Source of the DNA: Lama guanicoe
Taxonomy: Eukaryota
Assembly: GCA_013239625.1 (NCBI GenBank)
Contig: MU055864.1
Location: forward strand, 11,084,397-11,148,396
Direction: 5' to 3'
DNA length: 64,000 nucleotides
Shown here: positions 1-64,000 of the stretch, one piece after another
How the letters are laid out: each line of letters starts with the position of its first letter
How positions within the stretch are numbered: position 1 is the stretch's first letter
Program-made: the position numbers and the translations under genes
Notes under the pieces: model-generated
The model's input: the letters and a program-made list of their open reading frames with translations, nothing else
The model's database searches: none
What the model was told of the DNA's origin: nothing

Positions 1-179
1 GCAAACTTTTTTTTTTTTTAATATTAAAAACAAAACTCTCCACCTCTCCCCCTCTTTCCTTTTCCCTTCCAAGACTATTTAAATTTACATAGTAAAACAT
101 GTTAGGACAGCCAAGCCCCAGCGTGTTGTATTCTGTCCTCTAGCTGGCAAATTTATGCCACGACAGTTTATTCATCCTC

Positions 180-292
180 ATGGTTTTTGGAGACACCTCG
201 CCACGCATTTATGCTTCGATCTTCCGGTGCCTACCTCTGTGTGCTACCCATAAGGTCGAAAGAAAAGCAAGTATTTTATTTCTCTATTCAGG
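180..292 (+). other. TCF4: Candidate 3' part of an alternative TCF4 first exon (7a type)
   Basis: CpG-retaining segment ~18.3 kb upstream of the 65-nt exon, similar to the recalled human 7a spacing. Candidate donors CAA|gtattt (271) and AGG|gtgggt (293), followed by T-rich intron-like sequence. Confidence 0.4.
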
Positions 293-3200
293 GTGGGTTT
301 TTTCTTTTTTTCTTTTTTTTTTTTTTTGGATGATTTTTTTCCCTTTGCTTTTTTTTTTTTTTTTAATCTATTCCCTTTGTGGCTTAGTGGTGTAAGAGTT
401 TGGGAATGTGCCCATAATTCTCTCACTCAACACTTCTGGTTTAGTGTTGGGCTTCAAACGTGATTTTAAGAGACCCTATACAATCAAAATGGATACCCAG
501 AAACCGCAGAACAGACATATCGACAAGCGTTCAGTACAGAGAGCTATTAATTTATAAACCTTCTGTGTGCTGCTTTCAAAATGTGTGACTGGAGATTGGC
601 AAACAACCATTTGGTGCCAACCTGGTACCATGTTTTGTCAGACTAGCCTAAAGTTAAACTGAAGTTCTTTCTCAGTCTCAACACTAGAAAGTAAAAAACC
701 TAAACTGAATTGTAACTTGATTTCAGATTTGATCTTCAGGTTAAAAAATAATTATTACTAAGTCAGATCTCTCTGCTGAGGCAGTTTTTTTTTTTTTTCA
801 AAGATGTGTATGAGGATTAAGAGAAAGGGAGAATGAAAGCATATTTCTTCATAAATTGTCAAATTTATAAGCATTTTCACTCTCAAATGATATAAAACAA
901 CTTCAGGCAGTCCCCAAGATGCAATTTCCTGTTTATTTAAAGTTAAGTTGCAATTCCCAAAGTTGCTAGCCCAGCATAAATAAAGAATATAAATATGCCT
1001 TGTTCGGGGAAGATAGAAAGTTTGAGTTGCTAGGTTCTGTTTTTTTAGAGTATCTCAGTGAAATTGAAAGTATCATCAGTTATTAAATGAGAAACTTAAA
1101 AGTACATCGTTTTTTCCCCTATTATGCAATTAAGACTGACTAGGTTTTTATTCCTTATTAATCTTTTAGAGTTCCAAGAAACAGAATTTTAATTCAGTCT
1201 CTGGCTTTTTCCAGCTTCTGTCTTGTCACAGTTTGTGAGTGACCATGTGTGTGTGTAATCACGCATGTTGTGTAAATGTGTGTGTGTGTGTCAGTGTCTA
1301 GAGATTATGGTGTGTGGGTCTGTCCTCTTTCCTTTAAAATCTATTGTGTTAAAATAGAAGGCAGAAGAAGATTTTTTTTCCCTTTAGTTTACTTATTTTT
1401 TATGCGGGCAAACTGCCCATCCAGATGGTAGAATTTCACCTGTAAGCAATCTGAAACGATAGGTTAATTTTGACATTTTATAGAGCTTTTTTATTTCCTT
1501 TTCATACAGTCCAACTAAGTGCAGAGTAACTGCTCAAGATGTTTCCTCCCCCCTCCCCCCCACGCTTTTTCTCTTAAAGTGCTTCCTGCTGTGATTGGTC
1601 CTTTTTTCCCCCCATATCTGTATTTTGGGCTCAGTTAGAATCTGTGGCTTTAGGCACTTTGCTGCTATTGTCAGAACCACATCTGATGAAATCTTTGACC
1701 ACCTCTAATATGTGTAAATGAGGAAGTGACGGCAGAAGTGAAGGAACCAGTGTCGATCAGCAGGTTAGTGGGGGAGAAGTGGAGCATTTTAATTGTACAA
1801 GTTCAGCATTCCACTGGCTTTGATAAATTCAGTGTGAGTGTTCTCCTCCCACCAAATTTACAACCCCTCCTTTCCTCAGTAATGCCTAGCATGGTGTTAG
1901 CAACCGGAATCTTGAAATTCGGTTTTATTTCCAGCGTGGCTAGCCTCTGGTGGCTTCTGGGACTGAGCAAACTGGAGATGCTTTGAAATTATTTGTTGAG
2001 CTGTTATCAAGGAATCCCATTGCTCCTCAAAGCAGGTTTGGGGGGCTGTTTATGGAGTAGAGTGTGAAAGAGAAAGGGGAGTATTGGAGATTGCCTTCAC
2101 TCATAATAATTGTCAAAAATAATAATTTTGAGTACTGGCCTCTTGTTTTTGTTTCTAAAAGTCCTTCATTTGCATGAATTATTTCCCGAGTTATTTATAT
2201 CCTAAAGATGGCTCTAGGGGCCGTCATCTTCTTTGCTTCATTCCCTTGGGAGAACATTTTTGAAAGTGCCCCATTAATGTTGTACCTGTTAAGATCTGGG
2301 ACCCTAGTGTAGCACTTTTGATTGCTTTTTCTGTTTCCTGTTTTGCAGATGTTAATTCCTTTGGGTATTTTTTTTTTAAGTGATGAGATGTTCACTGTCC
2401 AGCAGCAAGACACGTTTCCTGGAGTTACTGAACTCTGAAATAGGATACCCGAGGGCGATCAGTTTTACCCTCTCCAGAAGCTCTGGCTTCAATCAAGGAG
2501 AATTACTGCCCCGTGACTGAGAATTTTAAAGTAGTTGTTTCGCTAACACATCATAGATTTTCTTGCAGGTATTGCAACAGAATCAACATTTGTTTATGGC
2601 CAGTGAATCCAGGGCTCCTGGCCGTGTTCTCATCCCGTTGTTTCTCATAGTTCTCTTGCAAACTTTCCCATTGGTCGGGGTCTGTGGAGAGATTTCAGTG
2701 GCTGGCTGGTGGAAATGTTTGAGAGAACATTTGCGTATCAAAGCAGCCTAGATGTTTGCAAAAATGTTTGCTTGAGAGAAAGAAAGAAAGAAAAAAAAAA
2801 AAGAACCCACTTAGGATTAGGAAGTAACAGCTTTAAACATTTTAAAAGCATTTGTGATTTCCCGGAGAATATTATTCATGAGCCAAGGCCTAACCTGAAT
2901 CGCCTGGGTCAGGCCAGTATCCGTATTTTTAAAAAGCTTGTAAGATAATGACTGTTTTGCCTTAGGCTTAAGAGCTGCACCTAGATGCGGTATAAAAATT
3001 CCCTCCAAATTAAAAGACACAGGTATATCCAGAAAATCATTGTTTATGATTTAGTGAACCTATAAAAAACGAGGGAGGGAAAGGGCATCCTGCTTTTTCC
3101 TCCTCGATACATGTTCCTCCAGAAAACCCAGTTGTACCGCTGTCACATGATGCTCGGTTCTGCTGGAGTCCGTACCCTTTCTCTTAATGGTGATCTTTCT

Positions 3201-3759
3201 CTTTTTTCTTGGTAAAGAGTTTAACGTGGACGTCTTGGTGTTCAAATTATTAAAGTTTCAGCTGCATTACACTGATGGGTTGGAAGCAGCACATACAAAA
3301 CTCAGTGCAGGCCAGTTTTTCCCGTTTGCTAACAATGTAGGAGTTGAGTGTTGACAATGACTGTACTTAAAAGCCCCTTGGATCAGGTGTTATTTTACCA
3401 TCTGGACATTTTAATTAGTAATAAAAATGTGGATCTGGACGCACAGAAATAGGATCAGCAGTACACGACGGCGCAGTGCGCTCTGTTGGTGTGGAGGTGT
3501 GTGTGTCTACATTTGTGTGTGCGTGTGCGTGCACTCATGTGTAAGTGTAATTGTGTGCTATGTATGTGTTCATTCCTCCCAGAAAACCCAAGCATAGGAT
3601 TCTGGTGCCTTTTTCAAATGGGGCACTATCGCAATTGCAAAAAAATGTGGCTACTTTTCTTGAATAAGAGGTAAAAATGTACAATAAATATACTTGCATT
3701 CCTAAGTAATACTTACGTGTATCCTTTGAGTGCTCATACTTCCTCATGTAATACATGGT

Positions 3760-3985
3760 ATGGCATGGTAGTCAATGCTGACGTTAGAGGTCGGCGTGGG
3801 CAAAAGATGTGACTCCAACATTTCATAGCTGTGTGTCCTGAGACAGATAACTTAACCTCTCTGAGTCTCCCTCTCTTTTCACATATAGAATGAAAGCATT
3901 GATGATGATAGTTACGATACCTATCTAACAGGATTATGATGAAGCTTACAAGAGCATGCAGGTGAAAGCACTTGATAAAATACAA
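3760..3985 (+). mobile_element. MIR SINE
   Basis: MIR core tagctgtgtg...acttaacctctctgagtctc...gtgaaagcactt. Confidence 0.7.
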
Positions 3986-4007
3986 AGAAGTATAACAATC
4001 GATTTTT

Positions 4008-4116
4008 TAAAAATCTTTATTTATCTCCCCTTAATGGAGGCACTGGGGATTGAACCCAGGACCTCGTGCATGCCAAGCACATGCTCTGCCACTGAGCTAC
4101 ACCTATCCCACCCCCC
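4008..4116 (-). mobile_element. tRNA-Ala-derived camelid SINE (vic-1 type)
   Basis: ggggattgaacccaggacctc...ccactgagcta (reverse B and A boxes). TSD aacaatcgattttt (3994-4007) / aacaattgattttt (4117-4130). Confidence 0.9.
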
Positions 4117-4556
4117 AACAATTGATTTTTGATACAAATTACCTGTCATAACTCATAACTATCTTCATAATTCAATAAATTATCTCATAGTAAAAAAATA
4201 AGAGTGATGTAAATATAAGAGTGCATTAACAAATCGGTAACTTTAGGATCACCAGAAAATGTGTACAGAATTTTAAACATGAAGCAAAGTGACCCATTTC
4301 TGTCTAGTATCTGGATATGCTCTTTGAAATAATGTTATTCTTAATTAAGGCAGAAGCGGGTACGTTTGAGGGAAACAGTGACCCTCTGGAGAGATGGAGA
4401 GTGAAAATAGTTTAGGGAAATGAGTCTCGGCGTCTTCTCGTTCGGAAAGATGCATGCGTGCTTCTCTTGATCATTATGAATTTCGTGTTTGCAAACCAGT
4501 GTGAATTCTCTAACGATAGTCATTATTGTTTAGAAAAACCTGCCCATTACAGTTTA

Positions 4557-4570
4557 TACACAACACACAG

Positions 4571-4603
<33 letters not shown>
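4557..4603. repeat. (AC)n microsatellite
   Basis: Direct read; pure run 4571-4597. Confidence 0.95.
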
Positions 4604-7130
4604 TCATATTATATATAAATTTGCTCAAGAAGGCATCCTTCCCCAGGAAGTGAGGCTGTTGATAAAATTGCTATTTGACGCTGGACCAGATGAGTTTGGA
4701 CACTTCCGTAGAAAGCTTGTGCAGTTTTTATTACAGGTTCAGTTCTCTTCCTGAGAATCCTTCAGAAAGGATTTGTTTTCTTAAATGCATGGTATAATAG
4801 AATACTATTGTATAATGATGCGATTTAGGTCCTTTCATTCATTTCATCTTCCTCTCCCTTAATATAATAAATGCATACCTTGATTATAATATAAATTTTA
4901 TTTACATTACATTGTTTCCAGCAACAAATAGTTATTATTAGAGACAACCTGGTTTTAATCAATGCCTTAGAAGGCTTAGAAGACTATGGAACATGCTATT
5001 AGCAGAAGCATGCAGGTTTCTTTCCAGTAAACTGCTAGGAGGAATTAAATTCAGCAAATTCATTCATTTGATAAATTTTAAGTAAACTACAGAAGAAACA
5101 GAAACGTGCCAGTGATGACTGTACAGCTTTTCAGATTTGGGGGACTTGAAAGTGGAAACCAGTTTCATTTAATATTCTGTCAGTTTCATTTAAACATCCC
5201 AGTCTAACCACCAGTTTCATTTACATGTATTCTAATCTTGTTGAACAGTGAGGCTCTACATTTTATTTGCTTGGAACTTTTTGAAATGAGGCTACAGGTC
5301 CTCCTCTTTGAAACTTCCCTTGATCAAAATGGTCCTGTGTGCCCTCCCCTTTCACAGTTCAGTGCCGACAGTCCTGAGATGAGCAAGACGTCATGGGACT
5401 CCTTTGAAATTATCTCATAAAAAATTATCTAATAAAAGGAATTCAATGAAAAATTGACTGGGGGGGAGCACTTAAAATTTAATAAAAAAAATAAAGTGAT
5501 TCAAAGTAAAGTCTGGAGCCAAACTCCTTAATTGCGGTGCATTTGCTTAGTTCGCCTCTTCCAGCGTCGGGCCTGCTCTGATACCATATGGCCGTACCAT
5601 GGAACATTGAACTTGTCAGATATAATGGATTGCCCTGGAAGCAGATTTTNNNNNNNNNNNNNNNNNNNNNNNNNNNNNNNNNNNNNNNNNNNNNNNNNNN
5701 NNNNNNNNNNNNNNNNNNNNNNNNNNNNNNNNNNNNNNNNNNNNNNNNNNNNNNNNNNNNNNNNNNNNNNNNNNNNNNNNNNNNNNNNNCACGTAAGGAG
5801 GTATTACCCCCGCCACTGGCCTTAGTAGGCTGCATGTCAGGATCATTTAAATTTGCCTGGACTTAACAGATTGTGTAGACATTTCAGCATTGAGTGCTTA
5901 GGAATAATAAAACGTCATCATTTTAACTTATGCAAAAGCGGTTTTAGCCACATTGGCCAAAAGACAAGTATTATTTATCATGACCTACATATAACCTGAA
6001 CCACCTGATTTGTAGATACTGTAAATTAAGTTCAACTCTCAAATCTACCTAGAATGCTTAAAAAAAAAATCACCCGATGAAGATGTTACACGGCTTCATC
6101 GTTTTTGTTGGGTGAGGGAGGTGAGGTTGGAATAATCATTTAGGGGGATGGACAGGTAGCATTTAATGATCCTACTAAGCTTTCCAACTTGAAACTTAAG
6201 TGCTGATAACCTTCTGTTTATTCTAATGTAGCTGAAATTAGAGACTGGCCATCCTTTGGATTATTTAACTTTTATCTGTAAAAGTGAAAAAATGTAGTAT
6301 CTGATGTTGGTTTTAATTTGGTGCTTCCATGGAGTAACTCGTATTTTTTTTTTTTCTTTTCAATTGATGATGTTGTCTCTGAAATCACAGGCTCAGAACG
6401 TGCTAGGAGGACTTTGTGGCTTTTGCATCTATAGGAAAACTTCTTTTAAAAGAATAAGCAGTACCCTTTCCACAGGTGCACGTACACACATCACTGTGGG
6501 GTAAAAAACTGGTATTATCTGCTGTAACCCCAAAGCTAATATTATAATACAGAGACTCAGAATAGGCAACTTACAAGTAATCAGTCAAGCACAAAACAGT
6601 GGAAAAATAAGTAACTTATGTATCTCAATTTAACCATAAAATGGTACATATTTGATTACTCTCGGGTTACAAAAATTAATTAATAGATTTGTATATGACA
6701 CATGACATTACTCTAAAACTCTCCTTGCAAAGCATAATTTAATATACTCACCAAAACGTGTGTTTACATGTTAGAAATTTAATATTTAATTTACTTCTAC
6801 AAATTTTTGTTTTCTAGATAATTCTTAATACAGATCTATAAAAGCTACAGTGACCTTAATATAACCTCACTTCTGTACAAAGGAGAATTATTTCTTCTTA
6901 ATGAACAACTTTCCACGAAGCAGTTAAGAAATCTCTGTTAAAGTCAGCATTGATTAATAAAGTGTCCTTGCGTCTATTTCTTACTAATTCTAAACTGAGC
7001 ATATTTGTTTTATTAATGCCACTAATAGGATGATTTTTTCCCCCTTTCCTTGTATTCAAATTTTGGTCAAGTTTAGTCCTAAATGAGTTTGGGCGGTGCA
7101 TGGCCAGAGCCAGCGCTTGTTGGGGCATGT

Positions 7131-7145
7131 GCGCCCTCTGCTGGC
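7131..7145 (-). promoter_or_regulatory. CTCF motif
   Basis: Reverse complement GCCAGCAGAGGGCGC matches the core CCASYAGRKGGCRS. It sits in a small GC/CpG-rich patch within AT-rich DNA. Confidence 0.7.
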
Positions 7146-10100
7146 TGCTCGGATTGGAACCGACTGGTGTGTGGGGTTCTTAATTTCTTTTACTTTTCAA
7201 GGTTGGGGTTTTTTTTGTTTCTTGTTTTGTTTCTGTATCTTACACAACTAATCAGATATTTGCAGTGATTATAAAGTTGTAGGTTAATACTGAGTATGGT
7301 GATTAACTTATTTTTATTAGGAAAGGAAGGGTTTTTAGGGGGGGTATTTTGGGGGTGGTTACTTTTGCTAAATAGCCTCTTGATAGCTCCAATAACATGT
7401 AAAGTCTATGCCACTCTTGAGTTATTCAGTGGTTGTTTTCATATGACCATTAATCATATTTCCGCTGCTTTCGTAGTTCCTCCTGGCCTGATTACGCTCG
7501 AGAAGAATTCTTGTTTGACTAAGTTGGAAATGGACTTAAAAAAAATAAATCATTGGAATTTTGCAACATGACTCCTTGTGTGTAGGTAATGCCCCTTAGA
7601 GAACTCCGTTAGGCCTGGCGGTTTCCACTTGCTTTGTGAAGGAAAATGAGTGTGCATTTGCATGGCAATGTTTTAGGAAGACATTTTTGGTTTCCACGCA
7701 GTGCAGACCAAATGGCACTGTCCCCCTGGGAGACATTGAGAACCGAAGTTTAAGTGGAACCTTTTTTTTGTTTTGTTTTGCCGCTTTTGGTTGTTGTATA
7801 CAGAGTGTGAGCTGTTTAAGGAGCAAATCACTGATGGTCTCTTTGTTCCCAGGTCTTAGGTCTAAGTCATACAAGGCAGTTCCAGAGGAAACATCTGGCC
7901 TCTCCACCATCACATGGGTGGAGAGCATCCTTGGGTCGTGGTGGTGAAAACGAGGCGTCTGTATAAAGAACATGTCTTTAAAATAGCAACCGTTTTTGTT
8001 GATAAGTTTTCATCAAATTCTTTGTAAAAATTAGTTACGTGTAAGTGATTTCTACCTATCTCTGAAATGACTTGGTTGAATCAATTCAGTGACTGTTCTG
8101 TGCTGAAGACATTTTGGCTTTTTACAGTTCTTTTGTCTTTGCAAATTTCTCCAGTTTATAAGCAAATTCCATCAAAAACTCCCCAGCCACCGCGCCTAGT
8201 GTGGAATGCTCCCAGAACTTAGGGGAGCGAGGGCATGTCATCTCAGTTTTCCCCAGTTTTCCATCTTTCCAATTTCAGGTACTAGTTACCTTCAAATTTG
8301 TTTAGCATAAATCATGTGAGTTTTTATTTATCTTGATTTATTTAACATTTTCAAATAGCTGCAAACCGCGTTCCAACAGATACCCAGTTCCCGCTAAGTC
8401 TGCTTTAACGACAACCTGCCGTGGAGTCTCAAATATGCATCTTTCCTGTTGTCACCTGTTGCCACGCTGAGTTCTGTTAGGTGCTCTCTGTGCTTTTATC
8501 TGCATCATACCCCTTACGATGTCATTATTGGCCACTTCACTCATCTAAACTCTTAACTCTTGAGAATAATGTCCATCGTTGACTTACCATCAGCCTTCAC
8601 GTGGCAGGTACGCGTAGGCACCCGACAAATATTTATTTCCCTATCCTGTGTTTTCTGGACCACTTTCACGACCGTTCAAAGTTTTTACACATTTCAGAAC
8701 TGAAAATCGTTGTCTGTAAACATCTATTTCCCGTGATGTATTTTGTTTTCTTGCATGTTTGTGATAGGACGCGGGGACTGTTCTGACTAACCCCCTTCCT
8801 CCGCTCTTTCTTCTCCCTCATCACCCTTTCCTCTGCCTCTCCTCTTCCTTCCCGTGTCCCCCGCCTTCCTCTCTTGACTTAGTCATGCTCATGTATTCGG
8901 AAATTGGGAGGCTTTTCTTAAACAGTAGTTCATGTACTTTTTTCTATGAACCATCACCTTCCTTTAACAGGGAAGCTGGACTCTGAGTCGTTTGGTCCTG
9001 TTTCCCTCCCAGCTTGGCTGTCATGGGGCCGTTCTTTTCAAATTGATCTTGATGTGCGAGCTCATCAGTGGTTAGCAGCCTTCCTACTCTTTGCTCTCTG
9101 AATGCCTGGAATTGTATTTGGAATTGCGGGTTATTTCACCCCAACTTCTGAGTACTCTTATGTTTAGGGAATATGGACCCTGCGTAGTCTGAGACTAGAG
9201 ATGTAGTCATCTAATATGTTACAGATACATATATAAATGACGCTTGGATTATCCTCTGGGGTTAAAAATGTTACTTATATACATATGTATATATATGTAA
9301 GTGCAATGCTGTGTTACACATATGTATAAACTATATTTTAAATATTCATGAATCCCCATCCCCTTTATATTTTTGTGCATTCTTGGGTTTCTTTGCATGT
9401 GATTTCTTTAACAAATGATAAAGGTTATATTCTAATTGTTAGTTGTGAGCTCAGCTTGAAAACCAGGGCCATTGCCTACATGCCATGGCGCTAAAGTATG
9501 TGATTTTCCTAGGTAGACATTCTATCATGAACTTAATACTAAAACTTTTTGTCTGTTTTCTGTTTCTTTGTACCTAATTCAGAGTTTGGTCATTTTTTAT
9601 TTTTTACATCTAATGTTAGTAAGACCCTTGTTAGAACATCAGTGTAATGGGCAGCACATAATTTATTGCTAGAAGTAATTTATGTGGTGATTTTCTTGAA
9701 ATTTGCTGATAAATTCCAAATAATTGAGCCAGGCAACGAAGTCTTGCTCATAGGATATTGTCTCCGCTACAGCTGGCCAGAAATGTACTAGATTTCCTCT
9801 AGAGGAATCATAGGATCAGATCCTCTCCCCCAGCGTGGACTTGTAATGCTTTCGGGAGAGCATGGGGAATACATGGATGAAAGGGCCCTTTTAGGTTAAC
9901 AGGCTAAGTCAGGTTCACTAGACGCTGATCCTGGAGTCTAAAGTGACCTCTGTCTTGGAGTAGAAACAGGGAAGAGACACTTTCGGAGCAGTGGCCAGTG
10001 GGGCTGATCCAGAGGCTTGTCCTTGTATCAGGACACTTATGTCTTGGAATTCTGTTGTTTATTCTGGTCATCTACTGGGTAACGCGAGATGAATTTCTTT

Positions 10101-10361
10101 AAAACAACCAGTCTTCATTAGTGGAGGTGAACAAATGCGAAGCCCTAGTTCACTGTCAGAAAAGGTTTCTCTAGCCCACGGAACGTAACTATCTGAAAGG
10201 GTCTTGGAGATCAACACCTGTCTGCTCTTGAAAAATTCAGCTCAGTAGGTTGGATTTTGGGTCATAATTGGTTTTTTTGTTGCTGTGATCTACCAGGGTA
10301 GCAGGTCTGTTGGAGTTTCAGCTGATCAGTAACCCTAAAGGCTAAACCTGTTCACTTAAAT

Positions 10362-10530
10362 CAGTGATTCCTATCCCTGGCTTTTTGGACTAACCAGTGG
10401 AATTGTAGTTTGAAAAACAGATTCCAGACCCCACTCCACTGAATGCAGGTACCCTGGGGTAGAGAACCCAGGACCCTGTTTTAAGAAAAGTCTTGCTAAG
10501 GATTCTCATGATCAACAGGGTTTCTGAGTC
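10362..10530. mobile_element. MER5-like hAT-Charlie element
   Basis: cagtgattcc...aaacagattccagacccca...ctggggtagagaacccagga...gattctcatg. Confidence 0.6.
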
Positions 10531-11220
10531 TTGGAATTGAATTTGGGCGGATAGCTTTTCTCCACACCCATCCTGTGTCTTCCTTGCCTCCTAAGGATAC
10601 AGCAAAAAATATTTCACTTCTGCTGGCTTTTAATACCTTTATTGTGTATGGCAACACTGACCTTTTTTCATTTTTAGAAAATGAAAAACTGTCACATTTC
10701 TTCAAATGAAAAAACATAAGATTTCCCATGCATGTGTTGTTTCTTCAGAAGCCCCACAAGTCCTTAACTGCCCTAGCTAAACCCAAACACCATGGACGCA
10801 AATTGCAATAAAAAATATACGATAGGGCAGGCAGAACTGGTGAGGTCTTATTCACATAAAGCCAGTGGTAAGTTACTCAGCAGAAGTAAGTTGAGCGATC
10901 TCGGGGTTGCCCTGAGTCCTTCAGGTCGTCTAGGGGACCCTTGTACAAATTGCTGATTCAGAAAATCATTACTCTGGNNNNNNNNNNNNNNNNNNNNNNN
11001 NNNNNNNNNNNNNNNNNNNNNNNNNNNNNNNNNNNNNNNNNNNNNNNNNNNNNNNNNNNNNNNNNNNNNNNNNNNNNNNNNNNNNNNNNNNNNNNNNNNN
11101 NNNNNNNNNCCTGCATTGGGAAGAGAAGGCACAAACCTCATGTGCTGTAATGTGATAATGTGCGCGCTTCACCTGTGCGTGACGCTGAGGGAAGGGACTA
11201 TTTTGGCTGTCGTTGTCTAG

Positions 11221-11268
11221 GGCAAGCAAAAAGGATCGAAGGCAGCACTTTAATTTTGCATCGAGAAG
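11221..11268 (+). other. Candidate 48-nt frame-preserving cassette exon
   Basis: Acceptor ttttggctgtcgttgtctag and strong donor AAG|gtgagt (11269). Open in the phase-1 frame this intron requires. Confidence 0.3.
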
Positions 11269-11529
11269 GTGAGTTTTGGTGTCCCGGAGGATGGTCATCC
11301 AAAATGTTGACCAGTTCTTGCATTTTCATCCATCCAAGGACTCCAGAACACCTCTTTGGCTTAATGCGTGTTGAGTTGACAGTCTTTGAGGAGAGGATTG
11401 TGTTACACAGCGAGAAAAAGACAAATGGAATAGTCTCTGTTGCCACAGTAGATACTGAGAATACATCTGGAACGCTCCAAGAAGAGATGGCTTATTGTAA
11501 AAACAGGCTTTGGTACAGAAATTGGTAGT

Positions 11530-11720
11530 TGATGTTCTAGCTTTGTCTGTGTAACTTCTTTTGTTTGTGCTAAGCAGGTTACCCTTTCTTAATTTTAGTG
11601 ACCTCATCTATGCAAATAGGGGTTACAATGCCCACCTAAGGAATCCTTAGGGCCTGGTTGTCTTAAATAATGTAAGTTAAGTTACCCTGCCTACTATGTA
11701 GTGCTTTACGAATGTGAGAG
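11530..11720 (+). mobile_element. MIR SINE (degenerate)
   Basis: cctcatctatgcaaatagggg...taaataatgtaag. Confidence 0.5.
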
Positions 11721-13184
11721 CTTTGGGGAGAATTGAATATAGATTATGAACACGGTTCAGAATCCCCCTAAATGAAGACTTTTGGTGATGCCTCGAGATA
11801 CTCTTGAGTATGTCTGGGATTTGGGTACACCCACTGTTTTGAAGGCAGTGTGGTGTCTAGACGAGATGAGGTGGATCAGTGACAAAAAGCAGCCAGGACC
11901 CTAGTTTTCTGGGGTCGGAGTTCTAGATCATTACTAGGCGCTCTATTTTGATGACTTAAGAATGTCAGTGAAAGAGAAGACTGAAGCTAGTCTTTCCTGG
12001 GAAAATGACGTGCCCCCTGCTTCCCATCATCCTCTGCTGCAAACTATGTGCCTAATCACTTTTCCTCCGAATTTTCTTTCTGTTCTCAGTTTACAAAGAA
12101 GGGGAGGAAGAGAATTTTCTAGGTTGTGGAATGACTGTTTTATATGCTAGAATTGAGTTGTAATTCTTTCGGCATGGAATTTATTAAATTTGAAATTTTT
12201 AAATGCCTCCTGGTACAGTAAGAGTCTGCAGGAGAGAACCAATGCTGTTCTCTGAATTGTAGAAATCAGAAGAATCACGTCAGCTTCTGATTTCTTGCAA
12301 ACCCAGGCTCTTACCTCCGAGCTAGGATCAGGGAGAATTAAATAGGACCAGCTAGGCAGAACAACGAAGGTGTGCTGCATGGAAACATCACGACCAGTCA
12401 AAAATGTTTTTAGGTCAATTGAAATAAAATACAATTCAATTTTTAAACTTACATTATTTATTTGTTGGAAAATTACAAACATATGTTAACTAATGTACTC
12501 TTTTACATGTTAAGTTTTTTGTAATAGTAATTTCTAAAATTCCTCAGGACTTGTTCAGTAGGCAAAGAGAGGTGGGCAGGTATGTGTATTCAGATAAGTT
12601 TAGGAAAGGTATATTAAAGGAAATTAAATGTCTTCACTGCAGGACTTCTCAGAGCTTTAACATGCTAAGATACAATGTAAATTTGTGGGAGGAGGGATGT
12701 AGGTAGCTTGTAACATGTGTTTGGTTTTTTAATTAGCCTCCCCTCGGTTTTTTTCGGAGTCTATCGTGGGGTTACTATTCCACAGAAGAGGCTTGTAAGC
12801 AGTGCCGTGTTGTCCCATAATATTTTTTATTTTCACTCTTCTCTGTGCATTATACGAACGCATGTTCTTCACATATGGAATGTGTAGAGATGCAGTTTGC
12901 TGCCATGTTTTTGTTGATCTGTTGCTTCCGGTGAACCTGGAGATGGTCGCAGTGCACTGTGCGACGTCACAGGTTCTGGTGTCCATCATTTGCACAGCTC
13001 TAAAGTACCCAGAGACCTTTTAGAATAAAACGCCATGTAAGTGTAAATCATCACCACCTCTAAGACACTTTCATTAATTTCATATCAAATTCATGAGTCT
13101 TTTGAGCTCTGGGATTTGAGTCTTCGGTATTGGGCTTCTCACTTACTTGTAGATTTTTTTTTTCCCCCAGAGTTTAAATCCCTG

Positions 13185-13400
13185 CAGCACAGAATAGAGC
13201 TAAGAGCCCAGCCTGTGGGATCAAACTGTCTGGGTTTGATCCTGGCTTTAACACTTAACTGACTTTGTGACCTTGGGCAATGTACTGTATCTCAGTTTCC
13301 ACATCTGTGAAATGGTGTTTATATTACCTGTTGTGTGGACTGAATAAATCAGTCTACTAAAGCCCTTTGCACAGTGGGTAAGACAGCAAAGGACTCAGGT
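13185..13400 (+). mobile_element. MIR SINE
   Basis: gtgaccttgggcaa...tctcagtttccacatctgtgaaatgg. Confidence 0.8.
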
Positions 13401-14479
13401 ATTCTCATGTGGGCAAGGGAGAAAAAGGCAGGCGTGGAAAAGAACCGAGAATAATAACCTCGTGTCTATTTTCAAAACCTCTATTCCAGTTACTGTTTAA
13501 TGAAAAATACTCTTTTTCAATATGCCAGAAAAAATTAGTAGGGTAACCAGGGATGGGCTGGGGTTGGGGACAGGGACAGAGATTTACTCGGATTCATACG
13601 TGGCTGCGATGAGTTCCTCAGTCTGGTGGCAGGAACAGAAGGCCGGTTCTTCAGTTCCAGAGTGAGGATTAACAATGGAACAGCCTTGCTCAGTACTGTC
13701 CTGCAGCATCAGATTATTTTTTATCAAGGTTTCTCGTAGGATGATACGTTCCACTGTATAGGCACATCTTTTCCAGTGGTGAGTGAAGTACCTACCACTT
13801 GTATGTAATGTTAAAAGTGGGCCTTTGAAGAATGAAAGGCTAGAAACCCACACCTGACCTTGTTATCCTACTGGTCAACCACCACTGGGCTGGATCATCT
13901 ATCTCACAGCCTGTCTCCAGGAATCATTGTGGATCAGTTGTTCTTGTCTGTCTCTCATTCTTTCCAAGTGGATTGGAACTGTCCAGGTGTAGTAGTAACC
14001 TACTGAAGGTGACACTTCTTAGGTGTATCTCTGTGAATGAATGAACTTACGAGGCCATTCTTTCCTTCATGTAACATTTTCATTCTCATCCAGTTCCCAT
14101 GGCATTCCCTAACAACAGGATACCATGGATATGTTGGAAATTAGGTTAGAAGTCAAATGGAAAATTATGTAAGACTTTAAAGTGTTAAATTTAGAATTAT
14201 AGAGACATTGGTTCATCATACTGCCCTCAAATTAAAAAATAAAAACATTTTTCCTTATCCTCCTTGGGGCAGCAAAATGAAGAATGATTGAATAAATCAG
14301 CAAAAGGATTGGCCTTTAAAATAACTGGAAGTAACTTACATTTTCTGCTCAGATTGAGTTTTTCAAGGGCAACAGGAGAAACAAATGACTCCTTTATTGA
14401 CTGCCAATTGGTGCTGTTTTTTAATAATCAAATTTAAATATAGTGTTTTTTTTTTTTCCCTTGTTTTTTTTTTTAAGCA

Positions 14480-15400
14480 GCTGATGGGTTCAATTTGGAC
14501 AAAACACATGTTGACTTTCCGGATTGCTTGCTCCCTGTAGATGCCGACTTGCTCTGGAGAAGGGGCTGCGTGTTGATCTCCTTTGTCTCTGGAAGGATTG
14601 ATTGACGGATGTTGTGTCTGCTCGTTTACAGCGTTTTCCTGGTTTCATTTTAAAAATTGTGACATAGCATTACACGTTCCTTGTATACATCATTTCTGCA
14701 GAAGAAAGTTGTTTAGCCAATATGTCGACTTAGTTTATGAAATCCTCTCTTGCCGCTTTCATTCAGCCTGCAGTGTCCCCCCACTAGGTCACGTTATTCG
14801 TTGCATGCACGGCAGATCGTCACCAGCAGCAAAATTTAACATGTGGTCCTTTTAGGTATAAAAAAATGAATCAAACGCTTGACAAGATTTGTTTCTGGTA
14901 TGGATTTCAGAGTCGTCCCCCCACCCTCTTGGTGGGCATACGACAAATGTGACTAATGGGTACTTTTAGTTTTTAAAATATGGACAGCAGTACCCATGCA
15001 GTAAAAGACTTGAGCGATTAATGCTACCCTTATGCCTCTTTGGAGTAGTTTTAGCCATGGGGCTTGGCACGGCCACCGTTGTCTTGGTGCCAAAAAATAT
15101 CCGCAGCGGCTGTGGTGTTCCAGTACCGGAGGGTTGTCTCGAAAATTCCGCAGTGATTGCGCCGGTTTGTTCATCACAGCTATCTCTTTTAAATATTGGG
15201 GCAAACGGCATCTTTAGCTCTTTCAAAGCTCTGCTGTGGTTGTGGGGATGGGGGGAGAAGAATGGAGGGAAGAAGCTGTCCGCGCCAGCCAGTGGGTCTA
15301 AGTGACAAAAACCCACGCCTGACGTAGAGTAAACACATGTCTTTGGGAGCTTTTGTGTTCGCGAGCACAGATAGTGACTTAAGAATCCTACTCAAACATG
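14480..15400. promoter_or_regulatory. Probable intronic enhancer (CpG-retaining, TE-free)
   Basis: Elevated CpG. PBX-PKNOX/MEIS-type TGATTGACGG at 14599-14608 and a CAGCTG E-box near 14480. Confidence 0.35.
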
Positions 15401-16720
15401 CTATCAGGGCTCTTGAAAATTTTATTATCTGAAACAAATGTTCCTGTGCATTTTAAGCAGAAGATCGACATCAAGACCATGGCTGATTTTCAATGGACAA
15501 TTTACACAAAAGATCTATATGTTTTTTTCCCCCCTGGAAACTGAGGTGTCATTGTAAAATGGCTGCTTTTTGGTCATTAGGAAATTAGAGGAATAGATAC
15601 GTTTGAGAAGGCGCTTGGGTTTATCCACAATCCCTGATTATTTTGCTCCCAAACAAGGGTTTGGACTCTGAGGACAGATTTATAGTTGAATTTGGGAACA
15701 AAAAGATGTAATAAAGTTAAAGGCTTACACTATTAGAATGAGACGCGTTCACTCATGATCTCTGGAGCGATCTATTTGATGGTAAAAGTGGATGTTACAG
15801 ATGAAATCTTTACAAGGAGCATAATCCTTAAAAAAAAAAAAAAAGGAAAAAAAAAAAGTGCACCTCCCAGCCNNNNNNNNNNNNNNNNNNNNNNNNNNNN
15901 NNNNNNNNNNNNNNNNNNNNNNNNNNNNNNNNNNNNNNNNNNNNNNNNNNNNNNNNNNNNNNNNNNNNNNNNNNNNNNNNNNNNNNNNNNNNNNNNNNNN
16001 NNNNNNNNNNNNNNNNNNNNNNNNNNNNNNNNNNNNNNNNNNNNNNNNNNNNNNNNNNNNNNNNNNNNNNNNNNNNNNNNNNNNNNNNNNNNNNNNNNNN
16101 NNNNNNNNNNNNNNNNNNNNNNNNNNNNNNNNGAAAGGATGCTGCGTCCATGTAGCCAAGAGGACCTGGGGGACGCTGTGCAGCATGAATTCATATTCTG
16201 CTCGCCCCTCCCTCCCCTCCTCTCCTTTCCTAGCCCCTGTTCTTTCCGGTCCACTCTCTTTCCTCTCTCCTCTCTCTCCTGTTTATTATTATTCATATTT
16301 ATTCTCTTTCTCTCACTCACATCCTTACTATTTGCACTGACCCCTTCTAATTTTAAAATAATGAGAGCAATCGACCTAACTTTGTATATACATAAATTGT
16401 GACATACATATATATATGTAAATGAACTGAGACAAATCCTGGTAGGAAAATTCATCTCTCCAGGTCTATGTGCTGGAGTCGAGTTGGGAAATGATGCCAG
16501 GTGGTGAAGTTCTAGAGGGGGTACCTTCAGTAACTCCTTCTAGAGAGAGAAATGGGTAGCCTTTCTTCCTTCAAACTGTATTTCACAATCCAATTTTTAG
16601 AAATTACCAAAAACAGGACACTAGATGTTCAATTTCCTAGGAAGTCAAAGTAAATTTGACCTTATCTGTCTTTCTCTCTGTTTGTCTGCCTTTCCCCTTA
16701 CCTCTCTGTCTGCCTTTCAG

Positions 16721-16732
16721 GTTGTTAAACAG
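16721..16732 (+). other. Candidate 12-nt microexon GTTGTTAAACAG
   Basis: 68-nt AG-free, CU-rich tract (16651-16718) with TGC at 16687 and 16711. Acceptor ttcag, donor CAG|gtgact. Confidence 0.45.
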
Positions 16733-17989
16733 GTGACTATTATGTCAAGGGGAATTATGTCATGGTTGTATTGAAGCTTTTTAGATGCAAGAGCTTAAGG
16801 AAGGATATACATCATTTGATTGCTTGTAAAGATTGAGCTTTTTTTGGTTAGTATTTGTGAAAAGAAGTTAAAGGGTACAAGTAGCTTTCATCTGACTTAC
16901 ACAGAAGAGTAAATTTGTCTTTTTGACCATGTATACTTCGGAAACAGGCGAATACATCTTTTCTTTAATGCAAAATCCTCATACAATGAAAGTTATTCTC
17001 TTGGACCTCCCACGACTGACAGTCTGTGAGATGGTGTCCTGTTTCGTTGGAATTGAAACTGACAATGGATTTTCTACTTTGCACTAAACACTGTACCAGA
17101 AGTTGGTGGTGTGTGTGTGGGGTGGGATGTTTTCCCAAGTTTGAGATTCATTGAAGTCAGTGGAAAAGTTAATGCTGGGGGGAGAGGCTTAATTTTAATA
17201 CCCAGTTTTGGCTTTCTTTGGAAATCATCTTCCATTTTATGTATGTAGCGACTTCCATGCAAGGTGTACCTTTGGCCAGGTTGTAAGGTTTCTCGAAGAT
17301 ACATTGTTTGTGTGGTGTCAGGAAGACATACTCTAAACATCATTGGACTAAAAGATGAAAATGAACACTGCTACTTCTAACATTTGTGCTAACTTGAGTT
17401 GAGGGGGAGAGACTTGGGCTTCGTAAGCTTAGAAAGATCCATTCAGCCCCTCAAAATACTAGATTTGAATTTTCCCGTTGGGAAAAAGTATAATGTCGTC
17501 ATTGGTGTGAAAGACAACGTGACTTAAGCTCTAGCCGTGAAGGAAAAACGTATCCTTCAGTCCTGAGTGGGGTGAGGCTTGTGTTCTGGGCACGTGGGCA
17601 GCACGGGCCCTTTTTAATGTCCTTGTGTGGACTGTTCTCCGTAACGACTCGCTGTGTCTCACTAGGTACATTCTCCTGCTCAGCCCTCTTGTCATGTGGT
17701 TTCATTGTCTCCCTTGTGAATTATTAAGGCTGAACATACTTTTAAAAGAACTAAATGGGCATCCTTGATTTTTATCCTTAGACATGGCCAGATAGCATCT
17801 GAGCCTTTATACCGAACAGTCTACAGATTAAAAAAAGTGGGTGGTTAGAATTGGAACAAGACATTGACGTTCCATTGTCCCTTGCTCTGCTGGGTCTACT
17901 GGTAGAACCCAAAGTTGGGTCGGAGTGGGCAGTTTTTCGAAAGCCCTCTCTCCCCCATGTAAATTCCATCATCATCGTGATCATGATGG

Positions 17990-18248
17990 ACTTTACTCCT
18001 GGGAAAAGGAGTTTAAATGAGAGCGGGGGTGGGGGGAGAGCGAGAGAGAGACCCAGAATTTTGAATAGTTTCTTTGCTTTATTCACCATCTGGAGAGCCC
18101 TGATTGATTAGCTTTGGCCCCACCATTAAGTGTCAATATAATCAATGGGAATGACTGGGCTAGGGTCATTACATAGATAATTTGCCTGCTGTGTAAATAA
18201 AAATGAAATTGTTTAAATTTTGCGAGAGAGAAAGAACGCGAAAATAAG
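17990..18248 (+). promoter_or_regulatory. TCF4: Internal TCF4 promoter / conserved non-coding element upstream of the TCF4-G first exon
   Basis: TE-free and directly 5' of the 7b-type exon. Contains a GA-rich tract, proneural E-box CCATCTGG (18086-18093), PBX/HOX TGATTGAT (18101-18108), ATCAAT and forkhead-like TGTAAATA. Confidence 0.65.
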
Positions 18249-18398
18249 NNNNNNNNNNNNNNNNNNNNNNNNNNNNNNNNNNNNNNNNNNNNNNNNNNNN
18301 NNNNNNNNNNNNNNNNNNNNNNNNNNNNNNNNNNNNNNNNNNNNNNNNNNNNNNNNNNNNNNNNNNNNNNNNNNNNNNNNNNNNNNNNNNNNNNNNNN

Positions 18399-18429
18399 TT
18401 GCAGACACTGCCAGTCGTGCCTACTTTAC
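18399..18429 (+). CDS. TCF4: Visible 3' end of the alternative first exon (7b-I type) encoding the TCF4-G N-terminus; the ATG is expected near 18336, inside the N-gap
   Basis: TTG CAG ACA CTG CCA GTC GTG CCT ACT TTA C|gtatgt = LQTLPVVPTL. C+GT gives R in frame with KTERG. The human TCF4-G N-terminus ends ...SCLHTLPVVPTLR (recalled). Confidence 0.88.
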
Positions 18430-18546
18430 GTATGTAAACATCGGGGAAGAGCAGTAGATGTCTGTTACCTGGAGGAGTTTTTTTGTTTTTGTTTTTTAAA
18501 GGAAAAATACAATTTACACTTTTTTTGTTGTTGTTTCTCTTGGCAG

Positions 18547-18611
18547 GTAAAACAGAAAGGGGCTCATACTCATCTTATGGGAGAGAATCAAATTTACAGG
18601 GTTGCCACCAG
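18547..18611 (+). CDS. TCF4: TCF4 constitutive coding exon, 65 nt, phase 1 to phase 0: (S)[21 protein letters not shown]
   Basis: Acceptor ttgttgtttctcttggcag and donor CAG|gtaagt (18612-18617). GT AAA ACA GAA AGG GGC TCA TAC ... TGC CAC CAG matches human TCF4 residues ~102-123 as I recall them. Confidence 0.97.
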
Positions 18612-19899
18612 GTAAGTGAGAATCTCGTTTTGGGGAAGGGTTGAGAGAGCTGACCTGGTAAATCCGTTTGTTTTGTAAATTAGATGCTCCATTGTAGACT
18701 GTGGCACGAATGGATTCGGAGTCTGCCGGTGCCTGTCTCTTTTAAAAAGTAATGAAATAACCCAGAGCATGGAAGTAATAGACACCTTATCGTATCAGAA
18801 CTGCACTCCCTGGCTTGTTGTTGTATTTTTAATCCATCAGCTGGTACCAGTGGCACTGTTTGCAAACCGGCGATGCCGGGTAAAGTGGTTCTATCAAAAG
18901 AGTTTATTTGCAATTAAGAACTTAAGAATTTCTTAACGCTGGAAATGCTTCGTGCAGCCATGTGTCAGATCCTGGGTTCGGGTGGCCACTGCCCTAAATT
19001 ATAGTTTTCATAGGGGCTGTATGATGTTATGTGAAAANNNNNNNNNNNNNNNNNNNNNNNNNNNNNNNNNNNNNNNNNNNNNNNNNNNNNNNNNNNNNNN
19101 NNNNNNNNNNNNNNNNNNNNNNNNNNNNNNNNNNNNNNNNNNNNNNNNNNNNNNNNNNNNNNNNNNNNNNNNNNNNNNNNNNNNNNNNNNNNNNNNNNNN
19201 NNNNNNNNNNNNNNNNNNNNNNNNNGTATAGCATGTGTGTGCGTGTCTCTGGGCACTCTGCATTTGCATACTTCAACTCTTCAGAGAAAGCCCAGTTCTA
19301 AAAATACTATCAATAGCCAAAAGTGTAAGCTTTGTTTTAAGACAATTGAGTTTTTTTTTTATGGACGCTTTCTTTTAAATTTCAGCATCAGTACTCATCA
19401 CATGTTTAAAATCTTTTTTTCCCCCCTTTAAGATGTAGACTTCCTTTTTATAAGTGTCTTGGTTTCTTCCTTTGGAAAACTCTTGATAGAATTTAATAAT
19501 CCTCTTTCAGATTCAAAGCCTTCCCGTGTTGTAGTGTTCACTCCAACAGAATGTGAGTTCTTTTTGTGCTGGAAAGGGAATGCTTGCTGTCTGGAACCCT
19601 CTCACCCTCCCATTTTCTTCAGTGATATGGGGGGAGAAAAAAAGATCCATTTTGATTTTTGTAAACAACCTGCGTAATGGATCCTGAAAAATGTAAGCGA
19701 ACAGTTTTAGTAAAGAAATAGAGCCCGTGGGGGACGTTTCCTTTAAGCGTCAGTCACGTTATCATGAAAGGTGGAATTCTGGCGGAGTTGTGCTTGGTCC
19801 CCCCCACCCCCTCCCCGGGTACATTTGCATTTTGAAAGTTTACTTCTTTGGCCCAGCCACCCATGCAGTCATATTCGGCATCGGAGAGATTTGTTGTGA

Positions 19900-20024
19900 T
19901 GAGGTGAACGGGGCTGGGTTCAGAGCTCCTGCTGCAGAGCACAGTTCACGGCAGTTTGTTTGGAAAGAATTCCGCAGGAAAGAAATTTACAGCCCTTGCA
20001 GCGCAACGGAAACATCTTTGGAAT
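19900..20024 (+). other. TCF4: Candidate alternative first exon (8a type); 5' end approximate
   Basis: Donor AAT|gtgagt at 20025 in a CpG-retaining, TE-free block ~1.4 kb downstream of the coding exon, where TCF4-D first exons cluster in human (recalled). Confidence 0.45.
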
Positions 20025-20207
20025 GTGAGTGCAAATGTTTGGGGTAGATAGCTTGGGCAGCCAGCCTCGGAGTGCCGAGGCTCTGGTGTAAAGCTCTCAA
20101 TTCCTGCAGCGCGGCCTGTTCCTGTGGATCTGGTTGCTGAGGGTCAAGGCAGAGGTCTTTCGAGTTTGGGGGGAGAAGAAAGTTGACAACATCCTTCCTT
20201 TTCGCAG

Positions 20208-20391
20208 ATGGTCATGGCAGAGGCGTGTGTTTTCGCTGGGCCTCCTTTTCTGGTCAATGAGAGAATAGGCTTCCTCGCCCCTGTATCCTTTCTTCCTAAT
20301 AGGAATTGGCGTGATTCCTCACAGACACAAAGATTTCCTCTGCTGAGTAAGCGCCGGGCCCCTTAACTTGTGAGAGCATCACCCAGACGGC
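20208..20391 (+). other. TCF4: Candidate alternative first exon with two donors (8b-I/II type); 5' end approximate
   Basis: Donors TGA|gtaagc (20347) and GGC|gtgagt (20392), with a further CAG|gtgaga at 20497. CpG-rich context. Confidence 0.5.
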
Positions 20392-20807
20392 GTGAGTCTG
20401 TCAGTGTGTGTGCAGGGGCGCAGACCCTCCCTCGGTGCGTGGGAAATACTTCCCTCGGGTGCAACCGAAGTTAACCTTTTTGGGGGCAGACACCAGGTGA
20501 GAAGTGGACCGGGGCGGAGGGTGGAGGAGAGGTGGACGGACTGGCGTGTGATGGCTGCGTTTCTGGGCCTCGGGGATGTCTCGTTTTGAGACATTCAGGT
20601 CCAGGACAAGTAGGTTGTGTACGGCTGCATGCGCTTTTCTTGAAAAGTCTTCATCACAGAGCTGGGGAGCGTGGCGATCCTTTCATTCTTATTTCTGCTT
20701 CATGGTTGTGAGTCTTGCAAGTCCGGACTCTCTCTTTGCTGAGCCTGGGCTCAGCAGTGTCTGTAAACGGTGGGATCGCTTCAGGAGAAAGCAAAGAGCA
20801 CGATTTT

Positions 20808-20818
20808 GGAAATTCCCC
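20808..20818 (-). promoter_or_regulatory. NF-kB consensus site
   Basis: GGAAATTCCCC (reverse GGGGAATTTCC), between the 8b- and 8c-type exons. Confidence 0.4.
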
Positions 20819-20967
20819 GCTCGAGGAAATCAGGGCTGGAGAGGAAAAGGGGGCATATTCTGAATTTCTGCTCTCGGTGAAATTCGAGACTGGAACAGAC
20901 CATAGAGTCTCATTCCAGTGAATGAGTTTCTCTTGTGCCGAATTGTTTTTTGAATCCCTGTCTCCAG

Positions 20968-21069
20968 CACCAGCTATGCAAACTAAAGAGAAAGGCAGAG
21001 TGTCGGTATCTTGGGCTTCAAGTCTAAATAGCAGATCACAGCTGAAATGATTCCCCACTGTGTGGCGAG
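20968..21069 (+). other. TCF4: Candidate alternative first exon (8c type), non-coding in the TCF4 frame; 5' end approximate
   Basis: Strong donor GAG|gtgagt at 21070. An in-frame TGA lies 9 codons before the donor, so translation would start downstream (TCF4-D-like). Confidence 0.5.
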
Positions 21070-22174
21070 GTGAGTGACTCACGGAGGGGGAGCTTTTGGT
21101 TTTCTCCCGTTTACTACCTTGTAGAGATGCTGGGTGGGAAGCGTTCAGAGGAGATGCCTTAAGGAGCTCCAAAAACTGCTTTATGGTACCGCAACAATGT
21201 ATCCTGTGGACTTACAGGGATGATCACTGTTACAATGTCAACTTGCTTTCTGCAGTGCCAGAGCCTTTTTGCTCCCTGTAGAGAAAAAGGATCGTAAGCA
21301 ACAGGTAGCCAAATGCTACCCAGAGAAATGCATTATTATTGTGAAATGTTTGTAGCTTCAAAATGCGTCAAATTAAAAATATATATATACATCTGTTACC
21401 TGTCTCTGGAGGATTTACCACTGATAATGATAGGCGTGGGACTTTTAAAAAGTGGGTATTTTAGCCGAAAAACAAAAGCTGGCAGGTTCTTTATTATCCA
21501 TTAAGTTGTTTTCGTTAAAACTAGTAACGGGTCAATATGAATTCATTAATGCATTTCCATGTAAAAGTGTCAGAAATGAACACGGTGACCTTTTCAGTCT
21601 TTTGAAATTGTGTAAAAAACAAACCAGTAGAAACCAAAGCGGCCAAACGGACTTTTTAATGTTCTCACTAAATATGGCAAAAGTAATTTAAATCAAATTG
21701 GGGTACGGAAATCACACCCAGGCTTAAAAATGTTCTTGCCAAATTGCAGCCTCATACTATTTTTTTTTTAAACTGGCGGAGAAAATAAAATTTATAATGG
21801 AAAGTCTGACAGAAATGAAAATGAGCGGAAATAAAGTTCCTTGTAGGATAGAACAACCTTAATATGATAACCCACAGCTAATACCTAACGGGCATCTCTG
21901 ACCATGACAAAGGGAAACAGTATCTGTTGCCTTTGGCCTCTTTGCTGCTTTGAATAGGATGTTTGGTGATTGCAAACTTTTTCCCCCCTTAATCTTACCA
22001 AGATCTTCTGTTTTTGAATGAGGGAGTGATGTCAACACAAATGCTTGTTATTAAGGCAGAAGTTTTCCCCTTAAATGGAAGTTCAACATTGGTGACCAGC
22101 AAGGATTTGCCTTTTCTTTCTGGGAGCTAGCCCAGGTCTAAAGCAGTGGCTTCATTAGTGTCTCCTGGACAAGC

Positions 22175-22221
22175 GTGTGTGTGTGTGTGTGTGTGTGTGT
22201 TTGTGTGTATGTGTGTGTGTG
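22175..22221. repeat. (GT)n microsatellite
   Basis: (GT)13 pure, then an interrupted extension. Confidence 0.95.
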
Positions 22222-23973
22222 ATGTATGGAAAGCTGGGCCCTATCCCAGGGTTGCCGCTGACCTTGAAAACGCCTTCAGATTTCTTGCCTTAATTTGATT
22301 ATTCAAGACATGGGAGTACATGGTATATGTATTTCGTGTGAAAGGCAGTGGAAATTAGTGATATTCTGAAAATCAGTAAGATGCCTTGAAATCTGTACAC
22401 AAAATTCCACAACTGAATATCCCAGCGCATATCTTGTTTTCTCTAGTGAAGTCTGAGTCTCTAACCTTATCCACATTCTTTTTCTTTCTCAGCAAGTCAT
22501 CAGACAGCAGGGGTATGCTGATAACGTTATTTGATGTTTAGATCTTAAAACCAACAGGATTTAAGAATTAGGTCTAATCTCAGATACCTTTGTTAAATTC
22601 CAGAAACTCGGAAGCTGTAGAGGACATGGAGCCCCTCTATACCTAATTTAGTTTGCTCACAAACCGATTCATCTTGGATTCATTGGAGTTAAACATATAA
22701 AGTTGGTTCTAAAATGAATTACACATTTAAGAGTGGATTTTTTTCCCCTTTTAATTCTTCATATATTTGATACAAAAAGAATTCCAAATCACTTAGTTCT
22801 AAAACTTTTGGACCCTTTCCATGTTTCTTACCCGAAGTCAAAGTAGGAAGGATATAATCAAAAAAAGGCATGAAATCCTTTGTCTCTTCTTATAAAAATG
22901 GCTACTTAGGTCTTGTGCAAGCAGAAATACATGTTGGTTTTCGATCGGATGTTACGGGTAAATGTTTGTTTATGGTGTGGCCTGGTTCGTTCCTGGTCCT
23001 GTGCATCCTTCCTCAGAGCATCTTCTGTCCATGTCCTGCCTGCGTTCTCTGTACTCTGCCTTTGTGCTGCTTTAGGGCTCTGCTTTGCCTTCATGGTGCT
23101 TTTCGATTGTGCCATTTTTGATATTTGTTGAGTGCTGGTTTCCATCAAGATTCTGTAAACTCCTGGCAGGCAGGGGCCAGTCAGCTCTGTCTTGCCCTGT
23201 GTGTACTCTGTACCTGGCAGGGTGAAGGCTGTGACGACCTGATGTCTGATGTCCCCAACATCACTGTTAGAAATCATTCTGAGAGAGTAAAGTCTCAGTC
23301 ACGGTGTATGAGAACCATTTAGTGAGCATTGTTTTCCTGCCTCCGAAAACCAGAAAAATCATACTCGCTCCAAAAAAAGTCCTTTGGAAGCCCCTTCCTT
23401 GCTGTATAGACCCAGGAGTGACACAGAGGTCATATCCTGGAATGTTGCTTGTCAGTCACTTCTCAGGGCTGAGTACGAGCTTGGTGGCCTCACTGTTCTA
23501 GGTCTGAAGGTTCCGAAAGGACAGAGTTGTAGATGTTCTGGGTTTCCGGTGGGTGTGTTACGGGAACCAGAGGTCGGAGTCCAGGCCTGTCCTCTTTGAA
23601 TGTGCCGGCATGGACGGTGGGACAGGAGACCTAAAATCACGATGGTGCCAGACATCACAGGGCCCCCGTCTACAGGGTGGATGCCATCGTGTCTCGGCCC
23701 CTGAGCACTGTTTTTCGGGCAGCAGCTCCTTTGTTTGGAGGGCACTGCTACACCCCGCCTTCCAACAGCCACCCAACACTCCCCAAAGTGGAGAATGGAG
23801 CCATTTTTTCATTCTGTTGGTTAACCCACATTTATTGGCCCTTAAGTGAAGTGTTAGGTATGTCAGAGGAAAACAAAAAGGGAATCTTTTGTATACCCTC
23901 CCTTCAGTCCCCGCCAGCAGCTTCCTGGATGCTAAGGGGGAGACTCAAGCTCCATTTATTTAATTAAAATTTA

Positions 23974-24075
23974 ATGAATGTATGTATGTTCATGTATAAC
24001 TGAAAAATTGTGCTCTACACTGGAATTTGATGCAACATTGTAAAATGACTATAACTCAATAAAAAATGTTAAAAA
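23974..24075 (+). mobile_element. Young L1 extreme 3' end
   Basis: catgtataactgaaaaattgtgctctacactggaa...caacattgtaaaatgactataactcaataaaaaa. Confidence 0.75.
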
Positions 24076-24089
24076 TTTTTTTCCTTTAC

Positions 24090-25030
24090 TATAAAGAAAA
24101 TAAACTGTAAGATAAGTAGAATATAAATTTTCAAATACTCAAAAGAGTTGAAGGAATAATAAAATGAAGTGCCACATACCCCACACTTGGCTTAAGCAGT
24201 TGTTGGTATGTGTTACATTTGCTTTGTATGTGTGTAAGTCTGTATATTTTTCAGTGCACCACTTTTCAGTGGCAGATCTGGTGAGATCTTACCCCTAGAT
24301 TTTTCATCTTGTGTCTCTGAAAATTAAGAACACTCGCCTGTTTAACTAAAATACTGTTTTCACCCCTAAAGAGATTAACAGCCATTTCCTAATCTAATAT
24401 CCAATCCAGACCCACATTTCTTCAGGTGTCGCCGTGAAAATGTCTTCAGTAGCTTTTCCCACCAGCCCCCAGACGTTGCATTTATGCATGGTATTTTGTT
24501 TCTGTGTCTCTTTATAATTTCTTCTAAACTAGAGTAGTTCCTGTAATTTTTTTTAAAAAGTGCTATTTGCCTTAAAGAGAGCAGGCCAGCTGTCCTTAAA
24601 AAATGCCCCCTTCTTGAACTGTTGGATTATTTCTCTGTGGTGCTGTTGAATTTGTTCCTCTATCACTTGTTTTGTCGGCAAGTTGAAAACTAGTTCAAAA
24701 GGCTTATTCAGATGGAAGTTAAACATTTTGGCCTGAGTATTCCATAGATTATACTCCGTGCTTCATCCTGCATTTCGTCAGGAGGCATATAATGTCAAAT
24801 CATGCTGTTTGGTAGAAATGGAGACCCCAGTTCTGTCCGTTGTAAAGAAAGCTTTTCCCCTATGCAATGAGCAGTCTTTGGACTGATTCTTTAGCTCTCA
24901 GCATATATCCCTGTTCCCCTGTTTTGCATTTTTGATACTTGCCTGAATCAGAGGGTTTTGAACTACTAATTTTAAAAAAAAACAATTTTTCTACATGTAG
25001 AGCAGGCATTCTTCTTTAAAAATCTTTCTT
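24090..25030 (-). mobile_element. Old L1 (L1MC-like) 3' region (bounds approximate)
   Basis: Similar to L1MC4/5 3' UTR motifs and to the copy at 50860-51640. Confidence 0.55.
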
Positions 25031-25624
25031 TCATTGTTCATTTCAGTGCTGTCAGTTGAAGTGTTCACACATACACAAGTATAATGTTAATAATCCTTGC
25101 TTTAAGTATGGTTCCTTACCGGGAGGATACTGGAAGCATTAAAGCATCCTTCAAATTTCTTATGGTCTATTGATAAGAAAAATAGCTTATGGCTCAGGCT
25201 AATAATGGTCAGAAATGCTTTAATTGCAGGAGGAAGGAGGTAATTATAGGTTCTGTTTCCTTGCACATAAACACTAATGTTCTTTTACTGAAATTTGGAA
25301 CCTTGTGACAATCTCTGTACCCCTAGCTGTTAGATTAATCTTACCATAAGCACTAGAGTTTTTCTAAATTCTCAGATTGCTCCTGTGTATTCTGGTATCT
25401 GTTCTTAAAGATCCCACAGGGCTGATCATCCGTGGGTCGCTGTGATGCCCAGTGTGGTTGCTCTGTCAAGGGTCAGTGAGGCAGCGGATCCACACATCCT
25501 TTCACAACCCGGACATGACTGATGAGTGAATGTCTAAGTGAATGAATTTCTGAACGTTTGGTCTGAGCTTGATCTAGAGGAAGCCTGGGGGACTAATATT
25601 AGGGGCCGGTGTACACGCCCGGGG

Positions 25625-25770
25625 GATTATTACTATCTTGATGATTAAGAAAATGATGCTCAGAGAAGTAAAGGGAACAGGCCCAAGATCACACCCCAAC
25701 TCAGTTTCAGAGCCAGGATTTGGACTCCTAAAATGTCTGGCTTTAAAGCCAATGCTTTTCCAACTTGGGT
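25625..25770 (-). mobile_element. MIR SINE
   Basis: gctcagagaagtaaagg...gcccaagatcacac...agagccaggatttg. Confidence 0.7.
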
Positions 25771-28495
25771 TCCCCGGTGCCAAGCAAGAAGCTCATGATG
25801 AGGCTTCTGGACTTGGAGGTCAGTAGGAGAGCCCGTCTGGAAAACCATTTTCAATAGATTCCAGGCCCGCTGGAGAATCTGGGTCTCACTTGGTGCCTAG
25901 AACAGAGGAGCTTCCCAGGGTGAACTAGAACGCTGAACACGGTCGGTGGGGGAGGCGGAGAGGAGGGCAGGCCACACGGCTTCTTGCAGCCAGGCCTTTT
26001 TTGTTTTTTGGTTTTTTTCCTTTTATAAAATAAAGCACATGTGTCTATATGAATAATCTATTCTGTCACATCCTCAAAATTAGCATGTGCTATTTCATTA
26101 AAACCAATGAAGATTTCCTGTGAAAAGGCTGGGGTAGAATATGCCAGTTCACATTTCAGCAACAGCATGAGCACTTTCTTACAAATGTATAGATTATATT
26201 TGAGACTTGCTTTTTGTGCCGTGTAGGCAGAACATGGTTTGCTATTCCACAATTGTTTGGATTCCTCATAGATCAAATTGTTGTTCCCAAAATACAAAAA
26301 TGACACAGAAGCACATTCAGAAACAATACCTTTAGCAGGCTCTTACAAGTGACCCAGTAATTTTCCGATTATGGTGTGAAATACACTTGTGAAATATACA
26401 AAATGACAAATATGTGTTAGAAGTATAGGCAAGTTTTTTAAACAGTTCGGGATAGCTAACACATAAAAAATCAGTGAAATGGCTTTGAGGCGATTGATGA
26501 CACACCAAAGAACTGGAGTCCTGGTGTCCAAAACGAAATTTCACCAGAATATTGGGGTTACCTTCTCTTTTCTTATGAATAGTATTCAGGGGTTTTTAAT
26601 AACTAGTAGCAATTAGGACTACAGTTCACCTTTATACTTTTGATATGTAAAGAGAAAGGGGAAAATCAGTTCATGACTAAACAAACAATTTGATATACGT
26701 CCTTTTGAGTGATCGAGGTGTACTTGGCAGAATTTAATGTTGAAATATACCTGCCCATCCTGTGGAATTCAGTATAGCCCTATAGCTTCTTTCCAGAGAA
26801 AGACAACAGACTCACAGTTCAGCATCAGAAGAACTTTTCGACATCGAATGGCAGAAACATTGACTCCTTTGTATCTGATTATTTTTGAAATGGTCCCATC
26901 ACGAGGCAGTGTCCCCGGAAACCATTACAATTGAAACCCCAAGTTTAAAATAGTGGGAACACTGCACATTACCAAAAAAAAAAAAAAACAACACCCCATA
27001 GTTGTTTTGGAAATGAATACTTGAGAAAGGATCAGATTTTGAGTCTTCTGCTGTGCCTGATGATGGCAGCCCGCTTAGAATTGAGAACCACATCCTTGGA
27101 AAAATTGTGTGTGTATTCTGGATGCTTGTGGGTGTTTTCCTTACTGAAGCTTTCGCTCACAGATAAACTAAACCGAGCATTCGGAAGCAAGAACCATTTA
27201 TGTTCATTGTGTTATTTATTATCTAGCACAAGTAGTTTCTTGGGAGAAGAAAACCCAGCGAGAAGACAGAGTTGCATGTGCTTTAGCGTCTCTAACACAC
27301 AAACGTTTTTTCACTGTAGGGCACTTCTATTTTGTCAGACATTTCATCAGAAGTTGACACATTGTAATTAACTATACTTCAATAATAAGTAAGTAAGGAA
27401 ATAAATAAATAAATAAATAAAATAAAGGGAGAAGCCAAATTTTGGTGGGATAGCATCTTTAGATTGGCAATTCCCTAGATTCTGTTGAATAAATATATTA
27501 TCATTGTCATATTCTTAAGGTACTTAAGGAAATCTATATATCCCCTGATTCCATTAACCTCCTCTTTCAAAAGACCTCTTCCAGTGAAGGCTTTCTATGA
27601 TGTCTTAAAAAATACCAAATGTATCTTATTTTTAACCCACCTCAAAGCCACGTTTATGTAACTTTGGGATGGTAATTCACTGATGAGAAAGCAGTTAAGG
27701 AAGAAACATCACTGAGGTTTTCAAGCAGTGACCATCCTCCAGAGCTTTCGACGTGGGGGCCTCTGTGCCGAGGTTTGACCGTACATGCACACAGAATAAT
27801 CCGAGCTCATTTGTACTGCGATAATGAACAGCAGGGCACTGAATCTTTTCAGTTTTATTGGTATTGTATACAGTAAGTTATTAAATTTCATCTCTGTAAT
27901 ACACCTGCAGTAAAATAACAAAACATTGCTGCACTTAAGGAACATGTGTGTGGTACAGTGCCCTCCCCCATCGTTTCACCCCCCCCCAACAGCTGCTTAC
28001 AGATTTCAAGATCCATTGTGTATATTCCCTTGAGCTCACCTCTAATAATCGAGGCACATCTGCCATTGCAGTATTATAGGCATATGTAGTTTTATTGAAA
28101 ACTATACCTGTAAAAAAATTAAATAACTCCTACCTCAATTAAATTGGCAAGATACCTTTTGCAAGGATCATATTGCAGACCTCCTGAGCCCCAGTGAGTT
28201 CATTTTATTCTTATGTTACAAATTGCTAAATACGTTATTTTTATTCAGCTAAGTAGCGCGCTTTTCTCATACTCTGATGATAAGTCACTTTCCTTTTTTC
28301 TTATTTTTGTTTTCCTTCTCCCCTCATCTTTTACATATCTATAAAAAACAAAAAAGAACCTTGTAAGCTACTGGAAGGAAACATTGAAAATATAGCTACC
28401 ATCAACACAGGATACATAAAGTTGAAAAGAAAGGACCCTAGCATGTACCTTTAATTCTGAAATGACTATTAAATAGAAGTAGAGACTACGAAATC

Positions 28496-28627
28496 TTTTT
28501 TCTTTCTTTTTTGGGGGGGGGGTAACTAGGTTTATTTATTTATTTTTAGAGGAGGTACTGGGGATTGAACCCAGGACCTTCTGTATACTAAGCATGTGCT
28601 CTACGACTTGAGCTATACCCTTCCCCC
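28496..28627 (-). mobile_element. vic-1-type SINE
   Basis: Same tRNA-like body with a T-rich tail (reverse orientation). Confidence 0.9.
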
Positions 28628-29949
28628 GGATCAAAACCTTAACTCATCTTGTCCTCTGATAGAGATTTTTACAAGCCTCTCTTAGATCCATTTGATTATC
28701 CTAATAGCAAAATAGGAAAGACGATGAAGGGGGACGAGCTAGTAGATCATAACAAAGCTGACAGAGGTGGATTCCTATCGCGTTACATCCTTTACCTTAA
28801 TATTTATATTTTGTTGAAGATTGGCTCTGTTGTGATGCCTATAAAATAATTTTAATCCAAATAGGAATAATAGTAAAATACTCAGTGAAATAAACTAAGC
28901 ATAACTTTGTTCTCACTTTCAGGTGTGGGGGGCTGTCTGTATAGTTAGTCATAGTGAGTTAATCCTACCACTGTGACAGTGATTAGCAAAGAAGAAAAGT
29001 TTGTGCATTTGCTTCATATTTTTACCATGGAAAAACCTGATGATAAGATGCCCACTGTATGAACAGGAAGAAAACAGGAAGATATGAAGGTTACTCGGTA
29101 CCTCGTTTCATAGGAGGAATGTGTTGTGTTATGCAAAAGGACTGTGTGTGAAATGGATAGAGGAGATGAGAGACGGGTCCCTGTCCCCAAAGTGTAGACT
29201 CAGAAGATAGATCCTCTGAAGACAGTTGAAAAGTAGAGTTTCACTGGATGAAGTCAAGGTGTATCAGTGATTGTTGCTGTAAACAAGCTAGAAAATCAGG
29301 TTAGCACTATTGATCACCAGTCAGGATTATAAACAGTTACATGTTTAAATGATGAATTTTCTATTTTTGGTAAGAATTTTGTTTAAAACCAGTGCTCGTT
29401 TGTTCCAGTGGGGGTTGCCTGGGCCAGTGAGGTTTCGCTCAATCTGTGATCAACAAGGGTGTTTTCTGCCCTTCTTCCTACATTTCAAAGGGATTCAGGT
29501 TTGGTGAGAGCACAATCCTGAGTCCTAGAGTCTTGAGGGGGTCTTTGCTTACAATGAGGATCCAAAGCTCCGACAGGATCAGAATTCAGGATCTTAGAAG
29601 TATTTCAATTTTTACAAGTTGTTTTTTTTTTCAGCAGCAAAATGCATTATAAATTCTAAACAAACTTCTCACAAAACTCACATACAAGTTGGGGAACACA
29701 GCTTAATTCAGGCCATATCACTCCTTTGAAGTCCCCATCAACTGAACTTTCTTCCCTTGGATGTGGTTCACATTGTGCAACTATCTATTACCAGTACTTT
29801 TGAACTGTGAAGTCTGTGTGTCGCACTGAACTCTGCAGTTCAGAACTGTCACGTGTAGAGTGACTGGCACAACGCAACATCAGTGGTGGTGAAAGATGTG
29901 CCACGGACGGTGACATGTGGCAAAGAAGGATGTCAACAGCCACCACTCC

Positions 29950-31540
29950 TATGATGTTGTCCCTCAGGGAGTCTTTCTGTATCTCTGACGTTTAACTGTC
30001 TCAGCCCAGAGGAGTCACCAACATGGACCGATTTCTCTCAGTCTTCCTCCCACTTAGCTTCCGTGTAAGATTTGCTTGAATTTGTTTTCAGAACGCAAAC
30101 CCCACGTGCCGTTTTGCCAATAGAAAGACTATTTAAGCTTGGCGTTTTATAGATTGAGGAAGGAATTATTCTTTGACTTACGTCTAGGAGAACTTCTTCT
30201 CGACTCCCTTTTGCAGAAAACACAGCCACCTATCATTCTTGAAAGCCAGACTGTCTCCACTTCATAACAAAGCAGATTTTCAGCTCATTATATTCCTAGG
30301 TAACTGTTTATCCCCTGAAATTTCATAGTGTGCCTTCGGATTTACTCACCGATGCCAAGATTGAAGTCGCCTGTGGAGCTCCATCCGACATGTCTCCCGT
30401 AGTTACCTGGTGCAGATGATTCTGTCTGTGCTCTAGATTTTTATCCGTATTGTTCTAGAAATAGAATGCCGCATCCTCAGTCAGCTCTGTAGAACCTCAG
30501 CCAGCGATCGGAACGTACCAGAGCGCTCAACAATGATGCGCTGCACCACACCTTCATTTGAGTGTTTAACAAACGTTTATTATGGAACAGCACCTTTCCC
30601 ACCCCTCCCACCAAGTAATAATAATACAGTCACCTAGTTTGAGGCTATAGCACACACTTCTCACATTTATATTCTTACATCTATTTAGATATATTTTAGG
30701 TAAAATTCGGCAATTGCCAGTGAGATAATTGTGCTTTTGAGCTTGAATCTGATTGGTTGAACTTCCCCTCAGGATGCTTCTTTCCACCTGTGTCTGTAGG
30801 CTTGACCACCAGCTGCCATCCTAGACTACTCTGTCTCGACGGCCCCTGTAAGCCCTCAGTGTGCAGACTTTGTCAATTCTGATTCCTGTACCAAAAAGCC
30901 TGCCCCGTCCCCTGAGTCCCGGCCACCTCTCTCGCTGTCTCCCCCGCGCTCCTTCCCTCCAGCCGCACCTTCTCACTCTCACGAGCCCGTTGGAGTGATT
31001 GTCTCCAGAAAGTCCTGATGCTGTCACGCCCTTGCTCGGCGTCCTCCCATGGCTGCGGGGACCCATCCTTAGCACGATGTGCGGGCTCTGGAGAGCCTGG
31101 CCCCTGTCGTGGCCTCCAGCCTTTTCCTTCACTTGTCACACTCACCACTCATCTCACGTTCCAGCCACACCGAGCTGCTTGTATTCCCCTTGAGGGCTTG
31201 TTCATGGCTCTCCCTATCTTTACGAGAGCCCTTCCATTGGCCTGGAATAGCTTCATCCGGTCCACCTGCTCCTCTCCTTATATGCCTTTGGCAGGTAGCT
31301 CACACCTTTGTCCAAGAACCAGCTCGTGCATTGTGTCCTCCAGGGATACGCCATTCTACATCCAGGCCAGAGCAAGGTGGTCTCTTCCGTGCTCGCATAG
31401 CCTCCGATGCACTGCTTTCCCTGAACAGGTGTCATGCTCTCTACAGCCAGAGGAGGCCAAGGACTAGGCCTGTCATCTCTGTCCCCCAGGCCTGACGGGG
31501 CCACTCTGAGTGTCAGTGGCTGGATGAGTAAACGAAGAAA
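29950..31540 (+). mobile_element. L2 LINE fragments (interrupted by a MIR near 30600-30730; bounds approximate)
   Basis: ccagccacacc...ccttccattggcctggaatagc and other CT-rich L2 3' motifs. Confidence 0.55.
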
Positions 31541-31549
31541 TGAACCAGC

Positions 31550-31720
31550 AGCAATAACAGGTGATAGAACTTGTGAGCCCAGAGAGCTAGGAATGGTTTT
31601 TAATCCCCATTTTGCTGATAATGACACAGAGACTCAGAGCATTTTTGTCACTAGTAATAGTAAGGGGCAGAGGCGGGACTAGGGGACAAGGTCCTTTGGC
31701 TCCAGATTCATCATTGTCTC
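31550..31720 (-). mobile_element. MIR SINE
   Basis: atccccattttgctgat...gagactcagag. Confidence 0.55.
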
Positions 31721-34700
31721 TCTTGCTTCTCTGTCCTTGGGTCAAGTTGGTGGAGGTCATCGCCAGTGGCCCACAGAGCCGTCACATGGATGGCTTCAGC
31801 CCTCTTCTCACTGCTCACTTCGGTACCGTCCAGGTTACTGCACTGGGACCTGCTTCTGTCAGTAGGGAAGACTGCCTTTCTGAAGAGGGTGTGATGAACC
31901 CGTGATATTTACCAAGAGCACTGTCTTCAGAGGGCCCCACAGGTCACTATGAAATCTGTACCGTGTGGTGCATACTTCCTGCCTTGTCTGTTACCTGTCA
32001 GTGGGAACAGATCTCTGCTCTGCTGGTGAAAGGACCCTGGTAATGTTGAGAAGAACCACGGCCCACCTGAGATGGAAAAGCCAGAGCTCAGTGTAAAGCC
32101 ACCTGCGTCTTGGTCCCCAGGCTGCATCCTCCCTCTCTCCCCCTGGTCCATCTTGCTTGGCAGGGGACGAGTAGGAACAGTGAAGATGGGGATGAGTTGA
32201 GTGGATGATAATTTGCTTCTTCATGTTTCCTGCATGGGATTCTTTTCCTCGGAACCTTGAGGTGGGACACGGGAAAAATTAGTGATGATAATGGGTTTAG
32301 CTTCTGGGTATAATATTGAAATCCATAAGGACAGCAAGTTAAAGTCAGAAGGGACCTAATGTCACTTGGTGCCCAGTGCCATTTAGTAACAGACTGGAAA
32401 CTAAAGCTCAGAGAGGTTCAGAAACTTGTCAGCATCACACAGCAGATCTCATTCATCTGAACCCATACAAAACAGTTCAGATTCCAGTGGTGTGTAACAA
32501 TGACAGTTTCCCTTGACGTTTTTGTAGCCTCTTTCTTCCAAAGGATGCAGGGCCACCCTCCACCATGAAGCAATAATAGCCGGTAGTGGCTGGAAATACA
32601 TCCTGAAGAAATTTCTAGACGAGTGTCCTTTTGTTCAGCTACCACTGAATCGCACCGTCACAGAGCCAGAGGGTGTCGTTTGCTTGTAAATACTGAGTTT
32701 TTGAAATGTCACTGTAACACTGGAAAAATGTTGTCTCAGAAGGTTGCCAAAGTGACAGAATCCTGACATTGTAAATACCAGCCAACACAAGTGCTTGTAA
32801 ANNNNNNNNNNNNNNNNNNNNNNNNNNNNNNNNNNNNNNNNNNNNNNNNNNNNNNNNNNNNNNNNNNNNNNNNNNNNNNNNNNNNNNNNNNNNNNNNNNN
32901 NNNNNNNNNNNNNNNNNNNNNNNNNNNNNNNNNNNNNNNNNNNNNNNNNNNNNNNNNNNNNNNNNNNNNNNNNNNNNNNNNNNNNNNNNNNNNNNNNAAG
33001 CAAGTGTGCAAGATAGGGTGTCAGGCAGCCCTCACAGAACTGGCGAGAGCCTGGCGTGTCTTCAGCATCCCGGAGGACTGATAAGACGCCCATTGTTCTG
33101 GTCAGAACCAAACTGCGAGCCTGGCCCAGCGGGACGTTCAATACTCAGTTTTCAGTCGATGTGATTCCTAGAAGGTCCATTTACCCCTAGCAAGAGCTCA
33201 CGCACGTGCCGTGTTCTCAGGAGAAAAAAAACAAAACAAGGGATGAACTTAGAGAATAAAAGCCTCAGAGCAGCCAAGGCGGGAATCCAGGAGAACCTGA
33301 ACTAGACGTGCTCTTGAGAGGAACAGTGAGGTGGTCAGACCTCCCTCCAGTCCTGACCCTTCTGCCGCCCAAGTTTTTCCTTAATTGTAACTTCCTCCTT
33401 TGTGGCAATGATTGCCTCCATTTCTCTTCTGTTCTAGCGTAAAAATGGTCTGCGTATCAGGGGCTCTGAGAAGAGATGTGTAAGGTGGCAAGCCAGTGTT
33501 CCCTCAGCCTCTGTGACGTGGCTACTCTTGCTGTTCCGAGCCCCCGTCAGGTCCCCATCTCTCCAGGAATGCTCAGGGGACAGGCGAGACTGCATGACAG
33601 GGGGCTAGACCCTCCCAGGGTTTCAACTGGTGAAAGAGATGAAAATGACGTGGTCCCGGAGCCACTCCCAGCACCACTCTGAACCCAGGCTTGGGGAAGA
33701 ACTGGGTTTGCCTGCGGCGACCTCCTAGGTTTTCACATGTGTGCAAATTGCTTTTTCTTTTTCCTTGACACACTCCTGTATCGTTTGATTGTTTTTCATA
33801 GAAGATGTTGCTTTCATACTCAGTGCTGGTGAAATTTGGGGAAAACTACAAAATCATATACTGCAAATTGACATTTGACCCAGCAATTGTGGTGGTTGTG
33901 CCTCTTGGATTTTTATGCTTAGGAAAGAATTCGGAAGAGGGACAGCTTTTTGTTAGAAGGCACCTGTTTTGGTATCAGCTGGACCAGAGGTGAGGAGTTC
34001 GTAATGACCGGAGGGCCCAAGGCTGTGTGATGCTGGTGCTCTTGGTGCCCCTGAGAAGAGTCTACAGGCGTGATAAGATACGGGCAGAGGAGGGAACAGG
34101 AGTGTCCCAAGCCTTAGGGATTCAGTGGTTGGCTGGCATCCTGGTGACATGGTCATTCAGCCGTGCCATGGGGATTCCCTAGATGGGGACCCATTGTGCT
34201 TCTTGAGAGCCCTGGCAGCTGGCGGGAGGCGGAGGCTGCTGTCCTGACTGATCAGCCATAGGTGTCGGTGTTGGGGAGACGGTGGCCAGTCTCAGGCTCC
34301 GTCCTGGCCCTACTCCTGCTTGTTGGTCACGAATGCAGATGGAGATTGAATGTGGCTCCTTACATTCCTCTCAAAAAAAGACAACTTTGTCTTCCGGGGA
34401 TGAGCTGGAAGGCAGTGGCCTCGTGGGCGTTCTGTACCTGGGGCAGCCCGCAGTGATGGTCTGATTGCCTCATCTTTCTGGACTTTGACAACTCTAGGTA
34501 CCTCCAAGGCTCGCAGAGCTGGAGCAGAGCTGGAAAAGCCTTGAGCTTGGACTTTGACTCTCATGAGACGAAGGGCCCTCATCCCCAATGTCTACCCCTC
34601 CCACCTCTCCTTTGCACTCTTCAGGGATCTTTTAAAAACGATTTTGTAAAAACCTTTTGGGGGTTTATTTGAAGCACAGCAGATAGGTTGCACTCTCGGT

Positions 34701-35305
34701 TAGGGGAGCTGTAAAAGAGTTGAATGCAAGTGGTCAGGGTACACGGTTGGCTGTGGGGCATCTCTGCTCCACAAGGTCATCTTCAGTGACGTTTATTTTG
34801 TTAAATTCATCTTTATCTACAGCAGACTTCTGCTGTTTCAACTTCTATACAGCAGGTGGACAGACACAGGTTCGACTATCCATTTTGGTTCTCTCCCCTT
34901 GTTTTTCTTCCTGATTCACTGCCTCCAACCAGCTGCTCTTTTTAGAAACAAGAGAGAGAGAGAAAGAGACACAGACAGAGAGACAGACGGATATTTGTAC
35001 CTGTTGATAGTTTGTAAGGTAGCTCCTTAGTGAATTAGAAGAATTTAACATTTAATTATTAGTTTAGAGGGGCTATCTTTGAGTGTTAAGAGTTAGCTAA
35101 TTAAGAAATTAAGTGGAAGATTTGGGGGACTCACTTTTCCGCTCTCCAGATCCCCTGAGCTGCTCCCTTCAGGCTCTACTTCCAGACTCACTCTCCCCTC
35201 CAACCGCCCCCCCACTCGCCCCCGCCGACCCCACCTCCTAACACTGAAGTATTTGTTGCAGCTCAGGATTTTCGCCTTCCCTACGAGAAGGACCTAGCCC
35301 CGAAT

Positions 35306-35319
35306 TGCCCCCTGGTGGC
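35306..35319 (-). promoter_or_regulatory. CTCF motif
   Basis: Reverse complement GCCACCAGGGGGCA matches the CTCF core. Confidence 0.65.
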
Positions 35320-35526
35320 TAGAGCAGAAAAAGACAAGATGGAGGCTGGGGGAGAGGCCGGGGCATCATTCTGCCTCTTTGCTGATACACGTGTCTAGGT
35401 GCCTGTGATGGGGACCACTAGAGCCCCGAATCAGCGCGAACCAGCTTTGAATAGGTTAGTGTGTCACTCTGTTTTCCTTGGGGGCATTTTGCGGCAGAGA
35501 TTCCCTTTCCTGTTCTCGTTTTCCAG

Positions 35527-35606
35527 CTTCCTTCGGTTTGATTTCTGTTTCTACACATCTTGCAATGACCCGAGCCTTTCTAACGGCGCTAATAACACTG
35601 GGGCGG
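35527..35606 (+). other. TCF4: Candidate alternative first/internal exon (8d type)
   Basis: Donor CGG|gtgagt (35607) and acceptor ttccctttcctgttctcgttttccag (AG 35525-35526). Sits in a CpG-rich block with upstream GC boxes and a CTCF motif. Confidence 0.5.
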
Positions 35607-36299
35607 GTGAGTGAGAGACACACACAGAGGCTGAGGACAGGAGAGTCGAAAACTGAACGTGCTGTCGCCGCATGTGCTGATGTGAGCAGCGCTCGGCAGA
35701 GCTGTGATTTTACAGGCGAGCTGATCAGCCAAGCACTTGTCGCCTCCACGGCCGCTCATCGGCCGGCCGGGTGTGAGCGCGCCGTCGAGTTGACAGCTGT
35801 CTGTTGTCAGAGGCCATCTTTCCTCCTTTTCACTTTGACTCGGCGCAGCGCAGACAGCTGCAGAGCGCTCTGCAGCTCTGACAGGGGCGCCCTGCCTGCC
35901 AGCCCTCAGTCTCAGAAAGCAGCGTCACTGAAGGGCTCAGAAGAGAGTATTAGCCCATTGGCCATCTTGGTTTGGGGTCTTTTGGCCGAAAAAGAAGTCT
36001 CAGGCCATCTACAGTGGAGAAAGACATCAATCTCAATGAACTGGGCTAGTCTAGTGTAAAATGTCTTGGGAGTGATTGGCCATGGGGTTTCAGTTGATCT
36101 GAGTTTATGGAACAGGATGAAAAAATTCATTATCAGGGTAAACCCAGAGTTTTGTGGTGGCGTTAGACAGAAGCTGGAGTGTATCTAAATCCTGGATCAC
36201 AGCAGACGTGTCTTCTTTGAAGGTCATAATGGGACGTTTGGCTTGTGTGGCAACCGGAATGCTTGGGGCACGTGCGGTTTGGAATGAGGTGATGCTCGC

Positions 36300-36362
36300 T
36301 CTTTCTTTGCTTCTTTCCTTCCTCCCTCCCTCCCTTCCTTCCTTCCTTTCTCTCTTTCCTTC
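36300..36362. repeat. (CCTT/CCCT)n pyrimidine repeat
   Basis: Direct read. Confidence 0.85.
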
Positions 36363-38159
36363 CCAGCCAAACCTGACACTGCCCTGTTTGGGGCAGATTC
36401 CAGAATCTCCTGGAAATGACAGCTTAGATCTACAATTCATGGGATGTAGCTAACCCTACAGAAATACAGACCGCCTCTCTTGGACATTTCCTATAAAACT
36501 TAGAAATATCAAGATGTTTTTTTGTGTGTGTGTGATGGGGAAAGCGTTTAAATTCTTACACACATTACAGCAAGAGAGTTAGACTGTTTAATTCTTTGTC
36601 TCATTGCAGTGTCTTCTGATGAAGCTGTATTTATTTGAGCATCTATTAGGGGGTGATACAACATGTACACATTGCAGGGCTTGGACTGAGTCACACGGAG
36701 AATGCTTTTGACATTTAGAAATGATTTAGTGGTATCTTAAGATTAACAAGAGAAAAATATTTCATTGTGTTCATTAAAAATTTTATTTAGAAAGGGAGGG
36801 TGTGTGGAAAATTGAATACACTGCTCTTAGACGCTTCCTTTGCTTTACAAAGTTCTCCTCATTCATTATGTGCAACTTAACGAACCTTTGTCACTGAACC
36901 TGAGTGAGAAGGAAGATCGGAGAAACCTGATGAGTAATTTGTGTCAGAGTCCTGTACCTGAATGCTATATATGTGTGGTCCCATCTGAAGGATGGGAGTA
37001 GAGAAATGGAACATCATCAAATTAGTGGGAGGAAATTCAGGCAAGTGGACAAGAAAGACTCCTCTTCCAGGTTGTCCTTTATAGACCAAGATAGGAATGA
37101 CTGAGCAGAATATTTAGAATTCAGCAGCTCATAGACTGGAGGTCCGATAACGATTCTTCCCCTGCCTGCATCATTTTCCAAGACTCAGTTTCTACCTCTT
37201 GAAAATGAAGGCTTTTTAGCCCCTTTCTGGCTCCCGTGTCTGTGACCATCAGACTAGGGAATGGGAATGGAGAACGCACACTGGTGGCCGTTAGACATTT
37301 CAGACATGTTTGACACGTTCCCTAAACAGCACGTAGAAAGCAGCAACTCTTCACCTTGAAAAGAGTGAGAAACATAGACAGTGTTCAGGGGATATCTTCT
37401 TAGCCTCCATTAACTGTTTTCTTCCTGATTCTGTTTAGTATAAATGATAAATGATTTCCCTTAAAAAATACGATGCGGGTCGAGAGAGGGGGTCGAGCCA
37501 AATGGGACTCATGACCCACTTGCATCGTTATGGTTCCTCTTGGAAGGTGGATTTGTCCCAGATGCTGGGAGGCCTGGGTCAAAGCCTTATGGTGCAACAT
37601 TCAATTGCTTCTAAGGCACTTGCTTCAAATTGTAACATCTCAGAAATGTATGCTATGCCAATTTAATTTGCAAATTTTTTTTCCTTTCTTGGTGGTAAAT
37701 AGATAATGATGTGTCACTTCCAATGGCATTTGATGAAATACAATTCGAAGAGAAAGAAACAAGTTTTTCACTTAAAAAAGGCTTAGTGACTTCTTTACTT
37801 CATTGCTGACTAAAGCTGTGAACGTCCTTTTCCATCACTCTGAAGAACCCGAATCACCTTAGAAAGGCAGTTCATGGACAAAGTTTGCCCTCCCAGAACT
37901 GCTCCCTTAATGCATGTTTGAGGAAAGAGGAAATACAGGGTAACATATAGCTAAAACTCACAGCAGCTTCCTTGGCTTTTATCACATTTTTTTTTTTTCC
38001 AGAATGACTCCGGTTATACCGAGTCAGAAATGCCATACATCTTTGCTTCAAAGGAAGGTCAAGGGTCTTTGTCCACTTCCAAGCTGGAGCTATTCTCACG
38101 CAGTCCAGTATCAATCAAAGTTGTCAGTAAATCACCTAGACTTTTTTATGCACATACTT

Positions 38160-38290
38160 TTATTAGAGTTTGCTGATACTTTAGAGATAGTCTAGTCCAA
38201 CTCCTCATTTCACTAATGAGTAAATGAAGGTGAATACACTTGTCTGAAGTTTCGTCAGACAGAACCTGGGTAGCTCGGTGCTCATTTTTG
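38160..38290 (-). mobile_element. MIR/MIR3 SINE
   Basis: ttagagatagtctagtccaactcctcatttcactaatgagtaaa. Confidence 0.55.
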
Positions 38291-39265
38291 GCATTTTTGT
38301 CACCAAGCTCGCTGCAGTGTAAGGAAAATGGGGTTGACGGTAAGACGAGTATTCTGTCCATCTTTTGCGTGTGTTTTTGAGTGTTACACTTGTATTTGTC
38401 TGCATGAGTGAGGTTGGATTCCTTTGGTTTGAATCTCTGGACGCTACCCTTGTTTTTCTGCCTGCTGCACATTTGAATTCGTATGTGACCTTAACAGGGG
38501 ACAGAAACCAAACTTGTCACATACAGTTTAATACAGACCACAGTTTATGGGGGACATTTCTTAGGGAACTCTCGGATGGTCGAGAATGCTGAAGCAGTTT
38601 CCAGGCTGCAAGTTTAGCAGAAAACCCATCAGGTGCAGCTGAAATTACCGTGACGTGTGGCGCCGTGTCCTGGTCTTGTTATTTCTCCAAACCTGGGTGT
38701 TCTCGCTTTTAAAATGCGAATCTGGATTTAGTTTTCCCTTAAAACAAAACAAAACAAAACCTTTAAGGCCTTTAAATGTGAACACAATTGGAACACATTG
38801 CATGTTAATATTATGCGTATTCATGTATTAAATATTGATGTAAATAACATTTTTAAATTTAATAATGATTTCCCAAGACGATTCACCCTATTTGCTTTGA
38901 AACTGATGGGATGAGAAAGTTGAATCTTAATTATTTACTTTTAGCCAATTAACAGTGTGATATTTTAAAACATATATTTTGTTTCAAATCCCTTGTTGAA
39001 AGAGATGTCAAAAGTAATACAAGGCTAACAATTTTAATTTTTTTTTAAATTCTTCCACATTTTTTATTTTTTCCAGCTTTATCGATGTATACTTGACAAA
39101 TTGTATCTATTTAAAACGTACAGCATGATGATTGAATATACATATACATTGTGAAATATTTGTCACACTCAAGTCAATTAACACAACCATCATTTCACAT
39201 AGTTGCCTTTTTGTGGTGACAGTGCTTCGGATCTACTCTTAGCAAATTTCAGGTGTACAGTATGG

Positions 39266-39466
39266 TTTTTTTTTTCAATTGATGTATAGTTAGTTTACAG
39301 TGTGTCCGTTTCTGGTGTACAGCACAACAGTTTGGTCATACATATACACACACATATTCTTTTTCATTATAGGTTACTACAAGATACTGAATATAGTTCC
39401 CTGTGCTGTACAGTAGAAACTTGCTGTTTGTCTGTTTTATATATAGTAGTTCGTATCTGCAAATCT
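39266..39466 (-). mobile_element. Younger cetartiodactyl-type L1 3' fragment nested in the older L1
   Basis: polyT + caattgatgtatagttagtttacag...tatagttccctgtgctgtacagtag interrupts the older 3' UTR. Confidence 0.75.
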
Positions 39467-40095
39467 AACTATAGTTACCATACTGTACTTTAGATTCTCA
39501 GAACTTAGTTATAACTGAAAGTGTGTACCCTTTGAGCCACATTTCCTGATTTTGCCTGTGCCCCTAGACCATCAATAACTACTATTCTTTGTTTCTATGA
39601 GTTCAGCATTTTTTTTTCAATTTTGTATGTGTGTGGTACCATACACTGTTTGTCTTTCTTTGTCTGGCTTATTTCACTTAGCATAATAGGCTTCTAGATT
39701 CATCCATGTTGTCACAAATGGCAGGATTTCCTTTTTCATGGCCGAGTAATATTTTGTTGTAGATACATGCCACATTTTCTTTATTCATTCATCTGTTGAT
39801 GAACACTTAGGTTGCTTTGGCTATTGTAAACAATGCTGCTGTGCACATGGTAGTACAGATATCTTTGAGATTCTGATTCTGTTTCCTTTGAANNNNNNNN
39901 NNNNNNNNNNNNNNNNNNNNNNNNNNNNNNNNNNNNNNNNNNNNNNNNNNNNNNNNNNNNNNNNNNNNNNNNNNNNNNNNNNNNNNNNNNNNNNNNNNNN
40001 NNNNNNNNNNNNNNNNNNNNNNNNNNNNNNNNNNNNNNNNNNNNNNNNNNNNNNNNNNNNNNNNNNNNNNNNNNNNNNNNNNNNNNNNNNNNNNN

Positions 40096-40209
40096 TTAGG
40101 TGTGTTTATTTATTTAATTTTTTTTAAATGGAGGTACTGAGGATTGAACCCAGGACCCTGTGAATGCTAGGCACTGACTCTACCACTGAGCTATACCTCC
40201 CCCCTCTCC
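40096..40209 (-). mobile_element. vic-1-type SINE inserted in an L1 (tail runs into the N-gap)
   Basis: gaggtactgaggattgaacccaggacc...ccactgagctatacc; L1 sequence resumes after 40209. Confidence 0.88.
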
Positions 40210-41259
40210 TAGCTGCTTGACAATAGCCATCCTCACAGGTGGGAGGTGATATTTCATTGTGATTTTGATTTGCATTTCTCTGATGATTACTGATGTTAAG
40301 TACCTTTTCATGTACCTGTTGACCATTTGTGTGTCTTCTCTAGAAAAATATCTATTCAGGTGCTCTGCCCATTTTTTAATTAGATTGTTTTCCTGCTGTT
40401 TGACCTGTATGAGTTCTTTATATATTTCAGTTATTAACGCCTTATCAGATACACGGTTTGCAAATATTTTCTCCCATTTCATAGGCTGCCTTTTCATTTT
40501 GTTGATGCTTTCCTTTGCTATGAAGGATGTTTTTAGTTTGATGCTGTTCCACATTTTAGCTTTTGTTGCCTGTGATTTTGGTACGTCAAAAAAAAAATCA
40601 CTGCTAAGACCAATGTCGAGGCGCTTTTCCTTTGTGTTTCTAGGAGTCTTACGGTTTCGTATCTTACTTTAAGTGTTTGATCTATTTCAGTTTGACTTTT
40701 GTGAGTGTTGAAGGAAGGGGTCCGGTTTTGTTCTTTTGAAGGGGGAAGTCTAGCTTCCCTAGCACCACTTATTGGAGAGATGATCCTTTCTCCATTATGG
40801 GTTCTTGGCACCCTTGTCAACAGATTGGTTGACTGATTACGTGTGGATTTATTTCTGGGCTCTTGATTCTATTTCATTGCTCCACGTGTCTGTTTTAATG
40901 CCGGCACCACGCTGTTATGATTACTTTACCTTGAGTAAAACATTTTGAAATCAGGAAATGTGATACCTCTAGCTTTGTTCCTCTTTTTCCAGATTGCTTT
41001 GGTGATTAAGAACTTTTTATGGTTCCATACAAATTTTAGAATAAATGCTAATTAGATTTTAATATTGATAAATGGGGGTAAGATGATTAAAAATCATCCT
41101 GGAGCTCACACAGAAAACCAGGATTAATGCTCAGATGAGTAGCTCCATACTGTTAAAATTTTCCCACGTAGCTCCTTCGTTTACTTCGTCTTTAAGAGCT
41201 GCAGCTGACTTACAAGCATCATGTGAAGGAGAGCTAGTAGTTACGTATTCAGAAAATCT

Positions 41260-41365
41260 GTCGGTTGGCTGTTAAGCCCTTGAGAGCTTGAAATCAACCA
41301 CAGTGGGAGCATTTACACCATGGAAATGCGCCTCCAGCCCACGGCGGTACATCCGCACACCACTG
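41260..41365. mobile_element. MER63-like hAT fragment
   Basis: gtgggagcatttacaccatggaaat...cacaccactg. Confidence 0.55.
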
Positions 41366-42439
41366 CAAGAATAAAGGACTGATGTCTGTTCTACACCCGA
41401 CCTATTTCTATTACTGTTATTATTAACTCTAGTTTTTAAATGCTAGGTTTTAGCTTTCTGGAGTAAATGGACCACGCAGCTGAGTAAATTAAATACTCCA
41501 CAAAGAAAACTGAACTGGTCCCTGCTCTTGGGGAAATGGCTCTGCGCTCGAGGGCTGGTCCCTTACCCTCCCTCCTTGTCCTGGTGAACTCCCTGCCTTT
41601 CCTCAGGGAGGTTTTCTGACGTGTCCTCTGCTTCCCAGGGACACACTCCCTGCCTGCGTGCTCCTGGAGCTCCGATTGCCTCCTCCATCCCTGCTTCCCG
41701 CTGAGGCGTAGCGATTGTCCAGGAGTTTGGCTTTCCCTCCACGCTGCAGAGCCCTGAACCGGCTCTTTCTTACTTGTTTGTGCAGATGCGCTGTCTGATG
41801 TACAGCCTGGTGAAGAAACTTGCTGAAGTCATGCAGTGTTCTGCATTGTTTATCGTGTGGACTTGGATGTTTTGCCTCCTTTTCGGCTTTCCTCTTCTCA
41901 CCTGCCTTCCCCTCCACCACTCACCCCTGCACCCCTCCCTAGGATGCTAGCTCTTAAGAAAAAGAGGTAAAAAGCCCTCACACTTTTGTTTTGACATAAG
42001 TAACTTCCTGGTAAATTTAGTCAGAACTAGACTAAATCTGTTGTTTGGAAGAGGGAGTATCCTCTAATAACTAGAAATGAGGTCGATTGGAAATTGTTAC
42101 ACAGTTGAGAAATTTGACATCTTTTTGTGAACAGCAAGTCGAGATCATTTTAGTGCTAGGCGAGTTGTGTAAGAGACAGCTTGTTGTAAGTCTTCACTCA
42201 GAGGAACTTCTGTGGTTCTCAAACTAGCCTTTCTTTGAACGTCGTCTCTCTGAAACATTCTTTCTTTGTGTTGACCTGTACTTACTTATGCACCACCCTT
42301 GGGTGGGTAACTAAGACTTACTTAAACCTTCCTAGCTGAAAGAGTTTTCCAGAGTGGGTAATAAACATTCTAGTTTTCTGGGTGTCATCTATAAGGGCAG
42401 AGGGGACATTTGACGTGTAGTAGATATTCCGGTTGGATT

Positions 42440-42705
42440 GGTCTCCACTACTTGGACATCCCTGCCATGCTCAAGGGTACAAGGGTGTGGCCCTTAAACC
42501 AATCTTTCCAGCCCTATTAGCCAAATATCTTATCTGTGGGTAAGTTATTTAAACTTGCTATACCTCAGTCTCCTCCCTGTCTGTGAGATAGCATTAACAT
42601 TAGCACTTTCTTCCTAGGATTTTATGAGGATTGAATAATTTAATGTATATCAGACACTTAGACGAGCCTGGCTCATGGAATGCACTAATAAATGCTGGCT
42701 ATTAC
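42440..42705 (+). mobile_element. MIR SINE
   Basis: gggtaagttatttaa...cctcagtctcc...tgaggattgaa...gcctggctcatgg...aataaatg. Confidence 0.75.
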
Positions 42706-44759
42706 AAGGATAAAACTGAAAATTATTAGTCAAGCTATAACTTACCATTTACTTTTGGTAGAGAAGAGTGAATGGTATCTTTGAATGGGTCATTGTTTCT
42801 AAAAACCTATGGGTCAAGTATTCTTTGTGAAACTTTGTATTTTGGTCTGACTCGTAACTTTGGTAACATTAATTACTCTCTGAAGCTTCCTGCTGAGAAG
42901 GTCGACATTCTTTCTCTCTCTCTCTTTTTAAATTCCAAAACCTCATTTCATATCAAAAGAACACAACATAGTAAAATTAATAAAAATTTAGATGGTTTTA
43001 TTTCTAGTCTATAAAGTTAAAAAAAAAAAGAAGGAAAGAAAGAAAAATAATCTTTCTAGAGGTGCACAGTGGCTAATGGTGGCCAGGATTTGGCTCTCTG
43101 CCCTCTGGATGTGATGTGTCTTATTCCACAAAATAACACCAAGTTCAATACAGTACGGAGCTTCCCTTGATTACGGATGATAGCAGTGTTACTTGAATTA
43201 TTTCTGCAGATGTTCAGTGCCCCAGGTAAAATGCCGCCTTCCTCTTAAAAGGGTGGTAGCTGTGGAAGACACATTGTTGAGTCCCACTCATTGGACAGTG
43301 GTAGCATGTGGGTGTTTAAAGTCCTTCCGGAAAGAGCCAGGTTGGCATGAGCAAAGCCTCCAGGACCACAGCGGCCTCTCTGACAGCGTCACGGGCTGTA
43401 CTCCGGTGGCTGTTTGTTTCCGTTAAATGTAATCATAACTATTTGAAGTATCATTTATTCCCATTTGTGCTTGACTCTACTTCATATTTTTCTTGATAAG
43501 AGTAGGATTGAGTGATGCATCTTACTCCCTGTTCCAAGAAAAATGTGCCCATCAGTTAGAGGGAGGACTTACGGATCACCCCCCGGAGGGGCTTGGGTGC
43601 TAGTTACCATATCGCAGAGTAAAGGGGGACTGGGGTGGAGGGTGTGTGTGATGGTACCGTGTTCTTACTGTGAGTTGCCATTTCCCCAGTTTGGGGCCAT
43701 CTGTTCTCAAACAGAGAAGGTGCTTATTCGTTTTACCTCCCACTGAGCACCTCTTTCTACATTTTGATAACATCGAGCTCATCCAGTGGAGCAGAGGCTT
43801 TGGATCAGTCGTAACATGTTGGTGTAGAATTGCTTAATTGGAAAATCCGGATGGTAAGATGAGATCTGAGGACTGGCTGGTAGGCAGTTACTACCTGAAT
43901 GTGAGAGGCTCTCCGTTTTGTAGTTTACTGACACCCAGAGTTCAGCCTTTGCTGTGCCTTCCTTGCTGAGCCGCATTCATAAAAGGGCAGAGGGAGCAAG
44001 TCCTTGCTAGAATTCTCACAGGAAAGCTAAACTCTTAAAATCAATGGTTTCCCTAGCACCTACTTAAAAAAAAAAAAAGGCTTGATTGAGTATTTTGATG
44101 TGAAACCTCCCATGGTGTGTTTCAGGTTAAATGTCTGGGGTACATGGAGGGTAGTTTCCCCACAGGCATCAAAGATATGTCCACACTGTTAACTGGACGG
44201 GCTGGCGATAAAAACGGGTGACCTGGCACACCAAGTGAAGTCGGGAGAGAGCGATGGGAGGTGATAACGGGCAAGTGGAAGAGAAGGCACTTCAACCCAG
44301 AGAGCCTTGTGGAAAGGCTCAGTGCTGAGTGAATGATCATTGAGAAATGGCATCTCTTCTTTGGATACTTGGGTTTGGGCAGGAAACAGAGAAAAGTGAC
44401 TGGCTTGGTGCTGCAAAGAGTTTGGGGAGAAGTCAGACTCTGGACTCTAAGACCGCATCTGCTCTAAACAACATCTTAGTCTGGTTGCAGCATCCCAGCA
44501 GGCATGCCTTCTTGCAAAATGCACTGTGAAAAAATGCCCAGCACTTTCTTCCCCTTACTTGCATGTCTTTAAAAAACATTATAAAGGTAACACGTGAGTG
44601 CAGTTGTAACAATTCAGACACAAGCACACTGAGTAAAATATAAAAGAGATTGCATTGCATTTATAGATTAATTTGGAGCAAATTGCCTCTGTTATAATAT
44701 AGGGACTCATTATTTAGAAAATTTCCCTCCCTCCTCATTTTTGAAGATTTTACTTGTGT

Positions 44760-47560
44760 GGCTTCAGCAGAGTTTAATACTTTTTAGAAGTGTTCTTGTT
44801 ATTTTATTCTTAGGTGTTTTTTAGAAGAGGATTTTTTTTTTCTGTTACGACTTTTAATTGGTTAGCTTTAATTGTATAGGAACAGTGTCTTTTTTTAGAT
44901 GTCGACCTTATAACCCATAACATTACAGAACTTTTTGACCAGCCTCTGATAGTTTTTTTGTTTGTTTGCTTTTGTTTTGTTTTGTTTTAGCTGATGAAGA
45001 TTTTCTGGCAAGAAAGTCATTGACAAATAAGACACTGTTGTCTCTTAGACAGTTTATTTCTTTGATGCTAGTACACTGGCAAAGACGTCCAGGAAATTGT
45101 TAAAAGAATAATGGGATACAGTTAGCCTTGGCTTTTCTGACTTGAGCAGAGAAATTTCTAGTGCTCCATTGTTAGATAAATAGCCTTTTTATAGATTAAT
45201 AAAACTTTCTTATAATCCGTGCCTTCTTAAGATGAATATACGTGTGTGTGTTTGAACGAAAGCCATGCATGTATCATAGAATTTAAAACTTTGTTCTACT
45301 TAAAAAGAAATTCCTGAGATAAGCCCTGCTTTGCCAGTTTATATAAAATTATAAATAGAATATAAATGTATATGATACCTAAAATATATAAAATATAAAA
45401 TTTTATATAAGCTGGCAAAGCAGGGTTTAATATAAAATGGAAAAGGAGGTTTGTCCCAGAAATTTTGTGACTCGATTCCATGGGCCCCACGTCATCTGGG
45501 GATTTAGTGTGTTTCCTGTTCCACCTGGAGTGTAGCTTGTCATTTTCGTTCTTTTCCGTGTCACTCTGCCTAGTTGACACCTCACCTTTATGATGCTGAT
45601 GTAAAAGGCAGCGGGAAATTTTTCTACATCTTTCTGTACCTTAAAATAGCTTACGTAAAGCAGAGCTTTTTGACATCTGGGAGACACTGCCTGGTGCTGG
45701 TTTCTTTGGAAGTGAATTTCTGATTAACTTTCCAGTTTCTAATTCTCTGTATGTCACTTGGGATAATTTATATTTTCCTAGGAAACATTCATTTTCCAGA
45801 CTTCATCACTTATTGCATAAAATTATAGAGTTACATTACATTGAAAAATTCCTTATCCATAACTAAGATTTGTGTACAGATATAGTTTGTAATCTTGTTG
45901 ATTTGTGTTTTCTCTTTTTCTTTCTCTCTGTTGTTTTCTCTCTCAGACTTGCCAGAGGTTTGTCTTCTCTTTGGTCTTTTCGAAGAACCTTCTTTTGTTT
46001 TATTGATAATCTACATCCGTTTTACTTTTATTTCATAAGTATTTTAATACTTTAATAGTTAATTTTTTAAGTATTTTTCTAGCTTTTTATATTGTATGCC
46101 TAGTTCACTTAATTTTTATTTTTACATATATAATTTTAGGCCATAATTTTCCATTTGACTACTGCTTTAGCTGCATCCCATAGATTTTTTTTTAATATAC
46201 TACTGTTATTGTTGCTGTCTGTATTGTTTTAAAAGTCATTTAAAAATTACTGTTTAGCCTAATAGTTATTTAAAATACGTTAAAAATTTTCACTCTAATA
46301 CAGTGTTTTTCATGATGGTCATGTGACTATGGTTTTGTTTTTAATTTCTTACTTTATTATATTTTGGGAGGGGAAATGGCATGGATATTTCCTACTTGGG
46401 GGTGATTCAGTGAGATTTTCTTTGTGGCTTCATCTGCTATCAGGTTTTTTTTTTTTAACATTCTGTATGCATTAGAAAAGAATGAATATTCTTGGTTTTC
46501 TCTGTTTTCACATATTAAACAATGTCTTACTTATTTTCAGTTTACTTGCATTAGTTTCTCGGATTTGTTCTAGTCTACCACTTTGAGGATAGATTTGTCA
46601 GTTTCTCAGGTATTCATTTTTTAAAAACATGCCTCAAGTCTATGTCATAAGTAGACATTAGGGATTCAAAAATATTTAATATTTTTGGTAGGCTGGGGTT
46701 TCATCATTATGAAATATCCTTCTTTTTTCTTTTGATTAATTTTACCTTGGATTGGCTTTCAACTGATAGTCATGTTGTTCTGCATGCTTTTTTTTTGTAG
46801 ATATTATCTTGCATATATTCACTATCTTTTTAATTTTCGTATTCTATATCTGTTTCATTCTTGGTGGTCGGTTACACACAGCATTTAGCTTTGCATTTGT
46901 CTACCCTGATATGAGGAACATAATCTCTAAATAAGCATAACAAAAAAGATTACGTTTATAGTTAAGAAAATACATTGGCCTATTCTGGCCATGTTGATTT
47001 TTATATTTCTCAAGTTTTCTGGTTGAATTTCCATCCTTCTCTTGGTTTGATCACATTGCCTTTGTTTCCGTTTCTCTGCTCCAGTTCCCCGCTACTGATG
47101 TGAGAATTGCGTATCTTATTTTTTTACCTTGTAAAAATCACTCTTCATTTTCAACTCACAGATTTAAAATTATTTTCTATTCAAGTCTAGAGTTGGTTAT
47201 TATCTATATGTCTCCTAAACCAGGTAAGAAGAAATCTTAGCACATTTTTGATCCCCCAGTTTCTGCTTCTTCCCCTGTCCTTTACCTTGCAAGGTGAGAT
47301 CAGTGTGCTTCTTCTAGGCTTTTCTGTTTTTATTGCATCAGCAATTACTTAGACTCTACTCTTGGGCTTCCTTGCCACATCTTACTGTTTCTTGTGAACT
47401 GTACCATTTCTTTTTTGTTTGTATTTGTCATTTGCAGATTATACATCCTTCTGTAATTCTTTCAGAAGTGTGGGGGCATAAATTCCTGTATTTCCTATAT
47501 TGTCTTTATTTTGATCAGCTCTTGGAATAGATTTGGTGAGACACAGAGTTCAAGTTCTGA
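44760..47560 (-). mobile_element. Ancient degenerate L1/HAL1 body (bounds approximate)
   Basis: T-rich. Remnants such as ctggcaaagacgtccagg...gccttggcttttctgactt and actgctttagctgcatcccatagattt resemble antisense L1 ORF2. Confidence 0.6.
45324..45425. repeat. Inverted repeat, 27-bp arms (26/27 complementary), 48-nt AT-rich spacer
   Basis: ccctgctttgccagtttatataaaatt (45324-45350) vs aattttatataagctggcaaagcaggg (45399-45425). Confidence 0.9.
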
Positions 47561-47987
47561 AGCCATGTGCTCCCTTCCTCCAGCTCGTTTTTGCCCTGGC
47601 CTGCCTAGCAGCTCTAAGCACAGCACCGCAGTTAATCACTGATTGTTGACCGCCCTCCAGTTCCATTTATGTGTTGGCCCTGAGATCCAAGCACCCTGGA
47701 CTTAGCTCTGTTTCCTTGCAGTCTTCAGGCTTGGTTTATGATCCCCCCATCCCCACTATAGAGCCGATCCACTTACTTTTATCTTTCAAGAACAATTTAA
47801 AGTTTCTAGTCCATTGAAGGTACTCTTTTTATTTTCAGCACTATTGGTATGTGTGTGTCTTCCAAATCTACACATACACACAACACACTTACACATGTGT
47901 GCACATGGGCGTTGAAATGTAGGGTTGGAGGGACAGTATAAGCATGTGGTCGATCCGTCATCCCAATCCAACTTCTCTACATAGAAC

Positions 47988-48400
47988 TTTTTAAAAAATA
48001 TTATTGTGATATAAAATACATAACCTGAATTTTACCATCTTAACCATTTCTAATTATAGTTCAGTAGCATTAAGCATGTTTTACATTGTCAGGAACCAAT
48101 CTCCAGAACTTTTTCTTCNNNNNNNNNNNNNNNNNNNNNNNNNNNNNNNNNNNNNNNNNNNNNNNNNNNNNNNNNNNNNNNNNNNNNNNNNNNNNNNNNN
48201 NNNNNNNNNNNNNNNNNNNNNNNNNNNNNNNNNNNNNNNNNNNNNNNNNNNNAATCATGCTATATTTGTCTTATTTCATTTAGTGTAAAGTCCTCAAGAT
48301 TCACCCATGTTGTAGCCTGTGTCAGAATTCCCTGTTTAGGGCTGACTAATATTCTACTGAATGTAGATGCCATATCCATTGATGAACACCTGGGTTGCTG
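47988..48400 (-). mobile_element. L1 (L1MB-like) 3' UTR fragment, spans a gap
   Basis: tttaccatcttaaccattt...gttcagtagcattaag...aagattcacccatgttgtagcctgtgtcagaatt. Confidence 0.8.
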
Positions 48401-50859
48401 CTATAAAAAAGACAGACCTGTATAGAATTGCACACATTCTAAATGTTTTTAAATACAGTAAAGAAGGGGAAATTGGCATTATCCTCATTTTATAAGTTAG
48501 AAAACTGAGGGGTTGTCATTTATTCTTTCATTTTTTTAACCCGTTAATCAGGTTGTTAGATTTGTACTGATTCTCTGCTATATATAAGTGGTACTAGGTG
48601 CCAAAGACACAAAGACCCCAACATCTAGGACCTTATAGTGGAGAGTGGAGGCAGGTTGGTGACAACATCAACTTGAAATCCTAAATTCAGCCTCGGGTGA
48701 TTTTCAGCGCCCTGCACGCATGAGACCCAGGCTGTGCGCCGGGGAACGGGGGGCGACAGGCATCTCAATATCAGACTGATGACTGAGGAGAGACTTCCCA
48801 GCTGAAGTGTTGTCCTTTATTGAAATTCATGCTGTGCACGGAGGCATGCGTTGACTGTGGTGTTTCCACCATCTAGGCCAGTGCCTGGCATTTTTCTTAA
48901 AAAGCCAAGAGTGAAGGAGCAAAGGAAGTGTTTCTGACTCTCACTGGCACTCCTCTTCCTTTCATAAACTGTCTGAGGGGCTACATGTGACAAGTGCTCC
49001 TCACTCCTCCAAGCATCTCCACGAAGTTGTGCAGTGATCATCTCCATCCCACGAATGGAGAGATGAGGCCGAGGGGAAGTTAAGTGACTTGTCTAAGAAG
49101 ACTTGGACCCTGTTCTCTCTGCTGCACCCGAAAGGCAAGACCCTTTGTGGCTCTTTGGCTGCTTCATCCAGATTATTTAGGCCACGGTTTTCAAACTCTT
49201 CCCTGCTCTCTGAACACCCTATTGCTATCCACATCGGGCATCCAAAAGTCTTGAAGGAAGGATAACTTCTGCCTCCTGGAGGAGGTATTAAAAAGCACGA
49301 AGTGGCCAAAGTGGAGAAACACGAAGCCTCAGAGGACCTCAGCGATACCAGAATAGCCAGTCACACACGGATGTGCGAGACTTGACCCTGACGTTCTATT
49401 CAGGTTATTCAACTGAATCCATGTTAGTCATTCAGGTTTGAATCAGGACAGGTAGTGTCACCAAAAATGCAAAGATTATTAGAAAAAAGGGTACATTTCC
49501 CCCAAACAACTATATAGTATATTGTAAAACATATTCTCAACTTATTTGTACAAGAAAACACCATTTTCAGTTCAGCCAATACCTACTTATATTTCTTCTC
49601 TTCTGTTCCATGTTCATTATTTCCCTACCTAGTACCTGGCCCTTAGTTAATATTCCCTTTGCCTGAGCCATGACTTTTTAGCCGCTCTTCTTTTCCTGCA
49701 AATTGGTAGAATTTATTCCTATCTTTCAAGACTTTCTCATCCCTTGCTTCACATTCTGAGAGGCTGGTGAGATCTCTGGGCTCTGAAGTTTGCAGGACAG
49801 TTGTTGTCTGCAGTACACGCACATCCAGAGCGCCCCAACATCCTTGTTTGGGAAGATGATGTCCCAAACGTGGGCATGGTGAGAGGCTGGCTCTGAATTA
49901 GGAAGTACAGACTTCCTAAGGTACAGACTGAAGCTCTTTGTCGTTTTGCTCGGTTGATTGAACACTTCTCTCTTAGAACGCAGAGCTGGGGTTGGGGGTC
50001 AGAACATGCTTGTCCCCATCCCTGGAGTAACAGAACACCCCACTGGGAAGGCCCGTTCTCCAGGACACAGGGTGACCGGCACGGGAAGCCAGCTCAGTGT
50101 GGGAAGAGGCATCTTCTCTGTGATTCACTGCAGGGTGCAGAAAAAACTTGACGTTCTGAAAGCTAAAAACGCACAACCCTTTGCTCCTGCAGATTGACAG
50201 GCTGATGTTTGAGCAGTAGCCAAATAACCCAGTTTAGCAAACGGCTGAATTTTGACTTTTATAAACATCTAATGAATACATTTTTATTTATGTCAGCTTT
50301 TAAAAATCCAGCTGCTGGCATTTGCTCCCCCATACCTTTTTTTTTAATCTTAATGGCAAAATTAGAGTATTTAAATACTTTAGAATTTCATGGTGAGCAC
50401 CTGCGCAGGTGTGAGGGCAGTACGGGTGCACAGGGGGAGTGCGAGGTGGGCTGTCCTGTGTGCTTGCTGGGGACGTGTGTTTCCTCGTGGGGGCTGTGGC
50501 GTGCTGCCTGCCTGTTTATGGACCTCAGTCTGTTCTGCCCCCCGACTTGCAAAGGAATGATTCGTCTTGGCACAGGGGCAAGGGGACAAATTTATGATCT
50601 GCTCTCTGGTCAGGTGGGACTTCTGGCTCTTTCTCTGGCCAACTGCTCGACCTTTAGTCTCGTGTCTCCCAGGCCTTTGTCTCCATGTCAGATTTAACAA
50701 CTTTGTGACTCCAGGAAAGGTACTGAGTATAAATCTTAGAGGCATCTGCAGATTTTAACCCTACTACTGGTGTTCAGAAGGCACGCTGTCTCAGTCTCCT
50801 TCGTTAAGTTTGAAAATATGTAGAACTCATTTTATTGATATGTTAAGCTTCTGAAGCTT

Positions 50860-51640
50860 TTTTTATTATGGAAATTTTCAACTACATGAAGAAATAGAGA
50901 AAATTGCAAAATGCCCTACCGTCATTCAGCTTCCACAGATGTCATTTCCCAATCATTTTTATATAGCATCCTTTCCACTTTATGCTCCTGAAATATTTTG
51001 AAGCAAATCCCAGATAGTGTATTATTTTACCTATAAATATTTCAGGAGCATCTCTAACAAATAAGCCCCCTCCTTTGCTTTTCATAGCCACATGCTGGTA
51101 TTACAGCTAGCAAAACTATCAATAATACTTTAATAGCATACTGAGATTTTCCCCAGTTGTCTTGCAAATATCTTTTTACAGTTGGCATGTTTGAATCAGA
51201 GTCCAAACAAGGTCCACACATTGCATTTGATTGCCATGTCTCTTAAGTCTTTTAAAAATCTAAATTTTCCCCATCCCTCCTCCTTTTAATGTTATAACTG
51301 GGTCATTTTTCCTCTATAATGTCCCCAAAATGGATTTGGCTGATGGCTTCCTTGTGGTGTCATTTATCATGTTATTCTGTTCTTTGCATTTCCTGTAAAC
51401 TGATTATTGGATCTAAAGCTTTCATCAGATTTAGATTCCTTTTTTTCCCCCTGTGGATTCTCTTGTCTTCATCATTTTGCTTCACAGCAAGAGATAGATG
51501 ATATCTGGACTTTCCCTCTTCATGATACTTCAATTGATTGGTGAACTCGTGCTGACAGCCTGCTCCCCAGCTCCTAGTTTTCCAGCATCTATCACCTATT
51601 GGTTTTAGAATCTACTGATGAATATTTCATTGGAGATTAT
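50860..51640 (-). mobile_element. Old L1 (L1MC-like) 3' region (bounds approximate)
   Basis: tttattatggaaattttcaa...aagcaaatcccaga...tccaaacaaggtccacacattgcatttgattg. Confidence 0.6.
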
Positions 51641-52849
51641 AAAATACTCAAGACAAATCAAGTTAATGATGTTTCTTCTCCTTATTACATCCTGTCTGGA
51701 GTGTGATCATCTATAATTTATTTTTTGCATATTTTTTCAGCTTTTCATTGTATTTTATAGTCTTTCTTCTGTCTGAATTTCCAGGGTGCCTTGCACACCT
51801 AACTCATTTCACTAGACGTGTCAAATGTTTCTGCCTTACTCTACTAACTTGTTTATTTGTTTATGTTTTCTTGCACATCCATAAATGTATCCTCAGTGCT
51901 TAGTTCCTGGAATGTGAAAATGATATTTAATGAAGAAATAACCCTATGAATTGTGTGTGTCCTCTTTAGACACTTTTTTGCACTCCTAGATGCACTGGTG
52001 AAACACAAAACAATGGGAGTCTGAAACATGATTGAACTGTGAAAATTTCTTCACATGTCATAATTTCCCCAACTCCGTTAGCCAGTATTGGCATTTCAGG
52101 CTAAGGAATAGAAGTTGCCAGAGCTGTTGTATATGTTGGCAAAAGTTGGGAGGATGGCAGATAGGTTTTTGGGTGTTTGAATGGGGACAGTCTACAAATA
52201 AACAAATAAATGTAAGTATATAAGAAGATGTATATACATAAATGTACACAGTCATGCACGCACACGTCACAGTTGGTATAACTCAGGATGCCGTGACAAT
52301 TTTAGAGCTGTATGCTGAAAAATTTTAGAGAAACTTAGCTTTGAATGTGGAACACCCCTTTCAGAGCAAAAAAGATCATGTTGGTCCAGAGGGAAGTGAA
52401 TCTTTGTCTCTACAACATGAGTGGAACCTGGATGTTGCTCTGTTTTTGATTTGGAGTGCGTTAGACTTTCTTCAGATAGCTGTAAACATTAAGTGTCCAG
52501 TTAAGTAGTTTACAAATCAAAACAACCAAAAACATTAATAGATATGGTTAGTAGTTCTGTGTGAAAATGCTCTCCAGGAGAAATAAAATTACCATATGGC
52601 GAACAATGAGTAAAGGTCTACACTGTCTCCCAGTAGGAGAGCCACTGGGTTTGGACAAACTGGACATGTTCAAATTCTCAAGCTTAACTTGAGCAGGCGA
52701 GGTGTGAATATTCTAAGAGAATTGAAAGCTGCTTTCACTTTAAATCCGTTTAGGTGTTGACGGTGTCCCCCAAAGTAATTAAACGATAATTGCTGTAGTA
52801 GTTTCTTTTTTCAAACCGTGCCTTAAGCACTTTAAAAGAACTTTTGTTG

Positions 52850-53161
52850 GCAGTAGTTCCTGAATCAAAACCCTTAGCGCCATAAATGTTTCAGAGTTCA
52901 GGAATCCTTTGCATTTTGGGAAGTTAATATGGTGTGTGTGACATGTGCTGTTTAAGACACCATGGAATCTGAGGCAGTGTCTAGTAATTAAATAGGTGAC
53001 TGTTTCTATAGCAAATGCAAGAGTCATCACAGGTAGCAAAATAAAAAAAAAAGATTATAGACATCCTCACTTCACTTCAGGTCAGGTGGGTCACAAAACT
53101 GCAGAAAGTTTTCAGAGCTTTTGGAATATCAGAATTTAAGACAAGGGATTGCAGACCTGTA
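52850..53161. mobile_element. TcMar-Tigger-like DNA transposon relic
   Basis: Terminal gttttcagagcttttggaa...aagggattgcagacctgta with a TA end; the degenerate opposite end is near 52850. Confidence 0.5.
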
Positions 53162-53734
53162 AATGAACAATTAATAAATAAATAGATCAATACCTACCTT
53201 TTCTGGAGGGGAAAAAAAGCCAAGTAACAAATCAAGCAAATATCATCTTTGAAGGATTTTAAGCCCACTGTATAAATGACTTGCGTCTTTCAGTTCACGT
53301 AAAATTTAGAAATTTAAAGTAAAGAAGGCCTATCCATGTGGCTATGAAAACAATTGGTTTAAGCAATTTTAGAAATAGCACCTCCCATCTATAAAAGCTT
53401 ATTAGACCTTCAACCTGTTTGCCTCTCAACACCTGTGTAGTTGAAAGGCCCGCTGTTTTGTTGGGGGGCGCTAGAGAGCTGAGTTGTGGTTTATGAGAAA
53501 AGCAGAGATTATCACTGTGGTCAGCCACTGTGCTCTGTGGAGTGCAAGGTCCTCTGAAGTTGTCCTCGCTCCACTGACAAGCAGGCACTTACCAGCACCT
53601 TGACAGAAAGCTGTTTAGGTAAACGAAGTGAGGAAGCTACAATAGGAGAATGGGAGATTCTATTTGCTAATCCCAGAGTCTTCTCTATATTTTTGTAATG
53701 AGCTTTAGTAAGTTATTTTTAAAATGTCGTAACT

Positions 53735-53868
53735 GGGGAGGAGGATATAGCTCAAGTGGTAGAGCACATGCTTAGCATGCACAAGGTCCTGGGTTCAATC
53801 CCCAGCACCTCCTCTAAAAAAAAACATTAAACGAGTAAATTAAATTATCTGTGCAACCCCTCCCACCC
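53735..53868 (+). mobile_element. vic-1-type SINE
   Basis: tatagctcaagtggtagagcacatgcttagcatgc...gggttcaatcccc. TSD atgtcgtaac (53724-53733) / atgtcataac (53869-53878). Confidence 0.92.
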
Positions 53869-54289
53869 ATGTCATAACCACAATATGGAAAACTAAAAAT
53901 AAAATTGATTTAGCTTTCAGCCTTTTAAAAATTGGTCAAATGGTCTTATCCCTTTTATATTGACATGGAAATGTTTGTTTTCAATATTTTCTATAGATAG
54001 CTCTAAATATCTATCTGATAAACGTCTGTGGCAGCTCTCACCTGGGCTGTGCACCAAAATAATCAGATTATTCTTTATCTTGCTATAAACAAAGTTCAAG
54101 AAATACTTTGGAAATGAAGATAATCTTCATTCTGTGTCTTTTCCTACTATCTAGAATTATCTTGCAGAACCCCATGAAGTTACTCAAGCATGTTATTTGT
54201 AACAATTGCAAGCAATGGAATTTGCCAAAAGAAGAAATAGTCTAATAAACATCATGACTTGACTGAGATATTGTAGAGAATGGTTAAAC

Positions 54290-55400
54290 CTGCAGAAACT
54301 TTTTAGAGTAATGGATCATACACCACACGTGCTACTTTTTTAAAACATGCTTTTTCATTAAATGTAAATTTGCCATATCATTTTCATACTTATTCATTAA
54401 TTTAACAAAGCCACTGCTAATTTTTTCCAAATTTTCGTAAACACAGGGTTGCCATAGACATCAACGTCCACATAGTTTTGTGCACTTGTCCAATTATATC
54501 CTTAGGGTAAAATTTGAAAATTGAAATTTCAAAGTCACATGCTTTTAAAATTTTGCTGTACATTTTAAATTGCCTTCCAGAGATTTTATACCAATTTACA
54601 TTCTCATTAACTATATATGAAAGTGAACTTCCTCACTGGCAGCTCAGAATTTGCCTTATTGTAATTTGCCAAACATCTTTTCATATTTATTGCCAAATTT
54701 TAAATTTATTCCTTCCATAAAGGAATGGTTCATGTTCTCTGCCAGTCTATTTAGTTTTTTTCTTAATGCAGTCTGAGCTTTTTATTTGCTAAGGGTATTT
54801 ATCTCTCCTTTGAACTATTTGTTGCAAAGATTTTTCCAGACATTTTTTTTTACGTCTTATTTTTCTACATCTAATGTCATAACTAGCAAACTACTTTAAA
54901 TATTTTTTAAATGCTAGTATTTTGTTCTGTTGCTTTTACTTTTTTATTCTTTGCCTTTAAATACATTTTGGCATAAAGTATGAAGCAAAGACCTACCTAA
55001 TTTCTTTTTGTCAAATTCTGGACAAATATCTGGTACCATGTATTGATTAATTGTTTCCTGGTTGATTTTTAGATTACACATTTATCATAAATCTCTCTAT
55101 ACGTACATCCATTGCTTTGTCCTTTCTGGCACCAGTACCAAATTGTTTAATTTGTTTAAATGTATATGTATAAGTATACATAGTAGATTTTCCCAACTTG
55201 CTTCTTTCTAAAAGTTTTCTTAGTTACAATAATGATGCATGTAGTTTTCCTGATAAAATTTAGAATCAATGTATAATCCTGTATCCACCCTCTCCCCACC
55301 CATCCTTCTCTATTTGGCATTTTGTTTGGACTTGCTTTAAAGTCCAGTTTAATTTTGAGTCATCAATTGACTTTTATGCATTTTCTTTTCTGTGAAATAT
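54290..55400 (-). mobile_element. Ancient L1 (L1ME-like) fragment (bounds approximate)
   Basis: aattgccttccagagattttataccaatttacattctca and other degenerate antisense L1 motifs. Confidence 0.5.
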
Positions 55401-56437
55401 TTGTGTGAAAAGATTAAAGTATTTGGTTCCTGGAAAAATTGTTATATGAGATTATTGTGGTGTAGACATGTTTGAGCTGCTGAGTCCTTTGATGATTTTT
55501 GTTGAACTGGCTTGTGAACTAGTTCATATAGTCAGTGTCACATGCTGAATATTTAAATATATTTACAATAAGGAATTAGGAGAAAACATAATAAAACATA
55601 TACCAGCTCTCCATCCTTGGAGGGAGAATGGAATGTAGCTGGATACAAATGCTCTCCAGTTACGATCAGGAGGCTTACAAATTGCAATCCTGTTCTAATT
55701 CTGTAAAGTTAGTTGGTTGCTTGGTGTTAAAATATCATTTTCCTCGTAAAGATCTCAGGCTGTTTTTAAAGCGATGTGTGTAAATATTGAGTCAACTGAA
55801 GCTTGGAGACTGGTTCGTTTACCTAGGAAAGATTTCGCGGCACAAGTGAGTTCTGAATGGAGTTTTGAAAGAGAGACAGGTCAGTGTTTAAGTGGGGAGG
55901 CGGCAGTGTGGCTCAGAGGTCAGGGCCCGGCAGACGTGCTCTTAACAGACCTGAAGCTCTGAAGCTGGCAGTGGCCAGAGATGCGGAGAGAGGAGAAGGC
56001 AGTTGGGAAAGGCCCGGATTCCGTGTGCCTCCCACAGTACTGAGGCCGAGTTGAGGAGAGGATGTATATGAGAAATGTTCTGTTCTCCAGTGCTTTGAAC
56101 AGCGGCTGGCTCCCAGCATGTGGAAGAGGAAAGAGAGGCCTGAAAGTCAAATCAGGGCTCCATTAGACGGGGGATCCATTAGACGGGGGGGGGGCGGGGG
56201 GGGGTCGGGCAATGAGTATGCGCCGGCTCTGAAGGATTTTCTGCCGAGAGAACAGGAGAGCTCTGGGCTTTAGAAGGCTAAATTCTGACTGCAGTTTATG
56301 AACATTCTGGGCGGGGCTGGGGTGAGGGGGAGAGTCAGGTGGAAAGCAGGTATCCATAAGATCTCCCAACATTTTTACCCTGGCCAGATGAGCTTTGTGA
56401 TGTGTCCTATAAAAGCACTATACCTTCACCTTAGAGA

Positions 56438-56660
56438 AGGAGTCAGCAGACTCTTCCCTGGAGCCTGTCTGATGCACAGCCCATTCTTACAAATAAAGTT
56501 TTATTGGAACACAGTCTTACCTGCTCACTGGCATATTATGCATGGCTGATTTGGTGCCACAAGGGCACAGATGAGTAATTGTGACAGAGACCACATACAT
56601 GGCTGGCAATGACTAAAATATTTACTCTCTAGCCCTTTAAGAAAATATTTGGTGGTCTCT
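56438..56660. mobile_element. MER58A-like hAT-Charlie MITE
   Basis: aaataaagttttattggaacacag...gtgacagagacca...taaaatatttactctctagccctttaagaaaa, flanked by cttaga-like target sites. Confidence 0.8.
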
Positions 56661-56902
56661 GTCTTAGAACATTGTTTTTAATACTTCTTAGTGCCATTCT
56701 GGAGGACTTAACATAGAAGAGTTCAGGCAAATTGTGCATGGATAGTGTAAGGACGATTAGGCCATGTCACTTCCTGTGAAGAAATATACCCAAACTGTGT
56801 GTTGTATTGAAGCCCAGTTCTTGAGTCATTGCCTTGATTGTTTTATTTCTACCTCTTGCTCTGTCTCCATTTCTGTTGCCATTTCACTTTCCGCCAGCTC
56901 CA

Positions 56903-56992
56903 GGGGGGAGGATATAGCTCAGTGGTAGAGCACATGCTTAGCATGCACAAGGTCCTGGGTTCAATCCCAGTACCTCCATTAAAATAAATAAA
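56903..56992 (+). mobile_element. vic-1-type SINE
   Basis: tRNA-Ala(AGC)-like body and (A)AAT tail. Imperfect TSD tcactttccgccagctcca / tcatttccaccagctgca. Confidence 0.92.
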
Positions 56993-57799
56993 TCATTTCC
57001 ACCAGCTGCATTGAGTACCTACTGTCTTCTGATTCTATCTGCTCCATGCTACTCCCCGTAGTGAAGAAATTAGAATCCCAGTGCTGAATATCGTGTTTAG
57101 ACCTCCTTGCTGCATGCTAAAGGAGGAGGAATTTCTCAGCCAGCTGTTTTAAATTCTTCTGACCTGTCTGCTATGTATGTTCCCCAGAGTAACAGTCCTC
57201 TTCAAAACTCTCCACAATCCATCCCTCTTCTTCTCGCTGTGACTTCCTTCCTGTCTCCTGCAATGTCTTTTCTGCTGGAGGAGTGTAGTGTCACTAAGTC
57301 TGTGGTTCCCAGGTTGTGCCTGCGTTACCCGAGCTGTTCCAGATTCTCTATGGAACCTGGCCTCCGGGGGTGAATGATCAACCATCTGACAGCTCGACAT
57401 GTTTAGGGAAGTCCAATCATTTTTCAGCCAAACTGATCATAGATAATAACAAATGTAAACCTTCATGCGTGTGTTTAGGTGAACATACAACTAATTTCTT
57501 CATAGGCTTTACACATTCTGACTCTCTAAATATATTTTAAAGGACTGAGAGAGTAATTAGGAAGCAGCAGAAGTTTTGTGGAAAATATGTGTTGAGCCTC
57601 TTGAGTAGTAAGGGTCAAATTTTAGGTTTCGTATGAAGTGTTCATGAGTTGGTGGTGTTCTTAAAGACCACTCCAGGGGCACAAGAGAAAAGTTGAGGAC
57701 AGGACTGAATATACAGGTGTAGGAGTGATATGTCTACTAGGGTAGAGATGGAGAAGTTATCTTCATGACTGGAACCTTTGGAATCATGTAAACATGACT

Positions 57800-58000
57800 A
57801 CTTAATTGATCCAGTTGGCATTTATTGAAGACATATTATGTACCAGGGCCTACCGTGCTAGAGGGCAGACATACAAAGATGATTGAGGCTCACTTTCCGC
57901 CCTTGAAGAGCCCCCAGAGGAGAAGGGAGAAATCAGATGGGTAAACACTTACTTACCATTCAGTATGACGATGTTACAGCAGGTGAAGCTTTTCAGAGAA
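57800..58000 (-). mobile_element. L2 LINE 3' end
   Basis: catttattgaagacatattatgtaccaggg...gtgctaga...gcccttgaagagc. Confidence 0.6.
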
Positions 58001-58439
58001 AGTGCAAGGAAAAGTCTAGAAGGAGAAGGACAAAACCTCGAGAGGACTAAAATGAGAAGACTGGGGGAAAAGGAAATAGCACCAAAAAAGAAAAAGAATT
58101 TGAGCCTCATTAGAGAAGATAGTTGACCAAACTATGGAAATCAAGGTTAGAGACAAGAGGTTGAAACGAAAGATGGAAGACTAGAGGCTGTGGAGAAGCG
58201 AGGGCGGTGGCAGACCTGAGAGACAAGAACCAAGAGTTCAGTTGTTCAAGAGAAGAGTATTGTTTCACAGCCTCACCCGCCTCGGCCTTGTACAGATTTG
58301 TATGCTATGTATGTGTATTGCTTGCATATAATAATATATCATATTGCATTCTAACTTATAGTCGTGTTATGTATAACATCTATTGTATACATATATAGTA
58401 AAATAGTTTATACATACAGTATATGTGCCGATACGCCTT

Positions 58440-58620
58440 GTCTATCAGTTCAAGCTCCAGAAGTATTAGGAATTTGCAGAGCCCTTCATATTATCTAAGT
58501 GAATTCTTACAGCAGGTACTAGTAGTATTACACCAACATTTTCCAGACGGGGAGCCTGAAGCCGCCAAGATGAGACACACTGTCTGAGGTTGTCCAGAGG
58601 GTACTCAACACCCAGGCCTG
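58440..58620 (-). mobile_element. MIR SINE
   Basis: tcttacagcaggtactagtagtatta...cattttccagacggggagcctga. Confidence 0.55.
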
Positions 58621-59076
58621 CCCTACAGGACTGAGTTGAGAGGCTCCTCTGGAGTCAATTTAAAAGATCAGCTTTTGATGTTAAGATGAACTGAAGAGAA
58701 GCAGATTGACTCCTCTTAATGGTGAGGGTGAGGGCAAGAGAAACCGAGCACCCAGAATAGAGGGAGGCATTGGGGTGGGTAGAAGTCAAGCATCAAGCTT
58801 TGAAGTCCAGTCTCACTGGATTCCCAGCCTGGCTCCACCGCCTGCCAGCCACATGGCATCGGTCAGGCCACGGTTCCACCCTGAATGTTCCCGTGTGTCC
58901 GGCGGGGGTCTTGTCTTCTGCCTTGTTAGTATGTGTGTCAAGGACCTGCAGTTGTGCCTGGCTCTTAGAATACACTCAGTTACAATAGCTGTTGCCACTG
59001 TACCTGATCCCCTTACCACCACTTTTATTTCACATTTGTCCTCCTTCTCCTACTGCTATTACTACTACTACTATTA

Positions 59077-59334
59077 ATTTTTCCTTTTTCTTTCTAAAAA
59101 AACAACTTTTTATTGAAGTATAGTTGATTTACAGTGTTGTGTTAGTTTCAGGTGTACAGCAGTGTGATTCAGTTATACATACATAGGTGCTTTTTCAGAT
59201 TCTTTTCCTTTATAAGTTATTACAAGATATTGACTATAATGCCCTGTGCTATGCAGTAAGTCCTTGTTGTTTATCTCTTTTATATATAGTAGTGTGTATC
59301 TGTTAATCCCAAACTCCTAATTTATCCCTCCCCC
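59077..59334 (-). mobile_element. Cetartiodactyl-type L1 3' fragment
   Basis: ttttattgaagtatagttgatttacagtgttgtgttagtttcaggtgtacagc...atcccaaactcctaatttatccctcc. TSD-like ctactactatta / ctacaactatta. Confidence 0.85.
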
Positions 59335-60668
59335 CTACAACTATTATTATTATTACCAGCATCAGTAGTTGCAATGACTAATGGAATAGATTTATGCTAA
59401 AAATAAGACAAAAACAAGAATAGTTATTTAAGTCCTTGATTCAATCAGTAGCAATGGTTCTTCTGTGTTCATTTCAATATTTAGTGAGCTGTTGCCATGG
59501 TAGGTCTCAGTGCTAGGCACACTAAGGAGTTAAAATATGGATGAGTCATTACCCATTTTAACTAGCATATAAACTAAGTTGGCCCTCATGCCACACATTC
59601 TTAAAAGAGAACTTGAGGAGGTAAACTGTTAATGCACATTGGGAGCAGACCTTCTTGAAGCAGGGCCATGCATGGCTCTGGAAGGGTAGTTGGGACTTAA
59701 ATTCACAATGATTTGAAGATTTCATTATGCATGTTCTACATCTCCAGATAACCTCCATTTCCTCCTGTCATGCGGTAGGCCGTCACCTTATGTTCAAGTT
59801 TAGATACTTACCAGGATACTTTATTTCAGTAAATCTTATGCTGCTGGCTATTCAACTTTACATAAGCACCTAGTCAAGGTTCTGGGTAGGCAGGACGAAT
59901 GAAATTCTGTTCCTTATCCCCCGGGAGGATGATCTCTATGTAAAAATGGACTTAATGTATTTTTGCTCAGAGGGGAAGGCATTTCCAACAACCTTGAAAT
60001 GGAACCTCTCCCACCCAATGTGAAGAAGACTGACATGTGACAGTTTGCTATTCCTTTATTTTACTAAAATAGCAATCTGGCCAAATATACTTTCCAGCAC
60101 ATTTCTTATAGCCACATGTTTATATTTATAGGAGAAGTGGTGCTAATTCTCTAGTATGTTAACAGGTCTTATTCAGAGTGTTCTATTTTTACTTTGGAAC
60201 AAAATTGCTGAAGAGAAACATTTTAAGGCAAATAATGATTACAGCACACCTTATCAGATTATGTGTTAAATAAACTTCCTGAACTGAGAAGGAGCACAAA
60301 CTGAAAAGCAGGTAGTGATCTTAAATTCTGTATTGTTTATGTCAGGTTTCTTCAAATCCACTTTTATTGTGGGTTACTCTTTGCTTTTGTGTTTTCTTTT
60401 TGCTAGATTTCTACCTTCTTACTAACAAATGTAGTCCTCCTTTTAATATGTAATAGATGACCTGGAATTCCAGAATGTATTTTCAGAAACCAAGGAAGGA
60501 CCTCCTCATTTTATTATATACAATAAATAATGTGGTTTTTTTTTTTAACTTGAGAGGTAGTCAAACAGGTGAACGCATAAATCTTGTCAACCCTTGGGCA
60601 GTTGTAATTTCCATACCAAAATGCATGAGTTTTTACCTGACTATTACTCTGTCATACATTAAGTAATA

Positions 60669-60682
60669 GTTACCATGGCAAC
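60669..60682. promoter_or_regulatory. RFX X-box
   Basis: GTTACCATGGCAAC is a full match to GTTNCCATGGNAAC, in TE-free sequence. Confidence 0.55.
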
Positions 60683-61519
60683 CTTTGCATCGCACTTAAA
60701 TACAAGGTGTTGTGCATCTTTATAGGAAAAGACAATATATTTGAATTTTCAGATGTTTGGTAAAATATAATCACTACTAAAAGGAATAATTTTGTTCAAG
60801 GTCAATTGAATTCTTGAGAGTTATGCAAATTTCCAACCGGAACTATGAAGTGCATTCATTTGTTTTTTTGTGTGTGATGTAATGGGGGAAGCATTTAAAA
60901 AAAAATAGTACTTGATAAATACCGTAAATACCAAAAACAAAACTGAACCAAGTTTGATGTCATTTTTCAGTGGCTAATGTAGTAGTAAGAATTTGAACTT
61001 ATTTAACATCACATGATTGATCAGATTCTGTCAAATATAATGCATTTCTTAGTTTTGCACACCTAGTGGGTTAACTGTGACTAGTCTGGATTTCTCATAT
61101 AGTTAAATTAATGGTAGCAGTTTGCTCACACTTGCAATAGCAAAATGAAATGAGCCAGTGACATCATCCTTGTGGCAGTTCCAGGGAAATGGCCACTTAA
61201 GCAGAAATTATCGAGATTGATGGTTGGCCAGTTTTTTATTAAATATGGGGGGAAACTAGCCATTTTTTGTTGCCAGCATAGCCCTAGGCCATAAGGCTAT
61301 CATCACTGTTCATCTAGACTGCCATATTTAACTCTTTTTAAGTTTTCTAATAGGGCCTTTTCAAAATTACTATCTCGGTATACACTTTTCATCTGAAGGT
61401 GGTGTAGGGCATCTAACTGGCAGTCATTCACAACTTTTGGGGAGACTTTTAAATAACAGTCAGTGGATCGTACTGTGGGACCATGAATTGGAGGAAGGAG
61501 AGTGACTAGGTGCTGGACT

Positions 61520-61700
61520 CCAGCTCTGCTGGACGTTGTACGTATGTTGTTTCATCTGCTCCTGGTAACCCTGCAGTGTGGCTTTTATTATTCCCTTCTT
61601 ACAGAGGAGGAAAGTGTGCCTTAGAGCAGCTGCATAACTAACTGCCAGTCACATTGCGTGCATGCCTCTGAGCTGGTTGGACCTGTCTGTCCAGCCTCAA
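61520..61700 (-). mobile_element. MIR SINE
   Basis: aaccctgcagtgtgg...attattccc...ttacagaggaggaaagtg. Confidence 0.6.
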
Positions 61701-63779
61701 AGCCTTCCATCTTTCCTCAAAACGATTTGGATTCAACTTCTGCCTTGTTAAGATGTGCATTATACTTTTAAAGTAGAAATGGAAAACACTGACAAAAGTC
61801 CTTAAAAGAAAGTCTTTGCTAAAGGATGATTTCAATAATTTGCATTTCTCTGCAGTACAATAGCAATCTGTTCGGTCCCTGATTATGAAAGTTAGCCTTG
61901 CCATCTTATCTTTCTAAGTTTCCCGAGCCCTCTTTTGTTGAAACCAAGCATAGGACCGAAATCAGTATAAACTGTAAAGTGCATCCCTGGACCTTTAGGT
62001 ATCAGGAATAAAGACTGTCCATANNNNNNNNNNNNNNNNNNNNNNNNNNNNNNNNNNNNNNNNNNNNNNNNNNNNNNNNNNNNNNNNNNNNNNNNNNNNN
62101 NNNNNNNNNNNNNNNNNNNNNNNNNNNNNNNNNNNNNNNNNNNNNNNNNNNNNNNNNNNNNNNNNNNNNNNNNNNNNNNNNNNNNNNNNNNNNNNNNNNN
62201 NNNNNNNNNNNNNNNNNNGCTATTCGACAGGGATTTGCAAAAACTTCCCCATGGCTGTTAAGAATCTTATTCAGCAGTGTCTTTGAAAACCCGATTCCGT
62301 GAAGAATTAACTATGTAGAAATGACCTCAGTTGTGATTTTTTTATGTGTCTTTAACAAATCTAATTTATAATTTTTCTCAGTGTGTATTTCGCACTTGAC
62401 GCTGCAGTCTATTAGATACCTATACATATATAAGTTTTGGAGTGGTTTCGGAATTTTATTTCCATATTAACGTAAAGCCTTCTGAAATTCCTNNNNNNNN
62501 NNNNNNNNNNNNNNNNNNNNNNNNNNNNNNNNNNNNNNNNNNNNNNNNNNNNNNNNNNNNNNNNNNNNNNNNNNNNNNNNNNNNNNNNNNNNNNNNNNNN
62601 NNNNNNNNNNNNNNNNNNNNNNNNNNNNNNNNNNNNNNNNNNNNNNNNNNNNNNNNNNNNNNNNNNNNNNNNNNNNNNNNNNNNNNNNNNNNNNNNTTGT
62701 GTCTGATATCGGATCACAACGTAATGGGAGTGACGCAAAATCAGAGAAAGCCCTAAGAAACCAGGGGCACATTTGATTTTCCCCAGAGACTTTTTTCCCT
62801 TCTACTTCCTTTTTTTCCCCCCACTCTTAACTCTGAAATTCAAGGTCATTCACCTATTAGATGAATTAATTATAAGGCAAAAAGCAGCATTCATCATACC
62901 CTGATCTCACTCATATCTATAATTAAGGGTAAATACAATCTTCGTTTTCAGAAATGTCCCACCCACCCGTTACATTTAAAGTGCTGACTGAAGTGAAATG
63001 ATAGTTCAGAGCAAGATGATTTTAGTTTAACAAGAAAAAAGTTGATCATGTAAGCTGGAAGCAGTTCGTTCTATTTTTGATTACCATTCAGTGATAAATC
63101 TAATTTGAGATATAAGCTGCTTTTCTGTTACTCAAGTTTAATTCATGGTTTGCTTTCTTGGTTGCATAAGCAAAGTTCGATGGTTGATCAAGGATGTTAA
63201 AAAGCTCCCCACAAAAGCAGTGGGGAGCAGGGTTGAGAATGTGTTCAAAAGATATCCTAAGCCCCAGATCTGGTGTGAAACAAAACGTTTTACTGAAAGG
63301 GCCCCTTACAGAGTGTTGCATTTGGCATTGGAGCGGCTATGTTGGGACTGGCTCTTTGCTGAGGAATTGATTGGGGGGGGGACCCCAAATGTTTAAATCT
63401 AGCTGACAAAGTCAATAGATTTTATTCTTTGGTTAGGGTATTTTAAGTCTTAAAATTGTTGGTCTTTGGAAGAAAATAAGGAGTGAATAAGGGGAAGAGA
63501 TTGACGCGTCACTCTGCAGACAGTTAAACAAAATGCTAAAGCCTGGCGTTAAGATTTACAGGTTAGCTCTGCGAGATGCCACATCTTGCTTCTTGTGTTT
63601 CCTGGCAGACGAGGGCCGCTCGCTACTAGGACCCAGTGTAACCGCAAAGCATGAGGTTGCACAACGTACAAAACCTGAAATCTTCATAATCCTATTTAAG
63701 GCGAAGATGAATCTGCCCATTTTGAAAGGAGACCTTAGCTTCCAAACTTAACTTGTATTAAGTATAAATTTATCTTCAG

Positions 63780-63848
63780 ATATGTATGTATATGTATATA
63801 TATATGCACATATATGTATATGCACATGTAGGTGCATTCATATATAAA
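63780..63848. repeat. (TA/TG/CA)n low-complexity repeat
   Basis: Direct read. Confidence 0.85.
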
Positions 63849-64000
63849 TGAATGCCTTATCCATTTTGTGCAATATTTAACTTACCCTATTAAGTTGAAC
63901 ACCGTTAACTTTTTAAAATTCATAAACTCAGGGTTTTCAGCCAGTGGAAGAATTTGTTTATCTTTCTCAATGCTAAAGAGAGTTAAGTGTGTGACGTAAA

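Follow-up and report, generated by a model that had tools for sequence, protein, structure and literature searches.

The window analysed here, a stretch of 64,000 nt from Lama guanicoe, carries part of the TCF4 gene on its plus strand. Its 65-nt exon at 18547..18611 (+) corresponds to exon 7 as numbered by Sepp et al. 2011, which is exon 6 in the NM numbering. Two alternative first exons, 7a and 7b, were placed by eye against the human, chimpanzee, mouse and rat alignments in the available part of Sepp et al. 2011 (PMC3137626), and the distance from 7a to exon 7 is about 18 kb. In the long intron ahead of exon 7, downstream of first exon 7a and upstream of first exon 7b, lies a site with the layout of a 12-nt microexon. 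It is separated from exon 7 by 1814 nt, a gap of 150 N included, in agreement with the preliminary description, which had put it about 1.8 kb upstream of the 65-nt exon. Its position outside both first exons, with 7a occupying 1 to about 292 and 7b starting at about 17925, rules out that the site belongs to either. On the downstream side, the published alignment sets in about 1.2 kb from the site. N gaps of 132-260 bases occur ten times in the window as a whole, and one of them (18249-18398) spans the coding start of 7b. The features of the locus, with their basis in brackets, are as follows:

1..~292, plus strand: 3' part of the TCF4 alternative first exon 7a, with donors I-III (by-eye comparison with Fig. 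S2 in the available part of Sepp et al. 2011, PMC3137626)
16651..16718, plus strand: AG-free pyrimidine-rich tract with TGC at -34 and -10 and a branch-like A at -62 and -21 (sequence)
16719..16720, plus strand: candidate acceptor AG (sequence)
16721..16732, plus strand: candidate 12-nt microexon, reading (Ser)-Cys-stop in phase 1 (sequence; inclusion predicted only)
16733..16740, plus strand: candidate donor GTGACTAT (9 of 11 matches to the U1 complement, exonic CAG included)
~17925..18429, plus strand: region of the TCF4 alternative first exon 7b, with donor I following 18429 and an N gap covering part of the region (by-eye comparison with the same figure, PMC3137626, as far as available)
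18547..18611, plus strand: TCF4 internal exon 7, 65 nt (protein comparison)
20303..20391, plus strand: internal acceptor within first exon 8b, giving Glu-Leu-Ala-stop after exon 7 (89 nt with the GTGAGT donor)

The 68-nt tract consists to 81% of C and T and contains TCTCTC and TCTG runs. The candidate acceptor is the first AG beyond it, and the 12 nt that follow end in an exonic CAG in front of the donor hexamer GTGACT (16733..16738), that is, CAG/GTGACT. Two TGC trinucleotides start at -34 and -10 relative to the acceptor, and the words TTGAC, with its A at -62, and CTTAC, with its A at -21, are predicted branch sites only. A duplicate of 12 bases is visible by eye within the tract, with copies at 16684 and 16708; Tandem Repeats Finder called no tandem repeat across the tract, this duplicate included. 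All of these elements, from the AG-free CU-rich tract with its duplicated sequence to the acceptor, the 12-nt exon and its donor, had been named in the preliminary description and were recovered at the positions given here. Counting the exonic CAG, 9 of 11 positions of the donor match the U1 complement, and position +5 is a C. Only nine plus-strand sites in the window reach 9 of 11 matches; the candidate donor is among them and surpasses every other donor within about 380 nt of the candidate acceptor. According to an approximate matrix, it scores 8.1 versus 12.9 for TCF4 exon 7. A structured RNA element was considered for the site and rejected, as folding was no better than that of shuffled sequences (z = 0.25). 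A further CT-rich low-complexity tract is located 400 nt upstream of the candidate (16200-16280, plus strand), with an AG at 16232-16233 and no good donor near.

The intron is in phase 1. Exon 7 begins with GT, and a Ser precedes KTER in 155 of the 173 proteins holding the start of exon 7, which bears out the earlier statement that a Ser codon is split here. Joined in this phase after exon 6, the candidate reads Ser-Cys-stop, and TCF4-B would end at residue 103; inclusion would therefore bring in a stop despite the 3n length, as had been proposed. This stop sits far upstream of the last junction, with exons 7-21 still to come, as expected of a poison exon, and by the standard rule NMD is predicted. 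A stop in phase 1 is found in 15% of random 12-mers, so that its presence in the candidate is what unselected intron gives. Transcripts started at 7b, 8 or 10, which had been proposed to remain untouched, indeed have their start sites downstream of the candidate. The account of the affected transcripts had one omission: first exon 7a lies upstream too, and 7a-started transcripts also run through the site.

The arrangement resembles that of SRRM3/4-dependent neural microexons, in which, according to the accessible part of 10.1101/2024.09.17.613571, a UC-rich tract is followed by a UGC between the branch point and the AG. With 12 nt between AG and GT, the candidate falls into their length range of 3-27 nt, and it shares with them a long AG-free zone, an upstream UC-rich tract, a UGC between the predicted branch point and the AG, and a good match to U1. 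In contrast to these microexons, which are usually conserved, frame-keeping coding exons, it has a stop and a donor with C at +5. Microexon 5 of Bak1 (Lin et al. 2020, after the summary in PMC13542418) is likewise a tiny exon with a pyrimidine tract suiting PTBP1, and its neuronal inclusion leads to NMD; this exon was shown experimentally and silences its gene, whereas the candidate is predicted and would act on long isoforms only. CU repeats lying ahead of the 3' splice site, as also seen in the candidate sequence, mark non-conserved cryptic exons repressed by PTBP1 and PTBP2 (PMC5959245, citing Ling et al. 2016, in the sections covered). Furthermore, there are cryptic microexons that bear UGC and UCUC motifs and show less than 10% inclusion, among them those of VastDB (10.1101/2024.09.17.613571, in the part accessible). 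Common to both sets and the candidate are a CU-rich tract, splice sites deep in an intron, the lack of annotation and a stop on inclusion. The PTBP1/PTBP2-repressed exons were seen in RNA after depletion of these factors, while the candidate is predicted from its sequence.

The frequency of such sites was assessed by a scan of the plus strand for AG-free zones of at least 40 nt and at least 75% pyrimidine, with a GT 3-27 nt downstream. Among 23 sites of this layout in the window, the candidate ranks first by its donor. The acceptor-like tracts of the plus strand number 27, with 11 of them bearing TGC; on the other strand, 13 such tracts were counted, none with TGC. With the window's own acceptor-like tracts and its donor density, one or more sites of the same quality would arise with a probability of 0.18 at loose cut-offs (11 TGC-bearing acceptors) and 0.05 with cut-offs fitted to the candidate. 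By U1 pairing, this probability amounted to 0.17 for 8 of 11 matches and to 0.04 for 9 of 11. Markov simulations, with each of two orders, gave 3/40 at loose and 0/40 at strict cut-offs, but they yield too few pyrimidine tracts (11-14 versus 27 real ones) and thus overstate significance. A second look-alike was found at 41943-41966 (+), in the intron after exon 7; it comprises 24 nt, again a 3n length, its fifth codon is an in-frame stop, and it has an AG-free zone of 104 nt, a TGC at -14 and the donor GAG/GTAAAA. Look-alike sites amount to about 1-2 per 62 kb in the window. The candidate exceeds chance only mildly and is a good-looking yet unexceptional draw.

Signs of use were sought in gene maps, catalogues, the literature and protein entries. 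In the parts of these papers that were covered, the candidate is absent from the human TCF4 map with its 41 exons (Sepp et al. 2011, PMC3137626) and from the 32 mouse Tcf4 exons obtained by Tcf4-enriched direct long reads from P3 cortex (Sirp 2022, PMC9666405), where the newly described exons are first exons only. It is not mentioned in the passages covered of Nurm 2021 (PMC8519306) and PMC11101122, nor was it found in those of PMC13705553 and PMC12626420. The mouse microexon catalogue of Parada 2021 (PMC7821500), comprising 2,984 microexons from 289 samples, has no row at the orthologous place in the portion of the table covered. This place was inferred by coordinates, with the exon-7 donor of the same table (chr18:69520026) as the anchor; the table carries no gene names, and all six matches to the prefix covering mm10 chr18:69.51 Mb were unrelated rows. 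A GTAAG entry of 5 nt with a high conservation score also appears there, within a later Tcf4 intron (mouse chr18:69612672-69612677), and looks more like a recursive splice site than an exon.

Decay-resistant or decay-blocked material was included as well. In the human and mouse brain circRNA microexon table of Rahimi 2021 (PMC8355340; 11 of 20 supplements searched), the candidate is not among the 13 chr18 rows; the part covered has three mouse Tcf4 rows, all known and elsewhere, and no human TCF4 row. As a circRNA table should escape masking by decay, this negative counts for silence, with the provision that an entry requires five reads in a Tcf4 circle spanning the candidate's intron. The StringTie-based AS-NMD tables from cycloheximide-treated differentiating mouse neurons (Zhuravskaya 2024, PMC11188260) do not list Tcf4 in the 12 of 13 supplements covered. 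The catalogue negatives weigh little, since decay depletes poison exons, many aligners miss exons of 12 nt, and the window is neither human nor mouse.

For the protein comparison, 233 TCF4 proteins were used, with only 15 of the 3,668 members of the main cluster among those listed. A Ser-Cys end after the end of exon 6 was seen in none of 207 proteins, and a 4-residue insert before the start of exon 7 in none of 173, though two other human truncating isoforms are present in the set. A coding 4-residue microexon in other species was rejected on the same count. Literature on TCF4 together with microexon, SRRM4, poison exon or NMD gave no description of the candidate among the papers listed, though subscription journals, VastDB and further supplements may contain one. 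In metagenome, genome and viral contigs, four scans for sequence patterns returned no match, even for a 26-mer identical in four species, and these collections are therefore uninformative and not negative.

Truncation beside exon 7 is documented by other routes. The human entry A0A1B0GTP2 and its chimpanzee and bear counterparts have 102 aa and end with exon 7 followed by Glu-Leu-Ala (...CHQELA), although non-human TCF4 entries may be projections of human annotation. The sole AG in the window that is followed by Glu-Leu-Ala codons and a stop is the acceptor at 20303, inside first exon 8b. By eye, human, chimpanzee, mouse and rat all share this AG and an in-frame stop as codon four in the available part of the published alignment (PMC3137626), and this species has both as well. 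The GTGAGT donor at 20392, use of which would give an exon of 89 nt (20303-20391), is not kept in the rodents of that alignment, and donor 8b-I is used only in cerebellum according to the text covered (Sepp et al. 2011, PMC3137626). The stretch 20303-20391 is likely a hybrid of first and internal exon acting as a poison exon for long isoforms. Another human entry, A0A6Q8PGE3, ends in ...IQKSPWR; this entry and the protein P0228 are truncated soon after exon 6 in SPWR, which is consistent with a frameshift caused by skipping of the 65-nt exon 7. This reading presumes a particular frame of exon 8. Both entries resemble the candidate in that a premature stop beside exon 7 affects only transcripts of upstream promoters. 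They differ from it in their routes, the 8b acceptor at 20303 and apparent skipping of exon 7, neither of which goes via the 12-nt site. Annotation already includes routes, at other places, that truncate only long TCF4 transcripts, which renders the idea of long-isoform truncation less novel.

The intron in question also hosts an additional exon in ruminants. Five TCF4 proteins of sheep, goat and oryx (P0004, P0005, P0007, P0008 and P0009) contain an in-frame exon of 11 codons (33 nt) between exons 6 and 7. Neither the candidate nor another site of the window was accepted as its orthologue, the best match in the window showing 11 mismatches over 31 informative positions. Elsewhere in the window, a tRNA-like SINE of about 90 nt occurs in five copies that are 78-92% alike (4016-4115, 28531-28627, 40105-40205, 53736-53839 and 56902-56993); the last of these presumably resembles a camelid SINE.

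We regard the 12-nt site, with reasonable though not strong confidence, as a splice-competent cryptic microexon left out of almost all transcripts. Its CU-rich tract would bind PTBP1 and PTBP2, and the length of 12 nt, which hampers exon definition, would together with PTBP binding keep the exon silent. Rare inclusion would be most plausible in neurons, where PTBP1 falls and SRRM3/4 are high. Translation of transcripts including it would end after codon 103 of TCF4-B, NMD would clear them, and the effect on isoform balance would be small. The site is probably lineage-restricted and not a conserved switch; that lineage-restricted exons arise in this intron is indicated by the ruminant-only 33-nt exon. 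A chance of 0.04-0.18 for an equal site, the second look-alike and the negatives from catalogues and proteins support the cryptic reading. Against it count the first rank among the 23 sites, the best donor near the acceptor, and the full UCUCUC...UGC layout with the UGC between the branch-like site and the AG.

The same layout, in agreement with the described SRRM3/4 architecture, is what led the preliminary description to propose regulated inclusion. In this reading, a conserved neural poison microexon would be included in neurons by SRRM3/4 acting via the UGC at -10 and by the loss of PTBP1, TCF4-B/C-type transcripts would decay, and the short isoforms from 7b, 8 and 10 would be spared. The good donor with its first rank in the window, alternative promoters on both sides of the site and the precedent of the PTBP1-repressed neural poison microexon of Bak1 (PMC13542418, in the text covered) are in line with such a switch. 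However, the covered parts of the mouse and human catalogues and gene maps bear no trace of it, no matching truncated protein accompanies the other human truncating isoforms, and an equally good site has the chance probability given above. In addition, TCF4-B and -C remain the main brain isoforms (PMC9666405, in the sections covered), which also speaks against it. We consider this switch unlikely. The same low probability is assigned to its widest form, in which a mammal-conserved, SRRM3/4-activated and PTBP1-repressed poison microexon of 12 nt escaped notice owing to its small size and the destruction of its product, and shifts neurons from long TCF4 isoforms with activation domain 1 to short ones. 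Regulated inclusion as proposed before is thus unproven and on balance unlikely, and the link to Pitt-Hopkins syndrome depends on conservation in human, from which the window differs.

Absence from human and mouse catalogues is to be expected if the site is a young exon that is measurably included in the brain of this species alone, reduces long TCF4 isoforms through decay and lacks a human counterpart. Adequate splice signals with SRRM4-type motifs and the ruminant-restricted cassette exon annotated in the same intron are compatible with this explanation, yet look-alikes at about 1-2 per 62 kb are far commoner than real microexons, of which the whole mouse catalogue lists 2,984 (PMC7821500, as far as covered), and we hold it to be rather doubtful. 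Finally, a GT directly follows both AGs, and a recursive (ratchet) site, at which AG/GT regenerates a donor and nothing is kept in the mRNA, might be expected in a very long intron, 7a alone being about 18 kb upstream of exon 7; the mouse Tcf4 GTAAG entry elsewhere in the gene looks recursive too (PMC7821500, portion covered). But scanning from the branch point would select the first AG, where the regenerated sequence is GTTGTT and departs widely from the donor consensus, and the second AG lacks a separate tract, which makes a recursive site very improbable.

If the 12-nt site is the silent look-alike that we favour, it is of little consequence, as introns contain many of them, and the internal acceptor of 8b is the better-grounded lead for truncation of long TCF4 isoforms. 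Should the 12-nt exon prove conserved and included in neurons, it would add a layer of splicing to the control of TCF4 isoforms, so far described via promoter choice. It would then also offer a therapeutic target in a haploinsufficiency disorder, as a block of the exon by antisense oligonucleotides would raise long TCF4 in Pitt-Hopkins haploinsufficiency.
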